DNA of 64,000 bases from an uncultured Acidobacteriota bacterium (GCA_963757735.1 CAVWST010000041.1:133932-197931); one strand, 5' to 3'; counted from the stretch's first letter, positions 1-64,000 are shown. A program made the numbers and translations. The notes: generated by a model from the sequence alone, not told the origin.

Positions 1-3000
1 GTCTGCAGTTCGCCGGCGAGCTGCTGCGACTGCTTGAGCAGACCCTCGGTCTGCATCGTCGCCTCGATACTGTTCAGCACGATGCCGATGCTGGCCGTGA
101 GCTGATCGAGGAAGGCGAGGTGCGTCGGCGAGAAGTCATTGAGCGAGGCCAATCCGAGCACGGCCTTGATCTGACCCTCGAACACGACGGGCAGGACGAC
201 GATGTTGCGAGGGAGCGCCTGGAAGAACACGGACCCGACGGCAACCGTGTCCTTGGGCACATCCGACACGAGCAGGCGCCGCTTGTCCAGGGCGCACTGC
301 CCGATGAAGCCCTCGCCCATCCTGAGCACCTGCGGGTACGTGTTCTCGTGCGCCTCTGCGTAGCTCGCCAGGATCCTGAGCAGCGGCCTCGAGTCCAAAT
401 CGATCTGGTAGATGACGCCCTGGTGGGCGTTGATCAACGGCACGAGCTCGGTCAGGAGCAACTGACCGACGGCATTCAGATCGCGCTGACCCTGCAGCAT
501 GCCAGTGAATCGGGCCAGGTTGGTCTTCAACCAGTCCTGCTCGGTGTTGCGGTCGGTGGTCAACCGCAGGTTGTCGATCATCGTGTTGATGTTGTCTTTG
601 AGCTCCGCCACCTCGCCGCGCGCCTCGACCTGAATCGATCGCGTCAGGTCGCCCTTGGTCACGGCTGTCGCGACTTCGGCAATCGCGCGCACCTGCGTGG
701 TGAGGTTTGCGGCGAGCAGGTTGACGTTGCCCGTCAGGTCCTTCCACGTGCCGGCCGCACCAGGCACGTTGGCCTGACCACCGAGACGCCCTTCGACGCC
801 GACCTCACGCGCTACCGACGTGACCTGATCAGCGAATGTCGCGAGCGTCCCGGTCATGTTGTTGATCGTGTCGGCGAGCGCCGCAACCTCGCCCTTGGCT
901 TTGACAGTGAGGTTCTGTTCGAGGTCACCGTTCGCAACGGCGGTGACGACCTTGACAATGCCGCGAACCTGCTCGGTGAGGTTGGCGGCCATGACGTTCA
1001 CGTTGTCCGTGAGGTCTTTCCACGTACCGGCGACGCCTGGCACCTGCGCCTGGCCGCCGAGCAAGCCTTCCGTGCCGACCTCGCGCGCCACGCGGGTGAC
1101 TTCTGCGGCGAAGGCGTTGAGCTGATCGACCATCGTGTTGATTGTGTTCTTCAGCTCGAGAATCTCGCCCTTGACGTCGACGGTGATCTTGCGCGACAGG
1201 TCGCCGCGCGCGACGGCCGTGGTGACTTCCGCGATGTTGCGAACCTGAGTTGTCAGGTTGGCGGCAAGCAGGTTGACGTTGTCGGTGAGGTCCTTCCACG
1301 TGCCGCCGACACCGGGCACGACCGCCTGACCACCGAGGCGGCCGTCGGTGCCGACCTCGCGCGCGACGCGGGTCACTTCGGCCGCGAAGGAGCGCAACTG
1401 CTCCACCATCGTGTTGAGCGTTTCCTTGAGCAGCAGGATCTCGCCGCGAACGTCGACGGTGATCTTCTTGGACAGGTCGCCTGAGGCGATCGCGATCGCA
1501 ACCTCGTTGATGTTGCGCACCTGCGCGGTCAGGTTGCTGGCCATGAAATTGACGTTGTCCGTCAGGTCCTTCCACGTACCAGCGACGCCGGGCACCTGCG
1601 CCTGGCCACCCAGCTTCCCTTCCGTGCCGACCTCGCGTGCCACGCGCGTCACCTCCGCGGCGAACGCATTGAGCTGGTCGACCATCGTGTTCACGACGTT
1701 CTTGAGCTCGAGAATCTCGCCCTTCACGTCGACCGTGATTTTGCGGGAGAGGTCTCCGCGCGCGATCGCCGTGGCAACGTCCGCGATGTTGCGGACCTGC
1801 GCCGTGAGGTTGTTGGCCATCGAGTTGACCGAGTCGGTCAAGTCCTTCCACGTGCCGGCCACACCGAGCACGTTCGCCTGGCCACCCAACCGTCCTTCGG
1901 ATCCAACCTCGCGCGCCACGCGCGTGACTTCGCCGGCGAACGCGTTGAGCTGGTCGACCATCGTGTTGACGGTGTCTTTGATCTGCAGAATCTCGCCGCT
2001 GACGTCCACCGTGATCTTCTGGCTCAGGTCGCCCTTGGCGATGGCGGTCGCAACCTTGGACACGTCGCGCCACTGCACGGTGAGGTTGCCACCCATTGCG
2101 TTGACGGAGTCGGTGAGGTCTTTCCACGTGCCGGCGACACCAGCCACCTGCGCCTGACCACCGAGCTTTCCATCGGTGCCGACCTCGCGCGCCACGCGGG
2201 TCACTTCCGCCGCGAACGCGTTGAGCTGGTCCACCATCGTGTTGAGCGTGTTCTTCAGCTCGAGAATCTCGCCCTTGACGTCAACGGTGATCTTGCGCGA
2301 CAGGTCGCCACGCGCAACGGCGGTCGTGACTTCCGCGATGTTGCGGACCTGGGTCGTCAGGTTCGCGGCGAGCAGGTTGACGTTGTCGGTGAGGTCCTTC
2401 CACGTGCCGGCCACACCCGGCACCTCCGCCTGTCCACCCAGCTTTCCTTCGGTGCCGACCTCGCGCGCAACGCGCGTCACTTCGCCAGCGAACGCGTTCA
2501 GCTGATCGACCATCGTGTTCAGGGTCTCTTTCAGCTGCAGCACCTCGCCGCTGACGTCGACCGTGATCTTCTTCGAGAGGTCACCGCTGGCGATCGCGGT
2601 GGCCACTTCCGCGATGTTGCGAACCTGCGCAGTCAGATTGTTCGCCATCGAGTTGACGCTGTCGGTCAGGTCCTTCCACGTGCCGGCGACGCCAAGCACG
2701 TTGGCCTGACCACCGAGGCGTCCTTCGGTGCCGACCTCACGCGCCACGCGCGTCACCTCACCGGCGAACGCATTGAGCTGGTCGACCATCGTGTTGATGG
2801 TTTCCTTGAGCAGCAGGATCTCGCCGCTGACGTTGACCGTGATCTTTTTGGAGAGGTCACCGCGAGCGATCGCCGTGGCCACGTCGGCGATGTTGCGCAC
2901 CTGCGCGGTCAGGTTGCTCGCCATGAAGTTGACGTTGTCGGTCAGGTCCTTCCACGTGCCCGCCACACCGGAGACCTGCGCCTGGCCACCGAGCTTGCCG

Positions 3001-4082
3001 TCCGTGCCGACTTCGCGCGCCACCCGTGTCACTTCGCCGGCGAATGCATTCAGCTGGTCCACCATCGTGTTGATGGTGTTCTTCAACTCGAGAATCTCGC
3101 CGCGAACGTCTACCGTGATCTTGCGCGACAGGTCACCACGAGCGACCGCCGTCGTGACTTCCGCGATGTTGCGCACTTGATCGGTGAGGTTGCGCGCCAT
3201 CGCGTTCACCGAGTCGGTGAGGTCTTTCCACGTGCCAGCGACACCGGGCACCACGGCCTGACCACCCAGTCGACCTTCAGTGCCGACTTCCTGCGCGACG
3301 CGCGTGACTTCCGACGCGAACGACCGGAGCTGATCAACCATCGTGTTGATCGCTTCCTTCAACTGCAGGATTTCCCCACGGACATCGACCGTGATCTTGC
3401 GCGAGAGGTCACCGCTTGCAACAGCGATGGTCACTTCCGAGATGTTGCGAACCTGCGCGGTCAGGTTGCTGGCCATCGAGTTGACCGAGTCTGTGAGGTC
3501 CTTCCAGACGCCACTGACGTCGCGAACTTGCGCCTGACCGCCCAACTTGCCGTCGGTGCCGACCTCGCGCGCCACGCGCGTGACTTCGGAGGTGAACACA
3601 CCCAGCTGCTCGATCATCGTGTTGACGATCGTCGCGGAGCGGAGGAACTCGCCTTCGAGTGGCCGTCCGTCCACGTCGAGCCTGACGGTCTGCAGCAGGT
3701 CCCCCTTCGCGACTGCTGCGAGTGCGCGTGTGACTTCCGTCGTTGGCCAGAGCAGGTCGTCGATCAGCGTGTTGACCGACGCCTCCATCTCGCCCCACGA
3801 ACCCGTCGGCCGTCCGAACTTGACGCGTTGCCTCGTCTGGCCCTGTTTGCCGACGACGGTGCCGACTCGTTCGAGTTCGCTCGCCATCCGGGCGTTAGAG
3901 GAGACAATCTCGTTGAAGGTGTCGGCGATCTTGCCCTCGATGCCCGTCCAATCACCCGGCAGTCGGACCGAAAAATCGCCATCGCGCACGGCCTGAAGTG
4001 CACTGAGAAGCTCTGACAGCTCCGCGTGAGACGGCGTTCGCGCAGGCGTAGCGGAAGGGACGGCACTATCTGTCCGCATCAT
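1..4082 (-). CDS. Poly-HAMP / GAF multi-sensor signalling protein, N-terminal ~1360 aa (probable hybrid histidine kinase); the 3' end lies beyond the window edge
   Basis: The minus-strand frame is open from ATG at 4082 to position 1. It is absent from the ORF track because it has no stop in the window. My translation begins [45 protein letters not shown]. About 11 units follow, of the form [86 protein letters not shown]. It ends with a GAF-like segment, ..[63 protein letters not shown]. Confidence 0.9.
560..3620 (-). repeat. Intragenic tandem array of ~11 copies of a 276-bp (92-codon) HAMP unit
   Basis: The shadow-frame string [11 protein letters not shown] recurs at 1348, 2176 and 2728, spacings that are multiples of 276 bp. 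The real-frame consensus repeats every 92 aa. Boundaries are approximate. Confidence 0.85.
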
Positions 4083-4247
4083 GGGGCTCCAGCGGGAAGA
4101 AGGAAACGACCGAGATTTATCACAGGGGCGCGCGGCTGGGTGCAAGAATCGGGCTCAGCGATTGCCCCGGATTTGCTGGAGAAATCGGTCGATGCGGTCG
4201 CGACAGCGAGCGCTGGCACGCGCTCGCTGCCGGTGTGCTTGAAGCTC

Positions 4248-5138
4248 TTACGTAGATCTTTGAAGGATTTGCAACGGCGAATCTGCGGCGGGACGCACCC
4301 TCCGGGTTCGCTGCGGTCTGAAATTCCGGGTACATGGTGGCCGCGCCGCCCCGCGTGCCTGCTCGGAAAGCCTGCGCTGGAGCGCAAACTCCTTGAGAAA
4401 CGGGTTTTCTCCGGGCAGGTAATGCGGAACAGCGCCGCGAGGCTGATCGGCAATTTCGACGACCGCGGAACAGGGATACAGCAACTGTTGTGGAGGCAGC
4501 GGTCGCGGGTTCTTGAGCATGTTGGTGGTCTTCACCAGTGGTTCGGTGAGATACACCGGATCGTCGGTGATGGTGACGTGAGTCATCACCGTTCCGTGCA
4601 GCGCGAATCGCTCGGTCAATGTCACCTGGTCGCTTTGCGGCACGCCGTTCCGGCGATGCCACATCTGTTTGATGTGCGTGGTTGTCACGACAAGCACATC
4701 ACCATCCCATCGGCCCGTGGAAAAACCCATCCAGGTGTGTTCGGCGCTCTTCGACGGATGCGGCCGCCCATCCATCCACACAATACGGCGCTGTTGGAAG
4801 TTGCTGATATCGAGGTGAATGGCCACGACCTGTTGCGTCTCTTTGTTACGCTCGTCCCAGATCCGCATGTTCAATGGGCCACGCAGGATATACGGCGACG
4901 AGTGCGCTCGACACTGATGCTCCGGCACGGTCAACCTCGAGGCATCCCACGCCTCGGCGAATGCGCGTGCGCTCTCGTTGATTGGCAGCCCGACGTAGTC
5001 GCCGAGTGATGGACCGGGAATACGCTCCGGCTGGTCTTCGTGAAAGATCGCGTTGTAGCTGCCTGTGAGGTCGAATTGCGCCATCGCTGGCGAGGGCATC
5101 AGCAGCGTGACCAAGGCAAATGGCAAGATGCACCGCAT
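4248..5138 (-). CDS. Secreted protein of unknown function (W.G.S.G.W.GD.LVV.T family)
   Basis: Track ORF of 296 aa with signal peptide MRCILPFALVTLLMPSPAMA. The motif WMGFSTGRWDGDVLVVTTTH is shared with the products of 8289..9350 and 58257..59438. The last ~35 codons look out of frame (an alternative frame reads RGGAATMYPEF after a G-run near 4335), so the 3' end is uncertain. Confidence 0.7.
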   Translation of the reverse strand: MRCILPFALVTLLMPSPAMAQFDLTGSYNAIFHEDQPERIPGPSLGDYVGLPINESARAFAEAWDASRLTVPEHQCRAHSSPYILRGPLNMRIWDERNKETQQVVAIHLDISNFQQRRIVWMDGRPHPSKSAEHTWMGFSTGRWDGDVLVVTTTHIKQMWHRRNGVPQSDQVTLTERFALHGTVMTHVTITDDPVYLTEPLVKTTNMLKNPRPLPPQQLLYPCSAVVEIADQPRGAVPHYLPGENPFLKEFALQRRLSEQARGAARPPCTRNFRPQRTRRVRPAADSPLQILQRST

Positions 5139-5160
5139 GTCTCGGCTCCTGTGAAGAAGT

Positions 5161-5182
5161 GTGAAGGGGTCAGACCCCTCAC
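5161..5182. repeat. REP-like hairpin GTGAAGGGGTCAGACCCCTCAC
   Basis: Near-perfect palindrome that abuts the stop codon (5184-5186) of the MBL gene. Same core as the elements at 28818, 28847 and 32964. Confidence 0.8.
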
Positions 5183-5183
5183 C

Positions 5184-6170
5184 TTATTTCCCGGCTGGCG
5201 AGAGGCTTCGATACACCGCCTCAATAAACATCGCGGTCGTCCAGGGTCCCGACGAGGATCCGTAGCGCGGTTCCCAGTCAATCGTAGGACGCGCCGCCTG
5301 CACCTGCGCCAGTGTCCTGCCTTTCTTGATCATCGAGGCGACCCGATCCCTGACGATCGTGACCATGTCGCGATACTCGACGACGTCGAACTCATCGCTG
5401 ATGCGGCCGCGTCCCGGCACGATTCGCGTGCCACCCTCGGTGAACTGCTCCGAGATCGCGATGTCGATCAGGCGATTCAGCCCTTCGATGACGCCACTCA
5501 CGCCGCCACCTCGCGCGACGTCGATGCGCGGATAGCCGAGCGTGTTGTAGATATCACCCGCCGCGATCACGTCTGAGCTGCGGAAGAAGACGAGGACATC
5601 GCCGTCGGTACTCGCATTTTTGACATGCGCCAGCTCGATCCCCTCTCCATTGAAATACAGCGTCTTCTCGTCCTGGAAGAAGGTTTCCGTAGGCCATGCA
5701 CCGAACGGCGTCGGTGGCTGGTTGCCTGTTGGTGCGCTCATCGCCTTCAGCACGTTCTCGTGCGCGACGACAAACGCCTGCGACACGACGCCCTCGACAG
5801 CGCCCTGACCAACCTGTCCCGCGAAATTGCCCGCGACGAGCTGGGCTCCTGCGGCCGCCACCTTGAGATTGCCGCCGACAAACTCCGGGTGAGCGTGCGT
5901 GTTGACGATGTAGCGGATCGGACGCGAGCCGGCGAGCGTGCGTATCGCGGCGATGAGTCGATCGGACTGCGACTCCGCCATCGCGTCGACGACGAGCACG
6001 CCCTGCGATCCGACCTGCACGAGCACGTTGACGCCGCCGGCGCTGATCATCGAGACCTGCCCCCGCACGGGCAAGGTCTCCATGTCGCCGGTCTGCGCGC
6101 CCAGCGTCGCGACAAGACCCACGACGGCCAGAAAAGGAAGCAAGACGCGCGGCACTGAAGTCACGCGCAC
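5184..6170 (-). CDS. Secreted MBL-fold metallo-hydrolase-like protein with a degenerate metal motif
   Basis: Track ORF of 328 aa with signal peptide MRVTSVPRVLLPFLAVVGLVATLGA. The overall MBL-fold layout is present (..IRYIVNTHAHPEFVGGN..DGDVLVFF..), but HAHPEF replaces the canonical HxHxDH. Confidence 0.75.
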   Translation of the reverse strand: MRVTSVPRVLLPFLAVVGLVATLGAQTGDMETLPVRGQVSMISAGGVNVLVQVGSQGVLVVDAMAESQSDRLIAAIRTLAGSRPIRYIVNTHAHPEFVGGNLKVAAAGAQLVAGNFAGQVGQGAVEGVVSQAFVVAHENVLKAMSAPTGNQPPTPFGAWPTETFFQDEKTLYFNGEGIELAHVKNASTDGDVLVFFRSSDVIAAGDIYNTLGYPRIDVARGGGVSGVIEGLNRLIDIAISEQFTEGGTRIVPGRGRISDEFDVVEYRDMVTIVRDRVASMIKKGRTLAQVQAARPTIDWEPRYGSSSGPWTTAMFIEAVYRSLSPAGK

Positions 6171-6205
6171 ATTCTCTGCGTTGGCAGACGATGGCGCAAC
6201 TTTCC

Positions 6206-6356
6206 GATCCGGGATCCGGGATCCGGGATCCGGGATTCTTGATTCGGGTTTCGGGGTTCAGGACTGTGGACCGTGGACTGTGGACGGTGGACTGTGGACG
6301 GTGGACTGTGGACTGTGGACCGTGGACTTGGACCGTGGACCGCAGACCGTGGACGG
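6206..6356. repeat. Tandem heptamer array of ~22 units (GATCCGG x4, degenerate units, then GACNGTG x~13)
   Basis: Read directly: gatccgg gatccgg gatccgg gatccgg gattctt gattcgg gtttcgg ggttcag gactgtg gaccgtg gactgtg gacggtg ... gaccgtg gacgg. It fills most of the divergent intergenic region between the starts at 6170(-) and 6363(+). Confidence 0.9.
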
Positions 6357-6362
6357 CCTATA

Positions 6363-8282
6363 GTGACTCCCGTGCTCGTCATCGCGCTCCGGACCGTCAT
6401 CGCGCTGCTCCTCATCTCGCGAGTGGCATCGGCCGAAGTCGTTCGCATCGACGTGCGGAGCCGCGATGACTTCGGGACCCACGAGCGCGTCATCGCGCGC
6501 GTGCACTACGCCGTCGATCCAAAGCTGCCTGTGAACCAGGCGATCGCCGATCTCGCCTTTGCTCCCCGAAATGCTGACGGCAAAGTGGAGTTCGCCGGCG
6601 ACCTGCTCCTCTTTCTCCCCAGGCGAGCGACATCGGCTCGCGGCACGGTCTTCCTCGAGGTCGTCAATCGCGGGCGCGATCAGTCGCTCGGCTTGATGAG
6701 CGATGCGCGCCAGCGCGACCTGGCACCCGAGAACTGGAACCTCGGCGATCGGTTTCTCCTCGAGCAGGGATTTACGGTTGCCTTCCTCGGTTGGCAATTC
6801 GATGTGCGGCCGGGCGACGGCCTGTCGCTGACCGTGCCAACCGCCCCCGTGAGTGGCGTAGTCCGGGCCAGTGCGATAACGGTGAGTCGTAGTGGGCCTG
6901 GAGGGGCGATCGGGCTTGCCTACTGCGCTGCCGACGTGTCGCAGCCTGATGCCACGTTGACGTTCCGATCGGAGATCGAGAAAACCCCGACGGTCTTTCC
7001 TCGTGACAGCTGGCAGTTCGCACCCGATGGATGCTCAGTCCAGCGTTCCGCTGGCTTCGAAGCCGGCCTGAACGAGGTGATCTACAAGGCGACAGGATCA
7101 CCCGTTGCCGGACTCGGTCTCGCGGCCGTGCGCGATTTCGCGTCCTATCTCAAGTTCGGAAGCGGCACGGCGACGCTGCGCGAGAACCCGGCGCTGATGC
7201 GTCGCGTCATCGGCTTCGGCTACTCGCAGAGCGGACGCTTCCTTCGCGAGTTCGTGCGCGACGGCTTCAATCAGGACGAACGCGGCCGTGCGGCATTCGA
7301 TGGCCTGATGGTCGCGTCAGCGGGGGCCGGCGGCGGCAGCTTCAATCATCGATTCGCAAGCCCGGGGCAGGCCGGCAACTCCGTGCTCTCCATCTTTCGA
7401 CCGGTGGACCTTCCACCGTTCACAGACGACGGCTTGCTGCAGAAGGCGAACGCAGCGTCAGTTGTGCCGCGCATCTTCTACACGTTTTCCTCGACAGAGT
7501 ATTGGGCACGAGCCGGGTCGCTGACGCACACCAACGAGACTGGCACCTCTGACGTCCCGTTCGCATCCACATCGCGTCTCTACTTCCTGACCGGCACACC
7601 TCACGCATCCGGCGGCTTGCCGCCAACGCCGCAGCAGACTCGTTACGCGCTGAACTTCGCCGACCAGAAGTGGGTGTTGCGTGCGCTGCTCGTGGATCTC
7701 GACAAGTGGGTGACGAACGGTACCGAGCCTCCGCCCTCGCGCTACCCCACGCTCGCGCAACGTCAACTGGTATTGCGCGACGCGGTTCAGTTCCCGAAGG
7801 TTCCCTCGCTGCCATTTGCCAGCTACCTGCCCGGTGTGTGGCAAATGGACTACGGTAGCGACTACGCCATCACCAAAGTGATCACGAAGGAGCCGCCGTC
7901 GCTTGGCGCTCCGTTCCCTGTGCTCGTGCCTCAGGTGAATGCCGATGGAAACGACGTGGGAGGTATCGCATTGCCTGAAGTGGCCGTCCCGCTCGGGACG
8001 CACACGGGATGGAATGTGTCGACGTATCCGCTGAGTGGTCTGCGCTACCTCGCCGGACTCGTCGGATCGTTTCAGCCGTTTGCGAAGACGCGCGCGGAGC
8101 GAGAGCAGTCGGGCGATTCGCGTCCGTCGATCGAAGAACGCTACACGAACCGGCAGGACTACCTTCAACGCGTGAGGCGCGCGGCAACAGACCTGGTACG
8201 CGAGCGCTTCGTCCTCGACTCCGACGTCGAAGCGCTCGTGCAGCAAGCCGATCAGACCTGGACTGTCATCGTCGGGCGATGA
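6363..8282 (+). CDS. Secreted alpha/beta-hydrolase-domain protein (uncharacterised family)
   Basis: Track ORF 6273..8282. Its first 30 codons (MDCGRWTVDGGLWTVDRG..) are simply the heptamer array translated, so the in-frame GTG at 6363 (or 6372) is preferred. Signal-like segment VLVIALRTVIALLLISRVASA. The family call rests on recollection of similar N-terminal regions (..GTVFLEVVNRGRD..) in Abhydrolase_10-like proteins. Confidence 0.6.
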   Translation: MTPVLVIALRTVIALLLISRVASAEVVRIDVRSRDDFGTHERVIARVHYAVDPKLPVNQAIADLAFAPRNADGKVEFAGDLLLFLPRRATSARGTVFLEVVNRGRDQSLGLMSDARQRDLAPENWNLGDRFLLEQGFTVAFLGWQFDVRPGDGLSLTVPTAPVSGVVRASAITVSRSGPGGAIGLAYCAADVSQPDATLTFRSEIEKTPTVFPRDSWQFAPDGCSVQRSAGFEAGLNEVIYKATGSPVAGLGLAAVRDFASYLKFGSGTATLRENPALMRRVIGFGYSQSGRFLREFVRDGFNQDERGRAAFDGLMVASAGAGGGSFNHRFASPGQAGNSVLSIFRPVDLPPFTDDGLLQKANAASVVPRIFYTFSSTEYWARAGSLTHTNETGTSDVPFASTSRLYFLTGTPHASGGLPPTPQQTRYALNFADQKWVLRALLVDLDKWVTNGTEPPPSRYPTLAQRQLVLRDAVQFPKVPSLPFASYLPGVWQMDYGSDYAITKVITKEPPSLGAPFPVLVPQVNADGNDVGGIALPEVAVPLGTHTGWNVSTYPLSGLRYLAGLVGSFQPFAKTRAEREQSGDSRPSIEERYTNRQDYLQRVRRAATDLVRERFVLDSDVEALVQQADQTWTVIVGR

Positions 8283-8288
8283 GCCGGA

Positions 8289-9350
8289 TCACTTCCGCAC
8301 CCCTTTGAGGTCGCCCTCGACGATGCGGAAAATCGCCTGAGTCACCTGTCCCTTGTCGTCCGGAACGAACTCGAGGCGCCCGCCAGACGTTGAGAACAAC
8401 GTATCCGAGAGCGGAATCATCGGCTGCGGATCCTTGCCGCCGATATCGAGCATGACCTCGTCTCCCACCAGCGTCACATTCACGACGACGACGTGATTGG
8501 GGTCCTCTGGCGTTCTGAACTCATACGCTCCGACGTAGCGCGCGAGCACCTCTCGCGCAACCTTCACGGCGTTCTTTTTGTCGTCAGAAGCCTTGCCGAC
8601 CAGTCGCGCGTGATCGCGTTCGTTCTCGTTGCAGATGTACTCGAGCATCTCGGTGTCGGGCACGAAATCGACCTCGACGTCGAACGTCACTGGCCGGCTG
8701 AACACCTTGGGATCCTCGAACGTCTGCGTCAACTCGATGTGGCCGAACGCAGTCCGCCGGTAACGTTCGACGACGCGAAGGTCCTCGGTATGAGGGTGCC
8801 CACCGAAGTCGAGCCACGTGGCGTCCTTGAATCCGATCGTTTCGACGACGAGCGTGTCGTTCTCCCATCGGCCGACCGAGTAGCCCATGAAGCTTGGATG
8901 CGGATCGCGCGGCAGCTCTCGACCGTCGAGAAAAATCTGCCGATGGCTCAGGTTCTCGTAGAGGATGGCAATGACCATCGGCGTCTGGATGATTCGGGCC
9001 CAGCCGCTTGCGCCCAGCATCGCGCGCGGACCCTGTGGCAGACACTTGAACGTCGATGGGTCGTCCTTGCCCAGATCCTCCATCCGCTGCTTGTAGAGTG
9101 CGTCCGCCCACGGCTGAATTTCCGACGGCTTGAGATCGAGAAGCACATTGCCACCGTAGGGGCCGGCATCCAATCGCCAGAGCCCGGACAGATCCGGCTT
9201 CCCGTCTGCCGCGCGTGGCGCTGGCGCCTTGAGATCTGGCTTTCCGTCGGGGGTGCGCGGCATGTTCCGAGTGGGTTCTTTCAACCACTGCGCCGCGAGT
9301 GGGATGCTGATCGACCAGACAATGATCAGCGTCGCAAGCGTGCTTCTCAT
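8289..9350 (-). CDS. Secreted protein of unknown function (same family as 4248..5138)
   Basis: Track ORF 8289..9641. The internal ATG at 9350 gives a signal peptide MRSTLATLIIVWSISIPLAAQ; the upstream extension is Arg-rich junk. Motif GYSVGRWENDTLVVETIGF. Confidence 0.75.
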   Translation of the reverse strand: MRSTLATLIIVWSISIPLAAQWLKEPTRNMPRTPDGKPDLKAPAPRAADGKPDLSGLWRLDAGPYGGNVLLDLKPSEIQPWADALYKQRMEDLGKDDPSTFKCLPQGPRAMLGASGWARIIQTPMVIAILYENLSHRQIFLDGRELPRDPHPSFMGYSVGRWENDTLVVETIGFKDATWLDFGGHPHTEDLRVVERYRRTAFGHIELTQTFEDPKVFSRPVTFDVEVDFVPDTEMLEYICNENERDHARLVGKASDDKKNAVKVAREVLARYVGAYEFRTPEDPNHVVVVNVTLVGDEVMLDIGGKDPQPMIPLSDTLFSTSGGRLEFVPDDKGQVTQAIFRIVEGDLKGVRK

Positions 9351-9370
9351 CGCTCTTCTCCAGCGTCGGG

Positions 9371-10751
9371 ATGGGGTGGGACGGCTATGCCACAATAGCA
9401 CCACTTTCGATGCCGTCACCCGCCTTACGTCGAACGAGCGTCGCACGGGGATTTGTCGCAGTCGTGACGACCTGTGCGCTCTCGGCGCAATCCGGGCCGC
9501 GGTGGACGACACCGACTCCTGCCGAAGTCGATGCCGTCTTTCCCGACGTCGACGCGCTCTACGTCGATCTCCATCGCTCGCCCGAATTGGGATTTCAGGA
9601 AGTTCAGACCGCGGGCAAACTCGCGGTGCGCCTGAAGGCACTCGGCTTCGACGTCACGACCGGAGTGGGCAAGACCGGGATCGTTGGCATCCTCAAAAAC
9701 GGCGCCGGTCCCACGGTGATGCTGCGCACGGAGCTCGATGCGCTTCCGGTCGAAGAGAAGACCGGCCTGCCCTTCGCCAGTACCAGTCGTCACGAAGAAC
9801 GCGGCCGGACAATCTACCCCCGTGATGCACGCGTGCGGCCACGACCTTCACATGGCGGCCTGGACCGGAACCGCGCGGCTCATGGCAGAACATCGCGACC
9901 GCTGGAGCGGCACGCTCATGATGGTGGGACAACCAGCGGAAGAAGGACTCGGCGGCGCACGGGCGATGTTGACCGACGGCCTGTTCACGCGTTTCCCCAA
10001 ACCCGACTTCGCATTGTCACTTCACGATGACGACACGATGCCGGCGGGAACCATCGGCTACCATCCAGGTCTTTTCCGGGCGATGTCAGACACGGTGACG
10101 ATCACGGTCTACGGCCGCGGCGGTCACGGCGCGATGCCGCACAACACGATCGATCCGATCGTGCTCGCGTCTCGCATCGTCCTTTCGCTGCAGACAATCG
10201 TGTCGCGCGAGAACAACCCTGTCGACCCCATCGTGATCACCGTGGGCTCGATTCACGGCGGCGCTCAGGCAAACGTGATCCCGGACGAGGTGCGGTTGCA
10301 GCTCTCTGTCCGCACCTACACCGACGAGGTTCGCACGCGCACGTTCGCGGCGATTCGACGAGTGGCGAAAGGCGAAGCGACCGCCGCTGGCGCACCGAAG
10401 GAACCATTGGTTGAAACGCCCGAGCGCGGCAATCCATCTGTGTACAACGACCCGACGCTGACGCTGCGACTTGCGGGCGCATTGAAGAAGGGGCTCGGCG
10501 ATGCGGTCGTGGTCGAGATGCCGGCGAAGATGACGTCGGAGGACTTCTCCGAGTACGGCCTTGCGGGCGTGCCGTCTGCGCTACTGCACGTGGGCGCCGT
10601 GCATCCCACCAAGCTCGCCGCCGCGCGGCAGAGCGGCATTCCTGTGCCCGCGCCTCACTCACCCGAGTGGGCGCCAGAGCGCGAACCGACGCTCAAGGGC
10701 GCGATTCGCGCAGAGACCACTGCTCTGCTCGAGCTGTTTCGCGGGCGTTGA
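9371..10751 (+). CDS. Amidohydrolase / peptidase M20D family, interrupted by one frameshift near 9780
   Basis: ORFs 9371..10030 and 9738..10751 join as ..LRTELDALPVEEKTGLPFAS|VVTKNAAGQSTPVMHACGHDLHMA..GQPAEEGLGGA..TVYGRGGHGAMPH... The start could instead be the internal ATG at 9410. Confidence 0.8.
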
Positions 10752-10796
10752 CGCGGTCCGTCCTTTCGGACCCGCCATCGAGAGTCGGCACGATTT

Positions 10797-12278
10797 ATGG
10801 TCGCAACGTACGGCAGAGTGTCTCGAACAGCGCGGAGCACACGGCCACGAAGCCGACCGATCGACTGGTCGCTCCATCAGCACAGACACGGCGTCCGCGT
10901 TCCTTCGGTTAAACGCCGGCGCCAGATCGCGAAGGGTGCGCTCGGCCCCGGCGCCCGCGCCAGGCGGCTGCTCTGGTCATGGTGGCTGTGGGCCATCACG
11001 TGCGTGGGGTTCATCGTCTACGACGAGCTCGGTTGGGCTCTAGCGACCGGCGTGATGGCGCTGCTGTCGTATCTGACGACACCAGCTGCCGCGCCTCCTC
11101 GATACGGGCTCTCACATGAATTCGACGTCGAGTCAGAGGAGTTCCTGGCCACGATCGCGGGCGCGAGCGGCGCGCCCTTCGCGGACGGGAACGCGATCGA
11201 GATCCTGAACAATGGCGACGCGTTCTACCCGCGCATGCTCGACGCGATCGCCGAAGCGCGGGTCTCGATCACGATCGAGGCGTACATTTACTGGGCGGGC
11301 GCAGTAGGCGTCGAGTTCGCACGAGCGCTCTCCGAGCGTGCGAAGGCCGGCGTCACAGTCAAGATTCTGCTCGATGCCATTGGCTCGGCGAGCATCGGCG
11401 CCGAGATCCTTCGCATGCTCGACAAGGGCGGTTGCCAGGTTGCCTGGTACAACCCGATTCACTGGTACACCCTCGGCCGCTTCAACAATCGGACGCATAG
11501 AAAGTCGCTCATCGTCGACGGTCACATCGCATTCACTGGCGGCGCCGGCATCGCGGATCACTGGCGTGGGAACGCACGCGGTCCACACGAGTGGCGCGAC
11601 ATGCAGATCCGGGTCGAAGGACCGGCAGTCGTTCCCCTGCAGGCAGGGTTCGCGCACAACTGGCAGCAGGCGACCGGCGAGCTCCTGAGCGGCTGGTGGT
11701 ACTACCCGACGATTGACTATCGCGGTCCGCTCAGCGCGCAGACGCTCATGAGCTCGCCGGAGTCGGGTGGATCGACGGTCCGCACCATGTACTACCTGTC
11801 GATCGTGTGTGCGCGGAAGTCGATCTACATCGCGAACCCGTACTTCCTCCCTGATGCCGTGGCGATCGACACGCTCATCGACGCCAGGAAACGCGGCATC
11901 GACGTCAAGATCATGGTGTCGGGCATCCGCAACGACAACTGGCTCGCCCGCCAGAACAGCGTGCGGTTGTACGGCCGCCTTCTTGAAGCTGGCATCGAGA
12001 TCTTCGAATACAACCGCACCATGTTGCATCACAAGACGATGGTCGTTGACAGCGTGTGGGTGACCGTCGGCACCGCCAACTTCGACAACCGATCGTTCGC
12101 GCACAATGAGGAGAGCAATGTCTGCGTCTTCGATCGCGGCCTGGGGCGCCAGATGCAGGAGGTCTTCTGCGCGGACATGGACATCTGCGAGCGCGTCGAT
12201 CGCGAGACGTGGTTGCACCGCGGCGTGTGGGCACGGACCCAGGAGTTTCTCGGCTCATTCCTCGAGGAACAGGCCTGA
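10797..12278 (+). CDS. cls: Cardiolipin synthase (two PLD HKD motifs)
   Basis: HKD motifs ..NNRTHRKSLIVDGHIAFTGGAGIAD.. and ..MLHHKTMVVDSVWVTVGTANFDNRSF... N-terminal TM segments are present. The exact start is uncertain. Confidence 0.85.
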   Translation: MVATYGRVSRTARSTRPRSRPIDWSLHQHRHGVRVPSVKRRRQIAKGALGPGARARRLLWSWWLWAITCVGFIVYDELGWALATGVMALLSYLTTPAAAPPRYGLSHEFDVESEEFLATIAGASGAPFADGNAIEILNNGDAFYPRMLDAIAEARVSITIEAYIYWAGAVGVEFARALSERAKAGVTVKILLDAIGSASIGAEILRMLDKGGCQVAWYNPIHWYTLGRFNNRTHRKSLIVDGHIAFTGGAGIADHWRGNARGPHEWRDMQIRVEGPAVVPLQAGFAHNWQQATGELLSGWWYYPTIDYRGPLSAQTLMSSPESGGSTVRTMYYLSIVCARKSIYIANPYFLPDAVAIDTLIDARKRGIDVKIMVSGIRNDNWLARQNSVRLYGRLLEAGIEIFEYNRTMLHHKTMVVDSVWVTVGTANFDNRSFAHNEESNVCVFDRGLGRQMQEVFCADMDICERVDRETWLHRGVWARTQEFLGSFLEEQA

Positions 12279-12321
12279 TTTAGCCAGTCAACACAAGCGA
12301 GCTTGCAGTGTAAAATCCGCC

Positions 12322-13218
12322 ATGCTTTCACGGCGAACGTTGCTCATGGCGCCTCTGGCAGTAATGGCCGCACGTACCGTGTCGGCGGCTGGAAAGATGA
12401 CACTCGCAATTCACCAGAACACCTCGTCGGCCGCCGGCTACCGCCGATCGCTCGAAGGCTGGGCGCGCGCCGGGATCAAGAACGTCGAGCTGACCAACAA
12501 CCTTCTCGACGAATTCCTGAAATCTGATTCACTGCCCGCCGCGAAACGTGTGCTGACCGACCTCGGACTGACTCCGGTTTCGAGTGCCTGTGGCGTGTTC
12601 GGATTGTGGGAACCGAATCCCAAACGTGCGGCGCAACTCGATGCGTTCAAGAACCGCTGCGAGCAGTTCGCTTCGCTCGGCCTGACGAAGATCTATTCGC
12701 CGACTCCGACCACGGAGAAATTCACTGAAGAAGACTACAAGCGCGGTGTCGCGAACATGCGCGAGAACGGCGACATCGCCAGGCAGTTCGGGCTGGTCGT
12801 AATGGCCGAGGCCGTGCGCACATCAACCTTCATCGGCACGCTGCCGACGATGCTGAAGATGATGCGAGAAGCCGCGCATCCCAACGTCGCGCCGCTGCTC
12901 GACTTCTATCACTTCTGGTCGGGCCTGAATAAGCTCGAGGATCTCGATCAGATTCGAGAGGGTGAAATCGGGCACGTGCACTTTCAGGACGTCCCCGACA
13001 TGCCGCGCGAGCTCCTGGACAACACCACGCGCATCATTCCCGGCGATGGCGTCGCGCCGCTCAACCGGATGCTGCGCACGCTCGCGGACAAAGGCTACGC
13101 CGGACCCTTGTCTGTCGAACTGTTCCTGCCCAAATTCCAGCAGGGCGATCCCTACGAGGTCGCTCGCGAGATCCGTCAGAAGTGCGAAGCCGTGATGCGT
13201 CGCGCGCGCGTCATGTGA
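12322..13218 (+). CDS. Sugar phosphate isomerase/epimerase (xylose-isomerase-like TIM barrel) with a Tat-like signal
   Basis: In-frame ATG at 12322 within track ORF 12106..13218. N-terminus MLSRRTLLMAPLAVMAARTVSAAG. The body resembles the AP-endonuclease-2/xylose-isomerase-like fold (..HVHFQDVPD..GDGVAPL..). Confidence 0.7.
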   Translation: MLSRRTLLMAPLAVMAARTVSAAGKMTLAIHQNTSSAAGYRRSLEGWARAGIKNVELTNNLLDEFLKSDSLPAAKRVLTDLGLTPVSSACGVFGLWEPNPKRAAQLDAFKNRCEQFASLGLTKIYSPTPTTEKFTEEDYKRGVANMRENGDIARQFGLVVMAEAVRTSTFIGTLPTMLKMMREAAHPNVAPLLDFYHFWSGLNKLEDLDQIREGEIGHVHFQDVPDMPRELLDNTTRIIPGDGVAPLNRMLRTLADKGYAGPLSVELFLPKFQQGDPYEVAREIRQKCEAVMRRARVM

Positions 13219-13389
13219 CCGATCGCCTATAGCGCCAGCCTGGCGCTCACGAGCCTGGGAAGATTTCGCTCCCGTGCGGAAACTTCCCCGTAGAAACCAT
13301 CGGTTCACACCCTTTTCCCTTGCTGGAGCAACAATCGAGCCTCCGCTGGCTGGCATCAGAAGTGCCTTGGGGGACTGCGGAGGGTTACC

Positions 13390-13989
13390 ATGGCGGCTTC
13401 CATCCTGTTCCTGCTCCCGGTGCTCGCACTCACCGCAGCCACCGCTCACGCACAGCCGACGGCATACCAAGAACATCCCTACGCGTCGACGCATGCACAG
13501 GCGGTTGCGGAATTCACGGCATCCGTCCACCGCTATCTCGAAGTTCGTCGGCTACTGGAGAGCCCGATGTCCCGGTTGTTCATGGGAGCCGATCTGGAGC
13601 AAACGGCACGCGCGCGCGAGGCGCACCGCCAAGCCATCGCGGAGGCTCGCGTGGCCACGCCTCGAGGCGACGTCTTCACACCACGTGTCGCTGCTGACTT
13701 CCGACACGAGCTCCGGATTGCCGCATATCTCGCGCGAGTAGCTGAAGCCGAAGTGACGCAGACGGCGCTCGAACGCTTGCCTGGATTGCCGAAGGAACTG
13801 GAGTATCGATTCGTCGATCGCGACCTGGTGATCCTCGACACCGAGACGTATCTCGTGGTCGACATCCTCGAGTACGCGCTGCCGCCCGAGCCGGAACTCG
13901 AGCAGGAATTGTGTGCGCCGGAATTTCCACCGCCCGTGGAGAGCGGCCCTTGCGGCGTGCACCCCGAGCTGGAGATGTGCTGGAGCTGA
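13390..13989 (+). CDS. Secreted hypothetical protein
   Basis: Track ORF of 199 aa with signal peptide MAASILFLLPVLALTAATAHA. I recognise no family. Confidence 0.55.
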   Translation: MAASILFLLPVLALTAATAHAQPTAYQEHPYASTHAQAVAEFTASVHRYLEVRRLLESPMSRLFMGADLEQTARAREAHRQAIAEARVATPRGDVFTPRVAADFRHELRIAAYLARVAEAEVTQTALERLPGLPKELEYRFVDRDLVILDTETYLVVDILEYALPPEPELEQELCAPEFPPPVESGPCGVHPELEMCWS

Positions 13990-13991
13990 CG

Positions 13992-15932
13992 TTACATCTC
14001 GACCTGAACGCCGAGCTCCACCACTCGTTCGGGCGGCAGACGGAAGAACGCTGTCGCCCGAACGGCATTGCGCGCCATCAGCACAAAGAGTTTCTCCCGC
14101 CAGACGGCCATGCCCTGACTGCGCGAGACGATGATCGTTTCGCGCCCGAGGAAGTACGTCGTGTCGTCGAGATCGATGTGGAGACCTTGTTCGCGGGCCT
14201 GGAGCAACGCCTCCGGGACGTTCGGGATCTTCCATGAACCCGTACTGCACACGGACGTTGAACATCGATTGTCCGAGCGGCTGCACCGATAGACGTTCCG
14301 GGACCGGCACGTGTGGCACTGCCCCGTCGCAACCGTGAGCACGATCACATGTTCGTGCAGCACCTTGTTGTAGCGGAGGTTGTGCGCGAGCGCCGGAGGC
14401 GTGCCCGTGGGCTGCGCGGTCATGAAGACGGCCGTCCCCGGAACCCGCACGGGCTGCACGGCCTCGACGGTCGCCATGAAGTCGTCGAGCGAGATCGCTC
14501 GTGCGGTCAGGCGTTCAGCCACCAGCCGCCGCCCCGTCTTCCATGTCGTCATCAGGATGAAGATGGCAAGGGCCACTACCAGCGCGACCCATCCGCCCTG
14601 CAGCACCTTCAACGCATTCGCGCCGAAGAACGCCAGGTCGATGATCAGGAACAGCGCCATGACTGCCACGGTCGCCGGCTTCGGCCACTTCCATCGCTCG
14701 GTCATCACCACGTACAGCAGTAGCACCGTGATGACCATCGTCAGCGTCACGGCGATCCCGTACGCAGCGGCGAGGTTGCTCGAGGAACCGAAGCCGATCA
14801 CGATGAACACGCACGCGAACATCAGCGCCCAATTGACCTGCGGCACGTAGATCTGACCGATCTCGTGCGCAGACGTGTGCTCGACGTCGAGCCGCGGCGC
14901 CAGGCCAAGTTGCATTGCCTGACGCGTGATTGAGAACGCTCCCGAGATCAGCGCTTGCGAAGCAATGATCGCCGCTACGGTCGCGATGCCAACCAGCGGC
15001 AGCAGTGCCCATGTTGGGGCCAGTTGAAAGAACGGATGGGTCGCCTTCGGGTCCAGCAGCAGGAGAGCTCCCTGGCCGAGGTAGTTCAACAGCAGGGACG
15101 GCAACACGAGCGCAAACCACGCCAGTCGGATCGGTTCCTTTCCAAAGTGCCCCATGTCGGCGTAGAGCGCCTCGCCACCGGTGACGACCAGGAACACGGC
15201 GCCGAGCACCGCGAAGCCCGTAAGCCCATTGCTGGCAAAGAACGTGACGGCGTGGCGTGGATCGAACGCGCCGAGCACGACTGGCGCGCGGACGATCCAG
15301 ATCACACCGAGCGTGGCGATCGTCGCGAACCACACGATGACGATCGGACCGAAGAGACCGCCGACGCGATGCGTGCCGTACCTCTGGATGACGAACAGGC
15401 CCACCAGAATGACTACCGTCACCGGCACGACATAAGGCCGGAGGAGCGGCGTGACGACCTCCATGCCTTCGACCGCGCTGAGCACTGAGATCGCCGGCGT
15501 GATCATGCCGTCGCCGTACAGCAGTGCGGTCCCGAAGATGCCGAGCGCAATCAGGATGGGGCGGCCTTCGGCGAGGCGAGCCGATAATCCGCGGGTCCCC
15601 CTGAGACCGGGTACCAGCGCAGTCAGCGCGAGGATGCCTCCTTCGCCCTGGTTGTCTGCGCGCATGACGAGGGCGACGTACTTGATCGAGATGACGAGGA
15701 CGAGGGCGTAGATGATGAGCGACAGCACGCCGAGCACGTTCTCGTGCGTCGGCGGGACGCGATGCGAACCAAAAAAGCACTCCCGCATCGCGTACAACGG
15801 GCTCGTACCGATGTCTCCATAGACGACACCGAGGGCGGTCAACGTCAGCGGCAGGAGGCGACTGCGAGGGCTGGTGGCGTGAGAGCTGATCCGAGTATCT
15901 ATGGGCGCCGGGGTCGACAACGAATTGGACAA
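13992..15932 (-). CDS. kup: KUP/HAK/KT potassium transporter, with an internal out-of-frame stretch (14227-14321)
   Basis: Contains ..LTALGVVYGDIGTSPLYAMRECF.. and 12-TM-like hydrophobicity. The C-terminal domain is conserved except for ~31 codons whose conserved sequence (VPHVPVPERLSVQPLGQSMFNVRVQYGFMEDP) appears in another frame. Confidence 0.9.
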   Translation of the reverse strand: MSNSLSTPAPIDTRISSHATSPRSRLLPLTLTALGVVYGDIGTSPLYAMRECFFGSHRVPPTHENVLGVLSLIIYALVLVISIKYVALVMRADNQGEGGILALTALVPGLRGTRGLSARLAEGRPILIALGIFGTALLYGDGMITPAISVLSAVEGMEVVTPLLRPYVVPVTVVILVGLFVIQRYGTHRVGGLFGPIVIVWFATIATLGVIWIVRAPVVLGAFDPRHAVTFFASNGLTGFAVLGAVFLVVTGGEALYADMGHFGKEPIRLAWFALVLPSLLLNYLGQGALLLLDPKATHPFFQLAPTWALLPLVGIATVAAIIASQALISGAFSITRQAMQLGLAPRLDVEHTSAHEIGQIYVPQVNWALMFACVFIVIGFGSSSNLAAAYGIAVTLTMVITVLLLYVVMTERWKWPKPATVAVMALFLIIDLAFFGANALKVLQGGWVALVVALAIFILMTTWKTGRRLVAERLTARAISLDDFMATVEAVQPVRVPGTAVFMTAQPTGTPPALAHNLRYNKVLHEHVIVLTVATGQCHTCRSRNVYRCSRSDNRCSTSVCSTGSWKIPNVPEALLQAREQGLHIDLDDTTYFLGRETIIVSRSQGMAVWREKLFVLMARNAVRATAFFRLPPERVVELGVQVEM

Positions 15933-15986
15933 CTCTCCTGATTATCGGACGCGTCACCGGCCCATTCATGCGAACGCGCCCGGTAC

Positions 15987-16274
15987 TTATGAACTTTTTA
16001 CGACTTTCTTGCGAAGGCCGCGCTCTTGCCGGCGTTCAGCGATCCAGGCGCCTGCAGGGGCCAGAACGAAAATCCCCATGCTGAACCAGTAAGCGAATGA
16101 ATGCAGCAGACCCAGTAATACGCCACTGACAGCGATCGAGAGCGCGATGACGCCGCAACGCATGACCAACAACTGTCGGAAGACGCGGATGTGCTCGAGC
16201 CTCACGCAATCCGTGATGATGGCGTTCAGCTGATCGGGTTCAACCGGCGGCGCAACATTCGTGGCCGTGTGCAT
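15987..16274 (-). CDS. Small two-TM membrane protein upstream of kup
   Basis: Track ORF 15987..16370. The internal ATG at 16274 (MHTATNV..) is preferred because a start at 16370 would leave only 11 bp to the divergent kdpD start. Hydrophobic segments GVIALSIAVSGVLLGLL and FSMGIFVLAPAGAWI. Confidence 0.45.
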   Translation of the reverse strand: MHTATNVAPPVEPDQLNAIITDCVRLEHIRVFRQLLVMRCGVIALSIAVSGVLLGLLHSFAYWFSMGIFVLAPAGAWIAERRQERGLRKKVVKSS

Positions 16275-16381
16275 ACCCGGATCCGACGTTAACGTGGCTG
16301 CCGCTAAGAAAGGCGTAAAGACTCCATAAGAAAGCTGTGACGCGCACCAGTGCCTCATGCGGGGTGGCACAATGAATCAGC

Positions 16382-17896
16382 GTGCCGATGGCCCGTCCGC
16401 TTCCCGCTCGCGACATCGCCGTACTGCTCGGCGGCGTCCTCACGATCGCAGCCGTTGCCTTCGTGTTGCGGATGCTCCCCGAGGTCAGCCCGACCACGGT
16501 GGCGTTGGCGCTCCTCCTCATCGTGCTGGGGACGGCGACGTTCGGGCGTCTGTGGATTGCCACGGTCACTGCAGTCACCGCCACGCTCACGTTCAACTTC
16601 TTTTTCCTGCCACCGCTCGGCACGCTGACGATTGCCGATGCGCAAAACTGGATCGCGCTCTTTGCGTTCCTCGTAGTGGCTGTGATCGCGAGCAACCTGT
16701 CGGCAGCGGTCCAGGCCCGTGCGCGCGAAGCCATCGCTCGCCGCAACGAAGTAACGCGACTGTTCGATCTGACTCGCGACGTGCTCCTCACGACGGAGAC
16801 GACGGGAGCGATCGAAGCGCTTGCGCGGCATGTGGCTCGCCGGTTCGAGCTCTCGCGAGTAGCCATCTGTCTTCCCGGCAATCAGGGTTGGCGCGTCTAC
16901 CAGGGTGCGAGCGAGGACCTCACCATCGACAGTCAGATGTTGGACATGGCGCTCGCAAAAGCGCGCGGCGTCGTGGAGTTCGATGCGCGGCAGCGGGCGT
17001 ATGGCGGGCATGTGCGTGTCGGACCGAATCAGGACATCTCTGTCGTGCCATTGCGACATGGCACGAAGGCCATCGGGTTGCTCGCCGCGTCCTCGTCCAC
17101 GATCGATATCGGCGCGCTCGACGCGCTGGCAGGAGTCGTGGCGATCGCAATCGAAAGGGCGCAGTTTCTCGCAGAGCGCGATGCAGCGGAACTCGTCCGA
17201 CAAAAGGCCGATCTGGCTTCGGCATTGCTCGCCTCGCTCAGCCACGATTTGCGGACGCCGCTCACGGCAATCAGGGTCGCGGTCGAGAACCTGCGCGAGG
17301 AACTCCCGCCGGACGAACGGCGCGAGCAGTCGCGCGCGGCGATCTCGGAGCTGAGTCGGCTCACACGCCTGGTCCAGGACATTCTCGACATGGCCAGGAT
17401 CGACGCTGCGGCCATCCGTGTCGATCGGGACTGGGTCACGGCCGAAGAGGTCGTGGATGCAGCGATGGCCTACGTCAGACCGATGCTCGAAGGACGTCCA
17501 CTCCGCGTGAACGCAACCGGCGACCTCGAGGTCGAGATCGATCCGCGTCTCGCGTCCGGCGCGCTGTCGCACATTCTCGAGAACGCAGCGCAGTATTCGC
17601 CAGCGGGCCGCGAGATCGCCGTGAACGCGCGTGTAGACCACGACGGCTTGCACATCTCGGTCAGCGACCAGGGACCCGGCCTCGATGCCGGTGAGCTCGA
17701 ACATCTCTTCGAGCGTTTCTATCGAGGACAGTCAGCACGGCAAACGACGTTCGGCACCGGCATGGGACTCTCGATCACACGTGGACTGCTTGCAGCTGCG
17801 GGCGGACGCGTCTGGGCCGAAAACGTGCCCAGCGGCGGAGCGAAGTTCTCACTCATGATTCCCGGTGCGATCCGGCCGGCGCCAGTGCCCCAGTAA
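16382..17896 (+). CDS. kdpD: KdpD-type sensor histidine kinase, membrane (DUF4118-like) plus HisKA/HATPase module only
   Basis: Contains ..TVALALLLIVLGTATFGRLWIATVTAVTATLTFNFFFLPPLGTLTIADAQNWIALFAFLVVAVIASNL.., H-box SLSHDLRTPLTAI, and G-boxes DQGPGL and GTGMGLSI. It lacks the N-terminal KdpD/Usp module, which is encoded at 23449..24602. Confidence 0.85.
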   Translation: MPMARPLPARDIAVLLGGVLTIAAVAFVLRMLPEVSPTTVALALLLIVLGTATFGRLWIATVTAVTATLTFNFFFLPPLGTLTIADAQNWIALFAFLVVAVIASNLSAAVQARAREAIARRNEVTRLFDLTRDVLLTTETTGAIEALARHVARRFELSRVAICLPGNQGWRVYQGASEDLTIDSQMLDMALAKARGVVEFDARQRAYGGHVRVGPNQDISVVPLRHGTKAIGLLAASSSTIDIGALDALAGVVAIAIERAQFLAERDAAELVRQKADLASALLASLSHDLRTPLTAIRVAVENLREELPPDERREQSRAAISELSRLTRLVQDILDMARIDAAAIRVDRDWVTAEEVVDAAMAYVRPMLEGRPLRVNATGDLEVEIDPRLASGALSHILENAAQYSPAGREIAVNARVDHDGLHISVSDQGPGLDAGELEHLFERFYRGQSARQTTFGTGMGLSITRGLLAAAGGRVWAENVPSGGAKFSLMIPGAIRPAPVPQ

Positions 17897-17899
17897 AAC

Positions 17900-18583
17900 A
17901 TGCCTTCCCGCATCCTCATCGTGGACGACGAGCCCAACATCCTGGGCACCGTGGCTCCCCTGCTCCGTTCGCGCGGGTACGAGGTCTTGTCTGCGATGAC
18001 GGGGCGAGCGGGCCTGGATGCTGTCGAACGCGACAAGCCGGATCTGATCGTGCTCGACCTCGGTCTGCCGGACATGGACGGCGTTGATGTGTGCCGTCAG
18101 ATGCGACAGGCGACCGGCGTTCCAATCCTCGTTCTCTCTGCTCGCGGCGCCGAAGGTGACAAGGTGGCTGCGCTCGATGCCGGTGCCGATGACTACGTCA
18201 CCAAGCCGTTTGGCGCCGAGGAATTGCTTGCGCGCATTCGTGCGGCACTGAGACGCGTGGATGGTCCATCGCCTTCGAGTGAACCCATCGTGCGCGGTGG
18301 TCTGGTCATCGACCGCGAGCGCTTCCGTGTGCTTCGAGACGGTGAAGAGGTCCGGCTGACGCCGAAGGAGTTCGAGCTCCTCATCTATCTCGCTCAACAC
18401 CCGGGCCGAGTGCTGACGCATCGCGTGATTCTCAAGGCAATCTGGGGGCCCAATGCCGCCGGCCAACCGGAGCATCTACGCGTGCTGATTGGATCGCTAC
18501 GCAAGAAGATCGAGCCGCATCCGTCGGCCCCGCAATACATACTCACCGAACCATGGGTGGGCTATCGATTCGCTGATGTGTAG
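17900..18583 (+). CDS. kdpE: OmpR-family response regulator KdpE
   Basis: Receiver domain RILIVDDEPNI..DLIVLDLGLPDMDG..TKPF plus a winged-helix C-terminus (..LTPKEFELLIYLAQHPGRVLTH..GYRF). It starts 4 nt after the kdpD stop. Confidence 0.85.
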   Translation: MPSRILIVDDEPNILGTVAPLLRSRGYEVLSAMTGRAGLDAVERDKPDLIVLDLGLPDMDGVDVCRQMRQATGVPILVLSARGAEGDKVAALDAGADDYVTKPFGAEELLARIRAALRRVDGPSPSSEPIVRGGLVIDRERFRVLRDGEEVRLTPKEFELLIYLAQHPGRVLTHRVILKAIWGPNAAGQPEHLRVLIGSLRKKIEPHPSAPQYILTEPWVGYRFADV

Positions 18584-18591
18584 CCTTCCAC

Positions 18592-19173
18592 CTACTCCCG
18601 CATCGGCGCATCCCGATCCAGCGCGAGGTTCAGCTCGAGCACGTTGACCCGTGCTTCGCCCAGGAAACCGAACTGCCGTCCTTCGGTGTAGGCCAGGACA
18701 ATATGGCGAAGCGCGTCTTCGGACATCCCTCGCTCACGCGCCACGCGACGGACCTGGAAATCCGCCGCGGCGGGAGTGATGTGCGGGTCGATGCCGGACG
18801 CGGACGCCGTCACGAGGTCGACCGGCACCGGGACATTCGGGTTCTCTTTCTTCGCCGCTTCAACGTTGGCCGTGACGGCCTCGATCAGTTTCTTGTTCGT
18901 CGGTCCCAATTGGCTACCGCCGGAGTTGGCCGCGTCGTACGGCGTCGCTGTTGCGGACGGCCGCGGCCGGAAGTATCCAGGTGAGGAAAACCCCTGACCG
19001 ATGAGCCGTGAGCCGATCACCGTGCCGTTGCGCTCGATCAACTGTCCGTTCGCCTGGTCGGGGAACAAGACCTGCGCGATTCCGGTCACAACCAGTGGAT
19101 AGATCAGGCCCAGGATGATGGTCGTGACGATAGTCATCAGCGTCGCGATGATGAGATTCTGTGTGAGCTTCAT
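18592..19173 (-). CDS. kdpC: K+-transporting ATPase subunit C
   Basis: 193 aa: [60 protein letters not shown].. Confidence 0.9.
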
Positions 19174-19234
19174 GGTTGGGAGTTGGGAGTTGGATTTTGG
19201 GAGTTGGGAGTTGGGAGTTGGAATTTGGGAGTTC
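19174..19234. repeat. Heptamer array (AGTTGGG family, ~9 units) forming the entire kdpB-kdpC intergenic spacer
   Basis: ggttggg agttggg agttgga ttttggg agttggg agttggg agttgga atttggg agttctc, lying between the kdpC ATG (19173) and the kdpB stop (19235-19237). Confidence 0.9.
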
Positions 19235-21343
19235 TCAAGCCAATCCGAGCGCAGTGATGACGACGTCGATCGCCTTGATGCCCGCGAACGGGACGACGAT
19301 GCCGCCCACGCCGTAGATCAGCAGGTTGCTTCGCAGAAGTGCAGCCGCGCCAACCGGCCGATAGCGGATACCGCGCAGCGCCAGCGGCACGAGTGCAATG
19401 ATGATGACGGCGTTGAAGATCACGGCGGACAGAATCGCCGACTCCGGTGTCTTCAGCCCCATGACGTTCAGCGCGCTAAGCACAGGGAACGCCGCGAGGA
19501 ACATCGCCGGGACGATCGCGAAGTACTTCGCCACATCGTTCGCGATAGAGAACGTGGTCAGCGCCCCACGCGTAATCAGCAACTGCTTGCCGATCTCCAC
19601 AATCTCGATCAGCTTGGTCGGGTTCGAGTCGAGATCGACCATGTTGCCTGCTTCCTTCGCCGCCTGCGTACCGGTGTTCATGGCAACGCCAACGTCTGCC
19701 TGAGCGAGCGCTGGCGCGTCGTTCGTTCCGTCACCGGTCATCGCAACCAGCTTGCCGTCGGCCTGCTCGCGTTTGATGAGCGCCATCTTGTCTTCGGGTG
19801 TCGCCTGTGCAAGGAAGTCGTCGACGCCAGCCTCGGACGCGATCGCCGCGGCAGTGAGCGGGTTGTCGCCCGTGATCATCACGGTCTTGATCCCCATCGC
19901 GCGCAGATGCGCGAAGCGCTCTCGGATGCCACCCTTGACGACGTCCTTCAGCTGGATGACGCCAAGGATCTGACGTCCGTCCGCCACGACGAGCGGTGTG
20001 CCGCCGGCTCGGGAGATCCGCTGAACGATGCTCGGAAGTGCGCCCGGGATCGGCCCGCCTTTTGAAATGACCCACTTCTCGATGGCGTCTGCGGCGCCCT
20101 TGCGGATCTCGCGCACGTCCGAGGCGAGCACCGCCGACCTGCTGCCGCCTGCAGCCACCATCGCTGGACGGGAGACGAGCATGTCGACACCGGACATCCG
20201 CGTCTGCGCGGTGAAGGGCACGAACGTCGCCTGGAGCTCGGACAGGTCGCGACCGCGAAGGTTGTACCTCTCCTTGGCAAAGACCACGATCGAGCGCCCT
20301 TCTGGGGTCTCGTCGGGTAGCGACGCCAACTGCGCCGCATCGGCCAGCGTCATGTCGCTGACGCCCGGAATAGGCACGAACTCCGTTGCCTGGCGATTGC
20401 CGAGGGTGATCGTGCCGGTCTTATCCAGGAGCAGCGTGTGGACGTCGCCGGCAGCTTCAACCGCACGCCCAGACAACGCGAGCACGTTGTGACGAACCAG
20501 ACGATCCATGCCTGCGATACCGATCGCAGAAAGCAACCCGCCAATCGTCGTGGGAATCAGGCACACCAGCATGGAGATCAGGACGAAGAGCGACTGCGGT
20601 GAGCCGGAGTAGATCGCAAACGGTTGAAGCGTGACCACGGCAATCAGAAAGACAAGGGTCAGCCCGACGAGCAGGATGTTCAGCGCGATCTCGTTCGGCG
20701 TCTTCTGGCGCTCGGCGCCTTCGACGAGCGCGATCATCCGATCGAGAAAGGTCTCGCCAGGATTCGCCGTCACCTTCACGCGAATCCAGTCCGATAGTAC
20801 GCGCGTGCCCCCGGTCACTGCCGATCGGTCGCCGCCCGACTCGCGAATCACCGGCGCCGACTCTCCAGTAATCGCGCTCTCATCAACCGAGGCGACGCCG
20901 TCGATGATCTCGCCATCGGCAGGAATCACTTCGCCCGCCGACACGCGGACGACATCATTTTTGCGCAGTGTGGGCGCCGCCACGGTCTCGTAGCTGCCAT
21001 CCGGGCGTTCTCGCTTCGCTGGTGTTTCCGTCTTCGCCTTTCGAAGTGTGTCTGCCTGCGCCTTGCCGCGCCCTTCGGCCATTGCCTCCGCGAAGTTCGC
21101 GAATAGCACCGTCAGCCACAGCCAGAATGTGATCTGGAGCTCGAATCCAAGGCCCGGCCGTGCGGTCATCGCGTCCTGGATGAGTCGCCACGTCGTCAGC
21201 ACACTGCCCACTTCCACGACCAACATGACCGGGTTTCTAACCATCGTCCGCGGATGCAGCTTTCTGAACGAGTCGCCGATCGCCCGGCGGACGATCTGCG
21301 GATCCCACATGGAGAGCGCACTTGCCGATGTGTGCGTCGTCAT
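19235..21343 (-). CDS. kdpB: K+-transporting P-type ATPase subunit B
   Basis: Internal ATG at 21343 ([31 protein letters not shown]..) within track ORF 19235..21601. It has the P-type motif [13 protein letters not shown] and [16 protein letters not shown]. The ATG overlaps the kdpA stop. Confidence 0.95.
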
Positions 21344-23074
21344 CAGAAGACCTGTCCGTTGTTCAGCAGGAAGTGTTCGACGATGGGCCCGAGGCTGAGG
21401 ACCGGGAAAAACGTCAGCGCGCCAACGATCACGATCACGCCGACGAGCAAGACCGAGAAGAGCGGCGTGGTGACGGGGAACGTGCCGAGCGACGGAGGAA
21501 TCAGCTTCTTGCGACTGAGGCTGCCGGCGATTGCCAGCGGCGGAATAATCATGAAGAAGCGGCCGAAGAGCATCACCAGACCGAGCGTCGTGTTGTACCA
21601 CTTGGTGTTGACGCTGATGCCGCCGAATGCGGACCCGTTATTGGCCGCCGCGGACGAATAGGCGTAGAGCATTTCGGACAGGCCGTGCGGGCCTGGGTTG
21701 AAGATGCTCGATGTGCCGAAATCGGGCGAGACCGACGAGATCGCGGTGAAGGTCAGGATCAGGAACGAGAAGATCGAGCACGGTCAGCATCGCCATCTGC
21801 ACTTCGAACGCCTGGATCTTCTTGCCGAGGTACTCCGGGGTTCGTCCCACCATCAGGCCCGCGATGAAGACGGACAGAATGATGTAAACGAGCACACCGT
21901 ACATTCCAGCGCCGACACCGCCGAACACGACCTCGCTCAACTGGATGTTCGCCAGAGGCACCAGACCACCCAACGGCGTGAACGAGTCGTGCCAGCCGTT
22001 GACCGCGCCGCAACTCGCAGCGGTCGTGGCCGTCGCGAAGAGCGCGGTGTTCGCGATGCCGAAGCGAACCTCCTTACCCTCCATGTTTCCGCCCGGTGCT
22101 GCGTCGGTCGCCAACTGATTCGCGCCCGCACTCGTGAGCAGCGGATTACCGCGCGCCTCGGCCCAGTACGTGGCCGTCACGCCACAGAGGAAGAGAAACG
22201 CCATCGCTGACCACACTGCCCACCCGTGACGACGCGAACCGGTCATCGAGCCGAGCGTGTAGGTCAGAGCTGACGAGATGGCCAGGATGCCGAACATCGC
22301 GAAGAAGTTCGAGAGCGGTGTCGGGTTCTCGAAGGGATGCGCGCTGTTGGCATTGAAGAAGCCGCCCCCGTTGGTGCCGAACTGCTTGATGACTTCCTGC
22401 GACGCAACGGGCCCCTGGGCGATGACCTGCTTGGCGCCTTCGACGGTCTGCACCACGTCGTATGGCTTGAGGTTCTGCACCACGCCCTCCGAGACAAGGA
22501 ACAACGCGCCAACGACGGCGATGGGCAACAAGACCCACAGAGTGGCGCGAACCATGTCCACCCAGAAGTTGCCGATGGTGTCCTTCTCCTTCTGGGCGAC
22601 GCCGCGGATGAACGCGATCGCGATCGCGATGCCGACAGCGGCCGACACGAAGTTGTGGTACGCGAGACCAGCCATCTGCGTGAAGTAGCTCATCGTGGAC
22701 TCGCCGCCGTAGGCCTGCCAGTTCGTGTTGGTCGTAAAGGACGCGGCGGTATTGAACGCCAGATCCGGGGTTACGCCCGTGAATCCCTGCGGGTTCAAGG
22801 GCAGCGATGCCTGCATACGCTGCGTCACGTAGAGCACCAGCATCGACACCACGCTGAACAGGAGAACGGCCACGGCGTACTCCGTCCAACGCATCTCGTG
22901 CATTTCGTTGACACCTGTCGTCCGGTAGATCAATCGCTCGAGCGGGCGCATCACAGGATCGAGCCACGTCCGCTGACGTGTGAATACGCGCGCCATGAAG
23001 CTCCCGAGTGGCGGCGTCACGAGAGACACCGCCAGCAGGAAGACGAGAATCTGAAGCCAGCCGTTGAGAGTCAT
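21343..23074 (-). CDS. kdpA: K+-transporting ATPase subunit A, one frameshift near 21784
   Basis: ORFs 21638..23074 and 21343..21672 join through a third frame: ..QMAMLTVL|[50 protein letters not shown]... The span is 1732 nt, i.e. 3n+1. Confidence 0.9.
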
Positions 23075-23075
23075 G

Positions 23076-23150
23076 TCAGTGCTTCATAAGCCGATCGCAG
23101 ACGGCGACGTAACCGATGCCGAGGACGAAGAACAGAATGGTCAGAGCCAA
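23076..23150 (-). CDS. kdpF: Putative KdpF (24 aa, TTG start)
   Basis: My translation is (M)[23 protein letters not shown]. The stop is 1 nt before the kdpA ATG. It is below the size cut-off of the ORF track. No ATG/GTG start is available in frame. Confidence 0.5.
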
Positions 23151-23190
23151 CGAAGATCACATCGAGCACAAGGCACCTCGAACGCGTGAA

Positions 23191-23331
23191 TCACGCCAGC
23201 ACGCGTGCAATGACGAACATCAGCGCGAACAGCGCGCTGACGATCCAGCCGGCGACGTGCCATGGCCACACCGGAGCATTGAGATACGGCCCGTACAGCT
23301 CGGGGGTCGTGAGCGTGTGTTGTTCGTTCAT
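23191..23331 (-). CDS. Small (46 aa) single-TM protein at the head of the kdp operon
   Basis: My translation is MNEQHTLTTPELYGPYLNAPVWPWHVAGWIVSALFALMFVIARVLA. A strong SD (GGAGGA) lies 4 nt upstream of the ATG at 23331. Not in the track because it is under 60 aa. Confidence 0.4.
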   Translation of the reverse strand: MNEQHTLTTPELYGPYLNAPVWPWHVAGWIVSALFALMFVIARVLA

Positions 23332-23448
23332 GGGGTCCTCCAGCGGTTTCATCTGGCTTCACGGTAGGCCCGATGCGACTAAAGGAACCGGCAAAAAGCC
23401 GTAAAGAGTTCGTAAGAACAGCATCCCGTTTGGATCTCACGCGTTAGC

Positions 23449-24602
23449 ATGAGAGCGATGCCGGAGAAGAGTCGGCCGAATGGAGAGCAGCTGCTAGCGC
23501 AGCTTCAGGCCGGTACCAGGCACGGCTTCGCATCTACATCGGCGCCGCACCTGGCGTCGGCAAGACCTATTCGATGCTGGAGGACGCGCACGCACTCCGT
23601 CGCGAAGGCGTCGACGTCGTGGTCGGGTTCGTCGAGACGTACGGGCGCGCGGACACCGAGGCCAAGATCGGCGATCTGGAGATCGTGCCTCGTAAGCGCA
23701 TCGAGTACCGCGGTGTGACGCTCGAAGAGATGGATGTCGCCGCGATCATCAGGCGACGGCCGCAGCTCTGCGTCGTTGACGAACTCGCACACACGAACGT
23801 GCCCGGGAGCACACACGAGAAGCGCTACCTCGATGTTCTCGATCTGCTCAGCGCCGGCATCGGTGTGCTCACGGCGGTCAACATTCAGCACCTGGAGACG
23901 CTCAACGATGCTGTTGGGCGCGTGACCGGCGTTCGTGTTCGCGAGACCGTGCCCGACACGTTTCTCGATCACGCGGATGAAGTCGTGAACGTGGATGTCA
24001 CCGTCGAGGAACTCCAGAGCCGGCTGCGGCAGGGCAAGGTCTACAAACCCGAGAAGATCGAACAGGCGCTCGGCAACTTCTTCAAGGAGACCAATCTCTC
24101 GACGCTCCGCGAGCTGGCGCTCCGCGCAGTGGCCGACGAAGTCGGCGAGAAGGCGGCGTCACGTCGGCAGCGCGAAGGTCTCGAGCCGGCGCTGATCCCG
24201 GAGCGGGTGATGGTGTGTATGAGCTCGAGCGCCGATGCGCCGCGCGTGCTGCGGACGGGAGCGCGTATCGCACGCCGGCTGGGAGCCCGCTGGTATGCGG
24301 CCTACGTGGAAACCCCGCGCGAAGCCCCGGGACGCATCACGCCTGCCGACCGCGATGCACTGCAACGCAACATCACGCTGGCCGAGAGCCTCGGTGCGAC
24401 GGTGGTTCGCGTGAAAGCCGATCGCCCGGCCGACGGGTTGATCGAGTTCGCCAAGCGGGAAGGCATCACCCATGTGATCTTCGGACAGACGGCTCGCAGC
24501 CGGTGGGAAATCCTCCTGAAAGGGTCGACGCTCAATCGCTTCCTCGAAGAAGTACGGGACGCAGCGATCCAGGTAGTCCCCCTCGGCGACGCATCCGGAT
24601 AA
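23449..24602 (+). CDS. kdpD: KdpD N-terminal sensor module (KdpD P-loop domain + Usp domain) as a separate gene; one frameshift near 23516
   Basis: ORF 23449..23718 (MRAMPEKSRPNGEQLLAQLQAGT..) must shift into the frame of 23574..24602. Extended upstream, that frame reads ARLRIYIGAAPGVGKTYSMLEDAHALRREGVDVVVGFVETYGRADTE.., but it has a stop at 23445-23447 and no start codon before 23574. The Usp-like C-terminus is ..RVMVCMSSSADAPRVL.. Confidence 0.85.
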
Positions 24603-24673
24603 CGCTTTCGCGTTTTGTTCAAGGCCTCTCTCGGCGGCGTTATATCCAGATAGAGATTGAGAGAGGCTCCCCC

Positions 24674-26755
24674 ATGTCTGACATCCTTCAGCTCGCGATC
24701 ATCGAGCTGGTGAAGGTACTCGGTGCCCCGCGCGGCAGACGCCGCCGTCGAGCAACTCAAAATGTTGCGGACCCAGCTCGACCTTCAGAAGGAAGAGTCG
24801 GATGGACAATCCTTCCCGACGGCTGCTCTCCTCGGGCTCGGTCAGTGCGGGACCAACGTCTGCCTCGCCGTCGCCGAGCAACTTCGGCGGGCGCGCGACA
24901 AGAAGGCCGAAACCAAGCCGGGCAGTGTCTTCAGCGCGATGGGAGAGCAGTGGCAGCGATGGACCGGCACCGATCAGGACAAAGCCCTCTACCTGTTCGA
25001 GCCCGTAATTCTCCTTGCGGACCTCGATCAGGGACAGGTGCAAAGCGTCACGCGATCGAAGCGCCTCTCGAACTATCCGCGCTGTCTCTGGGTCGATCTC
25101 GACTGGCTCCTCCGTGGCGGCGCGGGTAACGTGCCACAGGCCGCCCAGTACACTGACGCGCGTCGCGCTCAAAGTTCCTTACGAATCCTTGCAGGACATC
25201 GACTCGCAGCCGTTCACGTCGTGGAAGACGACGCGCTCGTTCTTCGTCGATTCAGCGGGCGCGAAAGAGAACCAGACGCGACTCACGTTCTTCCTGTTCA
25301 GCACGGGCGGCGGAACCGGGTCCGGCATGAGCATCGAGGTTGGAACGGCGCAGGGCTTCCTCACACACAAGCGTCAGAAGGAATTGACGAAGGCGCCATC
25401 CGGAAATCCTAGCGCGTCCCTGCTCGCGAAGACTGGCCCACTCGAAGCGTGCTGTTCCATCGGGCTCGGGATCATGCCTGGTCGCACGCAGCAGATCGAC
25501 GCGCAGGCGCTCAACACAGGCCGTGTGCTCTGCAACTACCTCGCGCGATTCGGGCGGTTCGCCAGCGTGTTCAATCGAAAGGAGCTCAGCGAAACGACCT
25601 GGCCGCCATTCGACGCGCTGCTGCTCGTCTCCAATGAGGTGGTCGGATTCCTTCAGAGCGAATCGTCCCTGACTCCCTCACAGGAGGATGCCGAACGCGC
25701 CGCCAACCAATACATCGCGCAGCAGATCTTCGGCGTGCTGATGGCGCAGTCGCTGCCTGAAGATTTCGAGGATCACCAGGAGTGGAACCTCGGCTCTCCT
25801 GACGGCGACAAGCGGATCGCCAAGGCCCCGGCGGTCGAACACACTCCGATGATGGTGGACATGACGGAGTTCCGGAGGCTCGACCCGGCAGATCTGAAGA
25901 ACAGCCTCAGCGGAATCAGCGTCGTGGCGCATGCGCAGTGCGCCGTCAACGGCGAGGCGTCAGAGGTGGACTTCGACGAGTTACTCTATCGCGCGCTCTC
26001 ATTGCCACGCGGTTCGCACCAGGGCGACTGGATCGAAGGCATCTCCGTCTGTCCGCTCGCGACGAAGCAGGCGTACCGAGGAAGTCATCGCGCGCTGCTC
26101 GTCAGACAAAGCCGTGGGCCGGCGAGTGCTCGCGGCGTTGCCGCTGTTTCAACGCGCCCGCAGCGCCGTGACGATCCTCTCCGCCCCCGAAGGCTGGATC
26201 ATGCAGCGGCGCAACGTCGAGGCTGTGAAGAAGGCGATCGAAGAACTGCTCCCGAACGCTTCACCTCGCAGGCTCGCGCTCCTCCGCGGGACGACGAAGA
26301 ACGTGACCCTCAGCCTGTTCATCTGCCAGAGCGGCATCCTTGCCGGCGAGACGCTGGCCCACTTCATCGGATATTTGCAGAACGCCTTCTGCAAATCCGG
26401 CGTGGACATCAACGCGTTCCGGCGCGACGTGTTCGCCTTCGTCATGAACGACCTCGGCGCCGAAACGGCTGAGGTGTTCACGCGAATCTCCAACAGCCTG
26501 CTCGACATCGAATCGCCACGGTTCGTCGTCGTGGGCGGCGACGGCCGGATGGCCGCGCGCAGCACCGAGCTCGAAGGGTGGGGTCAGACCCTCCTGGGCA
26601 GCCGGCTCGAACTCGAGTCGGTCTTTCTGACCAAGAGCGACTGCCTCGATGCGCTCGATGCGGCGCGGATGTGCGCGCGCTATGCCGGCCCGAGCGAGGT
26701 GAACCTGTCCGAGATCGACGAGATTCTGCTCCGTGGAACTGGCGCCAGCTTATAG
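24674..26755 (+). CDS. Divergent tubulin/FtsZ-superfamily GTPase (~690 aa) needing three +1 frame changes as assembled
   Basis: ATG 24674 follows a GAGAGAGG SD-like sequence. The frame path is 24674(f2) -> 24723..25412(f0) -> 25015..26472(f1) -> 25931..26755(f2). Motifs: GLGQCGTN 24834-24857, GGAGN 25116-25130, GGGTGSGM 25306-25329, LLLVSNEVV 25618-25644, MVDMTEF 25852-25872. See findings. Confidence 0.75.
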
Positions 26756-26762
26756 TTCTTAC

Positions 26763-27269
26763 GTGCGCTCGCCCCGAGTGCCTGGCTCCGTACGTTTCTA
26801 TGTCGCGTTCTCAGCGATCGTCCTGGTCCTGGTGGCGTTCGAGGCCTTCCTCACATCGCTGCCGTTTGCCGACGCGATTCCCGACTACGCCGAGCAGCTG
26901 CAGCAGCGGCAGCTCGACTCCTATTTCGAAATGATTCAGCTGCTTATCACACTCGCGACTGTGACCATCGGCGGAATCACCGGCTATGTCATCAATCGCG
27001 ACAACACGAAGGGGCTGTCGAGTCCGCAGCTTCGTCGCGTCGTCGCCAGTTGGGCGATGTGTGCCGCGTCGCTGTACTTCGGGTATCTCGCGTATCAGCA
27101 GGCCGTCTGGATGTTGAACAACGGCTTCTTCAATCCCGCGAACCCGCGCATCTGGATTCCCACACGCGCCCAATTCTGGAGCTTCCTCGCCTCCGTCGTC
27201 GTCTTCGCCGACTTCGTCTACATGAGCCTGCAGGTCACTGACGCGCGTCACGCACGAAAGTCGTCATGA
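26763..27269 (+). CDS. Four-TM membrane protein, operon partner of the tubulin-like gene
   Basis: Track ORF 26733..27269. GTG 26733 overlaps the upstream gene by 23 nt, and GTG 26763 lies 7 nt after its stop. Hydrophobic segments: FYVAFSAIVLVLVAFEAFLTSL, MIQLLITLATVTIGGITGYVI, VVASWAMCAASLYFGYLAY, FWSFLASVVVFADFVYMSL. Confidence 0.65.
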   Translation: MRSPRVPGSVRFYVAFSAIVLVLVAFEAFLTSLPFADAIPDYAEQLQQRQLDSYFEMIQLLITLATVTIGGITGYVINRDNTKGLSSPQLRRVVASWAMCAASLYFGYLAYQQAVWMLNNGFFNPANPRIWIPTRAQFWSFLASVVVFADFVYMSLQVTDARHARKSS

Positions 27270-28813
27270 AACTCTCAGCCGCCGCCGCCTGTATCACGTT
27301 CGCGCTGTTCGTTCTCTCCTCCGATCGTGTGCGTGCCCAATCCGACGGCGGCGACGTCCAGGTCAGCGGTGGGATCTCCACGGCGTCGTTCACCACACCG
27401 GAGGGCAAGATTCAGGTGCACGTCTCCGCCGATGCGGCGCCGGGCGACACGATCTCCGGCGTCGTGCTGGCGGAGCCCGCGGGCAAGACCCCGCAGGAGC
27501 AACAGGCGAATCTGGGAACGCTGACCGGCCTCGTGGTGGAGCTCGAGGGTCAGCAGACGAAGGTGGCCTCGAAGCAATACGAATGGACCGTGCCTGCCGC
27601 ACTACGTGTCGGCCGAGCGATTCTCAGGCTGCGGCGCCCCGATGGTCGCATGGTCTCGCAGGTGCCATTGCCAATCGATCCGCAGCCTCCCCTTCCGCGC
27701 GGCCCTGGACAGACCGGTGTCGCATTGCCATCCGATGTCCAGATTGGCCGGCCCGTCACGATCCGTGGCCGCTTCGACGGCTCGCTGCGCGGCAAGAGCG
27801 TCGACGTCGGAGGCAGTCGCGCCGAACTGCTCGCCGCATCGCCACGACAGGTTGTCTTCCGCACCTCGCAGACCATGTTTGGCGAAGTACCGATTCGCTT
27901 CACAGACAACGGACAGCCTACCGAGGGCATGACCCGCGCGATGGGAGTGCGTTTAACCGCAACGAGCACGCAGCTACAGAAGGGTCAGCGGGCCAACCTC
28001 ACGACAACTGTGACGGGACTTGCTGGCATCACCGAACCGGCGACGCTGACCTTTAGAAACCTCTCGCCTACCACCGTCCAGATCGAAGGGGGATCGCCTC
28101 GAATCACGATTGCGCCGCGAGACGTGAAAGGCGACGGCACCTATGTGGACACCCGCCGACTGACCGGCATCCAGGCCGGGGGATTTCAGATCGTCGCGTC
28201 GGTCTCTCGACCCGCGCTTTCGCGATTCAACGTCACACGCACCATTGACACCGTGGTGGACGCGTGGGAGCTTCGCGCGCGCTTCCGGATCGCGCCCGAT
28301 GCACGCCAGCTGATTCAGCGCTCGGTGCTCGAGGCAGGACGTTCGCTCGAAGACTTCCTCAGGCAGCAGGAAATCAGCGGAGCGGATCCGCAAAGCGTCT
28401 TTCAGGCGCTCCTCTCCCATTACTGCTACGACCTGCGTGACAACCGCCTGTCGTCCGCCCGGCCCACCGCCACGTTGATGAGGCATCAACCCGTGATGCT
28501 CGCGGCAATGAGGCAGCAGCCTGCCCCCCTGGCGGAAGTGACAACCAACGACGTACGTCGCTGGTCGTTCACGCAGTTCCTGTCGGATCTGATCGCCCGG
28601 GCGACGTCGCAGTCGATCGGCTACCTGTTCGTCACTTCCACACCCGAGCGCGCTGGCATCACCATCGACGGCCAGCGGAAGAGCGAGCTGACCAATCGTC
28701 GTTTCGTCACCACCGTCGGCACTCACGAGGTGCAAGTCGCGCGCACGTCGAAGCCCTGCCGTGTGAGCGTCGCCATCGACGCCCTCCAGACCAGCGTCGT
28801 CACCTGCGAATAG
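27266..28813 (+). CDS. Secreted beta-rich protein with a C-terminal PEGA-like domain, operon partner
   Basis: 515 aa. ATGA start/stop overlap at 27266-27269. Signal peptide MKLSAAAACITFALFVLSSDRVRAQ. Ig/IPT-like segments (..VTIRGRFDG..VVFRTSQ..). C-terminus GYLFVTSTPERAGITIDGQRKSELTNRRFVTTVGTHEVQVAR. Confidence 0.7.
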   Translation: MKLSAAAACITFALFVLSSDRVRAQSDGGDVQVSGGISTASFTTPEGKIQVHVSADAAPGDTISGVVLAEPAGKTPQEQQANLGTLTGLVVELEGQQTKVASKQYEWTVPAALRVGRAILRLRRPDGRMVSQVPLPIDPQPPLPRGPGQTGVALPSDVQIGRPVTIRGRFDGSLRGKSVDVGGSRAELLAASPRQVVFRTSQTMFGEVPIRFTDNGQPTEGMTRAMGVRLTATSTQLQKGQRANLTTTVTGLAGITEPATLTFRNLSPTTVQIEGGSPRITIAPRDVKGDGTYVDTRRLTGIQAGGFQIVASVSRPALSRFNVTRTIDTVVDAWELRARFRIAPDARQLIQRSVLEAGRSLEDFLRQQEISGADPQSVFQALLSHYCYDLRDNRLSSARPTATLMRHQPVMLAAMRQQPAPLAEVTTNDVRRWSFTQFLSDLIARATSQSIGYLFVTSTPERAGITIDGQRKSELTNRRFVTTVGTHEVQVARTSKPCRVSVAIDALQTSVVTCE

Positions 28814-28817
28814 CTTC

Positions 28818-28865
28818 GGGGTCAGACCCCTTCACATACGAAAACCTGTGAAGGGGTCTGACCCC
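28818..28865. repeat. Perfect 19-bp inverted repeat (GGGGTCAGACCCCTTCACA / TGTGAAGGGGTCTGACCCC) with a 10-nt loop; a REP-like pair and probable terminator
   Basis: Read directly. The arms are 28818-28836 and 28847-28865, 5 nt after the stop at 28811-28813. Confidence 0.85.
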
Positions 28866-28952
28866 GGACCGTAGCGTGATCCGCTTGGGTTTTCGCGCGT
28901 TTGGTGGCAGGATCCGCACGCGGCGTCACTCTGTTCATGTAAGGAGGCCAAC

Positions 28953-29348
28953 GTGCGGTTGATTGCCTGTCTCACAGGTGCTTGCTTCGCGTTCCTGACA
29001 CTTTCGGTCTCTGCGCACCACTCTCACGGCCAATACGAAGAGACATTTCGTGACATCGAAGGCGTCGTGAAAGAGTTGCATCTGCTCACGCCGCACTCCT
29101 GGGTCTATATCGAGGTCAAGGATGGGTCGGGCGCGCCGCAGATCTGGGCGCTCGAAGCGACGACTCGCGGGCAGCTCGAGAAGATGGGTGTCACGCGCGA
29201 GTCGCTCAAGAGCGGCGACGTCGTGAAGGCCCGATGCCATCCGCTGAGGGACAAAACCAACGGCTGCCTGCTCGGCTTTCTCAAAACGAGCGACGGCACG
29301 ATCAAGGACTGGGACGGCGGGAACGCCCCCGCGCCCAAGGATTTCTAG
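28953..29348 (+). CDS. Small secreted protein with predicted mature N-terminus HHSHG (DUF6152-like by recollection)
   Basis: 131 aa: MRLIACLTGACFAFLTLSVSA|HHSHGQYEETF..VVKELHLLTPHSWVYIEVKD..WALEAT... It is a paralogue of 32565..32957. Confidence 0.7.
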   Translation: MRLIACLTGACFAFLTLSVSAHHSHGQYEETFRDIEGVVKELHLLTPHSWVYIEVKDGSGAPQIWALEATTRGQLEKMGVTRESLKSGDVVKARCHPLRDKTNGCLLGFLKTSDGTIKDWDGGNAPAPKDF

Positions 29349-29370
29349 CCCGCGCCTGGAGTAGCCGGTC

Positions 29371-30102
29371 ATGCGTACCAGAGCATTCGTGTTCGGATTG
29401 CTGCTGCTGTCGACGCCCTGCTCGCTGGCGGCGCAGGAGTGGGAGGAATTCACGAGCCTCCAGGACGGCTTCCGGCTCAACTTCCCCGGCAAGCCGACAG
29501 TGACCGAAACCAAGTGGACGTCGCAGTTGAACTACGTCCTGCCCGCACGTGTGTACTCGGCGGCCAAAGACCGCGAACGCTATTCCGTAACCGTCGTCGA
29601 TTACAGCGGCATCGAGCAGCAAGGCGTCGAGCGGGCCAAGTCGTGCCCGCCAGGGAACGCGAACTGCCGCGCGAATGCGCCCGAGGCGCTGGGCCCGGGA
29701 TATGCGAGACACGACGAACGCGGAGCGATCGTCTATGCGACGTTCAAGCTGCTGCAACGTGACGCCAAGCTGAATTACCTTGCCTGGGAGTGGCAGGATC
29801 TGGTCGAGGGGCACATCGTCCAGCTCACGAACAACGCCGATCAGTCGCGAACGTTCGCATGGGTCGGGATGCATCAGCAGAAGCTGTACATCCTGGAGGG
29901 CACCGTGCCGGCCAACTACCCGGAGCCAGGGCTGTTTCAACAGTCGATGCAGTGGGTGGATAAGGACGGAAACGGGGTCCGCTATCGCACCATCTACTCC
30001 AACTCGTATCACGGCATGGGCGTGTATCCCGTTCCCGCGATAGTCGGGCGTGGAGGCGGCCCGGCTGGAGCGGCGGACAGCCCCGCAGCTCCAGGAAAGT
30101 AG
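29371..30102 (+). CDS. Secreted protein of unknown function, paralogue 1 of 3
   Basis: Signal peptide MRTRAFVFGLLLLSTPCSLAAQ. Shared blocks EW.EF.S..DGF..NFPG.P, LPARVYSA, TVVDY..IE, C..(7-8 aa)..C, DLVEGH, TVPA..PEPGLFQQ, IRY.T.Y. Confidence 0.7.
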   Translation: MRTRAFVFGLLLLSTPCSLAAQEWEEFTSLQDGFRLNFPGKPTVTETKWTSQLNYVLPARVYSAAKDRERYSVTVVDYSGIEQQGVERAKSCPPGNANCRANAPEALGPGYARHDERGAIVYATFKLLQRDAKLNYLAWEWQDLVEGHIVQLTNNADQSRTFAWVGMHQQKLYILEGTVPANYPEPGLFQQSMQWVDKDGNGVRYRTIYSNSYHGMGVYPVPAIVGRGGGPAGAADSPAAPGK

Positions 30103-30770
30103 TGATGCGCGCGTGCCCGATCGTGGCGGCGTTCGTCCTGCTGTCGATGGGAGGCGCGACCTTCGCGCAAGAATGGACCGAGTTCGTCAGCAAAGAGGAC
30201 CTCTTCTCGACCAACTTCCCCGGCACTCCTCAGATCACTCAGTCGACGTACCGATCGGAGTTCGGCGCGGACCTGCCTTCGCACGTGTACAGCGCGAGTC
30301 TCGGGCCGAGCCGCTTTTCGATGACGGTGGTCGACTACCGCGCCATCGAGAAAATCCTCACGGAGAAATCGAAGGCATGTCCGCCGGGCGCAGAGACCTG
30401 CCTGGGAGGAACCAATCCTGGCAGTTCCACAGGCGCGGGATACTGGAAGGTGGACTACGCGGGCGCGCTCATCTACGCGACGCGGCAATTCTTGAAGCGC
30501 GACGCCGTCCTGACTGAGTTCGTCTGGACCAACATCGACCTGGTCGAGGGGCACATGCTGCACCTGACCAACGCGGACAAATCGCGAACCTACGCGTCGA
30601 TCTTCATGCACGCCGACCGGCTCTACATCGCCGAGGCCACGGTGCCCGCCGGCGCGCCTGAGCCAGGGCTGTTTCAGCAGGCGCTCGGCTGGATCGACGA
30701 GAACGGGAAGAGCATCCGCTATCAGACGCTCTACCACCACGGCCAGTCAACGCCGCCCCGCGCGCGCTGA
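30102..30770 (+). CDS. Secreted protein of unknown function, paralogue 2 of 3
   Basis: Its start overlaps the upstream stop (30100-30102). Signal peptide MMRACPIVAAFVLLSMGGATFAQ. Same conserved blocks as 29371..30102. Confidence 0.7.
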   Translation: MMRACPIVAAFVLLSMGGATFAQEWTEFVSKEDLFSTNFPGTPQITQSTYRSEFGADLPSHVYSASLGPSRFSMTVVDYRAIEKILTEKSKACPPGAETCLGGTNPGSSTGAGYWKVDYAGALIYATRQFLKRDAVLTEFVWTNIDLVEGHMLHLTNADKSRTYASIFMHADRLYIAEATVPAGAPEPGLFQQALGWIDENGKSIRYQTLYHHGQSTPPRAR

Positions 30771-30794
30771 CGCCCATCAGTCGGGCCGGGCGAA

Positions 30795-31739
30795 CTACTG
30801 GCACCTGCTGGCGCCGGCTGTGTTTCCCTCGCGCGCGCCGTCTCGATAGACCTTGTGGCAGTTCGCGCACGACTCGTTGAGTCGATCGGCCACCTTGACG
30901 ACGGCGTCGACGTTGCGAGTCTGCGCCGCCTTGTAGACCTCCCGACCGACGTCCATCAGCGCGGCGGTGTACTGCTTCCAGTCGGCGCGATCGATGGGAA
31001 CCGGCTTGCCGTTCTCGCAGCGTCGCCCCGGCAACAAGAAGAGCGGCGCGGTCTCGACGAGCGCAAGGGCGGCCTGATCGACTGCCTGCCAGCCGTAGTA
31101 CACCGTCGAGCCCCACTGGACATAGTCGAACGGTATCGGCATCGCCGGCTTGTCCTTGCCCGGATCTTTCACCTGCACGTTGAACAGAATGTTCGCGTTG
31201 GGAAACGTCACGCCTCGCATCAACTGCGCCAGATTGCCGGCAACGGCGAACGACGACACCGCGCCAGCCCCCGCGGCCGCTTGAACAGCCGGAAACGTGA
31301 TCTGCGTCAATACAGCAGGCTCGAGATCGGTCTGTCCTGCCGGAAACTTGCCTGCCCTGAGCAGGAACGCCGCGAGATCGATCGCCTGCGGGCGGGACAT
31401 GCTGCCGGCCGCCTGCGGCGGCATCGTCTTCTCGATCTTGTCGACGAGATCGGCCAGCGATCGCGTCCCCCACGCGGAGAGAAAGCCAGCGCCAGCCAAC
31501 GGAGGGCCGACGACCCCCTCGAGCGCCTCGCCGTGGCACATCACGCATTGCACCTTGTAGAACTGCTGCCCGCGCGCGGCCTGTGCGTCCGAATAGACGC
31601 GGTCCGAGACGGCTCGCGATTGACCAGCTTGGCCGGGTGACGAGACCACGGCGGCGAGAGCGAAGAACACCACGATGACAGATGCTCGACGCGAAGTCGT
31701 AGAACTCGAGGGAAACGTGGGCATTGTCCAACCCTCCAC
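30795..31739 (-). CDS. Di-haem c-type cytochrome (N-terminal class-I-like CVMCH, C-terminal CANCH)
   Basis: 314 aa. CVMCH lies at 31533-31547 and CANCH at 30855-30869, the latter 20 residues from the C-terminus as in cytochrome c'/class II proteins. An N-terminal TM/signal segment is present (SVIVVFFALAAVVSSP). Confidence 0.8.
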   Translation of the reverse strand: MEGWTMPTFPSSSTTSRRASVIVVFFALAAVVSSPGQAGQSRAVSDRVYSDAQAARGQQFYKVQCVMCHGEALEGVVGPPLAGAGFLSAWGTRSLADLVDKIEKTMPPQAAGSMSRPQAIDLAAFLLRAGKFPAGQTDLEPAVLTQITFPAVQAAAGAGAVSSFAVAGNLAQLMRGVTFPNANILFNVQVKDPGKDKPAMPIPFDYVQWGSTVYYGWQAVDQAALALVETAPLFLLPGRRCENGKPVPIDRADWKQYTAALMDVGREVYKAAQTRNVDAVVKVADRLNESCANCHKVYRDGAREGNTAGASRCQ

Positions 31740-31842
31740 CGGATGACAGGTCGCGGATTATAGCTTGCGTGGCCCTGCCGTTTTGGGCAGTATCTCCGCA
31801 CCCACCGAACCTGCTTGCCGCGGTTGAAGCGAGGAGGACGCC

Positions 31843-32553
31843 ATGCGGTTGTTTCCACTGATTCCTGCGGCGCTGATCGTCTCCCTCTCACAGCCCGTCC
31901 TCGCTCAGGACTGGACGCGCTTTGTCAGCACCGAAGACGGGTTCAGCGCGAACTACCCGGGCCAGCCGAAGGTCGAGACCAGCACGTACACGAGCGAATA
32001 CCGTCAACAATTGCCCGCCAGGGTCTACACCGCCTCCGACGCACTCGGGCGCTACTCCACGACGGTCGTGGACTACCGGAATATCGAGAAGCTGCACGCC
32101 GATCGAGCCGCGAAGTGCCGCGCCGCAAACGGCGACGGCGATTCGTGCCAGAACGATTTCCGAGTCGACCTCGCCGGCGCGACAGACCACGCCGTGTGGG
32201 ACTACATGAAGCGCGACGGCGTCAAGATCACGCACTACATGTATTACTTCGTCGAGCTCGTGTCGGGACGGCTGCTGCAGATGACGAATCCCGATCAGAC
32301 GCGGACGTTCGCCGCGATCCATCAACACGCCGGCCGCCTCTACATTCACCAGGCGACTGTGAGCGCCGGCATGCCGGAACCGATTCTGTTCATGCAGGGC
32401 CTGGCCTGGGCTGACGAGAAGGGGCTGGCGATCAGGTACCGAACGATTTACACCGAAGGCTACGGCGAGTGGAAGTTTCCCAACGACCTGCCGCCGCACA
32501 CCGTGCGGGATCTGAACACGTCGATCGACGGAACCATCCCACCGAAGAAATGA
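31843..32553 (+). CDS. Secreted protein of unknown function, paralogue 3 of 3
   Basis: Signal peptide MRLFPLIPAALIVSLSQPVLAQ. Same blocks: DWTRFVSTEDGFSANYPGQP, LPARVYTA, TVVDYRNIE, MPEPILFMQ, IRYRTIY. Confidence 0.7.
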   Translation: MRLFPLIPAALIVSLSQPVLAQDWTRFVSTEDGFSANYPGQPKVETSTYTSEYRQQLPARVYTASDALGRYSTTVVDYRNIEKLHADRAAKCRAANGDGDSCQNDFRVDLAGATDHAVWDYMKRDGVKITHYMYYFVELVSGRLLQMTNPDQTRTFAAIHQHAGRLYIHQATVSAGMPEPILFMQGLAWADEKGLAIRYRTIYTEGYGEWKFPNDLPPHTVRDLNTSIDGTIPPKK

Positions 32554-32564
32554 GGAGGGCGACC

Positions 32565-32957
32565 ATGCGTTTCAAGGCCTTCGTCGTTGCGTTCGCGTGC
32601 GTGTCGTGCCTGGCGACGTCACTCATTGCCCACCACTCACACGGCAACTACGACGTGCAGACGTGGACGACGATGGAGGGCACCGTCAAGCAGGTCATCT
32701 TCATTGTCCCGCACTCGATCATCTACCTCGATGTGAAGGGTGGGAAGGGCGAGATCGCCACATGGTCGCTCGAGGCAACAAACCCCCAGGGCATCTTCCT
32801 GAAGGGCGTGAAGAAGGAAGACGTGCAAGTGGGAGACACGATCAAGGTGAGGTGCCATCTGCTCCGCGATGGTGGTCGCGGCTGTCTGCTCGGCTTCGTA
32901 ACGCCGATGCACGGCGACAAGGCGCGCGGCCACGGCGTCGAGATCGAATGGGACTGA
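32565..32957 (+). CDS. Small secreted protein with predicted mature N-terminus HHSHG (DUF6152-like), second copy
   Basis: Internal ATG at 32565 in track ORF 32469..32957, preceded by GAGGAGGG. Sequence MRFKAFVVAFACVSCLATSLIA|HHSHGNYDVQT..VKQVIFIVPHSIIYLDVKG..WSLEAT.. Confidence 0.7.
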   Translation: MRFKAFVVAFACVSCLATSLIAHHSHGNYDVQTWTTMEGTVKQVIFIVPHSIIYLDVKGGKGEIATWSLEATNPQGIFLKGVKKEDVQVGDTIKVRCHLLRDGGRGCLLGFVTPMHGDKARGHGVEIEWD

Positions 32958-32963
32958 GCAAAC

Positions 32964-32989
32964 ATGTGAAGGGGTCTGACCCCGCACAT
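32964..32989. repeat. REP-like hairpin ATGTGAAGGGGTCTGACCCCGCACAT between convergent genes
   Basis: Read directly. It lies between the stops at 32955-32957(+) and 32991-32993(-). Confidence 0.8.
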
Positions 32990-32990
32990 A

Positions 32991-33932
32991 TCAGCTTCCG
33001 TTTGCAGCAAAGTCGTTCCAGGTATGCAGCGCGTAGTACAGCGGCGTGTGGTCGATCAGCGCGTCAGGCCACGTGATCTGGATGTTCTGCTGTGAGAGGT
33101 TGACGATGTCGAGCATGACGCGGCTGCTGCCGAACACATCCTGAATGAAGTGCTTGACTGTCGGCTCGCTGGTGCCCACCTGGCCGTCCTTGTTGATCCA
33201 GCGCAGATGGTTGACATGCGTGTAGCTGCCGTGAGGAAACGCGAGTATCTGTGACGGCACATGCGTGACCACATCGTGGTCGTTGACGTAGCGAGTGCTG
33301 CGTTCCACGAACTGGCTGTCGAAGTGCCCCGCGAACACACCGTTGCCGACACGCGGCGAACCGAACGTGCAGACGCCGGCCGCGCGCGCGCCCCGACGGA
33401 ACGCCGCCAGCGTTGCGAGGGCGCCTCCCAGGCTGTGACCGGTAAACCATACCGGGCGATCGGCCAGCTTGTTCAGCGCAGCCTCGAGCGGTTTCCACAC
33501 TGGCTCGAGCGCTTTACCAAATCCCTGATGCACGTGTCCGACGTCCCACGGCACGGCCTTCAGGAGCACGTCACTGAAGAGATCCTGCCAGGCGTCGGGT
33601 TGCGTTCCCCGGAACGTGACGATCGCAAAGCTGGCGCACTGCGCCAGGTAACACTCTGTGCCGCTGCCTGCAAAGGCCTCGCATGAGTCCATCTGCGCGC
33701 GCGACTTGAACACATCGCGCACGACGCTCACGTCGTGGTTGTAGGCGATCCATGCGGCGTCCGCCAGCCACCACGCGTTGACCCGCGACCACGAGGTGGC
33801 GTCAGGAACGAATCGGTGCGTGGCGGCATCCTCGAACGCGACGTACTTCGTGGGGTTGCTCTCGGGGTGAAGCAGCAGATCTCGCTGGAGCTCGAACGAG
33901 GGGTTTTTCGGAAGCTCCTTCTTGGTCGGCAT
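32991..33932 (-). CDS. Class 3 lipase-like alpha/beta hydrolase
   Basis: This is the C-terminal 313 aa of track ORF 32991..35033, starting at ATG 33932 (MPTKKELPKNPSF..). Nucleophile elbow FTGHSLGGALA. The upstream part of the ORF is antisense to the esterase gene. Confidence 0.85.
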   Translation of the reverse strand: MPTKKELPKNPSFELQRDLLLHPESNPTKYVAFEDAATHRFVPDATSWSRVNAWWLADAAWIAYNHDVSVVRDVFKSRAQMDSCEAFAGSGTECYLAQCASFAIVTFRGTQPDAWQDLFSDVLLKAVPWDVGHVHQGFGKALEPVWKPLEAALNKLADRPVWFTGHSLGGALATLAAFRRGARAAGVCTFGSPRVGNGVFAGHFDSQFVERSTRYVNDHDVVTHVPSQILAFPHGSYTHVNHLRWINKDGQVGTSEPTVKHFIQDVFGSSRVMLDIVNLSQQNIQITWPDALIDHTPLYYALHTWNDFAANGS

Positions 33933-33983
33933 GCTCGGGCAGGATAACACCCGCTTCAGACTAGAATCACTCGAATCGGAGGG

Positions 33984-35108
33984 GTGATCGTGAAGACGAT
34001 GTCTGCCGCGTGCATGGTGGCCGCTGTTGTTGCGGTAGTGATCCTCGAGACAGGTGCGACCGGAGTCGTAAGCGCGCAGGGGCGCGGCGCCAAGCCTGCA
34101 GCTGCGGCCACGGGAACGGTCGACAAGATCGTCGTCCATGGCAAATCGCTCGAGGGCAATCTCGAGGGCGACTCGCCCGATCGTGAGGCGACTGTCTATC
34201 TGCCTCCGACCTATGCGAGCGACCAGTCGCGACGCTTTCCCGTGATCTACCTGCTGCACGGGTACGGCGGACGAGAGGACACCTTCACTGAACGTCTCGC
34301 CAGCCTGCAGCAAAGCAGCGACACACTCGCCGCCGCGCAAGGCTTCAGCTCGGCGATCGTCGTGACGCCGAGCGCCTACACGCTCCACAAAGGCAGCATG
34401 TATTCGAATTCGCCGACGACGGGCGATTGGGAACGCTTCATCGCCGAAGATCTCGTCGCGTACATGGACAGCCACTACCGCACGCTTGCGAATCGGATGA
34501 GCCGCGGACTCGCCGGTCATTCGATGGGTGGCTACGGTGCGCTTCGGATCGGCATGAAGCGGCCGGATGTCTTCTTCAGCCTCTATCTCATGAGCTCGTG
34601 CTGCCTGACGGCCAATCGCAATCCCAATCTGGAGTCGATGGCGGCGTCCGAAGCCATCAAGACGCGCGCGCAGGCGGAGGAGGCGGCAAGCGGGCGCGGC
34701 TTCGGTCCGTCGGTCAACCTGGCGTCGGCTGCTGCGTGGTCCCCGAACCCGAAGAACCCGCCACTCTTCCTCGACCTTCCAGTCAAGGACGGCAAGGTTC
34801 GCCCTGACATCGTCGCGAAGTGGGTGGCCAACTCGCCGATCGAGATGCTCGAGCAGCACGTGGCGAACCTGAGGAAGTACTACGCGATCGCCATCGAGAT
34901 CGGCACATCGGACGGACTGCTCGCGTCGAACAAGCAGTTGCACGAGACGATGACGCGACTGCAGATCCCGCACCACTACGAGGAGTACGACGGCGATCAC
35001 ACCAACAGGGTACGAGAGCGAATCGAGCGGCACGTGCTGCCGTTCTTCTCGAAGAACCTGGCGGCACCGGCGAACCCAACGTCGCCATCACCGGAAAGCA
35101 ATCACTGA
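33984..35108 (+). CDS. Secreted esterase (putative esterase / esterase-D-like alpha/beta hydrolase)
   Basis: 374 aa with ..RFPVIYLLHGYGG.. and GLAGHSMGGYGAL, plus an N-terminal signal/TM segment. Confidence 0.8.
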   Translation: MIVKTMSAACMVAAVVAVVILETGATGVVSAQGRGAKPAAAATGTVDKIVVHGKSLEGNLEGDSPDREATVYLPPTYASDQSRRFPVIYLLHGYGGREDTFTERLASLQQSSDTLAAAQGFSSAIVVTPSAYTLHKGSMYSNSPTTGDWERFIAEDLVAYMDSHYRTLANRMSRGLAGHSMGGYGALRIGMKRPDVFFSLYLMSSCCLTANRNPNLESMAASEAIKTRAQAEEAASGRGFGPSVNLASAAAWSPNPKNPPLFLDLPVKDGKVRPDIVAKWVANSPIEMLEQHVANLRKYYAIAIEIGTSDGLLASNKQLHETMTRLQIPHHYEEYDGDHTNRVRERIERHVLPFFSKNLAAPANPTSPSPESNH

Positions 35109-35273
35109 CGGAGGCACCGAAGATGAAGCGAGTGACGGGATCCGATCGTCCACGTGCATCGCGACTCGGACAGCGTGAAGGATCCGATCGCGCACGTGAT
35201 CCTCAACGTAACCGACAACGAACTGATTCAACGAGCAGCGGCGTCGAGCCGTTGACATCGAGAGGAGCCTGCG

Positions 35274-36494
35274 ATGAGCTCGAGACTTGCGTCGATTGTC
35301 CTGGTCACCACACTCATCGCCCAGGCTCCGTCACATGCGGCCGGTCCGCGCATCGCTCCAGTGCCGGAGAGCCAACGGAGCGCCGAACAGAAAGCGCTGG
35401 CCGAGAGGTTCGCATCATCAGCGATACCGAATGCCGTAGCCACGTACCTGAATCATCCGTTGCTCGCTGAGCACATTCTGCCGTTCGAACACTACGTCTC
35501 GAGCGATTCGGGACTCCCCCCTCGAGACCGTTCGCTGCTGATCCTGCGCACCGCGTGGCTGACACGCTCCGATTATCTCTGGGCTCATCGAGCGGGCGCG
35601 GCGCGGCAGGCGGGCGTGACGACCGACGAGTTGAGGCGCATTGCCGAAGGCCCTGGCGCAAATAGATGGGACACGTTCGACGCAGTGTTGCTTCGCGCAG
35701 CAGACGAACTGCACGTCGATTCGTTCGTCTCCGACGCGACGTGGCAGGCGTTGAGCGAGCGTTACAACACGAACCAGCTGGTGGATCTCGTCGACACGGT
35801 CGGCACGCTCACGATGCACGCAGGGGCGTTCAATTCGCTCGGCCTCGAGATCGAGCCGGGACTTCCGGAACGGCTTCCGACCGGGATCCCGCACACGGTA
35901 GCGGCGACACGAACGAACGTGCGCCTGCTGGGACGAGAGCCCCGCATTCCACCGCTCGAGCCCAGGGACTGGACGCCCGAGCAACGCAAGCGATTCGATC
36001 CCAACGGAACCGGCCAGCGCGCAGCAAACGTCTTCGTCACGTTCGTGCGCAATCCTCCTGCGGATCGCCTGCGCGGTCCCATCAACCAGCACATTCTCAA
36101 TTCCACGACGCTGTCCGTCCGGCAGCGTGAAACGCTGTTGATGCGCATCGGCGTGCTGTGCCGCTCCGAGTACGAGTGGGCAGCGCACTCGAGGCTGGGA
36201 CGACGGGCCGGGATGACCGACGCCGACGTCGCGCGCATCGTGGCGGGTCCCGAGAGCGGCGGCGGGGATCCGCTCGAGGTTGCTCTGATTCGCGCGACGG
36301 ACGAACTGTATCGGGACGATCGCGTCTCCGACGAGACGTGGGCCGCGCTCGCGAAGGGACTCGACACGAAGCAACTGCTCGACGTGCTCATTGCGGTCGG
36401 TGGCTATCGGGCAACGTCGATGGCGATCAACAGCGCCGGCGTGCAGCTCGACGCCAACATGGCGGACTTCCGTTTTCCGGCGTCGTTACGTTAG
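35274..36494 (+). CDS. Secreted protein with two carboxymuconolactone-decarboxylase (AhpD-like) domains
   Basis: 406 aa. Duplicated blocks ..RTAWLTRSDYLWAHRAGAARQAGVTTDELRRIAEG.. and ..RIGVLCRSEYEWAAHSRLGRRAGMTDADVARIVAG.. Confidence 0.75.
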   Translation: MSSRLASIVLVTTLIAQAPSHAAGPRIAPVPESQRSAEQKALAERFASSAIPNAVATYLNHPLLAEHILPFEHYVSSDSGLPPRDRSLLILRTAWLTRSDYLWAHRAGAARQAGVTTDELRRIAEGPGANRWDTFDAVLLRAADELHVDSFVSDATWQALSERYNTNQLVDLVDTVGTLTMHAGAFNSLGLEIEPGLPERLPTGIPHTVAATRTNVRLLGREPRIPPLEPRDWTPEQRKRFDPNGTGQRAANVFVTFVRNPPADRLRGPINQHILNSTTLSVRQRETLLMRIGVLCRSEYEWAAHSRLGRRAGMTDADVARIVAGPESGGGDPLEVALIRATDELYRDDRVSDETWAALAKGLDTKQLLDVLIAVGGYRATSMAINSAGVQLDANMADFRFPASLR

Positions 36495-36539
36495 AGCTAT
36501 TCGAGTAGACGCGGGTCTTCCTGGCCTGAGCAGCGTCAA

Positions 36540-37605
36540 GGCAACCCGCCTGAGGTATCTAACGAACGTCCGTGGAGGCAACGGATCACCACGGAGCCAC
36601 GGGGACACGGAGGAATCCGAAGACGTGAGCGGGTGGGCCGCGCGTCGCGCGGCCCAACCGCGCTTCTCCGCGATACCACGCCGTCAAGCGCGCTCGTCGG
36701 TTGCCAGCTGAACCCAGTTCCATGCGAGCTGAATGCTGATCGCCTGCAGCCGGCTCGTTCCCGGCGCGATCGATCCCTTGCTCGCGCTGGGTGTGCTCCC
36801 CGCTGTTCAAACGGCGTGCGGCGCAAACCCGAGCAAGCCGCCGATCTGGCGGCGATTCTGAAACTGCCGCCACACCAACCCCTCGTCGAGCAGCACCGGA
36901 GGCGCTCGTCGTTGCCACGCCTTTCAGCTGCACCAAGCTGTCGCACGCGGGGTCGCCGGCGGCCGCCGCGCGCACCGCCGCCTGTTGCTGCGTGTCGAGC
37001 TCGGCGAGTCTGCGTCTCGAGCACTGCCAGGCGCGTCGCCGCGCGCGCCAAGCCGCGCTTGCACTTCCTGGGGCACGAGGTGCACCCGCCCAATCACGAC
37101 ACCGTCGTCCACCAGCCGAGGGCGCCGACGCGTCGGGCAGCGTGGCGCCCCACGTCGCCAGCCAGCCCGCGCATTTGATTGATCAACCGGGTCTGCTCCT
37201 CCGTCAACTGCCGTCCGCTCCCGACTAGACTTGGCGGGCGGCCTCGTCCGCGACGCTCGGGACGTGCACGACACTCCACACGTCGCTGCTCGCCGAGCAC
37301 CGCCCGCGACCAACATCGCGCACCAATTTCGCAAGCGTCCAGGCGATCCGTCTTGGCGCGGCGCTCCCGCCGGCTCACCTCGATGCTCGCCGAATCGACC
37401 ACGCGATTGGCTGACGCCCAGCTCGCGTCAGCGCCCGGTGCACCCAGAATCCGTCGCGGCCCGCTTCGTAACAGCTCGCCACTCGAGCACTCGGCGAGAG
37501 CCCGAAGCGCTGCCGTCCCTCGCTCAGGCTGCGCTCGGACCGCGCGCAAATCGCGCCGCCGTCACCGTCCTGTACCACCGGCTCAATACCGAACCCCGCC
37601 GTCAT
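36540..37605 (-). mobile_element. IS110-family transposase gene remnant (multiple frame breaks)
   Basis: Fragments 37375..37605 (..VASCYEAGRDGFWVHRALT..), 37094..37549 (..VVDSASIEVSRRERRAKTDRLDA..EEQTRLINQMRGL..) and 36586..36975 (..REQGIDRAGN..) follow the N-to-C order of IS110/IS1111 DEDD transposases. Element ends are not defined. Confidence 0.6.
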
Positions 37606-37785
37606 GCGCCAACTTCCAGCTCTTCTCTGCCCAACTCAAATGCTACATACAGCGTGGGCTCGTTGTACACTCACAGATGCAGGGTGCGGTCGTCGCAGTC
37701 ATCACAGCCTCCTCTCGTCTCCGCGGTTAACCGTTTCCTCCGTAACCTCCGAGAACTCACGAATGTGTCATAGCATGAAAGGGTA

Positions 37786-39006
37786 TTGGACATTTCATTC
37801 CAGCGTGCCATCGATCGATATGTCGGGGTGCCGATCTGCGCGCTGTTTTCCCTCATCGATCGCCTGCTGCCTGCCCCGCGACCAAGTGGACCGCCGCGCC
37901 GGATCCTGATCATCCTCCTGTCGGAAATGGGCAGCCTGGTCCTCGCGCACGCGATGTTCGCACGGCTGAAGAGGAAGTATCCGGGCGCGTCCCTCCACGC
38001 ACTGGTGTTCGCCAAAAATCGTGAGGTCCTCGATCTCCTGGGCGTGATGCCGCCAGAGAACGTGCTCACCGTCAGCGATCGTTCGCGTGACGGAGTTGAT
38101 CGGCGACGCGTTCAAGGTGGCGAGCACCATTCGACGGCTTGCCTTCGACGTCGTCATCGACTGCGAGCTGTTCGCCCGCGTCAGCGCCATCTTCTCGTTT
38201 CTGTCTGGCGCGCCTGTCCGCGTCGGGTTCTTCCGCCACACGCAGGAAGGGCTCTACCGGGGCACGTTCATCAATCGCCAGGTGATGTACAACCCCTACA
38301 CGCACCTGACGCAACAGTTCGTCGGGCTGGCCGACGCGATCGACTCACGAACGATTCCCGTGGCGAAGGATGCCGTGCTCCCGCCGCTCGAACAGCCAGC
38401 GCCGCTGCAGTTTCCCGCCGCCGAGCTGGAAGAGGTCTTCGTCGCGGCTGGACGCCGACTTTCCCGGACTCAAAGGCAAGAGCCTGGTGCTCGTGTCACC
38501 GAGCGGCGGCATTCTGCCGATTCGTGCCTGGCCGCTCGAACACTATCGCGCGCTGTGCACAAGTCTCCTCGCCGACGGTCACGCAGTGGCGATCATCGGA
38601 CTCGGCGGCGATAAGCCATTCGGCCAGGACCTCGTCGCTCACTGCCGCAGCCCGCACTGCGTGGACCTGACCGGCTACACGAAGTCGGTCACGGCATCTG
38701 CTGGCGCTCTTTCATCGCGCGTCGCTGCTCGTGACCAACGACGGCGGTCCCGGGCAATTCGCTGCGATCACACCGGTGCCGACGATCATCCTGTTCGGAC
38801 CGGAGACGCCGGTCCTCTACGGCACGCTGTCAAAGAACTCGCACTGCTTCCATCTCGGCATCCCATGTTCGCCTTGCCTCACGGCCTATAACCACCGCAC
38901 GTCGCCGTGCGATGGCGACAATCAGTGCCTGAAGCAAATCACTCCCGAGCAAGTGCTGGCCAAAGCGAGGCAGATGGTGACGCCCGAACCGGCATGGCGC
39001 ACCTGA
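37786..39006 (+). pseudogene. Glycosyltransferase family 9 (heptosyltransferase-like), about 3 frame breaks
   Basis: Fragments 37786.., 38087.., 38370.. and 38731..39006 join as ..RRILIILLSEMGSLVLAHAMF..FDVVIDCELFARVSAI..KSLVLVSPSGGILPIRAWPLEHY..LLVTNDGGPGQFAAITPVPTIILFGPE.. Confidence 0.75.
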
Positions 39007-40250
39007 GCGACACGCGCAGCGCACGTTGGCGCCTGGCATGGTACGGGCTGGCAACCGTACTCGCATTCGTTCACTTACTTCTACGGACTCGACAGCCAGC
39101 ACATTCCGAAGAACGGCGACGAGTATCCCTACGAGCACATCACACGCATGACCGCGGCGAGTGGACATTGGCTTCCGCTCCAGTCAGAGCTGCAGGATTT
39201 TCGTAACACCAAGCCGCCACTGTTGTTCTGGCAGGGCATCACGTCGACGCAGTGGGCGTCCAACTGGTCTCTCTGGAATCTGCGTTGGCCGAGCGTGATC
39301 TACACACTGCTCACGGCGGGGATGGTGTTCGTCCTGGGCTGGAAGCTGTCCGGGCACATCGAAACGGGCTTCCTTGCGATGCTGACGTTTCTTGCCTTCT
39401 TCAGCACGTATCGCTACGGCCGCCCGTTTCTCACCGACTCCCCCTCGGTGTTCTGGCTGTTTGCTCCCTGCTTCGCGCTGCTCCTATCGAGACAGAGGAT
39501 TCTCGAATCGCGCGTGGTCATGCCGCTCATGCTCGGGGCGTTCACCGGCATCGGGCTGCTGTACAAATCATTCGCGCTGCTGCTGCCAGTCGGTCTCTGG
39601 CTCGCGTGGGCGCATCTGCGACGTCGTCGCTACGAGTTCTCAACGTTCCTCACACGCGATGCCGGCAAACTCGTCATCCTCGGCATCGTCGCCCTCGCGA
39701 TCTTCAGCCTCTGGTTTCTGCTCGATCCCGATCCGCGCGCCATCGTTACGAAATTTGTTCTCGAGGAAAACGTCGGCAAGTTCGCGGCGCAGGGTGGCTA
39801 CCTGAAGAACCTCTTCTGGGGAGTATCGAGCATCTGGCGGCTCGTCGTGTCCTATCCGATCAACGCGGGCCTGCTGATGTTTCCGGTCATCGGGCTCTTC
39901 TACGTCTCCTTCACCCGTCGCACTCAGTTGAGCGACGAAGAAAAGCTGCTGTGGATGTGGGTCCTCACTGCTGTTCGTCGTCTTCAGCCTGCCGAGCCAG
40001 CGCGACGAACGCTATCTCCTGCCCGCGATGCCGGCGTTGGCGGTGCTTGCGTGCCCTCAACTGGGAGCGCATCAGCAGGCAGGCGTTTGCGGTAAGCCTC
40101 GTGGTGACGGGTGTCGGCGTGCTCCTGATGATCCACCTGTCCTTTGAACTGCAGCACAGCGCAGGCCCGCTGTATCCCGATTGGCTACTGGGTCCTCCTG
40201 TCGGCGACCCTGACTCGTCGTCTCAACTGCACTCGCGGTATCCAGACTGA
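38994..40250 (+). pseudogene. ArnT/PMT-like (GT39/GT83-type) membrane glycosyltransferase, at least 3 frame breaks
   Basis: ATG 38994 (MAHLSDTRSARWRLAWYGLATVLAFV..) overlaps the GT9 stop. The main fragment is 39148..40095 (..KPPLLFWQGITS..multi-TM..), followed by ..FSLPSQRDERYLLPAMPALAVL.. in other frames. The 3' end is uncertain. Confidence 0.55.
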
Positions 40251-40276
40251 CGCGGCCTCTCGTCAACGTCGCAGTG

Positions 40277-41261
40277 CTACTCGGATTCCTTAGCTTCGCA
40301 GCCTTCTTCAGGCCTTTCGATGGGGCGCGCGGCACGTATGGCGCGGACGTTCAGGCACTCGTGAACGGCCGCACGTGTGGGTGCCGACGAACTTCGCCGC
40401 ACGAGAAGAAGGCCATCGCTTTCTTCTGCCGGGAGCCGACGTGCGCGGGTATCCCCTGGATTCGAATCTGACGGCCGCTGATCTCGCGACCCGTTATCCG
40501 ATATTCGCGGTTCGCGTTCCAATGAGCGCGCCCATGTGTCAGCGTCGGGAGGGTGCTGGGCGAGCGCCTCGACATCGCGACGCGTCACACTTCGGCTCAG
40601 ATCGTCGAGATGTTGGGCGGTAAGGTCTTCGAGTATCTCTTCGTCCGGGAGCTCCTCATCGAAGTCACGAACCCACCCGTCAGCCAGACGAGCGAGACAA
40701 GGCAGAAGACGGGGTCGAGCAGGTAGTCCCAGTAATTGGTCGATTCGAGCAGGCGCAGGTGAAACGCGGCCGCGGCCAGCAACAACAGAAATCCGAACCT
40801 GTTCTGTTTCCAGATCAGCCACGACAGTCAGCGCTCGCGATCACGACGAACAGCGGACTGAAGCGCCAGCCCCACTCGTACGGATCGATGCTGCCGACAC
40901 CGAGTGCGAACGGATAGAGCGCGAGGCCGCCGAGTGCACCGAACAGTCCAGGCCGTCCGTCCACTCCGCCGACGAGAGAATCGGACGCTCCAAGACGCGC
41001 GCTCCCAGACGAGCGGCTGCCAGCAACCCGGTCAGCGGGACACTGAAATTTGCGTTGAGGCCGGCAACCCACCGCGCGATCACGAGCCCCTCCGATCGGC
41101 AGCATCAGCAGCGCGAGCGCCGCGGCTCCCGCCAGACACAGCATCAGCGCCCAGCCGGCAGGCGCGATCCGCGCCGGCTGGCGACGTGATGAAAACAGAG
41201 CGTCAGAGCGAGCCACGGGCAGGCGGCAGCGAACAACGCGGCGGCGCTCGTCGTGCGTCAT
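40277..41261 (-). pseudogene. Fragmented integral membrane protein (function unknown)
   Basis: Hydrophobic pieces sit in three frames (40815..41354 tail, 40841..41083, 40597..40785, 40277..40822). Limits and product are poorly defined. Confidence 0.3.
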
Positions 41262-42421
41262 GGCGTCGATCTCGCTCCGGCGCTCGTCGAGCCACGACGT
41301 GTTGAAGACGACGTGCTTCATTGACGTGCGCCGCCATGTGTAGACGAGATGCACGTCGCCGTTGCGCGACTTGCATCAGGAATGGATACGAGAAGTCGGC
41401 TCCAGGTTCTGTCTGCGAGCGTCGCAACGCGCGTCCACGTCCGCCCTTCGTCTGCCGACAGGGCGAGGCGCAGGTTCTCGCGGCCGCTCACCGAGTCGTT
41501 GAACGCAACGAGCAGGCGGCCATCTCTCAATCGAAGCGCGTCGAGGCCGGCATCAGGATTGGGCAGGTCTACTGGCTGCGGACGCGACCACGTCAGACCT
41601 GCATCTTCGGTCCGCGTGACGGACATCGTTTTCGCGCGCCGTCATCCCGCAGCACAGCCAGCGCGCGCCGGGCGTCGAGCGGGTTCGAGCGCAGGCTGGT
41701 AACCGTACCAGCCCGCGCTCATCCGGCTTTTGGTGGCCTGGACTTCTCCGGCCGTCTCCCGCAGCCACAGCACCTCGGGGAACGTGCCGATCAAGCTCGT
41801 GATAGATCGGCACGGCCCACCCGCCACCGGCGAGCGCGACGGGCGCGTTCTTCACCAGCTCGCTGAGATTGAAGAACGGCCCGAGCGTCAGCCGCTGGCT
41901 CGGCGTCCACGTCACACCTTCGTCGGCGGAGGTCGTGAGATTCAGCGAGCTGCCCGACCATCCCCCAATCGACACGGTTACGAAGATCAGCCACAGCTTC
42001 CCTGCCGAATCCGCGAAGACGACCGAGTTGCCGACCTTCTTGATGTAGCGGTTCAGGTCGCGCGCGGCGGATTCGCGAGTCACGATCGCGCGCGGCGGCG
42101 ACCACCGTGAGCTCGGCCGGCGACGCGTGTCGAAAAGAAGATGGCGACGTCGCCTGCTCCTTCGCGCGACCCGGCATACCACGCCGCTGCGAGACGGCCG
42201 TTCGGCAGTTCAGCGATCGACGCGACGTGCGCCATCGGGTGCGGCGAATCAGGATCGATGACTTCCTCACGGAAAAATGGCTGTCCGCGTCGCGTGAGTC
42301 CAACTGAGGCGGAGTGACGAAGCTCGGTGAGGGACCGAGGACGGCGTCGAAGCCACGGCCAGCCGTTCAACGCGACGGCCAGCAGCATCCCGACGCCTCG
42401 CGTCCAGAATGATCGCCTCAA
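41262..42421 (-). pseudogene. BNR-repeat (sialidase-fold) protein, several frame breaks
   Basis: BNR motifs SxDxGxTW: TTSADEGVTWTP (41553..42182 fragment), TRTEDAGLTWSR and LSADEGRTWTR (41318..41626 fragment). The N-terminal fragment is 42080..42421, and the C-terminus ..HLVYTWRRTSMKHVVFNTSWL lies in 40815..41354. Confidence 0.6.
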
Positions 42422-42471
42422 TCCGGTGATAATAGCCGAGGTTCGATGTCGGGACGGACCGCTCGGAATTC

Positions 42472-45400
42472 ATGATTGGTAGCTCATTCGGCCACTACAA
42501 GATCGAGACGCAGCTCGGAGCCGGCGGCATGGGCGTCGTCTATCGAGCCTACGACACGATGCTGCGGCGCCGCGTGGCCATCAAGTTCCTGAAGGGCGCT
42601 CACGGACGACCAGAACCGCGCGCGGCTGTTGAAGGAGGCACGCGCAGCCTCGGCCCTGAATCACCCCAACATCTGCACCATCCACGAGGTCGCCGAAAGT
42701 CGACGACCAGACGTGCATCGTCATGGAGTACGTCCAGGGCGTGCAGCTCGAGTCGATGATCGTGCCAGGCGGGCTGCCGGCTGAGACGTTGTTCCGCTAC
42801 GGCCTGCAAATCTCGGACGCGCTGATGCACGCGCACGATCGCGGCATCGTGCATCGCGACCTGAAGGCCGCGAACGTCATTATCGGCACCGACGGACGGC
42901 TAAAGGTGCTCGACTTCGGGCTCGCACACCGGCTTCCGGGGTACGAAACCGAGAACGCCACGCAGTCCTTCTCGCTCCTGGCTGAACCGGAGACGGTGGC
43001 GGGCACGCTGGCCTATATCGCGCCGGAGACCCTGAAGACCGGACAGTCCGATGCGCGCAGCGACGTCTGGTCACTCGGCGTGTTGTTCTACGAGATGGTG
43101 TCGGGGCGTCAACCGTATCGGGGAATCAGGGGCCTCGAACTGGTTTCGAAGGTGATGGACGATCGCCCTGTCCCGCAGTTGAGCGGTCGCGTTCCCGGAC
43201 CGCTGCGCTCGATCATCCACCGCTGCCTCGACAAAGACCCTGCGCTCCGCTATCAGAATTCGCGTGAGGTCTTCACGGCGCTCGAGACTGCGCAGAATGC
43301 TCCCGAGTGGCGCGGGCCCGACGAAGATCGCCATCGGCGTTGCAGCGCTCCTCGTCCTTGCCATCGGCGGCGGCCTTGTCTACCGCCAGTTCGCGACACG
43401 CGAACCGGCCGCGACGATTTCCGCGGGGCCGGTTCCTTCACCAGTCACCGCTCGACGCGCCGTCGCCGTCCTCGGGTTCAAGAATCTGTCTGGTGAAGCG
43501 TCGGTCGCGTGGCTTTCGACCGCACTCGCGGAGATGCTGACGACGGAGCTGGCGGCGGGAGAACAGTTGCGAACGATCCCCGGCGAGAACGTCGCGCGCA
43601 TGAAGAGCGACCTCCAACTCGCCGATGCCGACAGCTTCGCGTCCGACACGTTGGCGCGCATCACCACCAGCCTCGGCAGCGACGTCGTGGTGTTCGGGTC
43701 GTACACCGTGATCGGCGATAGCGATCCGCTTCGACGTGCGCATGCAGGATGCACGAGCGGGCGAAACAGTCGCCGCCGTTGCCGAGACCGGCCGCGAGAG
43801 TGAGCTGTTCGGGATCGTCTCGAGAATCGGAAGCCGTCTGCGTAACCGGCTTGGCGTAACAGAGCTCTCGGCTTCCCAGGTCGCGAGCGTTGAGGCTTCG
43901 TTGCCGTCGAATCCGGCGGCAGCGCGGATGTATGCCGAGGGACTGGCACAGTTGCGTCTCTACGACGCGCAAGCCGCCCGGCGTTCGCTCGAGCAGGCTG
44001 TGAACGCCGACCCGAAGCTTCCGCTCGCGCACTCCGCCCTGGCGCTGGCGTGGTCCGCCCTCGGTTACGACGAACGCGCGCAGCAGTCTGCGAAACGTGC
44101 GTACGAGCTATCGGCCAGTCTCGCCCGCGAAGATCGCATGTGGGTCGAAGGCCGTTACCACGACGCGATGAACGAGCATGCGAGAGGCGATCAAGACCTA
44201 CCAGGCGCTCTACAGCTTCTTTCCCGACAACCTCGAGTACGGGCTGCAACTCGCCTCGGCTCAAACGTCGGCAGGCAAGGGACAAGATGCGCTCGGGACG
44301 ATTGATTCACTGCGCCGGCTCGCGCCTCCGGTCAGGGACGACCCGCGCATCGACAGCGCAGAAGCGACTGCGGCCAGTTCGCTGTCCGACTACAAGCGAC
44401 AGCAGGCCGCGGCTGGGCGCGCGGTCGCGAAGGGGCGGACAGCAGGGAGCCCGGCTCCTGGTCGCGAGCGCCCTGCTCTTGGAGGGAAACGCCTGGCAGG
44501 AACTGGGAGAAACGCCAAAGGCCATCGCGGCTGCCAACGAAGCACGTGAGATCTACGCGTCTGCTGGCGATCGCGGGGGCGAGAGTCGCGCGCTCCGCGC
44601 AGCGGGCATCTCGTTGCGGTCGCAGGGAGATCTCGCGGCGGCCAGACAGATGTACGAACGCGGACTCGCTGTCGCCCGGGAGATCGGGGACCAGAGCACA
44701 ACCGCGGGTCTGCTGAACAACATCGCGAATGTGCTCAGGCAGCAAGGCTCGCTTGCAGCCGCGCTGACGACGTATCAGGAGTCGCTCGCCATCTCTCGCG
44801 AGATCGGCGACAGAAGCGCGGTCGCGCTCATCCTGAACAACATGGCGATCGGTCTGCGCGTGCAGGGCGATCTCGCCGGCGCGAAGAAGAACTACCTCGA
44901 AGCGCTCGCCATTCGCCGCGAGATCGGCGAGAAGGCCGGTATGGCGGAGACGTTGAACAACCTCGCCAATCTCATGTCGGACGAAGGCGACCTCAGTGGA
45001 GCCATGAAGCTGTACGAGGAAACGCGTCGGACCGCAGAGGAGATCGGCGACAAACGGAGCGTCGCGATGGCGTGGTTCAACCTGGGCGAGATGCAGCGGC
45101 TGCAAGGAAGTCTCTCGACCTCGCGCACGTCCTACGACCAGGCGTTGTCGCTTCGTCGATCGCTCGAGGATAGGAGTGCGGTTGCACGCACGCTCGCGAG
45201 CATCGGCATGGTGCAGGCCGCGCAGGCACGGCTGCCAGAGGCACGAAAGACGTACGAAGACGCACTCGCCCTGCTCGAGGCCGTTGGTGAAAAGCAGGGC
45301 ATCGCTCGCGTGCACAACTTCATCGGAACGCTGAGCCTGCATGAGAGACGCTCTGCCGAGGCGCAGAAGCTACTCCGTCAGGCCGCCGCAGAGTTCCGCG

Positions 45401-45805
45401 CGTTGAAGGCGGCGGACGAAGAAGCCGCGTCGCTGGCCGTGCTCGCGAAGGCGCTGCTTGCGGAGGGCAAGATGCAGGAAGCTGAGAAGACGATCCAGGA
45501 AGCACTCCGGTCTGGTCGAGCCGACAAGCAATCGCCAGTGGCACCTCGAGGTCGGTATCGCCGCCGCACGCGTGGAGGCCGCGACCGGCAAGCACGCCGC
45601 TGCCGCAACCAGACTGCGCAAGATCCGCGCCGATGCGAAAGGTTTTCTGGCAGTCGAGTTCGACGCCGATATGGCGCTGGGCGAAGTGGAGATCGCGTCG
45701 GGCCAGGTTGCGCAGGGCCGTTCGCGGCTCGAGGCGCTCGAGCGCCAGGCACGATCGAAAGACTTCCTTCTTGTCGCCAATCAGGCGGCGGCCGCTCGCC
45801 GCTGA
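42472..45805 (+). pseudogene. Ser/Thr protein kinase with TM segment and long TPR region (~1110 aa), at least 6 frame breaks
   Basis: Kinase subdomains [44 protein letters not shown] and TLAYIAPE span fragments 42472.. and 42723... A TM segment follows (IAIGVAALLVLAIGGGL), then TPR repeats in 44050..45954 (..LNNIANVLRQQGSLAAAL..LNNLANLMSDEGDLSGAM..). The terminal fragment is 45458..45805. Confidence 0.8.
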
Positions 45806-45835
45806 AGACTGGCTGTTCTGCCCGCAGAACAACCC

Positions 45836-46804
45836 TCAGAGAATTGATTGCGGCGTTTCCGCAACCGCCGCGGCGCGCGTGCGCGACACGCGGCGATACC
45901 ACCACGCAGTCAATAACGGTGTCAGGATGGCGGTCACAATCACCGAAGCGGTGACCTGAATCGTCGCTGCAGCGGCTACTGGTGCAAACGAGGTGTCAGC
46001 TAACGCCACCGCTTGCGGCACCGCCGCCGAGTTCCCAGCCGTGCTCGACGCCGCCGCACCCGCCACACCCGAACCGCCGAGCAGCCGATCAATCGCGATG
46101 CACACAGCACCCGTCACTATCACCACGGTCAGGCCGAGGACCACACCCGGAAGCCCTGCAGTCACGACCGACGTCAGATTGATTGTCTGTCCCAGCGTAA
46201 ACGCCATGAACGGAACGATGATCGGCTCGTGCGACGCGAAGAACTCTTTCAACTCATCGTCGAGATTTCCGAGGATCGCGCCGACCACGATCGGTGCGAT
46301 CACTGACACCATCGTCAGCCATGGAATCACTGCCAGGCCCGTCCCCACGAAGATCAGCATCGTCAGAAACGGTCCGGTTTCGATGCTCTGCACCACATAG
46401 GTGCCGGAATCATCCTTGTCACCCATTACGCCTGTCAGGGCGAGGAACATGCCGCCATTGGTGTCGCTCATGGCAACCATCACCGCGAGGGTACTCAGTC
46501 CCAGGATGCTGCCCTCGAACAGGTGCGCGACGGCCAGCGCGAAGAGCGTGGCGGTGCCGACCTTGGCGGTGAGAAGACCGAACCCGCGCAGCAGCATCCG
46601 CGGCGCTGCACGCACTGTCATCTTCGTGCCGACCGTGAAGAGATACATCCCGAGCACGGTCGGATAGCCCACTCCGCTCAGCGCCTGCGTGAAGCCGCCA
46701 ATCTGCAGCAACCTCGGGAAGAAGGTGTTGATGACCATGCCGATGAAGAGCGGCACGACCATCAGTCCGCCGGGTACGCGAGTGACGAATCGATAGATTC
46801 TCAT
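45836..46804 (-). CDS. kdgT: 2-keto-3-deoxygluconate permease family transporter
   Basis: 322 aa: MRIYRFVTRVPGGLMVVPLFIGMVINTFFP..SDTNGGMFLAL..AAASSTAGNSAAVP.., typical of KdgT. Confidence 0.8.
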   Translation of the reverse strand: MRIYRFVTRVPGGLMVVPLFIGMVINTFFPRLLQIGGFTQALSGVGYPTVLGMYLFTVGTKMTVRAAPRMLLRGFGLLTAKVGTATLFALAVAHLFEGSILGLSTLAVMVAMSDTNGGMFLALTGVMGDKDDSGTYVVQSIETGPFLTMLIFVGTGLAVIPWLTMVSVIAPIVVGAILGNLDDELKEFFASHEPIIVPFMAFTLGQTINLTSVVTAGLPGVVLGLTVVIVTGAVCIAIDRLLGGSGVAGAAASSTAGNSAAVPQAVALADTSFAPVAAAATIQVTASVIVTAILTPLLTAWWYRRVSRTRAAAVAETPQSIL

Positions 46805-46840
46805 GGTGCGCTCAGCGATCTCCTGTGAGTCGGCGAGTGA

Positions 46841-47872
46841 CTACGGCTGTCGGGGCTGTGCCGCAGCGGGCACGATGGTCGCCGGCAGCGGCCAGTTGCC
46901 GTCGTACGGCGGCCAGTTGGGAACGGCGAGCTCCGGTGATGGATAGAACATGGCCGTGTAGATCGTCCGAATCTTCGCCTCGTCGATCACGAACCACTCG
47001 CTGAACACGTTTCGCGGGGTCGGCGATCCCGGCCGGCGAATGAACACAGCGTAGCCGAGTGCCACCTGCGCCTCTTCGTCCACCACCGGAATCCTTCGCG
47101 CAACGACCATCGACAGGTTGAAGTTGGCCAGCCCCGAGACGCAGTCGTTGTTTGCGTTCGCGGGTGGCGCGGCCTGCCCTGCCGGAGGATTCGCGGGCGC
47201 GTTCGGCGGCAAGAAGCGGCCTGCTGGTGCCGGCGATCCGTTCTCGACGCGTCCGCAGCCCGGATGCGTCATCGCAACCGAGTTGTCATGCGACGTGATC
47301 GCATCGAAGTAGCTGTTGACGATGCGGACGAGCGTGGCGCGATCCGACCGCTCGTTCACCGGGACGACGCGATCGGGCGGCGGGTTCTTCGACAGATAGT
47401 CCGGGTTGTGAAGATTGGCCGGAGGTCTCCCCGGCTGACGCGGGCCGTTCAAGCCGGGATCGTCGGCCCGCGCGAGGTACCACTCTGCTTCGGTCAGTCG
47501 ACGGCCTTCAACGCGCACACGGACGGTCACGATCGCGGTGCCGCCACTCTCCTCCACCGTGCCGTAGTACGCCGCCTGGCCGCTGACTGGATCGAGATAC
47601 CGACGCTGCACGGCGCCGAGGCCGGTGACCGTCTTCCAGACGCCATTGCCTGGCCGCACATTGATGGCGTTCTCGGTCTGCCGGAATCCGACCACGAGCG
47701 GGGCAGCTGCTGGATCGTGCTTGATCACGGCGTTCAAGTACTGATCGAGCATCGTGCGCAAACATGCGCGGTCGCATGCCTCCTGCGCCGAGGCGCTCAC
47801 CGTTCCCACTGCCATCATCATCACGCTGCAGACGATCCACCTGGCATATCGCGACATCGAGATCCTCCCCAT
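46841..47872 (-). CDS. Secreted hypothetical protein
   Basis: 343 aa with signal-like ARWIVCSVMMMAVGTVSASA and a Pro/Ala-rich internal linker. No family recognised. The start may be the ATG at 47857. Confidence 0.55.
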   Translation of the reverse strand: MGRISMSRYARWIVCSVMMMAVGTVSASAQEACDRACLRTMLDQYLNAVIKHDPAAAPLVVGFRQTENAINVRPGNGVWKTVTGLGAVQRRYLDPVSGQAAYYGTVEESGGTAIVTVRVRVEGRRLTEAEWYLARADDPGLNGPRQPGRPPANLHNPDYLSKNPPPDRVVPVNERSDRATLVRIVNSYFDAITSHDNSVAMTHPGCGRVENGSPAPAGRFLPPNAPANPPAGQAAPPANANNDCVSGLANFNLSMVVARRIPVVDEEAQVALGYAVFIRRPGSPTPRNVFSEWFVIDEAKIRTIYTAMFYPSPELAVPNWPPYDGNWPLPATIVPAAAQPRQP

Positions 47873-47951
47873 ATGACTCAGTCCGACTCAGCTCCCCGAG
47901 CCATCAAAGAAGTCGCGTAGACTCTCTCCCGAGTCGCCATCCGAATTCAAC

Positions 47952-48911
47952 ATGAGTTCACAACCAACCGTCCTCGTCACCCGCAAGCTTCCCGATGCCG
48001 TGGAGGCTCGCCTGCGTCGCGATTACGCCGCGCGCCTGAATCCTGATGATCGGCTCTACTCGCACGACGAGCTCATCGAACGCTCGCGCGGCGCTCAGGC
48101 GATCCTTCCGTGTCACACGGAGCATTTCACCGCGCAGGTTCTCGAGCGCCTGCCAGCGGACGTCAGGATCATCGCCAATTTCTCAGTCGGCTACGACCAC
48201 GTCGACGTGAACGCTGCCCGCGCCAGAGGGATCGTGGTGACGAATACGCCAGACGTGTTGTCCGATGCGACCGCCGAACTGACGATGATGCTGATGATCG
48301 GTGCGGCTCGCCGTGCCGGCGAGGGTGAAAGGCTGGTGCGTGAGCGGCTGTGGAAAGACTGGAGCCCTGCGTTCATGGTGGGCACACAGGTCACGGGCAA
48401 ACGGTTGGGCATCCTCGGGATGGGTCGAGTGGGTCGCGTCGTGGCGCGGCGTGCGCGCGGGTTCGATATGCGGATTCACTATCACGACCTCCGCCGGCTC
48501 GAGGGCTCAGACGAGGGCGTCTATCACCAGACGTTCGAGGAGATGCTTCCTCATTGCGACTTCCTCAGCCTGCACTGCAACGTCACTCCCGACACACGGG
48601 GGGTGATGAACGCACAACGGTTCGCGCGGCTACCTGACGGCGCCATCCTGGTCAACGCCGCTCGCGGTGCGCTCGTGGACGATGATGCCCTTGTGGACGT
48701 GCTGAGGTCGGGAAAACTACGCGCGGCCGGAATCGACGCCTACAACAACGAGCCCAACGTCGATCCTCGGTTGACCGCATTGTCCAACACGTTTCTCATG
48801 CCCCACATCGGCAGCGCGACGAGCGAAACGCGCGATGCGATGGGCTTCCGCGCGCTCGACAATCTCGACGCGTTCTTCGCAGGACGCGAGCCGGGCGACC
48901 GGATCGCGTAG
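47952..48911 (+). CDS. D-isomer-specific 2-hydroxyacid dehydrogenase (glyoxylate/hydroxypyruvate reductase-like)
   Basis: 319 aa with NAD-binding GILGMGRVGRVVARRA and catalytic region ..LVNAARGALVD...PHIGSAT.. Confidence 0.85.
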   Translation: MSSQPTVLVTRKLPDAVEARLRRDYAARLNPDDRLYSHDELIERSRGAQAILPCHTEHFTAQVLERLPADVRIIANFSVGYDHVDVNAARARGIVVTNTPDVLSDATAELTMMLMIGAARRAGEGERLVRERLWKDWSPAFMVGTQVTGKRLGILGMGRVGRVVARRARGFDMRIHYHDLRRLEGSDEGVYHQTFEEMLPHCDFLSLHCNVTPDTRGVMNAQRFARLPDGAILVNAARGALVDDDALVDVLRSGKLRAAGIDAYNNEPNVDPRLTALSNTFLMPHIGSATSETRDAMGFRALDNLDAFFAGREPGDRIA

Positions 48912-48930
48912 ACGACGGCGCGGCACTCAC

Positions 48931-48968
48931 AAACGAAAGGGCCAGGATCTCTCCCGGCCTTTTCGTTT
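48931..48968 (+). terminator. Stem-loop (AAACGAAAGGGCC...GGCCTTTTCGTTT) followed by a T-rich tract
   Basis: Read directly, 20 nt downstream of the stop at 48909-48911. The outer arms match at 12 of 13 positions. Confidence 0.6.
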
Positions 48969-48980
48969 TGGAACACCGGT

Positions 48981-49043
48981 CAACTCCCAACGCCCAATCT
49001 CCAACTCCCAATTTTGGGAGTTGGAGTTGGAGGTTGGGAATTG
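48981..49043. repeat. Inverted pair of CCCAACT/AGTTGGG heptamer runs forming a long imperfect hairpin between convergent genes
   Basis: caactcc caacgcc caatctc caactcc caa tt ttgggag ttggagt tggaggt tgggaattg. The central 11 bp pair perfectly. Same heptamer family as 19174-19234. Confidence 0.7.
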
Positions 49044-49057
49044 ACGCTCAGTTGCAG

Positions 49058-52000
49058 TTAGTAGTTCACCGTGAAGTTCAGCCGCACGAACCGCGGATTG
49101 TAGATGCTGGTCGGCGTGCCCCAGCCGCTCGGCCGCGGAGCGTTGTCCGTGTTGTAGATGTAGGTGGTGTTGAAGCCGTCGCGTAGTTCGTGTTGAACAC
49201 ATTGTTCAGGTCCACACCGATGTCGGTGCGCGTGCGGCCGAACCGGACGATCTTCGCGAAGCGCATGTCGACCTGCGTCCGGCGCTCATCGGCGTAGATG
49301 CGGTGTCGTTGTGCACGAGCGGGATGGTGGTCGTCCCGTCGCGCGTCGCTCCCGGCGGCAGATGACCCAGCGCCGCGGCGATCACGGAGTTCGGCACCTG
49401 CCACGTGCGCCGAGGTTGCCGGCGTCCCGCCGAGCAGCTGCGATGGCTGCGAGCGCAGCACGGCGCTGACCAGCACGTCGATCTTCGGAATCGTGTAGCT
49501 CGCCAGACCGCGCGAACGTCGTCTGCCACGGCTCGACGTCGTCGCAGCCGCGCGGGTCGGGACCGCGAGTCGCACCGGTGCTGCGTTCACTTGGTTGTAC
49601 AGCGTCGTCCACGGCGCAGGTGTTGACGTGGCCTCGACCCGTGCTCGTGCCCGACCTGCGCGGTCAGGCCGTTGCGCAAGCGCGCGTTCACCGTCACGTC
49701 GAAACCATCCCACGCGCTGGCGCGCTCGGCGCCGAGGTCCGATCTCCTTCATCAGGAAGCGCTGCGGAGCGACCGCGTTCGCGGCCGCCGTCGGGACGTA
49801 CACCGTGACCGGATAGCCGCCGCCATCAGCCAGCCGCGAATCCTGCGGCGCCGTCAGCGTGTAGGTCTCGTAGAACGAGTTGATGTTGCCGCGGCGGGTC
49901 AGGTCGTCGGTGACGAAGAAGCCGTGGAACGATCGGTGCGTGTAGCTGAACTCCGCCGACACGCGCGGCATGATCTCCTGCTGCACGGTGACGGTCGTAC
50001 TGCGTGTCGCCCGGTCGCACGCCCCATCCGCTCAGCACGCCGGGATCGACCTGCGTCGCGGCGCCCAGCTTGCCGAAGTTCGGCGCGGTGCCAGTGGCGG
50101 CCGCGCAGTCGCCGTTGGCGTAGGGGTTCAGCAGGTCGCATCGACGACAGGTCGCCATTGCCGCCGGTCGCGATCGTTGCGTTCCAGCCGCGATTCGGGA
50201 CGTTGCGGACAACGGTGGCGCCGGGGTTCGTCGACGTATACGGTGAATCGTTCGCCGCGTACGCCAGGTACTTGCCGAAGTTGAACTTCACCGCCGTTTT
50301 GCCCGTTGCCGAAGACGTCATACGCGACACCAACGCGCGGCGTGAGGTCGTTGTACGCGTCCACGCCCGGTGTGCGCTGGAATCGTGATCGGCTGGGGAT
50401 TGAGGAACGACGTGTTGCGTCGTGCCGTTCAGTTCCGACCGGCGCGTAGCTCGACGCGCGGTCCCAACGCAGCGCGCCCTGCAGCGTGAGACGGCCGTGC
50501 GTCCAGCTGTCCTGCACGAAGATGCCGTGCGTCTTCGTGATCGTGCGGCGGCCGAAGTCGGGCAGGTAGTAGCTGACGGCGTTCGGCAGGCCCTGGTTGA
50601 AGCGGTAGCCAAGCTGCGTGCTCGTTCGCGACGTCCTTGTCGAGCAGGTCGAGCTGCCGGTACTGGTAGCCGACCTTCATGTTGTGCGCGCCGGTCACGT
50701 ACGCCGCCGACGCCGATAGTCATCGGTCTTGCCGGTCGCAGGGCCCCAGCTCTCGACGCCGCGATAGCGGTAGTTCGCCACCGGCGCGTACGGCAGGCCG
50801 GTCGCCGGGTTGACCGCGTTCGACTGTTCGGTGACCGGAATCAGGTTGGTGATGGCGTCCGGCGCTGGATGGCCGAAGATCGGCTGATAGCGGAACGCCG
50901 TGTAGCCAGCTTCGAACAGCAGCTGGTTCGACGCCGCCATCGTCCAGGTGCCCTGGTTCACGTAGAACGGCACGTCGAAGTAGCCGCGGCCCGCGGTGGA
51001 CGTGGCTTCCGGCGACATCTGCGTCGGCGCCGGGTTGTTGCCGAGACCGATCCAGTCCTCGCCGCGATTGTGGCAGCCCTCGGCGTCGACGCGTGAGCGG
51101 CGTGCCCTCGCAGCGATGCTGGTACTCGGAGTTGAACGCGGACGCGGTGCTTCCCGAACTGCCCCGTCATGCGGCCGATGACATCGTGCGGTCCTGCACA
51201 GACGCGCTTCGATCGGCGAGCCGACCCAGTCCCAGCGCGCCGGGTCGCCCGCGTTGGCGTTGGCGAGAATGCCTTCCATCGGCATCTGCCGTGCTCAGGT
51301 CGCGGTAGCTGCCGTAGAACCAGAGTCGATCGCGCTTGATCGGACCGCCGAGCGAGGCGCTCCAGTCGTACGCGTTGACGACGCCGGGGTTCGGCCGCAG
51401 GTTCGGGTTGAGCGCCTGGATCTCGTCGTCAGGTTGTCGCCGCTCGACCACTCGCCGGCGTTGCTGAAGAACGCGCTGCCGGAGAAGTTGTTGCCGCCCG
51501 AGCGCGGGACGATGTTCATCACCGGCCCGCCGATGTCGCTCTCTCCGAGGCCGCCGCCGACGGTGATGGCGACTTCCTCGGCGTTGACGGTGTCGTAGAC
51601 GTACGACGAGAAGCCGCCGCTGCGCGCCGCCGTCAACGGGAAGCCGTTGATCGCATAGCGGCCTTCGCCGGCGACGGACGTCGAGTTGATCGTGCTCGAG
51701 CGCGCGTTGAACGAGGTCATCGTCGGCGACATCGCGACGCCGGTGTCGCCGACGAATGATGCCGGGCGTGGCGTTGAGCAGCGCGCCGGCGGCGCGCGTC
51801 GCAGGAATCGTCTGAATGGTCTCGCTGTCGAGAACGATCTCGCGACGGGCGTTCTGCACGTCCACGACCGGCGACTCGCCCGTGACGGTGATCGTTTCCT
51901 CGAGGCCGCCGACCCGCATGTCGATGGGGATGGTCAGCGTCTGCGAGCCGGTGAGCTCGATGCCCTCGCGCTTGACGGTGTTGAAGCCGGGCAGCGTGAA

Positions 52001-52255
52001 CGTCAGCGTGTAGGTGCCAGGCCGCAGGTCGACGATGCGGTACTGGCCGGTGTCGTCGGTGACAGCCGTGCGGACTTTCTCGATGAGCGCAGGGCTCGCA
52101 GCTTCGACCGTCACGCCTGGCAGCACGCCGCCGGACGCGTCACGGACGGTTCCCGTGAGGGACGCCTGGGCAAATACGGATGCCGGAAGCAGGAGAACAA
52201 CGAGGAGCGTCAAACACTTCACTACTGTTCGCATACAGCGCGTCTTTCCCTTCAA
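49058..52255 (-). pseudogene. TonB-dependent receptor with N-terminal CarboxypepD_reg domain, roughly 10 or more frame breaks
   Basis: The N-terminus is in 51167..52255 (signal peptide, then SLTGTVRDASGGVLPGVTVEAASPALIEKVRTAVTDDTGQYRIVDLRPGTYTLTFTLPGFNTVKREGIEL..). Plug and barrel pieces alternate among all three minus frames (51295..51732, 50695..51285, 50128..50517, 49899..50723, 49078..49986). My translation of the 3' end gives ..GWGTPTSIYNPRFVRLNFTVNY, with the stop at 49058-49060. Confidence 0.85.
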
Positions 52256-52544
52256 GTTATGGACAAGAGCGGCATCGCGGCCGCGTTGCCACGTCAGACT
52301 CCGGCACTACCTATTTAAGGGCACTTGCATACAGGGCGCAGAAAATTATGCGGCGTGGAGCGAGAATGTCAAGGAATTCGTCGTGATTTATGATACCAAT
52401 GTCCCTCCGCGGCCCACTCTTGCATGCAGCCACACGCGGCGGAGGGCTCGGATCCAAAAACCTGGTCTGATTTCCGCGAGAATTTCAGGCGATTCGGTAC
52501 TCCACCAAGCTCGATCCAATGGGGTGAATTGAGGGGACTCTCAC

Positions 52545-53333
52545 ATGTCGAATCCGTCTGAGCTGCTGGCATCCGGCCCCGTCGCTCGCCCGAGCTCCTC
52601 GGACGTCGCCTCCCACGCGGCGCGCGCCCTGTTCAGCCTGCGCGAATCGCTGATGCGCGGCGAGTTCGCTCCCGGCGAGCGGATGTCCGAGCTGCCGCTC
52701 GTGGCGCGACTCGGTGTCTCGCGGACGCCCATTCGACTCGCACTCGAACGGCTCGCGCACATGGGTCTGCTCGACATCAGCGCGAGCGGCGGATTCACCG
52801 TGCGCGGATACAGCGCGGCAGAAGCCCTGGATGCAATAGAGATTCGCGGCGTGATTGAAGGCACGGCGGCGCGCCTTGCAGCGGAGCGGCTCGTCGATGT
52901 GTCAGAGGTCGAAACCTTGCGTCGTCTCGGTGGCGAGATGGATCGCCTCGAACGTCTCACGCTCGACTCATTCGCGCACTACATGGATCTCAACGAAGCG
53001 TTCCACCTTGCGATGATCGACCTCGCGAAGAGTGTAATGGTGAAGCGGGCGTTCGAGCAGGCCGTGTCACTGCCGTTTGCGTCACCGAGCGCGATGGTAT
53101 TCCCCACGTCAGGCCTCGCCGACGCAGACGAAGCGCTCGCCATCGCAAAGCAGCATCACCGCAGCATTATCGATGCGATTCAGACCAGACAGGGCACGCG
53201 CGCCGAACATCTCGCACGCGAGCACGCGTTCCTCGGTAGACGCGTCCTGGCGATGGCGTTGTCTGACAGCGAGACCCGCAGGAGGATCCCGGGGGCATCG
53301 CTCATTAATCCGTCCACACCGGCAAGAACCTGA
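52545..53333 (+). CDS. GntR/FadR-family transcriptional regulator (wHTH + FCD domain)
   Basis: 262 aa: ..LRESLMRGEFAPGERMSELPLVARLGVSRTPIRLALERLAHMGLL.., followed by a helical FCD-like C-terminus. Confidence 0.85.
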   Translation: MSNPSELLASGPVARPSSSDVASHAARALFSLRESLMRGEFAPGERMSELPLVARLGVSRTPIRLALERLAHMGLLDISASGGFTVRGYSAAEALDAIEIRGVIEGTAARLAAERLVDVSEVETLRRLGGEMDRLERLTLDSFAHYMDLNEAFHLAMIDLAKSVMVKRAFEQAVSLPFASPSAMVFPTSGLADADEALAIAKQHHRSIIDAIQTRQGTRAEHLAREHAFLGRRVLAMALSDSETRRRIPGASLINPSTPART

Positions 53334-53563
53334 CCTCGACAACTGGTGGAACGGATGGTGCCTGGAACCACGGTGGTGGTTTATCAGGATACGAACTATC
53401 GAGGGATAGCCGGGTCCTGATTGGCAACCAACCAGACCTCGACGATCTGCCGGGCTGCGGTGGCGCCGGCGCTGACTGGGACGACTGTATTTCGTCGATT
53501 CAGGTCCGACAGCGCTAGTATACTTTTTCCATTTCGTGGTGTCTAACGATCGAACGCCACGAG

Positions 53564-54721
53564 ATGGACTTCTCACACTTCGTTCAGCTGATCGCCATCG
53601 GTCTGCAGGCGCGCATTCCGATGCACATCACCGGTTTTCCCGGTGTCGGCAAGACTGAATTCACCAAGAGCCTCGAGGCGGGATTCACCCGCGCCGGCAT
53701 CAAGTGCAAGGTCTTCATCCTCGTGGGCTCGATCCGCGAGCCGCAGGACTTCGGCGGCTTTCCAGTGTCGACGCCTGACGGCGTGCGACTGCTGCCGATG
53801 GCGTGGGCACGCGATGCGAAGCGCCTTGCCGAGGAGGGCTATCTCGTCATCATCTTTCTCGACGAGCTCACAACAGTTCCTCCGACGACGCAGGCAGCGA
53901 TGCTGCGGCTGCTGACCGAGAACGTATGCGGTGAGTTGCAGTTGCCAGATTACGAGCCGGGCAAAGGGGGCGTGGTCTATTTGTGCGCAAGCAACGCCGT
54001 TGAATGGGCAGCCGGGGGACAAGAGATCCAGGCGCCGATGGCGAATCGTCTGTGGCATGGCGAGTTCCCCATGGACCACGAGACGTGGTGCGACATGATG
54101 GTGAGCGACTTCCCTGCTCCGACCAACCTGCCAGTGCTGTCGGATGACTACCTGCGGACGCACCATCATCGACAGCGTGCGTTGATCGCGGCGTATGTCA
54201 GAGCAGCGGGACGTGATTCGTGGCTGGCGCCACCTGACGATCCGGCGCGACGCAGTGGTCCATGGCCATCGGGTCGCACCTGGTATCTCGCGTCACGACT
54301 GCTTGCCGCGATCGAAGCCGTGTCTCCCGGCAATCGTGTGCTGCAAGGCGCCGCGCTCGCGGGACTCGTCGGCGATCAGGCGCTCCCCTTTCTCGAGTAT
54401 CGCGAGACGCTCAATCTGCCGGATCCTGAGGACATCCTGAAGGACCCCCGCGCTCTTGTATTGCCCGACCGAACCGATCGTGCATACGCGGTGTGCTACG
54501 CGCTCGTCGGTGCGGTCTTGAACAACAAGACGCCGGAACGGTGGCAGTCAGCGATGATCGCGCTCGGCGTGGCCAGTCGGAAGAACGCGGACATCCCGAC
54601 CGCTGCGGCACGCACGCTGTGCGACAAACGCAATCGCCCTGAAGGGGCGATCAAGTTGCCGGATGAGTGTCGGCCGTTCTACGAGCTGATGCAGGTGGCG
54701 AAGGTCATTCCACGAGAGTAA
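53564..54721 (+). CDS. MoxR/AAA_5-type ATPase with a ~200-aa helical C-terminal extension
   Basis: 385 aa. Walker A GFPGVGKT (53633-53656) and Walker B IIFLDELT. No N-terminal domain precedes the P-loop. Confidence 0.85.
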   Translation: MDFSHFVQLIAIGLQARIPMHITGFPGVGKTEFTKSLEAGFTRAGIKCKVFILVGSIREPQDFGGFPVSTPDGVRLLPMAWARDAKRLAEEGYLVIIFLDELTTVPPTTQAAMLRLLTENVCGELQLPDYEPGKGGVVYLCASNAVEWAAGGQEIQAPMANRLWHGEFPMDHETWCDMMVSDFPAPTNLPVLSDDYLRTHHHRQRALIAAYVRAAGRDSWLAPPDDPARRSGPWPSGRTWYLASRLLAAIEAVSPGNRVLQGAALAGLVGDQALPFLEYRETLNLPDPEDILKDPRALVLPDRTDRAYAVCYALVGAVLNNKTPERWQSAMIALGVASRKNADIPTAAARTLCDKRNRPEGAIKLPDECRPFYELMQVAKVIPRE

Positions 54722-54724
54722 TCC

Positions 54725-56029
54725 GTGCTCAGCAAGCTCACCGAATTGATTCGCGGAATGGATCGGCGCGGCGGGGGCTACTCGCGCGCGCTCGCGGCCG
54801 CGCGAGTGCGCGCCTCGTATCAACGCGCCTACTTCGCGCCCGCGCTATTCAGCCTGATTCCCGTCAAGACGGATCAGATCGCGAGCATGGCAGTCGATAC
54901 ACACTGGCGTCTCTACTACAACGACGCCTGGCTCGCGGCGCACAGCGTCGAAGAGAACGCCGCGGTGCTGATTCACGAGGTCAGTCACCTGCTCCGAGAG
55001 CACGAAGCTCGCAAGCAGGCGTCAGCCGCGAAGGACGTCACGCTCTGGAACACGGCCACCGACTGTGAGATCAACGACGACCTCGTGGGCGAAGGGCTGC
55101 CGCTTCCTGACGACCCTCCGCTGCCGGGTACGTTCGGACTGAACACCGGCGAGAACGCCGAGACTTACTACCGCCATTTGCATGTGGAGGGGTCAGACCC
55201 TTCGCCACAATCGGACACCGACTGCGGCTCTGGCGCGCACGGCGAACGACGACCGTGGGAGCTGCCCGCCGACGACGGCGGCGCGGGTGGCGTGCCGGGA
55301 GTGGATCCAGTCAAGGCGGAGCTCGTACGGCGCGACGTCGCTCAGCAGATCCTCGATCGCTCGGGCGATGCCGGCGATGCCCCACTGGGCTGGCGCCGAT
55401 GGGCGAACACCGTCCTGACGCCGAAGGTGGACTACATGGCCACCATCCGGCACGCCGTGCGCAAGGCGCTGCGCGAGAGCACGCTCGGACGATACGACCG
55501 CACATACAGCCGGCCGCATCGGCGGCAAGCCGCGTACGGCGAGTTCATCATGTCGTCATTTCACCAGCCGCGTCCGAGGCCCGGCTTTCTGATCGACACC
55601 TCGAGCTCGATGCAGGACACACAACTGGCGAGAGCGATTGCTGAACTCGGAGGACTTACGCGTCAGCTGGGTTACGGCACCGATGTCGTCGTGGCCTGCT
55701 GCGACGCAGCCGTACACAACGTGAAGAGAGCGTTCAACGCCTCGCAGGTGGAGTTGTACGGCGGGGGCGGCACAGACATCGGCGCCGGCCTTCGCTGGTT
55801 CACTGAACGCAGGAGCGGCCCGGTCGATCTCCTCGTTGTCGTCACCGACTGTCAGACACCGTGGCCGGACGAGACGCCACCCTTCCCTGTGATCACGATT
55901 CGCGTGGGCGATGGCCCACCGCCGCCCTGGGGCGATCGCGGAGCGAACAAAGTGATTACCATTGAAGACCCAACGCCGGTGAAGACCACGCCGACGTGGA
56001 ACGAGAGGCGCCAACGATGGCAGGTGTGA
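54725..56029 (+). CDS. HExxH metallopeptidase-like domain fused to a VWA-like domain (DUF2201_N + DUF2201 architecture by recollection)
   Basis: 434 aa. The GTG start is 3 nt after the AAA stop. HEVSH lies at 54974-54988 (VLIHEVSHLLREHEAR) and the MIDAS-like DTSSS at 55595-55609, followed by ..YGGGGTDIGAGL..VVVTDCQTPWP. Confidence 0.8.
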   Translation: MLSKLTELIRGMDRRGGGYSRALAAARVRASYQRAYFAPALFSLIPVKTDQIASMAVDTHWRLYYNDAWLAAHSVEENAAVLIHEVSHLLREHEARKQASAAKDVTLWNTATDCEINDDLVGEGLPLPDDPPLPGTFGLNTGENAETYYRHLHVEGSDPSPQSDTDCGSGAHGERRPWELPADDGGAGGVPGVDPVKAELVRRDVAQQILDRSGDAGDAPLGWRRWANTVLTPKVDYMATIRHAVRKALRESTLGRYDRTYSRPHRRQAAYGEFIMSSFHQPRPRPGFLIDTSSSMQDTQLARAIAELGGLTRQLGYGTDVVVACCDAAVHNVKRAFNASQVELYGGGGTDIGAGLRWFTERRSGPVDLLVVVTDCQTPWPDETPPFPVITIRVGDGPPPPWGDRGANKVITIEDPTPVKTTPTWNERRQRWQV

Positions 56030-56035
56030 CCTGAC

Positions 56036-56599
56036 ATGCGGCCGTGGGGCCGACAGGCACTGACGATTCCGCCCAACTCCAGAAATGCCTGGATCCATCT
56101 GGCGATCTGGGAGCTCTGGATGGGCATGATCGTGTGCGTCACGCTCGGGCTCGGCGGCGCTCTCATCGCCACGACTCCGAACCGCATCGTCGTCGTCGCA
56201 GATCTCACCAACTGCTACGCGCCTCCCCCGGTTGCGCTCCCGTGCGAGCGGATGGTGTATCGAGGGGGCGCACTGGACGCCGCGTTTACCTCACTGTGCG
56301 GCCTGATGCTGATTGGCGTCGCCCTGTGGTTTCTCTGGGAGCTGTGGAGCGCGGTCGAGCCGAAGCCGATCACAGACGACTTCCTGCGTCTGCTGCACGA
56401 CTCGTTCAGTCGTGACTGGCGCAATCCGTTCACCTGGCCGTGGGCGCGAGTGTTGTGGGCGTACGGCTTCACTGTTGTCGGCGTCGTGCTGACGGCTGGA
56501 GTCGGACTGATGCTCTGGATGTTGGTCGTCCCATCGGCCTCGACCAGCACACCCACTGTCAAGGTCAAGACGTCACAGAGCTACACGCTCGGCAAGTAG
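56036..56599 (+). CDS. Three-TM membrane protein, third gene of the AAA/VWA cassette
   Basis: 187 aa. The ATG is 6 nt after the upstream stop. Hydrophobic segments MGMIVCVTLGLGGALIA, LCGLMLIGVALWFLWELW and YGFTVVGVVLTAGVGLMLWMLVV. Confidence 0.6.
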   Translation: MRPWGRQALTIPPNSRNAWIHLAIWELWMGMIVCVTLGLGGALIATTPNRIVVVADLTNCYAPPPVALPCERMVYRGGALDAAFTSLCGLMLIGVALWFLWELWSAVEPKPITDDFLRLLHDSFSRDWRNPFTWPWARVLWAYGFTVVGVVLTAGVGLMLWMLVVPSASTSTPTVKVKTSQSYTLGK

Positions 56600-56642
56600 C
56601 CACTCGGAAAAGCGCCAGGCCTGTCGCGGTTTCATCGGCATC

Positions 56643-58205
56643 ATGAGGGAACTCGAAGGACTCATCGGTCTCGTCCTCGCGGCCGTTCTCGTGGCAGCGG
56701 CGGCACGGCGCGTCGGCGCACCCTATCCAGTCTTCCTCGCGCTGGGCGGTGCGCTGCTCGCTTTTCTCCCGGGCGCGCCCACGCTCATCGTCCCTCCCGA
56801 GCTTGCGTTGGCAATCTTCATCGCGCCAGTGCTGCTCGATGCCGCGTACGACGCATCGCCACGAGATCTCAGAGACAACTGGGCGCCCGTCCTCAGCCTC
56901 GTCGTCTTTGCAGTCGGGCTCACGACGATCGCCGTGGCTGTCGTCGTACATACGCTGATACCTGCGATGTCATGGGCGCCGGCGATCGCGCTCGGCGCCA
57001 TCGTCGCTCCACCTGACGCCGCCGCGGCAACGGCGGTGCTTCGCGGATTGCGACCGCCTCAGCGTCTGCTGACGATCCTCGAAGGCGAGAGCCTGCTGAA
57101 CGACGCGAGCGCGTTGCTGATCTATCGACTCGCGGTAGGCGCGGTCGCCGTCAATGGCTTCTCCATTCAGGCGGTCGCGCCCACATTCCTGTTCGCCGTC
57201 GCCGGCAGCGTCGTCGCAGGGCCAGCGCTTGGCTGGTTGTTCCTGCGCCTGATCGATCGGGTGCAGCACGTACCGACCGCGATCATCCTGCAGTTCGCCA
57301 CCACTTTCGGCGTGTGGATCTTCGCCGATCGGATTGGTCTGTCCGCCGTCCTCACCATGGTGTGTTATGCGGTGACGGTCGCGCGCAGCGCGCCCGAACG
57401 CACGCCCGCTCGGATTCGCATCCCGTCGTACGCCGTGTGGGAATCGGCGGTGTTCCTGCTGAACATCCTCGCCTTCATCTTCATCGGCTTGCAGATCCGC
57501 CCGATCATCGATCGCATCGAGCCCGGACTTCGCGGCCGATACTTCTTCGTCGCCGGTGCGGTACTCGTGACGGTGATCGTCGTCCGCATTGCCTGGCACA
57601 TGTCGTTCAACGCCGTCATCAGATGGCGCGACCGACGACACGGTTTCAATCCACCGCGTCCGATGCTACGGCCGACTGTCGGCAGTGGACTGGTGATCTC
57701 GTGGGCCGGCATGCGTGGCATCGTCTCGCTCGCTGCCGCGCTGGCGCTACCAGGAGCGTTTCCGTTTCGCGATTTGATTGTGCTGACGGCGTTCTCAGTG
57801 GTGGTCGGGACGCTGGTGATTCAGGGACTGACGCTCAAGGCGCTGTTGCGCGCGCTCAATCTGCAGGACGATGACCCCGTTGGCCGCGAACTCGCGTCGG
57901 CACGTGCGCGTGCGCTGAGCGCCGGGCTCACGAGCTTCGAGCGCGATCGGTCGCCGGTCGCCGACGCCGTCCGCGAGGAGTTCACCGCACATCTCGCTCC
58001 GGCTGATGCGAATCGGAACGGTGATGGACGGCATGCCGCGCACAGCGATATCCATCGCGGCGCCCTTCAGGCCGCGCGCCAGGCGGTTATCGACATGCGC
58101 GCCAACGACGAGATCGGCGACGATGCGTTTCACCAGATGGAAGAGGAATTGGATTGGCTGGAGATGGCGGGCGGCGGGAAAGAGGAGCCCGAATCGAGAG
58201 ACTAG
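56643..58205 (+). CDS. Na+/H+ antiporter (CPA1, NhaP type) with a cytosolic C-terminal domain
   Basis: 520 aa: ..LLTILEGESLLNDASALLIYRLAV.., multi-TM. Confidence 0.85.
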   Translation: MRELEGLIGLVLAAVLVAAAARRVGAPYPVFLALGGALLAFLPGAPTLIVPPELALAIFIAPVLLDAAYDASPRDLRDNWAPVLSLVVFAVGLTTIAVAVVVHTLIPAMSWAPAIALGAIVAPPDAAAATAVLRGLRPPQRLLTILEGESLLNDASALLIYRLAVGAVAVNGFSIQAVAPTFLFAVAGSVVAGPALGWLFLRLIDRVQHVPTAIILQFATTFGVWIFADRIGLSAVLTMVCYAVTVARSAPERTPARIRIPSYAVWESAVFLLNILAFIFIGLQIRPIIDRIEPGLRGRYFFVAGAVLVTVIVVRIAWHMSFNAVIRWRDRRHGFNPPRPMLRPTVGSGLVISWAGMRGIVSLAAALALPGAFPFRDLIVLTAFSVVVGTLVIQGLTLKALLRALNLQDDDPVGRELASARARALSAGLTSFERDRSPVADAVREEFTAHLAPADANRNGDGRHAAHSDIHRGALQAARQAVIDMRANDEIGDDAFHQMEEELDWLEMAGGGKEEPESRD

Positions 58206-58256
58206 CGGGGCGTCGCGAGAGGCGGGTCCAAAGGCCCGCCTCCACGTGTCACACGC

Positions 58257-59438
58257 TTAGTTGTTGCCGCGGCCGCCACCAGCCGCGCCACCGCGACCTG
58301 CACCACCGCCGCGCGCCGGCTCGACGTACTCGGGGATCTTCTCCCCGCGGGCGGCTGCCTCTGCGCGCCGCTTCTCTTCCGCGCGCGAACCCGCGAGGAG
58401 ATTCGGCATCGCGTAATTCCCCTCGTGGCATCCGTACTCAAAGTAGCCGTAGGTATCTTCACGGGGGATCGGCAAGCGCAGCGTCCACGGCGCAGCGTAG
58501 ACCTTCGGGTCGTTGATCGTCATCCGGTAGTCGAGCGTGTTCGGGTCAGCGAGCGTGAACCGTTCGGTCAGGACACCCTGGTCCGACAGCGGCTGACCGT
58601 TGATCGGCGACTCGGGCTTGATGTTGCGTGTCTCGACGACGAGCACATCGCCTTCCCAGTGACCGACTGACGTGCCCATCCAGTTCTGGACACCCGAGCC
58701 CACCTGGTTGCGGCCGTCCGTCGGGATGACGCGCGTCTCGTGGATCATCTCGTTCTGAAACGCAAGCCAGCCTGGTCCCTGCACGATGCGGCTGCCCGAG
58801 TTGTAGATCTTTGGAGTGATCGAATTCAGGACCCCGGTGCTGATGCAGCGGTCGTAGTTGCTGCGATCCGTCGTCCAGTCGGCCTCGATGCCGTTCAGTT
58901 GCTTGCGGCGGGCGGCCTGCGCCTGCTGACGCTTCTCTGCCGCGGCCTGTGCGGCCGGAGTCAATGCCGGAATGCGCCCATCCGGAGGATCGATGACGTA
59001 GGAAGACACGCGGCTGACGCTTCGCGCGCGCTCGAGCCAGTGCGGCGGTGGCGAGACGGCGCCACCGACGGTGCCAAACCTCTTCTCGAACTCCTCTGCG
59101 CGCTCCAGCGAGAACTCATCGCTGTTGTCGTTGGCGACGTTCTGGTCGCGCTGCGCAACGCGCTGCTTGAATTCATCGTCGTTCAGCTGATACCGCGTGC
59201 CGACCGTCTGCGCACGCTGCATCGGAATGCCCTGCAGATCGTTGGCGTTGTAGGTGCCCTGCAGATCGGGTTCGCCCCACGGCGTCTTCGGCACCTTGAA
59301 GCTGCCGAGCGCCGGAACGCTGCCATCGGCGGCCATAACGCCGGGCGAGTCAACCTTTCCCTGACCGGACACACCAGTGGTTGCAAGAACTGCGATGACG
59401 GCCATCGCCGTCAGGCTCCCGAGAATGAGACGTTTCAT
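58257..59438 (-). CDS. Secreted protein of unknown function (same family as 4248..5138 and 8289..9350)
   Basis: Internal ATG at 59438 (MKRLILGSLTAMAVIAVLATTGVSG) in track ORF 58257..59543. Motif WMGTSVGHWEGDVLVVETRNI. Gly/Arg-rich tail. Confidence 0.75.
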   Translation of the reverse strand: MKRLILGSLTAMAVIAVLATTGVSGQGKVDSPGVMAADGSVPALGSFKVPKTPWGEPDLQGTYNANDLQGIPMQRAQTVGTRYQLNDDEFKQRVAQRDQNVANDNSDEFSLERAEEFEKRFGTVGGAVSPPPHWLERARSVSRVSSYVIDPPDGRIPALTPAAQAAAEKRQQAQAARRKQLNGIEADWTTDRSNYDRCISTGVLNSITPKIYNSGSRIVQGPGWLAFQNEMIHETRVIPTDGRNQVGSGVQNWMGTSVGHWEGDVLVVETRNIKPESPINGQPLSDQGVLTERFTLADPNTLDYRMTINDPKVYAAPWTLRLPIPREDTYGYFEYGCHEGNYAMPNLLAGSRAEEKRRAEAAARGEKIPEYVEPARGGGAGRGGAAGGGRGNN

Positions 59439-59616
59439 GTGCTCTCCGTCAGCGGGCCGAGAAATGTCGCCCGCCATGCGTCCGTTCAGTCTACCGCTGA
59501 TGCCTCCTGTGCGGTGAAATTTGCGCGAGTGCGAGGCTGCCACGAGCTCGTCGGCGGCGCTCTCCTTGACACACTAGGAGAAGGCGCGTAGGCTCCTAGG
59601 CATTCTAGGAGAGCCG

Positions 59617-59988
59617 ATGACCTCCCGATCGACGGAGCTGTTGCAAGGCACACTCGACCTTCTCATCCTCAAAGCGATCTCGCTTGGACCGTTGCACGGT
59701 TACGGCGTGCTGCTAAGGCTCCAGCAAATCTCCAACGACACACTGCAGATTCCGCAAGGCTCTCTGTACCCCGCCCTGTATCGCCTCGAACATCAGGGAC
59801 TCGTCACATTCGAGTGGGGCGAGTCCGACAACAAGCGGCAAGCCAAGTTCTACTCGCTGACCGCCGCCGGGCGAAGACGGCTGCGCGAGGAGACCGACTA
59901 CTGGGAGCGGTTGTCCGGCGCCATCGGACTGGTGCTGAAAACCGCACCAAGCGAATCTGTGAGGCCGACGTGGGTTCGAAAACGCTAG
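59617..59988 (+). CDS. PadR-family transcriptional regulator
   Basis: 123 aa: LLQGTLDLLILKAISLGPLHGYGVLLRLQQIS..GSLYPALYRLEHQGL.. Confidence 0.85.
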   Translation: MTSRSTELLQGTLDLLILKAISLGPLHGYGVLLRLQQISNDTLQIPQGSLYPALYRLEHQGLVTFEWGESDNKRQAKFYSLTAAGRRRLREETDYWERLSGAIGLVLKTAPSESVRPTWVRKR

Positions 59989-62656
59989 CGTCGCTCAGCT
60001 CATTCCTGCGCGCGTGGCTCGGGCGCTCGCGCATGGAGCACGACATGGACCGCGAGATGCGGTTCCACCTGGAGACTCGCGCGGCGGACCTCGAATCGCA
60101 GGGGATGTCGCGCGCGGATGCGGAACGACACGCGCGCCGGGAGTTCGGCGATGTCATCCGCTGGAAGGAGGCCGGTCGAGAGGCGCGCGGTCTTGCGGTC
60201 GTCGACGATCTTGGTGCCGACTTGCGCTACGCCGTTCGAACGATGCGGCGCTCGCCGGGTTTCACGGCCGCCGCAGTCCTCTCTCTCGCCGTCGGCATCG
60301 GCGCCAGTACGGCGATCTTTGGTCTCCTGGATCTGCTGCTGCTCAAACGTCTTCCCGTGCGCAACGTGCACGAGCTCGTGCACGTCACCACCGCCGGCGA
60401 GCGCGGCGACATGCATTCGGGATCGTCGAACTACCCGTGGTTTCAAAACGTGTCGTCGCGCACGGATCTGTTTTCCGACACGATGCTCGTCAGGCACGAC
60501 GTCTACAAGGTTGGCATTCACGGCAGCCTCGATCCGCTCACTGGCCAGCGCGTCACCACCAACTACCATGCGATGCTCGGCGTTCAGGCACGCCTGGGCC
60601 GCACGTTCACCGCTGCCGATCGCCCCGAGGCGGGTGCACCGCCGGTTGCCGTCATCAGCTACGCGCTCTGGCAGCGTCGCTTTGCCGGCTCGGCCGACGT
60701 CGATCGGGACCTCGATCACTGTCGACAAGCAGCCGTACACGATCGTCGGTGTGACCCCGCCTGAGTTCCGCGGCATCCTCGTCGGCTGGACGATGGACGT
60801 CACACTGCCGCTCGACACGTCCGAGTTCATGCAACCCGGCAACTGGTCCACGACGCCGCTGATCGCACGACTGAAACCGGGCGTGGACGCTCGACTCGCA
60901 CAGCATCAACTCGACCCGATGCTCGCCCGGTTCGTCGAGGCGAACAAGACAACCGAACGATTCCGGGCGCGCTACCTGCAGCGCGCGTACGTCACATCGG
61001 CAGCCACCGGAATCACCGACCTCCGCGCGCAGTTCTCGACTCCACTTCGGCTGCTGATGGTTGCAGTCGGCGTGCTGATGTTGATTGCCTGCGTCAATCT
61101 CGCCGGTCTCCTCGCTCGCGCGCAACGCGACGCGGCAACATGAGCTCGGGATGCGCCTGGCTCTGGGCGCGCGTCGCAGCCGAATCGTTCGTCAGTTGCT
61201 CACCGAAAGCACGGCGATCGCACTGCTCGGGGCAACACTGGGCGTGGTACTGGCGATCAGAGGCGGGAACGCGCTGGTCGGATTGCTGCCCGAATATTTC
61301 GGACCGTTGTCGATGCAACTCGTCGCGGACAGCCACGTGCTTGCGTTTGCGCTCGTGTCCACGATCGTCACGACGCTGCTGTTTGGTTCGATGCCGGCGT
61401 GGCAGGCGTCACAGATTGCGGTGCTGCCCGCACTGAATCGCTCCGGGTCACGTACGGCTACGACGCGGATGCGGACGGGCCGGGTGCTCGTGGTCGCGCA
61501 GTTTGCGCTGTCGTTCGTGCTCGTCGCGGGCGCATTCCTCTGTCCTGCGTACGATCGTGAATCTCGCAAAGGTCGACACCGGCTTCGAACGCGAACGGCT
61601 TCTCGTCGTGCGAATCGATCCCCAGGGAACTGATTACGAGAGAGAGCGACTGCGAGCAATGCAACGCGAGATGCTCGAGACGCTTGGCGGTGTCCCGGGC
61701 GTGCAGCACGTCACATTCGCGACGGGCACTCCGTTCAACGGCAACGTAGACGGGCGCCGCCTGTCGATCCCTGGCGTTGAACCGCGCGAACCGGATGACA
61801 CGATCATCCAGGTCAACCTGATCGCACCTGGCTACTTCGATGCGCTCCAAGTCCCACTCGTGAGCGGGCGCGCGATCGACGAGCGCGATCGCGAAAACAC
61901 TCGCCGCGTCGCCGTCGTCAGCGAGGCCTTCGCCCGTCGCTACTTCGGCGAGGCCCCCGCCGCTGTCGGCCGCACCTTCATGCATCAATCGCGGACCGAA
62001 GCCGATCCCGCACGAGATCGTGGGCGTCGCGCGCGACATCCGCTACCAGGATCTCCGCTCGTCCCTCGGAAAGGATCGCCTATCTGCCGTGGTTCCAAGC
62101 CGATGATGTGAGGTTGGCGCAGTTCGAGTTCATCCTTCGCACCGAGGGCGACCCTGCGAACTGGATCGACATCACGCGGAGTGCCATGCGTCAGCAGCGC
62201 CCTGACCTGCCTATTCTCGCCATCCAGACATTGAGCGGTGTGATCAACACCAGGCTGCTCAGTGAAAGGCTGCTCGCGACGCTCGGCACGTTCTTCGCCG
62301 CCGTCGCGCTCGCACTCGCGGCTGTAGGCGTTTACGGTCTACTGGCGAATCTCGTCGCCCGCCAGATTCCGGAGATTGCCGTACACATCGCACTGGGCGC
62401 TCGTCCGGGTGAGATGGTGTGGATGACGGTTCGTGAGAGCCTCGTGCTCGTGGCAACGGGAGCCGTGATCGGGATCGCGGGCGCCGCCGCAGGACTGCGC
62501 GTTCTTGAAGGCCTGCTTTTCGGTCTCTCGCCGACGGACATCGTCAACCTCGCTGTCGCCGCGCTGATTCTCGTGCTCGTGGCACTCGCGGCAGCGTTCG
62601 TACCTGCCTGGCGTGCGGCGACGGTGGATCCACTCGTCGCGCTTCGCGCCGAATAG
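59970..62656 (+). pseudogene. ADOP-type duplicated FtsX/MacB-like ABC permease, at least 5 frame breaks
   Basis: GTG 59970 overlaps the PadR 3' end. Fragments 59814..60764, 60118..61143, 61085..61633, 61503..62111 and 62108..62656 join as ..REMRFHLETRAADLESQGMS..LRYAVRTMRRSPGFTAAAVLSLAVGIGA..VGVTPPEFRG..LGMRLALGARRSRIVRQLLTES..IALGARPGEMVWMTVRESL..ATVDPLVALRAE. Confidence 0.8.
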
Positions 62657-62700
62657 CCACGCGCCTTTGCGGTGCGAGCAGTCAGCCATTAGGCTGAAGC

Positions 62701-63496
62701 GTGCCGTATCGAGTTGACCTTCGCAACGCCACCGACGATGTGCTCGATCGGCTCGTCGAACTCGGCGCCATCGATGCCGAGCGCTCAGACGATGGCGGCA
62801 TCGCGAGCACTGATCCAGGACAGCGTCGCGCCAGAGCACCTTGCACGCGCACTGGGCATCGATGGGTTCGCCGTTCCCGTGCCACCGTGCGCGATGCGGG
62901 ATCCGTCTGGATCCTCAGCCCTCGCCCGATTCGCGTCGGACGCATTCGGATTGTTCCGGCTCACATCGAAGCAGAGCCGGATGCTCTCAGGTTGGTTGAT
63001 GCCGCCGCGTTCGGCACCGGCCTGCATCCCACAACGGCACTTTGTCTCGAAGCACTCGATGAAGCCGTGTCGATCGTTGCGGCCCGACGCCGTGCTCGAC
63101 GTGGGAACAGGGTCGGGCGTGCTCGCGCTCGCTGCGCTCATGCTGGGCGTGCCGCGAGCGGTCGGCGTCGACATCGACGACGAAGCGCTGCGCGTCGCCG
63201 CCGAGAACGCGCGGATCAACGCTATGAGCGAACGCCTGAAATTGCGATATGGCGGGCCTGACACAGTGAGCGGCACATGGCCGCTTGTCCTGGCCAACGT
63301 GCTCGCCGCTCCACTCATCGAGATGGCACCGACGCTCGTGCGCCGCGTCGGTCATCACGGCCAACTGGTGCTCTCTGGAATTCCCGCCTCTGTCGAACAG
63401 AACGTCGACGAAGCATACCGTCGTCTGGGGATGCAACGCGTTCGCACCACATCACGTGCCGGCTGGGTTGCGCTTGTGATGCGGGCTTCCTGGTGA
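62701..63496 (+). pseudogene. prmA: PrmA-like SAM-dependent methyltransferase (ribosomal protein L11 methyltransferase family), about 3 frame breaks
   Basis: Fragments 62701..63261 (..IVPAHIEAEPDALRLVDAAAFGTGLHPTTALCLEAL..) and 62714..63496 (..VLDVGTGSGVLALAAL..GVDIDDEALRVAAENA..LVLANVLAAPL..LVLSGI..). Confidence 0.7.
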
Positions 63497-63510
63497 GACC
63501 GTACCCCGTG

Positions 63511-64000
63511 TCATTGCGGCGGGGTCATAAGTGCTGCCCAGTCGCCCAGTAGTGCGTCACGTGCCCGCAGGCCGGCACTGGCGCGTTCCGGCCACTCGTC
63601 CTCCAAGAGGCGGGCGAAGACCACGGTTCTTCCCTCACGCGTGGCCCACCCCACGAACCATCCGACCTGACGATCTGGCTCGTTCGTGCCATCGGCGCGC
63701 CGCACGAAGCCGGTCCCGGTCTTGCCGCTCACACGCCAGCCGCCGGTGACGGCAACCGGCATGAGCGCCATGGTGCGATCGATCGCCGCACGAGACACCG
63801 GCAACTGTCTCCGGATCATGCGTCGCACGAACTCGACTTGCTCCGTCGCGGAGATCCGAAGCGAGAACGACAACCACGCGGTCGTGAGACCATATCATTG
63901 CGACCGGGCTCGCCGCTCAGATCGCGATTGCCGTACGCCAGCTTGTCGATGTTACCTCCTGAAATCTTGCTGCGCCCAGCGTGCGCGTCAGCACCTGCGA
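63511..64000 (-). pseudogene. Class D beta-lactamase / BlaR-like penicillin-binding domain, C-terminal part, frame break near 63880; 5' end outside the window
   Basis: 63511..63873 reads ..LRISATEQVEFVRRMIRRQLPVS..SGKTGTG..QVGWFVGW... Upstream in another frame is ..KLAYGNRDLSGEPG... Confidence 0.6.

Follow-up and report, generated by a model that had tools for sequence, protein, structure and literature searches.

A conserved three-gene cassette in Acidobacteriota that joins an N4 gp24/gp25-like AAA+ ATPase and zincin-VWA protein to a clade-specific membrane protein

The three-gene cassette described here occupies a chromosomal locus of a soil acidobacterium, within a 64-kb stretch of DNA (hereafter the window). 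All three genes lie on the plus strand: gene 1 (53564..54721) encodes a 385-aa divergent MoxR/AAA_5-class AAA+ ATPase that is N4 gp24-like, gene 2 (54725..56029) a 434-aa N4 gp25-like protein with a DUF2201_N zincin-like domain and a DUF2201 VWA/MIDAS domain, and gene 3 (56036..56599) a 187-aa protein with three TM segments. The co-directional arrangement given in the original prediction was reproduced from the sequence, with gaps of 3 nt between genes 1 and 2 and of 6 nt between genes 2 and 3. At dS of ∼1, dN/dS was 0.04-0.10 for gene 1, 0.09-0.20 for gene 2 and 0.15-0.39 for gene 3; all three genes are real and under purifying selection across an order-level clade. The AAA protein of gene 1 is 84-94% identical between genomes in which synonymous sites are saturated, and this strong conservation suggests that the cassette does housekeeping or regulatory work for the cell and is not part of an arms race. 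In comparisons of 14 loci of the Acidobacteriota clade, the trio and an upstream element, GGTGTCTAA, formed the sole conserved block in otherwise unrelated neighbourhoods, and the reading of the three genes as one conserved unit holds for this lineage. The cassette is a self-contained operon, with its own upstream element and three translationally close genes.

The conserved element GGTGTCTAA lies at 53538..53546 on the plus strand, 17 nt 5′ of the gene 1 ATG, in the spacer 53334-53563, which is less GC-rich than its surroundings, as had been noticed (57% GC, compared with 63.8% for the whole window). It occurs in a single copy in the 64-kb window, where 0.07 copies are expected, and in 10 Acidobacteriota loci, whose upstream DNA is otherwise unrelated, the exact 9-mer is present in one copy at the corresponding place; one additional Acidobacteriota locus carries GGTGTCTAT in its place. 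Moreover, most relatives have a CCGTTT-like block ∼13 nt 5′ of the element. Judged from this sequence pattern, GGTGTCTAA probably serves the cassette as a promoter or operator of its own, and a search of Rfam over 52000-57500 gave no credible match. The GntR gene reported ahead of the cassette does adjoin it in the window, but the linkage does not hold in relatives: the gene is two genes away in locus L001 and missing from the other loci, and it was rejected as the regulator of the cassette. A Na+/H+ antiporter gene considered as a fourth member was likewise rejected, as it is present only in the window among the loci compared. The flanks of the cassette consist of ordinary metabolic, transport and regulatory genes.

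In gene 1, the Walker A motif GFPGVGKT (53633..53656, plus strand) starts at residue 24 and ends at residue 31, and alignment A5 shows no variation at G24, P26, G27, G29 or K30. The Walker B pair D100-E101 (53861..53866, plus strand), within FLDELT, occupies invariant columns in alignments A4 and A5, as do the sensor-1 residue N144 and a candidate arginine finger, R162, both 3′ of Walker B; the two Walker motifs are located where they had been placed by the original prediction. Assignment of gene 1 to the MoxR type was less direct. The protein stays below the Pfam AAA thresholds (AAA_5, 19.2 bits against a cut-off of 22), AAA_3 gave no match, and a single-sequence search of the PDB returned nothing useful. 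However, AAA_5 and AAA_3 are reached by homologues that are 38-45% identical, and gene 1 is therefore regarded as a divergent relative of the MoxR class. It also matches phrog_1297 (E = 3e-36). An AlphaFold2 model (pLDDT 89.4) has a helix-2 β-hairpin insert (strands 66-70 and 73-77), a pre-sensor-1 hairpin at 121-134 ahead of strand 4, and a C-terminal helical domain of ∼190 aa that corresponds to the long helical tail noted earlier. In a Foldseek search of the PDB with this model, NorQ (including NorQ-NorD VWA complexes), the MoxR protein CHU_0153 (2r44) and CbbQ were the best matches, although with TM-scores of 0.3-0.46 to NorQ and CbbQ, while MCM and dynein ranked after the MoxR-type proteins. 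The structural matches included the ATV p618 MoxR protein, and a search of BFVD returned full-length phage AAA proteins, one of them annotated ‘Gp24-like’. Thus the part of the MoxR assignment that stands is that supported by fold search and by more distant homologues, and the part that does not is recognition by a Pfam AAA model. By sequence and model, gene 1 is an AAA+ ATPase of the helix-2-insert/pre-sensor-1-hairpin class, predicted to be catalytically intact, and its fold is nearest to those of NorQ, CbbQ and MoxR.

A profile search of the PDB with gene 1 succeeded where the single sequence had not, and the best sequence-profile match was to the AAA domains of midasin/Rea1 (E = 6e-9). The two systems share the logic of an AAA_5 module combined with a MIDAS, but midasin packs six AAA modules into one giant polypeptide, has no peptidase and works in ribosome biogenesis.

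Gene 2 reached both of the Pfam domains that had been proposed for checking, PF13203 (DUF2201_N) over residues 19-270 with 115.1 bits (cut-off 23.2, E = 6e-33) and PF09967 (DUF2201) over residues 289-404 with 59.9 bits (cut-off 26.4, E = 3e-16), and it matches phrog_1314 (E = 3e-45). With both domains in N-to-C order, it fits the COG3864-type family of ‘predicted metal-dependent peptidases’, and these profiles bear out the reading of the protein as a fusion in which an HExxH zincin precedes a VWA/MIDAS domain. The HExxH motif, HEVSH at 54974-54988, opens a predicted zinc-site helix, HEVSHLLREH (54974..55003, plus strand; H84, E85, H88 and H93), of the M48-like HExxHxxxxH form. In 41 sequences at 25-73% identity, H84, H88, H93, D113 and N117 never vary, and at least 90% have E85. 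The MIDAS-like motif DTSSS (55595..55609, plus strand; D291-x-S293-x-S295) is likewise where it was predicted, and the site is completed by T350 (within GGGGTD) and D375, all five residues being invariant in the same 41 sequences.

As for gene 1, a single-sequence search of the PDB with gene 2 gave nothing useful and a profile search succeeded. The A1 profile of gene 2 matched the M48 peptidase 3c37 (E = 2.4e-4) over the HExxH helix and the preceding strand only, which are the elements in common with M48 peptidases (BepA, HtpX, Ste24, Oma1); BepA and Ste24 were weaker matches, the similarity spans ∼55 residues, and Pfam M48 (PF01435) remained below threshold (14.4 against 20.3 bits). On the VWA side, the profile matched the domains of BchD, Ro60 and integrin, and Pfam VWA_CoxE came near its threshold (25.9 against 26.4 bits). 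An AlphaFold2 model built on an alignment of 61 close relatives (75-95% identity) reached a pLDDT of 46.6, and with this low-confidence model Foldseek found only generic α/β matches at E≥0.018 and none at E≤1e-3; the peptidase fold of gene 2 is therefore a prediction from profile matches only. Some members of the gene 2 family carry inteins directly after the HExxH helix. Inteins typically insert at functionally critical sites. A candidate ‘Rosetta stone’ fusion of AAA to DUF2201 was discarded, as the long family members turned out to carry inteins and not AAA domains.

Gene 3 has three TM segments predicted from hydropathy, starting near residues 19, 78 and 139, in agreement with the original prediction. 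Its non-membrane loops are conserved: loop 1 contains an invariant Cys pair, and loop 2 a conserved acidic and aromatic stretch, EPKPITDDFLRLL...WPW. With the topology taken from hydropathy and the Cys pair only, the acidic loop (D114/D115) is probably cytoplasmic. The protein matched nothing in Pfam, nor did its profile match anything in the PDB. Among 1,259 homologues, the best 120 are 66-95% identical to it, and no Pfam domain was found in those 120. The gene is present in 14/14 Acidobacteriota loci and in 0/150 of the others compared (70 actinobacterial and 80 viral). Hence the description of gene 3 as a dedicated membrane protein holds within the Vicinamibacterales/Acidobacteriota clade, to which the protein is confined, and does not extend to the family as a whole. 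As most phage, plasmid and actinobacterial members have no TM partner, the core machine needs no membrane.

Outside this clade, genes 1 and 2 belong to an already recognised, very large and uncharacterised two-gene module. The gene 2 family comprises 10,072 clusters at 50% identity (E≤1e-3), and the gene 2 homologue has an AAA homologue directly upstream in 86/87 cellular loci; in 72/80 viral loci the two share a strand and are no more than ∼3 kb apart. The pair occurs in phages (N4-like, rV5-like and jumbo), on actinobacterial plasmids and in chromosomes, the actinobacterial loci having ankyrin, LRR and SDR genes upstream, and homologues of the module proteins were found in 257 and 588 cultured-phage records. 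The counterparts in phage N4 are gp24 (AAA ATPase) and gp25 (vWFA), core proteins of the N4-like Schitoviridae, which have the same two families in the same order and orientation and which are two of the 14 N4-like core genes lacking an assigned function; gp029 and gp031 of the Vibrio N4-like phage SBP1 also match genes 1 and 2. Identity between the N4-type phage pairs and genes 1 and 2 is only ∼25%. In the phages the neighbours are middle and replication genes, the two members of the pair are often separated by a small gene or by one for an HNH endonuclease, and neither the 3-TM partner nor GGTGTCTAA is present, whereas the acidobacterial cassette has both. An identical architecture, a MoxR-type ATPase gene beside that of a vWA protein whose N-terminal domain is a metallopeptidase, is known from jumbo phages of group 2.2 (Iyer et al. 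2021, PMC7824862), where this ‘chaperone-cochaperone’ was described computationally, in phages only, with a proposed role in virion assembly. In contrast to the jumbo-phage pair, the cassette here is chromosomal, belongs to Acidobacteriota and has a membrane partner. Thus the pair itself is not novel, a point missed by the original prediction: it is covered by Pfam DUF2201_N/DUF2201, by the N4 core genes and by the jumbo-phage pair; our search of the literature on DUF2201, COG3864 and MoxR in N4-like/Schitoviridae phages found no functional study. What is new is the chromosomal acidobacterial version with its own membrane protein, which is interesting but not unprecedented.

This distribution raises the question of whether the cassette came with a phage or another mobile element, as its remnant or cargo, and still does a phage-type job, such as virion morphogenesis or host takeover, with no role in the cell. 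The nearest relatives outside the clade are indeed phage-like: viral-contig AAA homologues score E of ∼1e-62 to 1e-64 compared with ∼1e-45 for actinobacterial ones, a 58%-identical AAA protein (P0301) is encoded on a contig of co-directional small ORFs with Ku, and the pair belongs to the core gene set of N4-like phages. However, phage genes, be they for integrase, terminase, capsid or anything else, are missing from the surroundings of the cassette, both in the window and in relatives; identity is at most 41% in all 80 of the best viral-contig relatives, the TM partner was not found in the 80 viral loci, and purifying selection acts on all three genes throughout an order-level clade. No tRNA was found in the 64-kb window, and flanking repeats were short matches at chance level, so that the prophage setting, which was to be checked for, is not seen here. 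We consider a phage remnant very unlikely.

A second possibility, an anti-phage or conflict system of the NTP-dependent vWA-MoxR type in which the peptidase would act as effector while the TM protein acts at the membrane, as a further effector or as a sensor, had also been anticipated. The vWA-MoxR-VMAP conflict systems (Kaur et al. 2020, PMC7159879) likewise combine a MoxR-class ATPase with a vWA protein, metallopeptidase effector domains occur in them occasionally (PMC7159879), and the abundance of the family on phages and plasmids, the variable flanking genes and, in one relative, an adjacent KAP NTPase gene would be in keeping with such a role. But the cassette has no VMAP third component and no effector array, and gene 1 has no bpMoxR match in Pfam. 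Against PADLOC-DB 2.0, genes 2 and 3 had no match above the reporting limit and gene 1 only a chance-level one (E = 0.043), and no recurring defence genes were found in the flanks of the cassette in the window and in relatives. Moreover, an AAA protein that keeps 84-94% identity despite synonymous saturation is unlike the fast-evolving, patchy genes of defence, and because of this very strong sequence conservation a fast-evolving conflict system is disfavoured. The proposed link to defence islands thus found no backing, and we give this reading little credence.

Comparison with characterised AAA-VWA systems brings in a third alternative. Adjacent AAA and VWA genes are also found in NorQ-NorD, CbbQ-CbbO, RavA-ViaA, CoxD-CoxE and BchI-BchD; the MIDAS of gene 2 is complete, and the cassette probably shares with these MoxR/chelatase pairs a general grip-and-remodel mechanism. 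Every characterised MoxR-VWA pair (NorQD, CbbQO, CoxDE, chelatases) works as a chaperone, for remodelling or for insertion, and the cassette could accordingly encode a classical maturation chaperone, whose client is remodelled for metal insertion or complex assembly and left uncut. The HExxH domain, which could serve only self-processing or metal binding, would then be such a module, and gene 3 a membrane client or assembly platform. The near-threshold VWA_CoxE score, the structural match to ATV p618 and the virion-assembly chaperone role proposed for phage pairs (PMC7824862) all point in this direction. On the other hand, each characterised pair is tied to a specific enzyme operon and the cassette is not: across the 14 clade loci and the actinobacterial and viral loci, no metalloenzyme or other client gene next to the cassette is conserved, and in the 14 clade loci, where the trio alone is conserved, linkage to nor, cbb, cox or chelatase genes was not found. 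The neighbourhood survey hence revealed no uniform association with a known pathway, such as a metalloenzyme operon. Furthermore, the VWA partners of the characterised pairs have no zincin domain while gene 2 has one, the C-terminal helical domain of gene 1 (∼190 aa) is unrelated to the ATPases of those pairs, and the catalytic Glu of HExxH, which at least 90% of the 41 diverse sequences retain, counts against metal binding alone, which would not require it. A chaperone that leaves its client uncut is therefore judged unlikely.

The reading we favour, to which we assign a little less than an even chance, is that of a clade-specific operon of the N4 gp24/gp25 type, encoding a putative ATP-dependent metalloprotease with the TM protein as its tether or client. 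By analogy with the NorQ-NorD complex, whose structure is solved, and other MoxR-VWA pairs, the gene 1 ATPase would assemble into a hexamer and grip gene 2 by its VWA domain, and the MIDAS metal would bind a carboxylate of the client; in the NorQD precedent, a finger of the VWA protein is reported to lie inside the AAA pore and client carboxylates to be required. ATP hydrolysis may then remodel the VWA protein, the client or both, and the attached zinc peptidase would cut the remodelled client, or the remodelling itself would turn the peptidase on. Such a machine would work as an ATP-dependent metalloprotease made of two chains and mediated by an adaptor, in function like a split FtsH. The parallel, as we infer it, is that both would pair an AAA motor with a zinc peptidase at the membrane; unlike in FtsH, the AAA and the peptidase are here separate chains bridged by a VWA domain, and the AAA is of a different clade. 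The 3-TM protein of Vicinamibacterales could be the inner-membrane tether of this machine or its client, and the acidic residues D114/D115 are a candidate MIDAS ligand. The ‘ATP-gated proteolytic switch at the membrane’ of the original prediction is a reasonable inference. A more specific history, in which an ancestor of Vicinamibacterales captured an N4-type machine from a phage, gained the 3-TM partner and a promoter, and turned the machine into a strongly conserved module of the cell, a split, VWA-bridged, FtsH-like membrane-associated protease that cleaves, or is gated by, the TM partner, is put forward as speculation that may well be wrong.

Among uncharacterised two-gene modules, the AAA-DUF2201 pair ranks with the larger ones, the VWA/peptidase protein forming >10,000 clusters at 50% identity. 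Its acidobacterial version offers a fixed and conserved membrane partner, a stable chromosomal setting and strong purifying selection. With gene 3 as a concrete candidate client or anchor, this simple three-protein system is well suited to asking whether MoxR-VWA pairs can drive proteolysis. If the protease reading is true, MoxR-VWA function would widen from chaperoning and metal insertion to ATP-coupled cleavage, and phage core genes would gain an assigned activity; the history of capture with FtsH-like action, if true, would reveal the biochemical activity of the N4-like core genes gp24 and gp25.

The open reading frames of the trio lie on the forward strand at 53564-54721 (gene 1, 385 aa, AAA+ ATPase), 54725-56029 (gene 2, 434 aa, DUF2201_N and DUF2201) and 56036-56599 (gene 3, 187 aa, three transmembrane segments by hydropathy prediction), with the gaps of 3 and 6 nt described in the original prediction. 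The Walker A motif GFPGVGKT (from residue 24) and Walker B motif FLDELT of gene 1, and the HEVSH (54974-54988) and DTSSS (55595-55609) of gene 2, were likewise recovered, as was the less GC-rich spacer before gene 1 (57% GC vs 63.8% window-wide). Compared with eight related loci, the three genes gave dN/dS values of 0.04-0.10 (gene 1), 0.09-0.20 (gene 2) and 0.15-0.39 (gene 3), and synonymous sites were saturated (dS ~1); low dN/dS at saturated dS means that all three are real genes under selection. Identical proteins on record, from a 247-kb contig, carry the labels ‘hypothetical protein’, ‘MoxR-like ATPase’ or ‘predicted metal-dependent peptidase’.

Assignment of gene 1 to the MoxR type held at the level of structure but not at that of Pfam, since the protein fell below every Pfam AAA threshold (AAA_5, 19.2 vs 22 bits). 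Its AlphaFold model (pLDDT 89.4) contains the helix-2 hairpin insert and the pre-sensor-1 hairpin, and its best solved matches are NorQ (including NorQ-NorD VWA complexes), MoxR CHU_0153 and CbbQ, with MCM and dynein ranking after them. In the profile search the midasin AAA modules came top (E 6e-9), and phrog_1297 matched gene 1 with an E-value of 3e-36. Moreover, the C-terminal helical domain of ~190 aa is common to full-length phage ATPases, a ‘Gp24-like’ protein among them, with TM-scores up to 0.73.

For gene 2, both domains named in the original prediction passed the Pfam thresholds, DUF2201_N (‘putative metallopeptidase’) with E 6e-33 and the VWA-like DUF2201 with E 3e-16. Across 41 aligned members with 25-73% identity, H84, H88, H93, D113 and N117 are among the columns that never vary, as are two adjacent arginines (R266/R267) and the complete MIDAS set (D291-x-S293-x-S295, T350 and D375), and E85 is kept in at least 90% of members. 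The 41-member profile matches the M48 peptidase 3c37 (E 2.4e-4) over the strand and the HExxHxxxxH helix, with BepA and Ste24 as weaker matches, and also matches the VWA domains of BchD, Ro60 and integrin. The predicted model of gene 2 itself is of low confidence (pLDDT 46.6), and Foldseek on that model was uninformative.

Four homologous proteins of this family (P0404, P0417, P0434 and P0462) carry an intein, composed of Intein_splicing/Hint and a LAGLIDADG homing endonuclease, and the intein-bearing DUF2201 proteins are 790-842 aa long. The insertion site lies just after the HExxH helix, corresponding to residues ~100-104 of gene 2 in the window (about 55022-55036). Such inteins probably explain why phrog_1314, the PHROG family of gene 2, and many phage records are labelled ‘HNH endonuclease’ or ‘homing endonuclease’. 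Conservation of the catalytic Glu in at least 90% of the 41 diverse members, together with inteins placed directly after the HExxH helix in several family members, indicates that catalysis matters here, and not metal binding alone.

The VWA/peptidase family is large, with 10,072 clusters at 50% identity for E≤1e-3 and 1,458 for E≤1e-30, and its pairing with the ATPase is obligate: an AAA homologue stands immediately upstream in 86 of the 87 cellular loci listed, and on the same strand within ~3 kb in 72 of the best 80 viral contigs. Among the matches listed, each of the three proteins has its close relatives (at least 66-75% identity) in soil metagenomes and MAGs, the named sources being Vicinamibacterales, and the next-nearest cellular relatives are Actinobacteria at ~40-44% identity. 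Cultured-phage records number 257 for the ATPase and 588 for the VWA/peptidase, the pair-bearing phages being mostly N4-like Schitoviridae, rV5-like phages and jumbo phages. In N4, gp24 (AAA) and gp25 (vWFA) are two of 14 N4-like core genes, of middle transcription. Iyer et al. (2021) (PMC7824862), who noted this combination of MoxR and metallopeptidase-vWA genes in jumbo phages, proposed that it acts in virion assembly and processing. Our literature search found no functional study of DUF2201 or gp24/gp25.

The pair also occurs in 67 plasmid records, nearly all from Actinobacteria. On Rhodococcus pBD2 (L168, 8929-12914) and Mycobacterium pMYCSM03 (L169, 7817-12920) the VWA-like gene is followed by a small ORF, a ~400-aa hypothetical protein and a second AAA ATPase, with a PAPS-reductase-family gene, ParA, DUF4192 and a very large methyltransferase nearby, which looks like an establishment or accessory region. 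Among the loci listed, viral ATPases outscore actinobacterial ones against gene 1, and the closest ATPase outside the clade among the matches listed, P0301 (58% identity), comes from a contig of phage-like layout that also carries Ku; hence derivation of the cellular cassette from phage is plausible. All genes of that contig are co-directional, the ATPase being followed by DUF2201, several small unknown ORFs and the Ku gene. That the cassette is a phage remnant still performing a phage job is a different matter and very improbable, because it has no phage neighbours and is under purifying selection clade-wide.

In actinobacterial operons, ankyrin, LRR and LRV/HEAT repeat proteins and an SDR-like gene stand upstream of the pair (L018-L087, e.g. 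L023 1490-7149; also L006 292-4626). In Streptomyces, Actinoplanes and related genera these are ~600-aa ankyrin-repeat proteins, LRR_6 or LRV/HEAT proteins and a ~480-aa SDR-like protein. From these conserved genes it seems that the core pair has been combined with different putative client or adaptor proteins in different lineages.

Gene 3 had no Pfam, PADLOC, PHROG or PDB match, and NCBIfam gave matches at chance level only. It is nevertheless well conserved: a Cys pair in the TM1-TM2 loop is invariant, and the acidic and aromatic TM2-TM3 loop reads EPKPITDDFLRLL...WPW, with D115 invariant and D114 nearly so. Among the loci listed, its homologues are confined to Acidobacteriota (0/150 actinobacterial or viral loci), so a membrane protein does not always accompany the pair; by a crude ORF test, some TM protein lies directly downstream in 11-13 of 13 clade loci, vs 10/56 actinobacterial and 3/67 viral ones. 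Relatives of gene 3 are mostly annotated as 195 aa, starting ‘MAGVTLPDMRPW’ and overlapping the end of gene 2. Owing to a 5-nt difference, the upstream ATG in the window (56018; region 56018-56038) reads ‘MAGVT*’, and thus gene 3 must start here at the ATG at 56036, the conserved Met9. Several relatives are likewise called at 187 aa, so the whole family may in fact start at Met9.

Across 14 Acidobacteriota loci the trio are the only conserved genes, and no flanking family is common to more than 4, which speaks against the operon of a known pathway. The window flanks are ordinary: KdgT 2-keto-3-deoxygluconate permease (45836-46804), D-2-hydroxyacid dehydrogenase (47952-48911), a TonB-dependent-receptor-like gene with N-terminal CarboxypepD_reg (49078-52255, reverse strand), a GntR/FCD regulator (52545-53333), a Na+/H+ antiporter, and PadR with a downstream MacB/FtsX-type permease (59814-63496, forward strand). 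The GntR gene was rejected as part of the unit because it adjoins the cassette only in the window, and it more plausibly regulates the sugar-acid uptake locus that it also adjoins (45836-53333). Unlike the intact trio, receptor and permease are both split over several reading frames, through pseudogenisation or through the indel errors to which long-read metagenome assemblies are prone; the receptor is likewise broken up in two related loci, L001 and L002.

The context of the cassette showed no sign of an integrase, a phage structural gene, a tRNA, a match to a defence model or a flanking repeat. A conflict or defence system is hardly likely, as there is neither a PADLOC match nor a VMAP component and the ATPase is 84-94% identical at saturated dS. 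A maturation chaperone acting without proteolysis is less improbable but still unlikely, no client gene being linked to the cassette. As a locus, the cassette is neither defence island nor prophage, nor is it an operon for enzyme maturation.

The window has a single copy of GGTGTCTAA, at 53538-53546 and 17 nt ahead of the gene 1 ATG; ten relatives likewise have one copy each at the equivalent place, usually with a CCGTTT-like block ~13 nt further upstream in otherwise unrelated DNA. This two-block element (53498-53546 in the window; L001 8765-8773, L002 8815-8823, L003 8734-8742, L008 1902-1910, L010 4823-4831, L011 4818-4826, L012 2910-2918, L015 4784-4792, L016 790-798, L017 4735-4743) precedes the AAA gene by 10-108 nt, and nearly all Acidobacteriota loci have it there. 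Most simply, GGTGTCTAA is a candidate promoter or operator of the cassette operon, and the -10-like part of the element may resemble ECF-type ‘GTCTAA’ motifs. An ECF sigma gene lies directly upstream in L003, and in L007 the element precedes a PadR gene.

In the solved NorQ-NorD complex, the MoxR hexamer grips the VWA domain via a pore finger and the C-terminus; the system depends on carboxylates of the client and uses ATP hydrolysis to remodel the VWA protein. Applying this scheme to the cassette, we infer that six gene 1 subunits would grasp the VWA domain of gene 2, whose MIDAS metal would coordinate an acidic residue on the client; driven by ATP, remodelling would then either deliver the client to the attached M48-like zinc peptidase or activate that peptidase. 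Whether as anchor or as client, the 3-TM protein is the natural candidate in this clade. We favour this ATP-coupled proteolysis tentatively, as a reading that falls somewhat short of probable. The original prediction is supported in part. Its domains and three-gene unit stand and its ATP-gated proteolytic switch at the membrane is a reasonable conjecture, but the two questions that it raised, on a membrane protein always present and on a defence-island or prophage setting, were answered in the negative for the loci covered. Nothing in the cassette is categorically new: the AAA and peptidase-VWA module was already known, though uncharacterised, and what is new is this chromosomal variant with its membrane partner. 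The cassette offers a clean three-protein system for a widespread module that includes two phage core genes without assigned activity.
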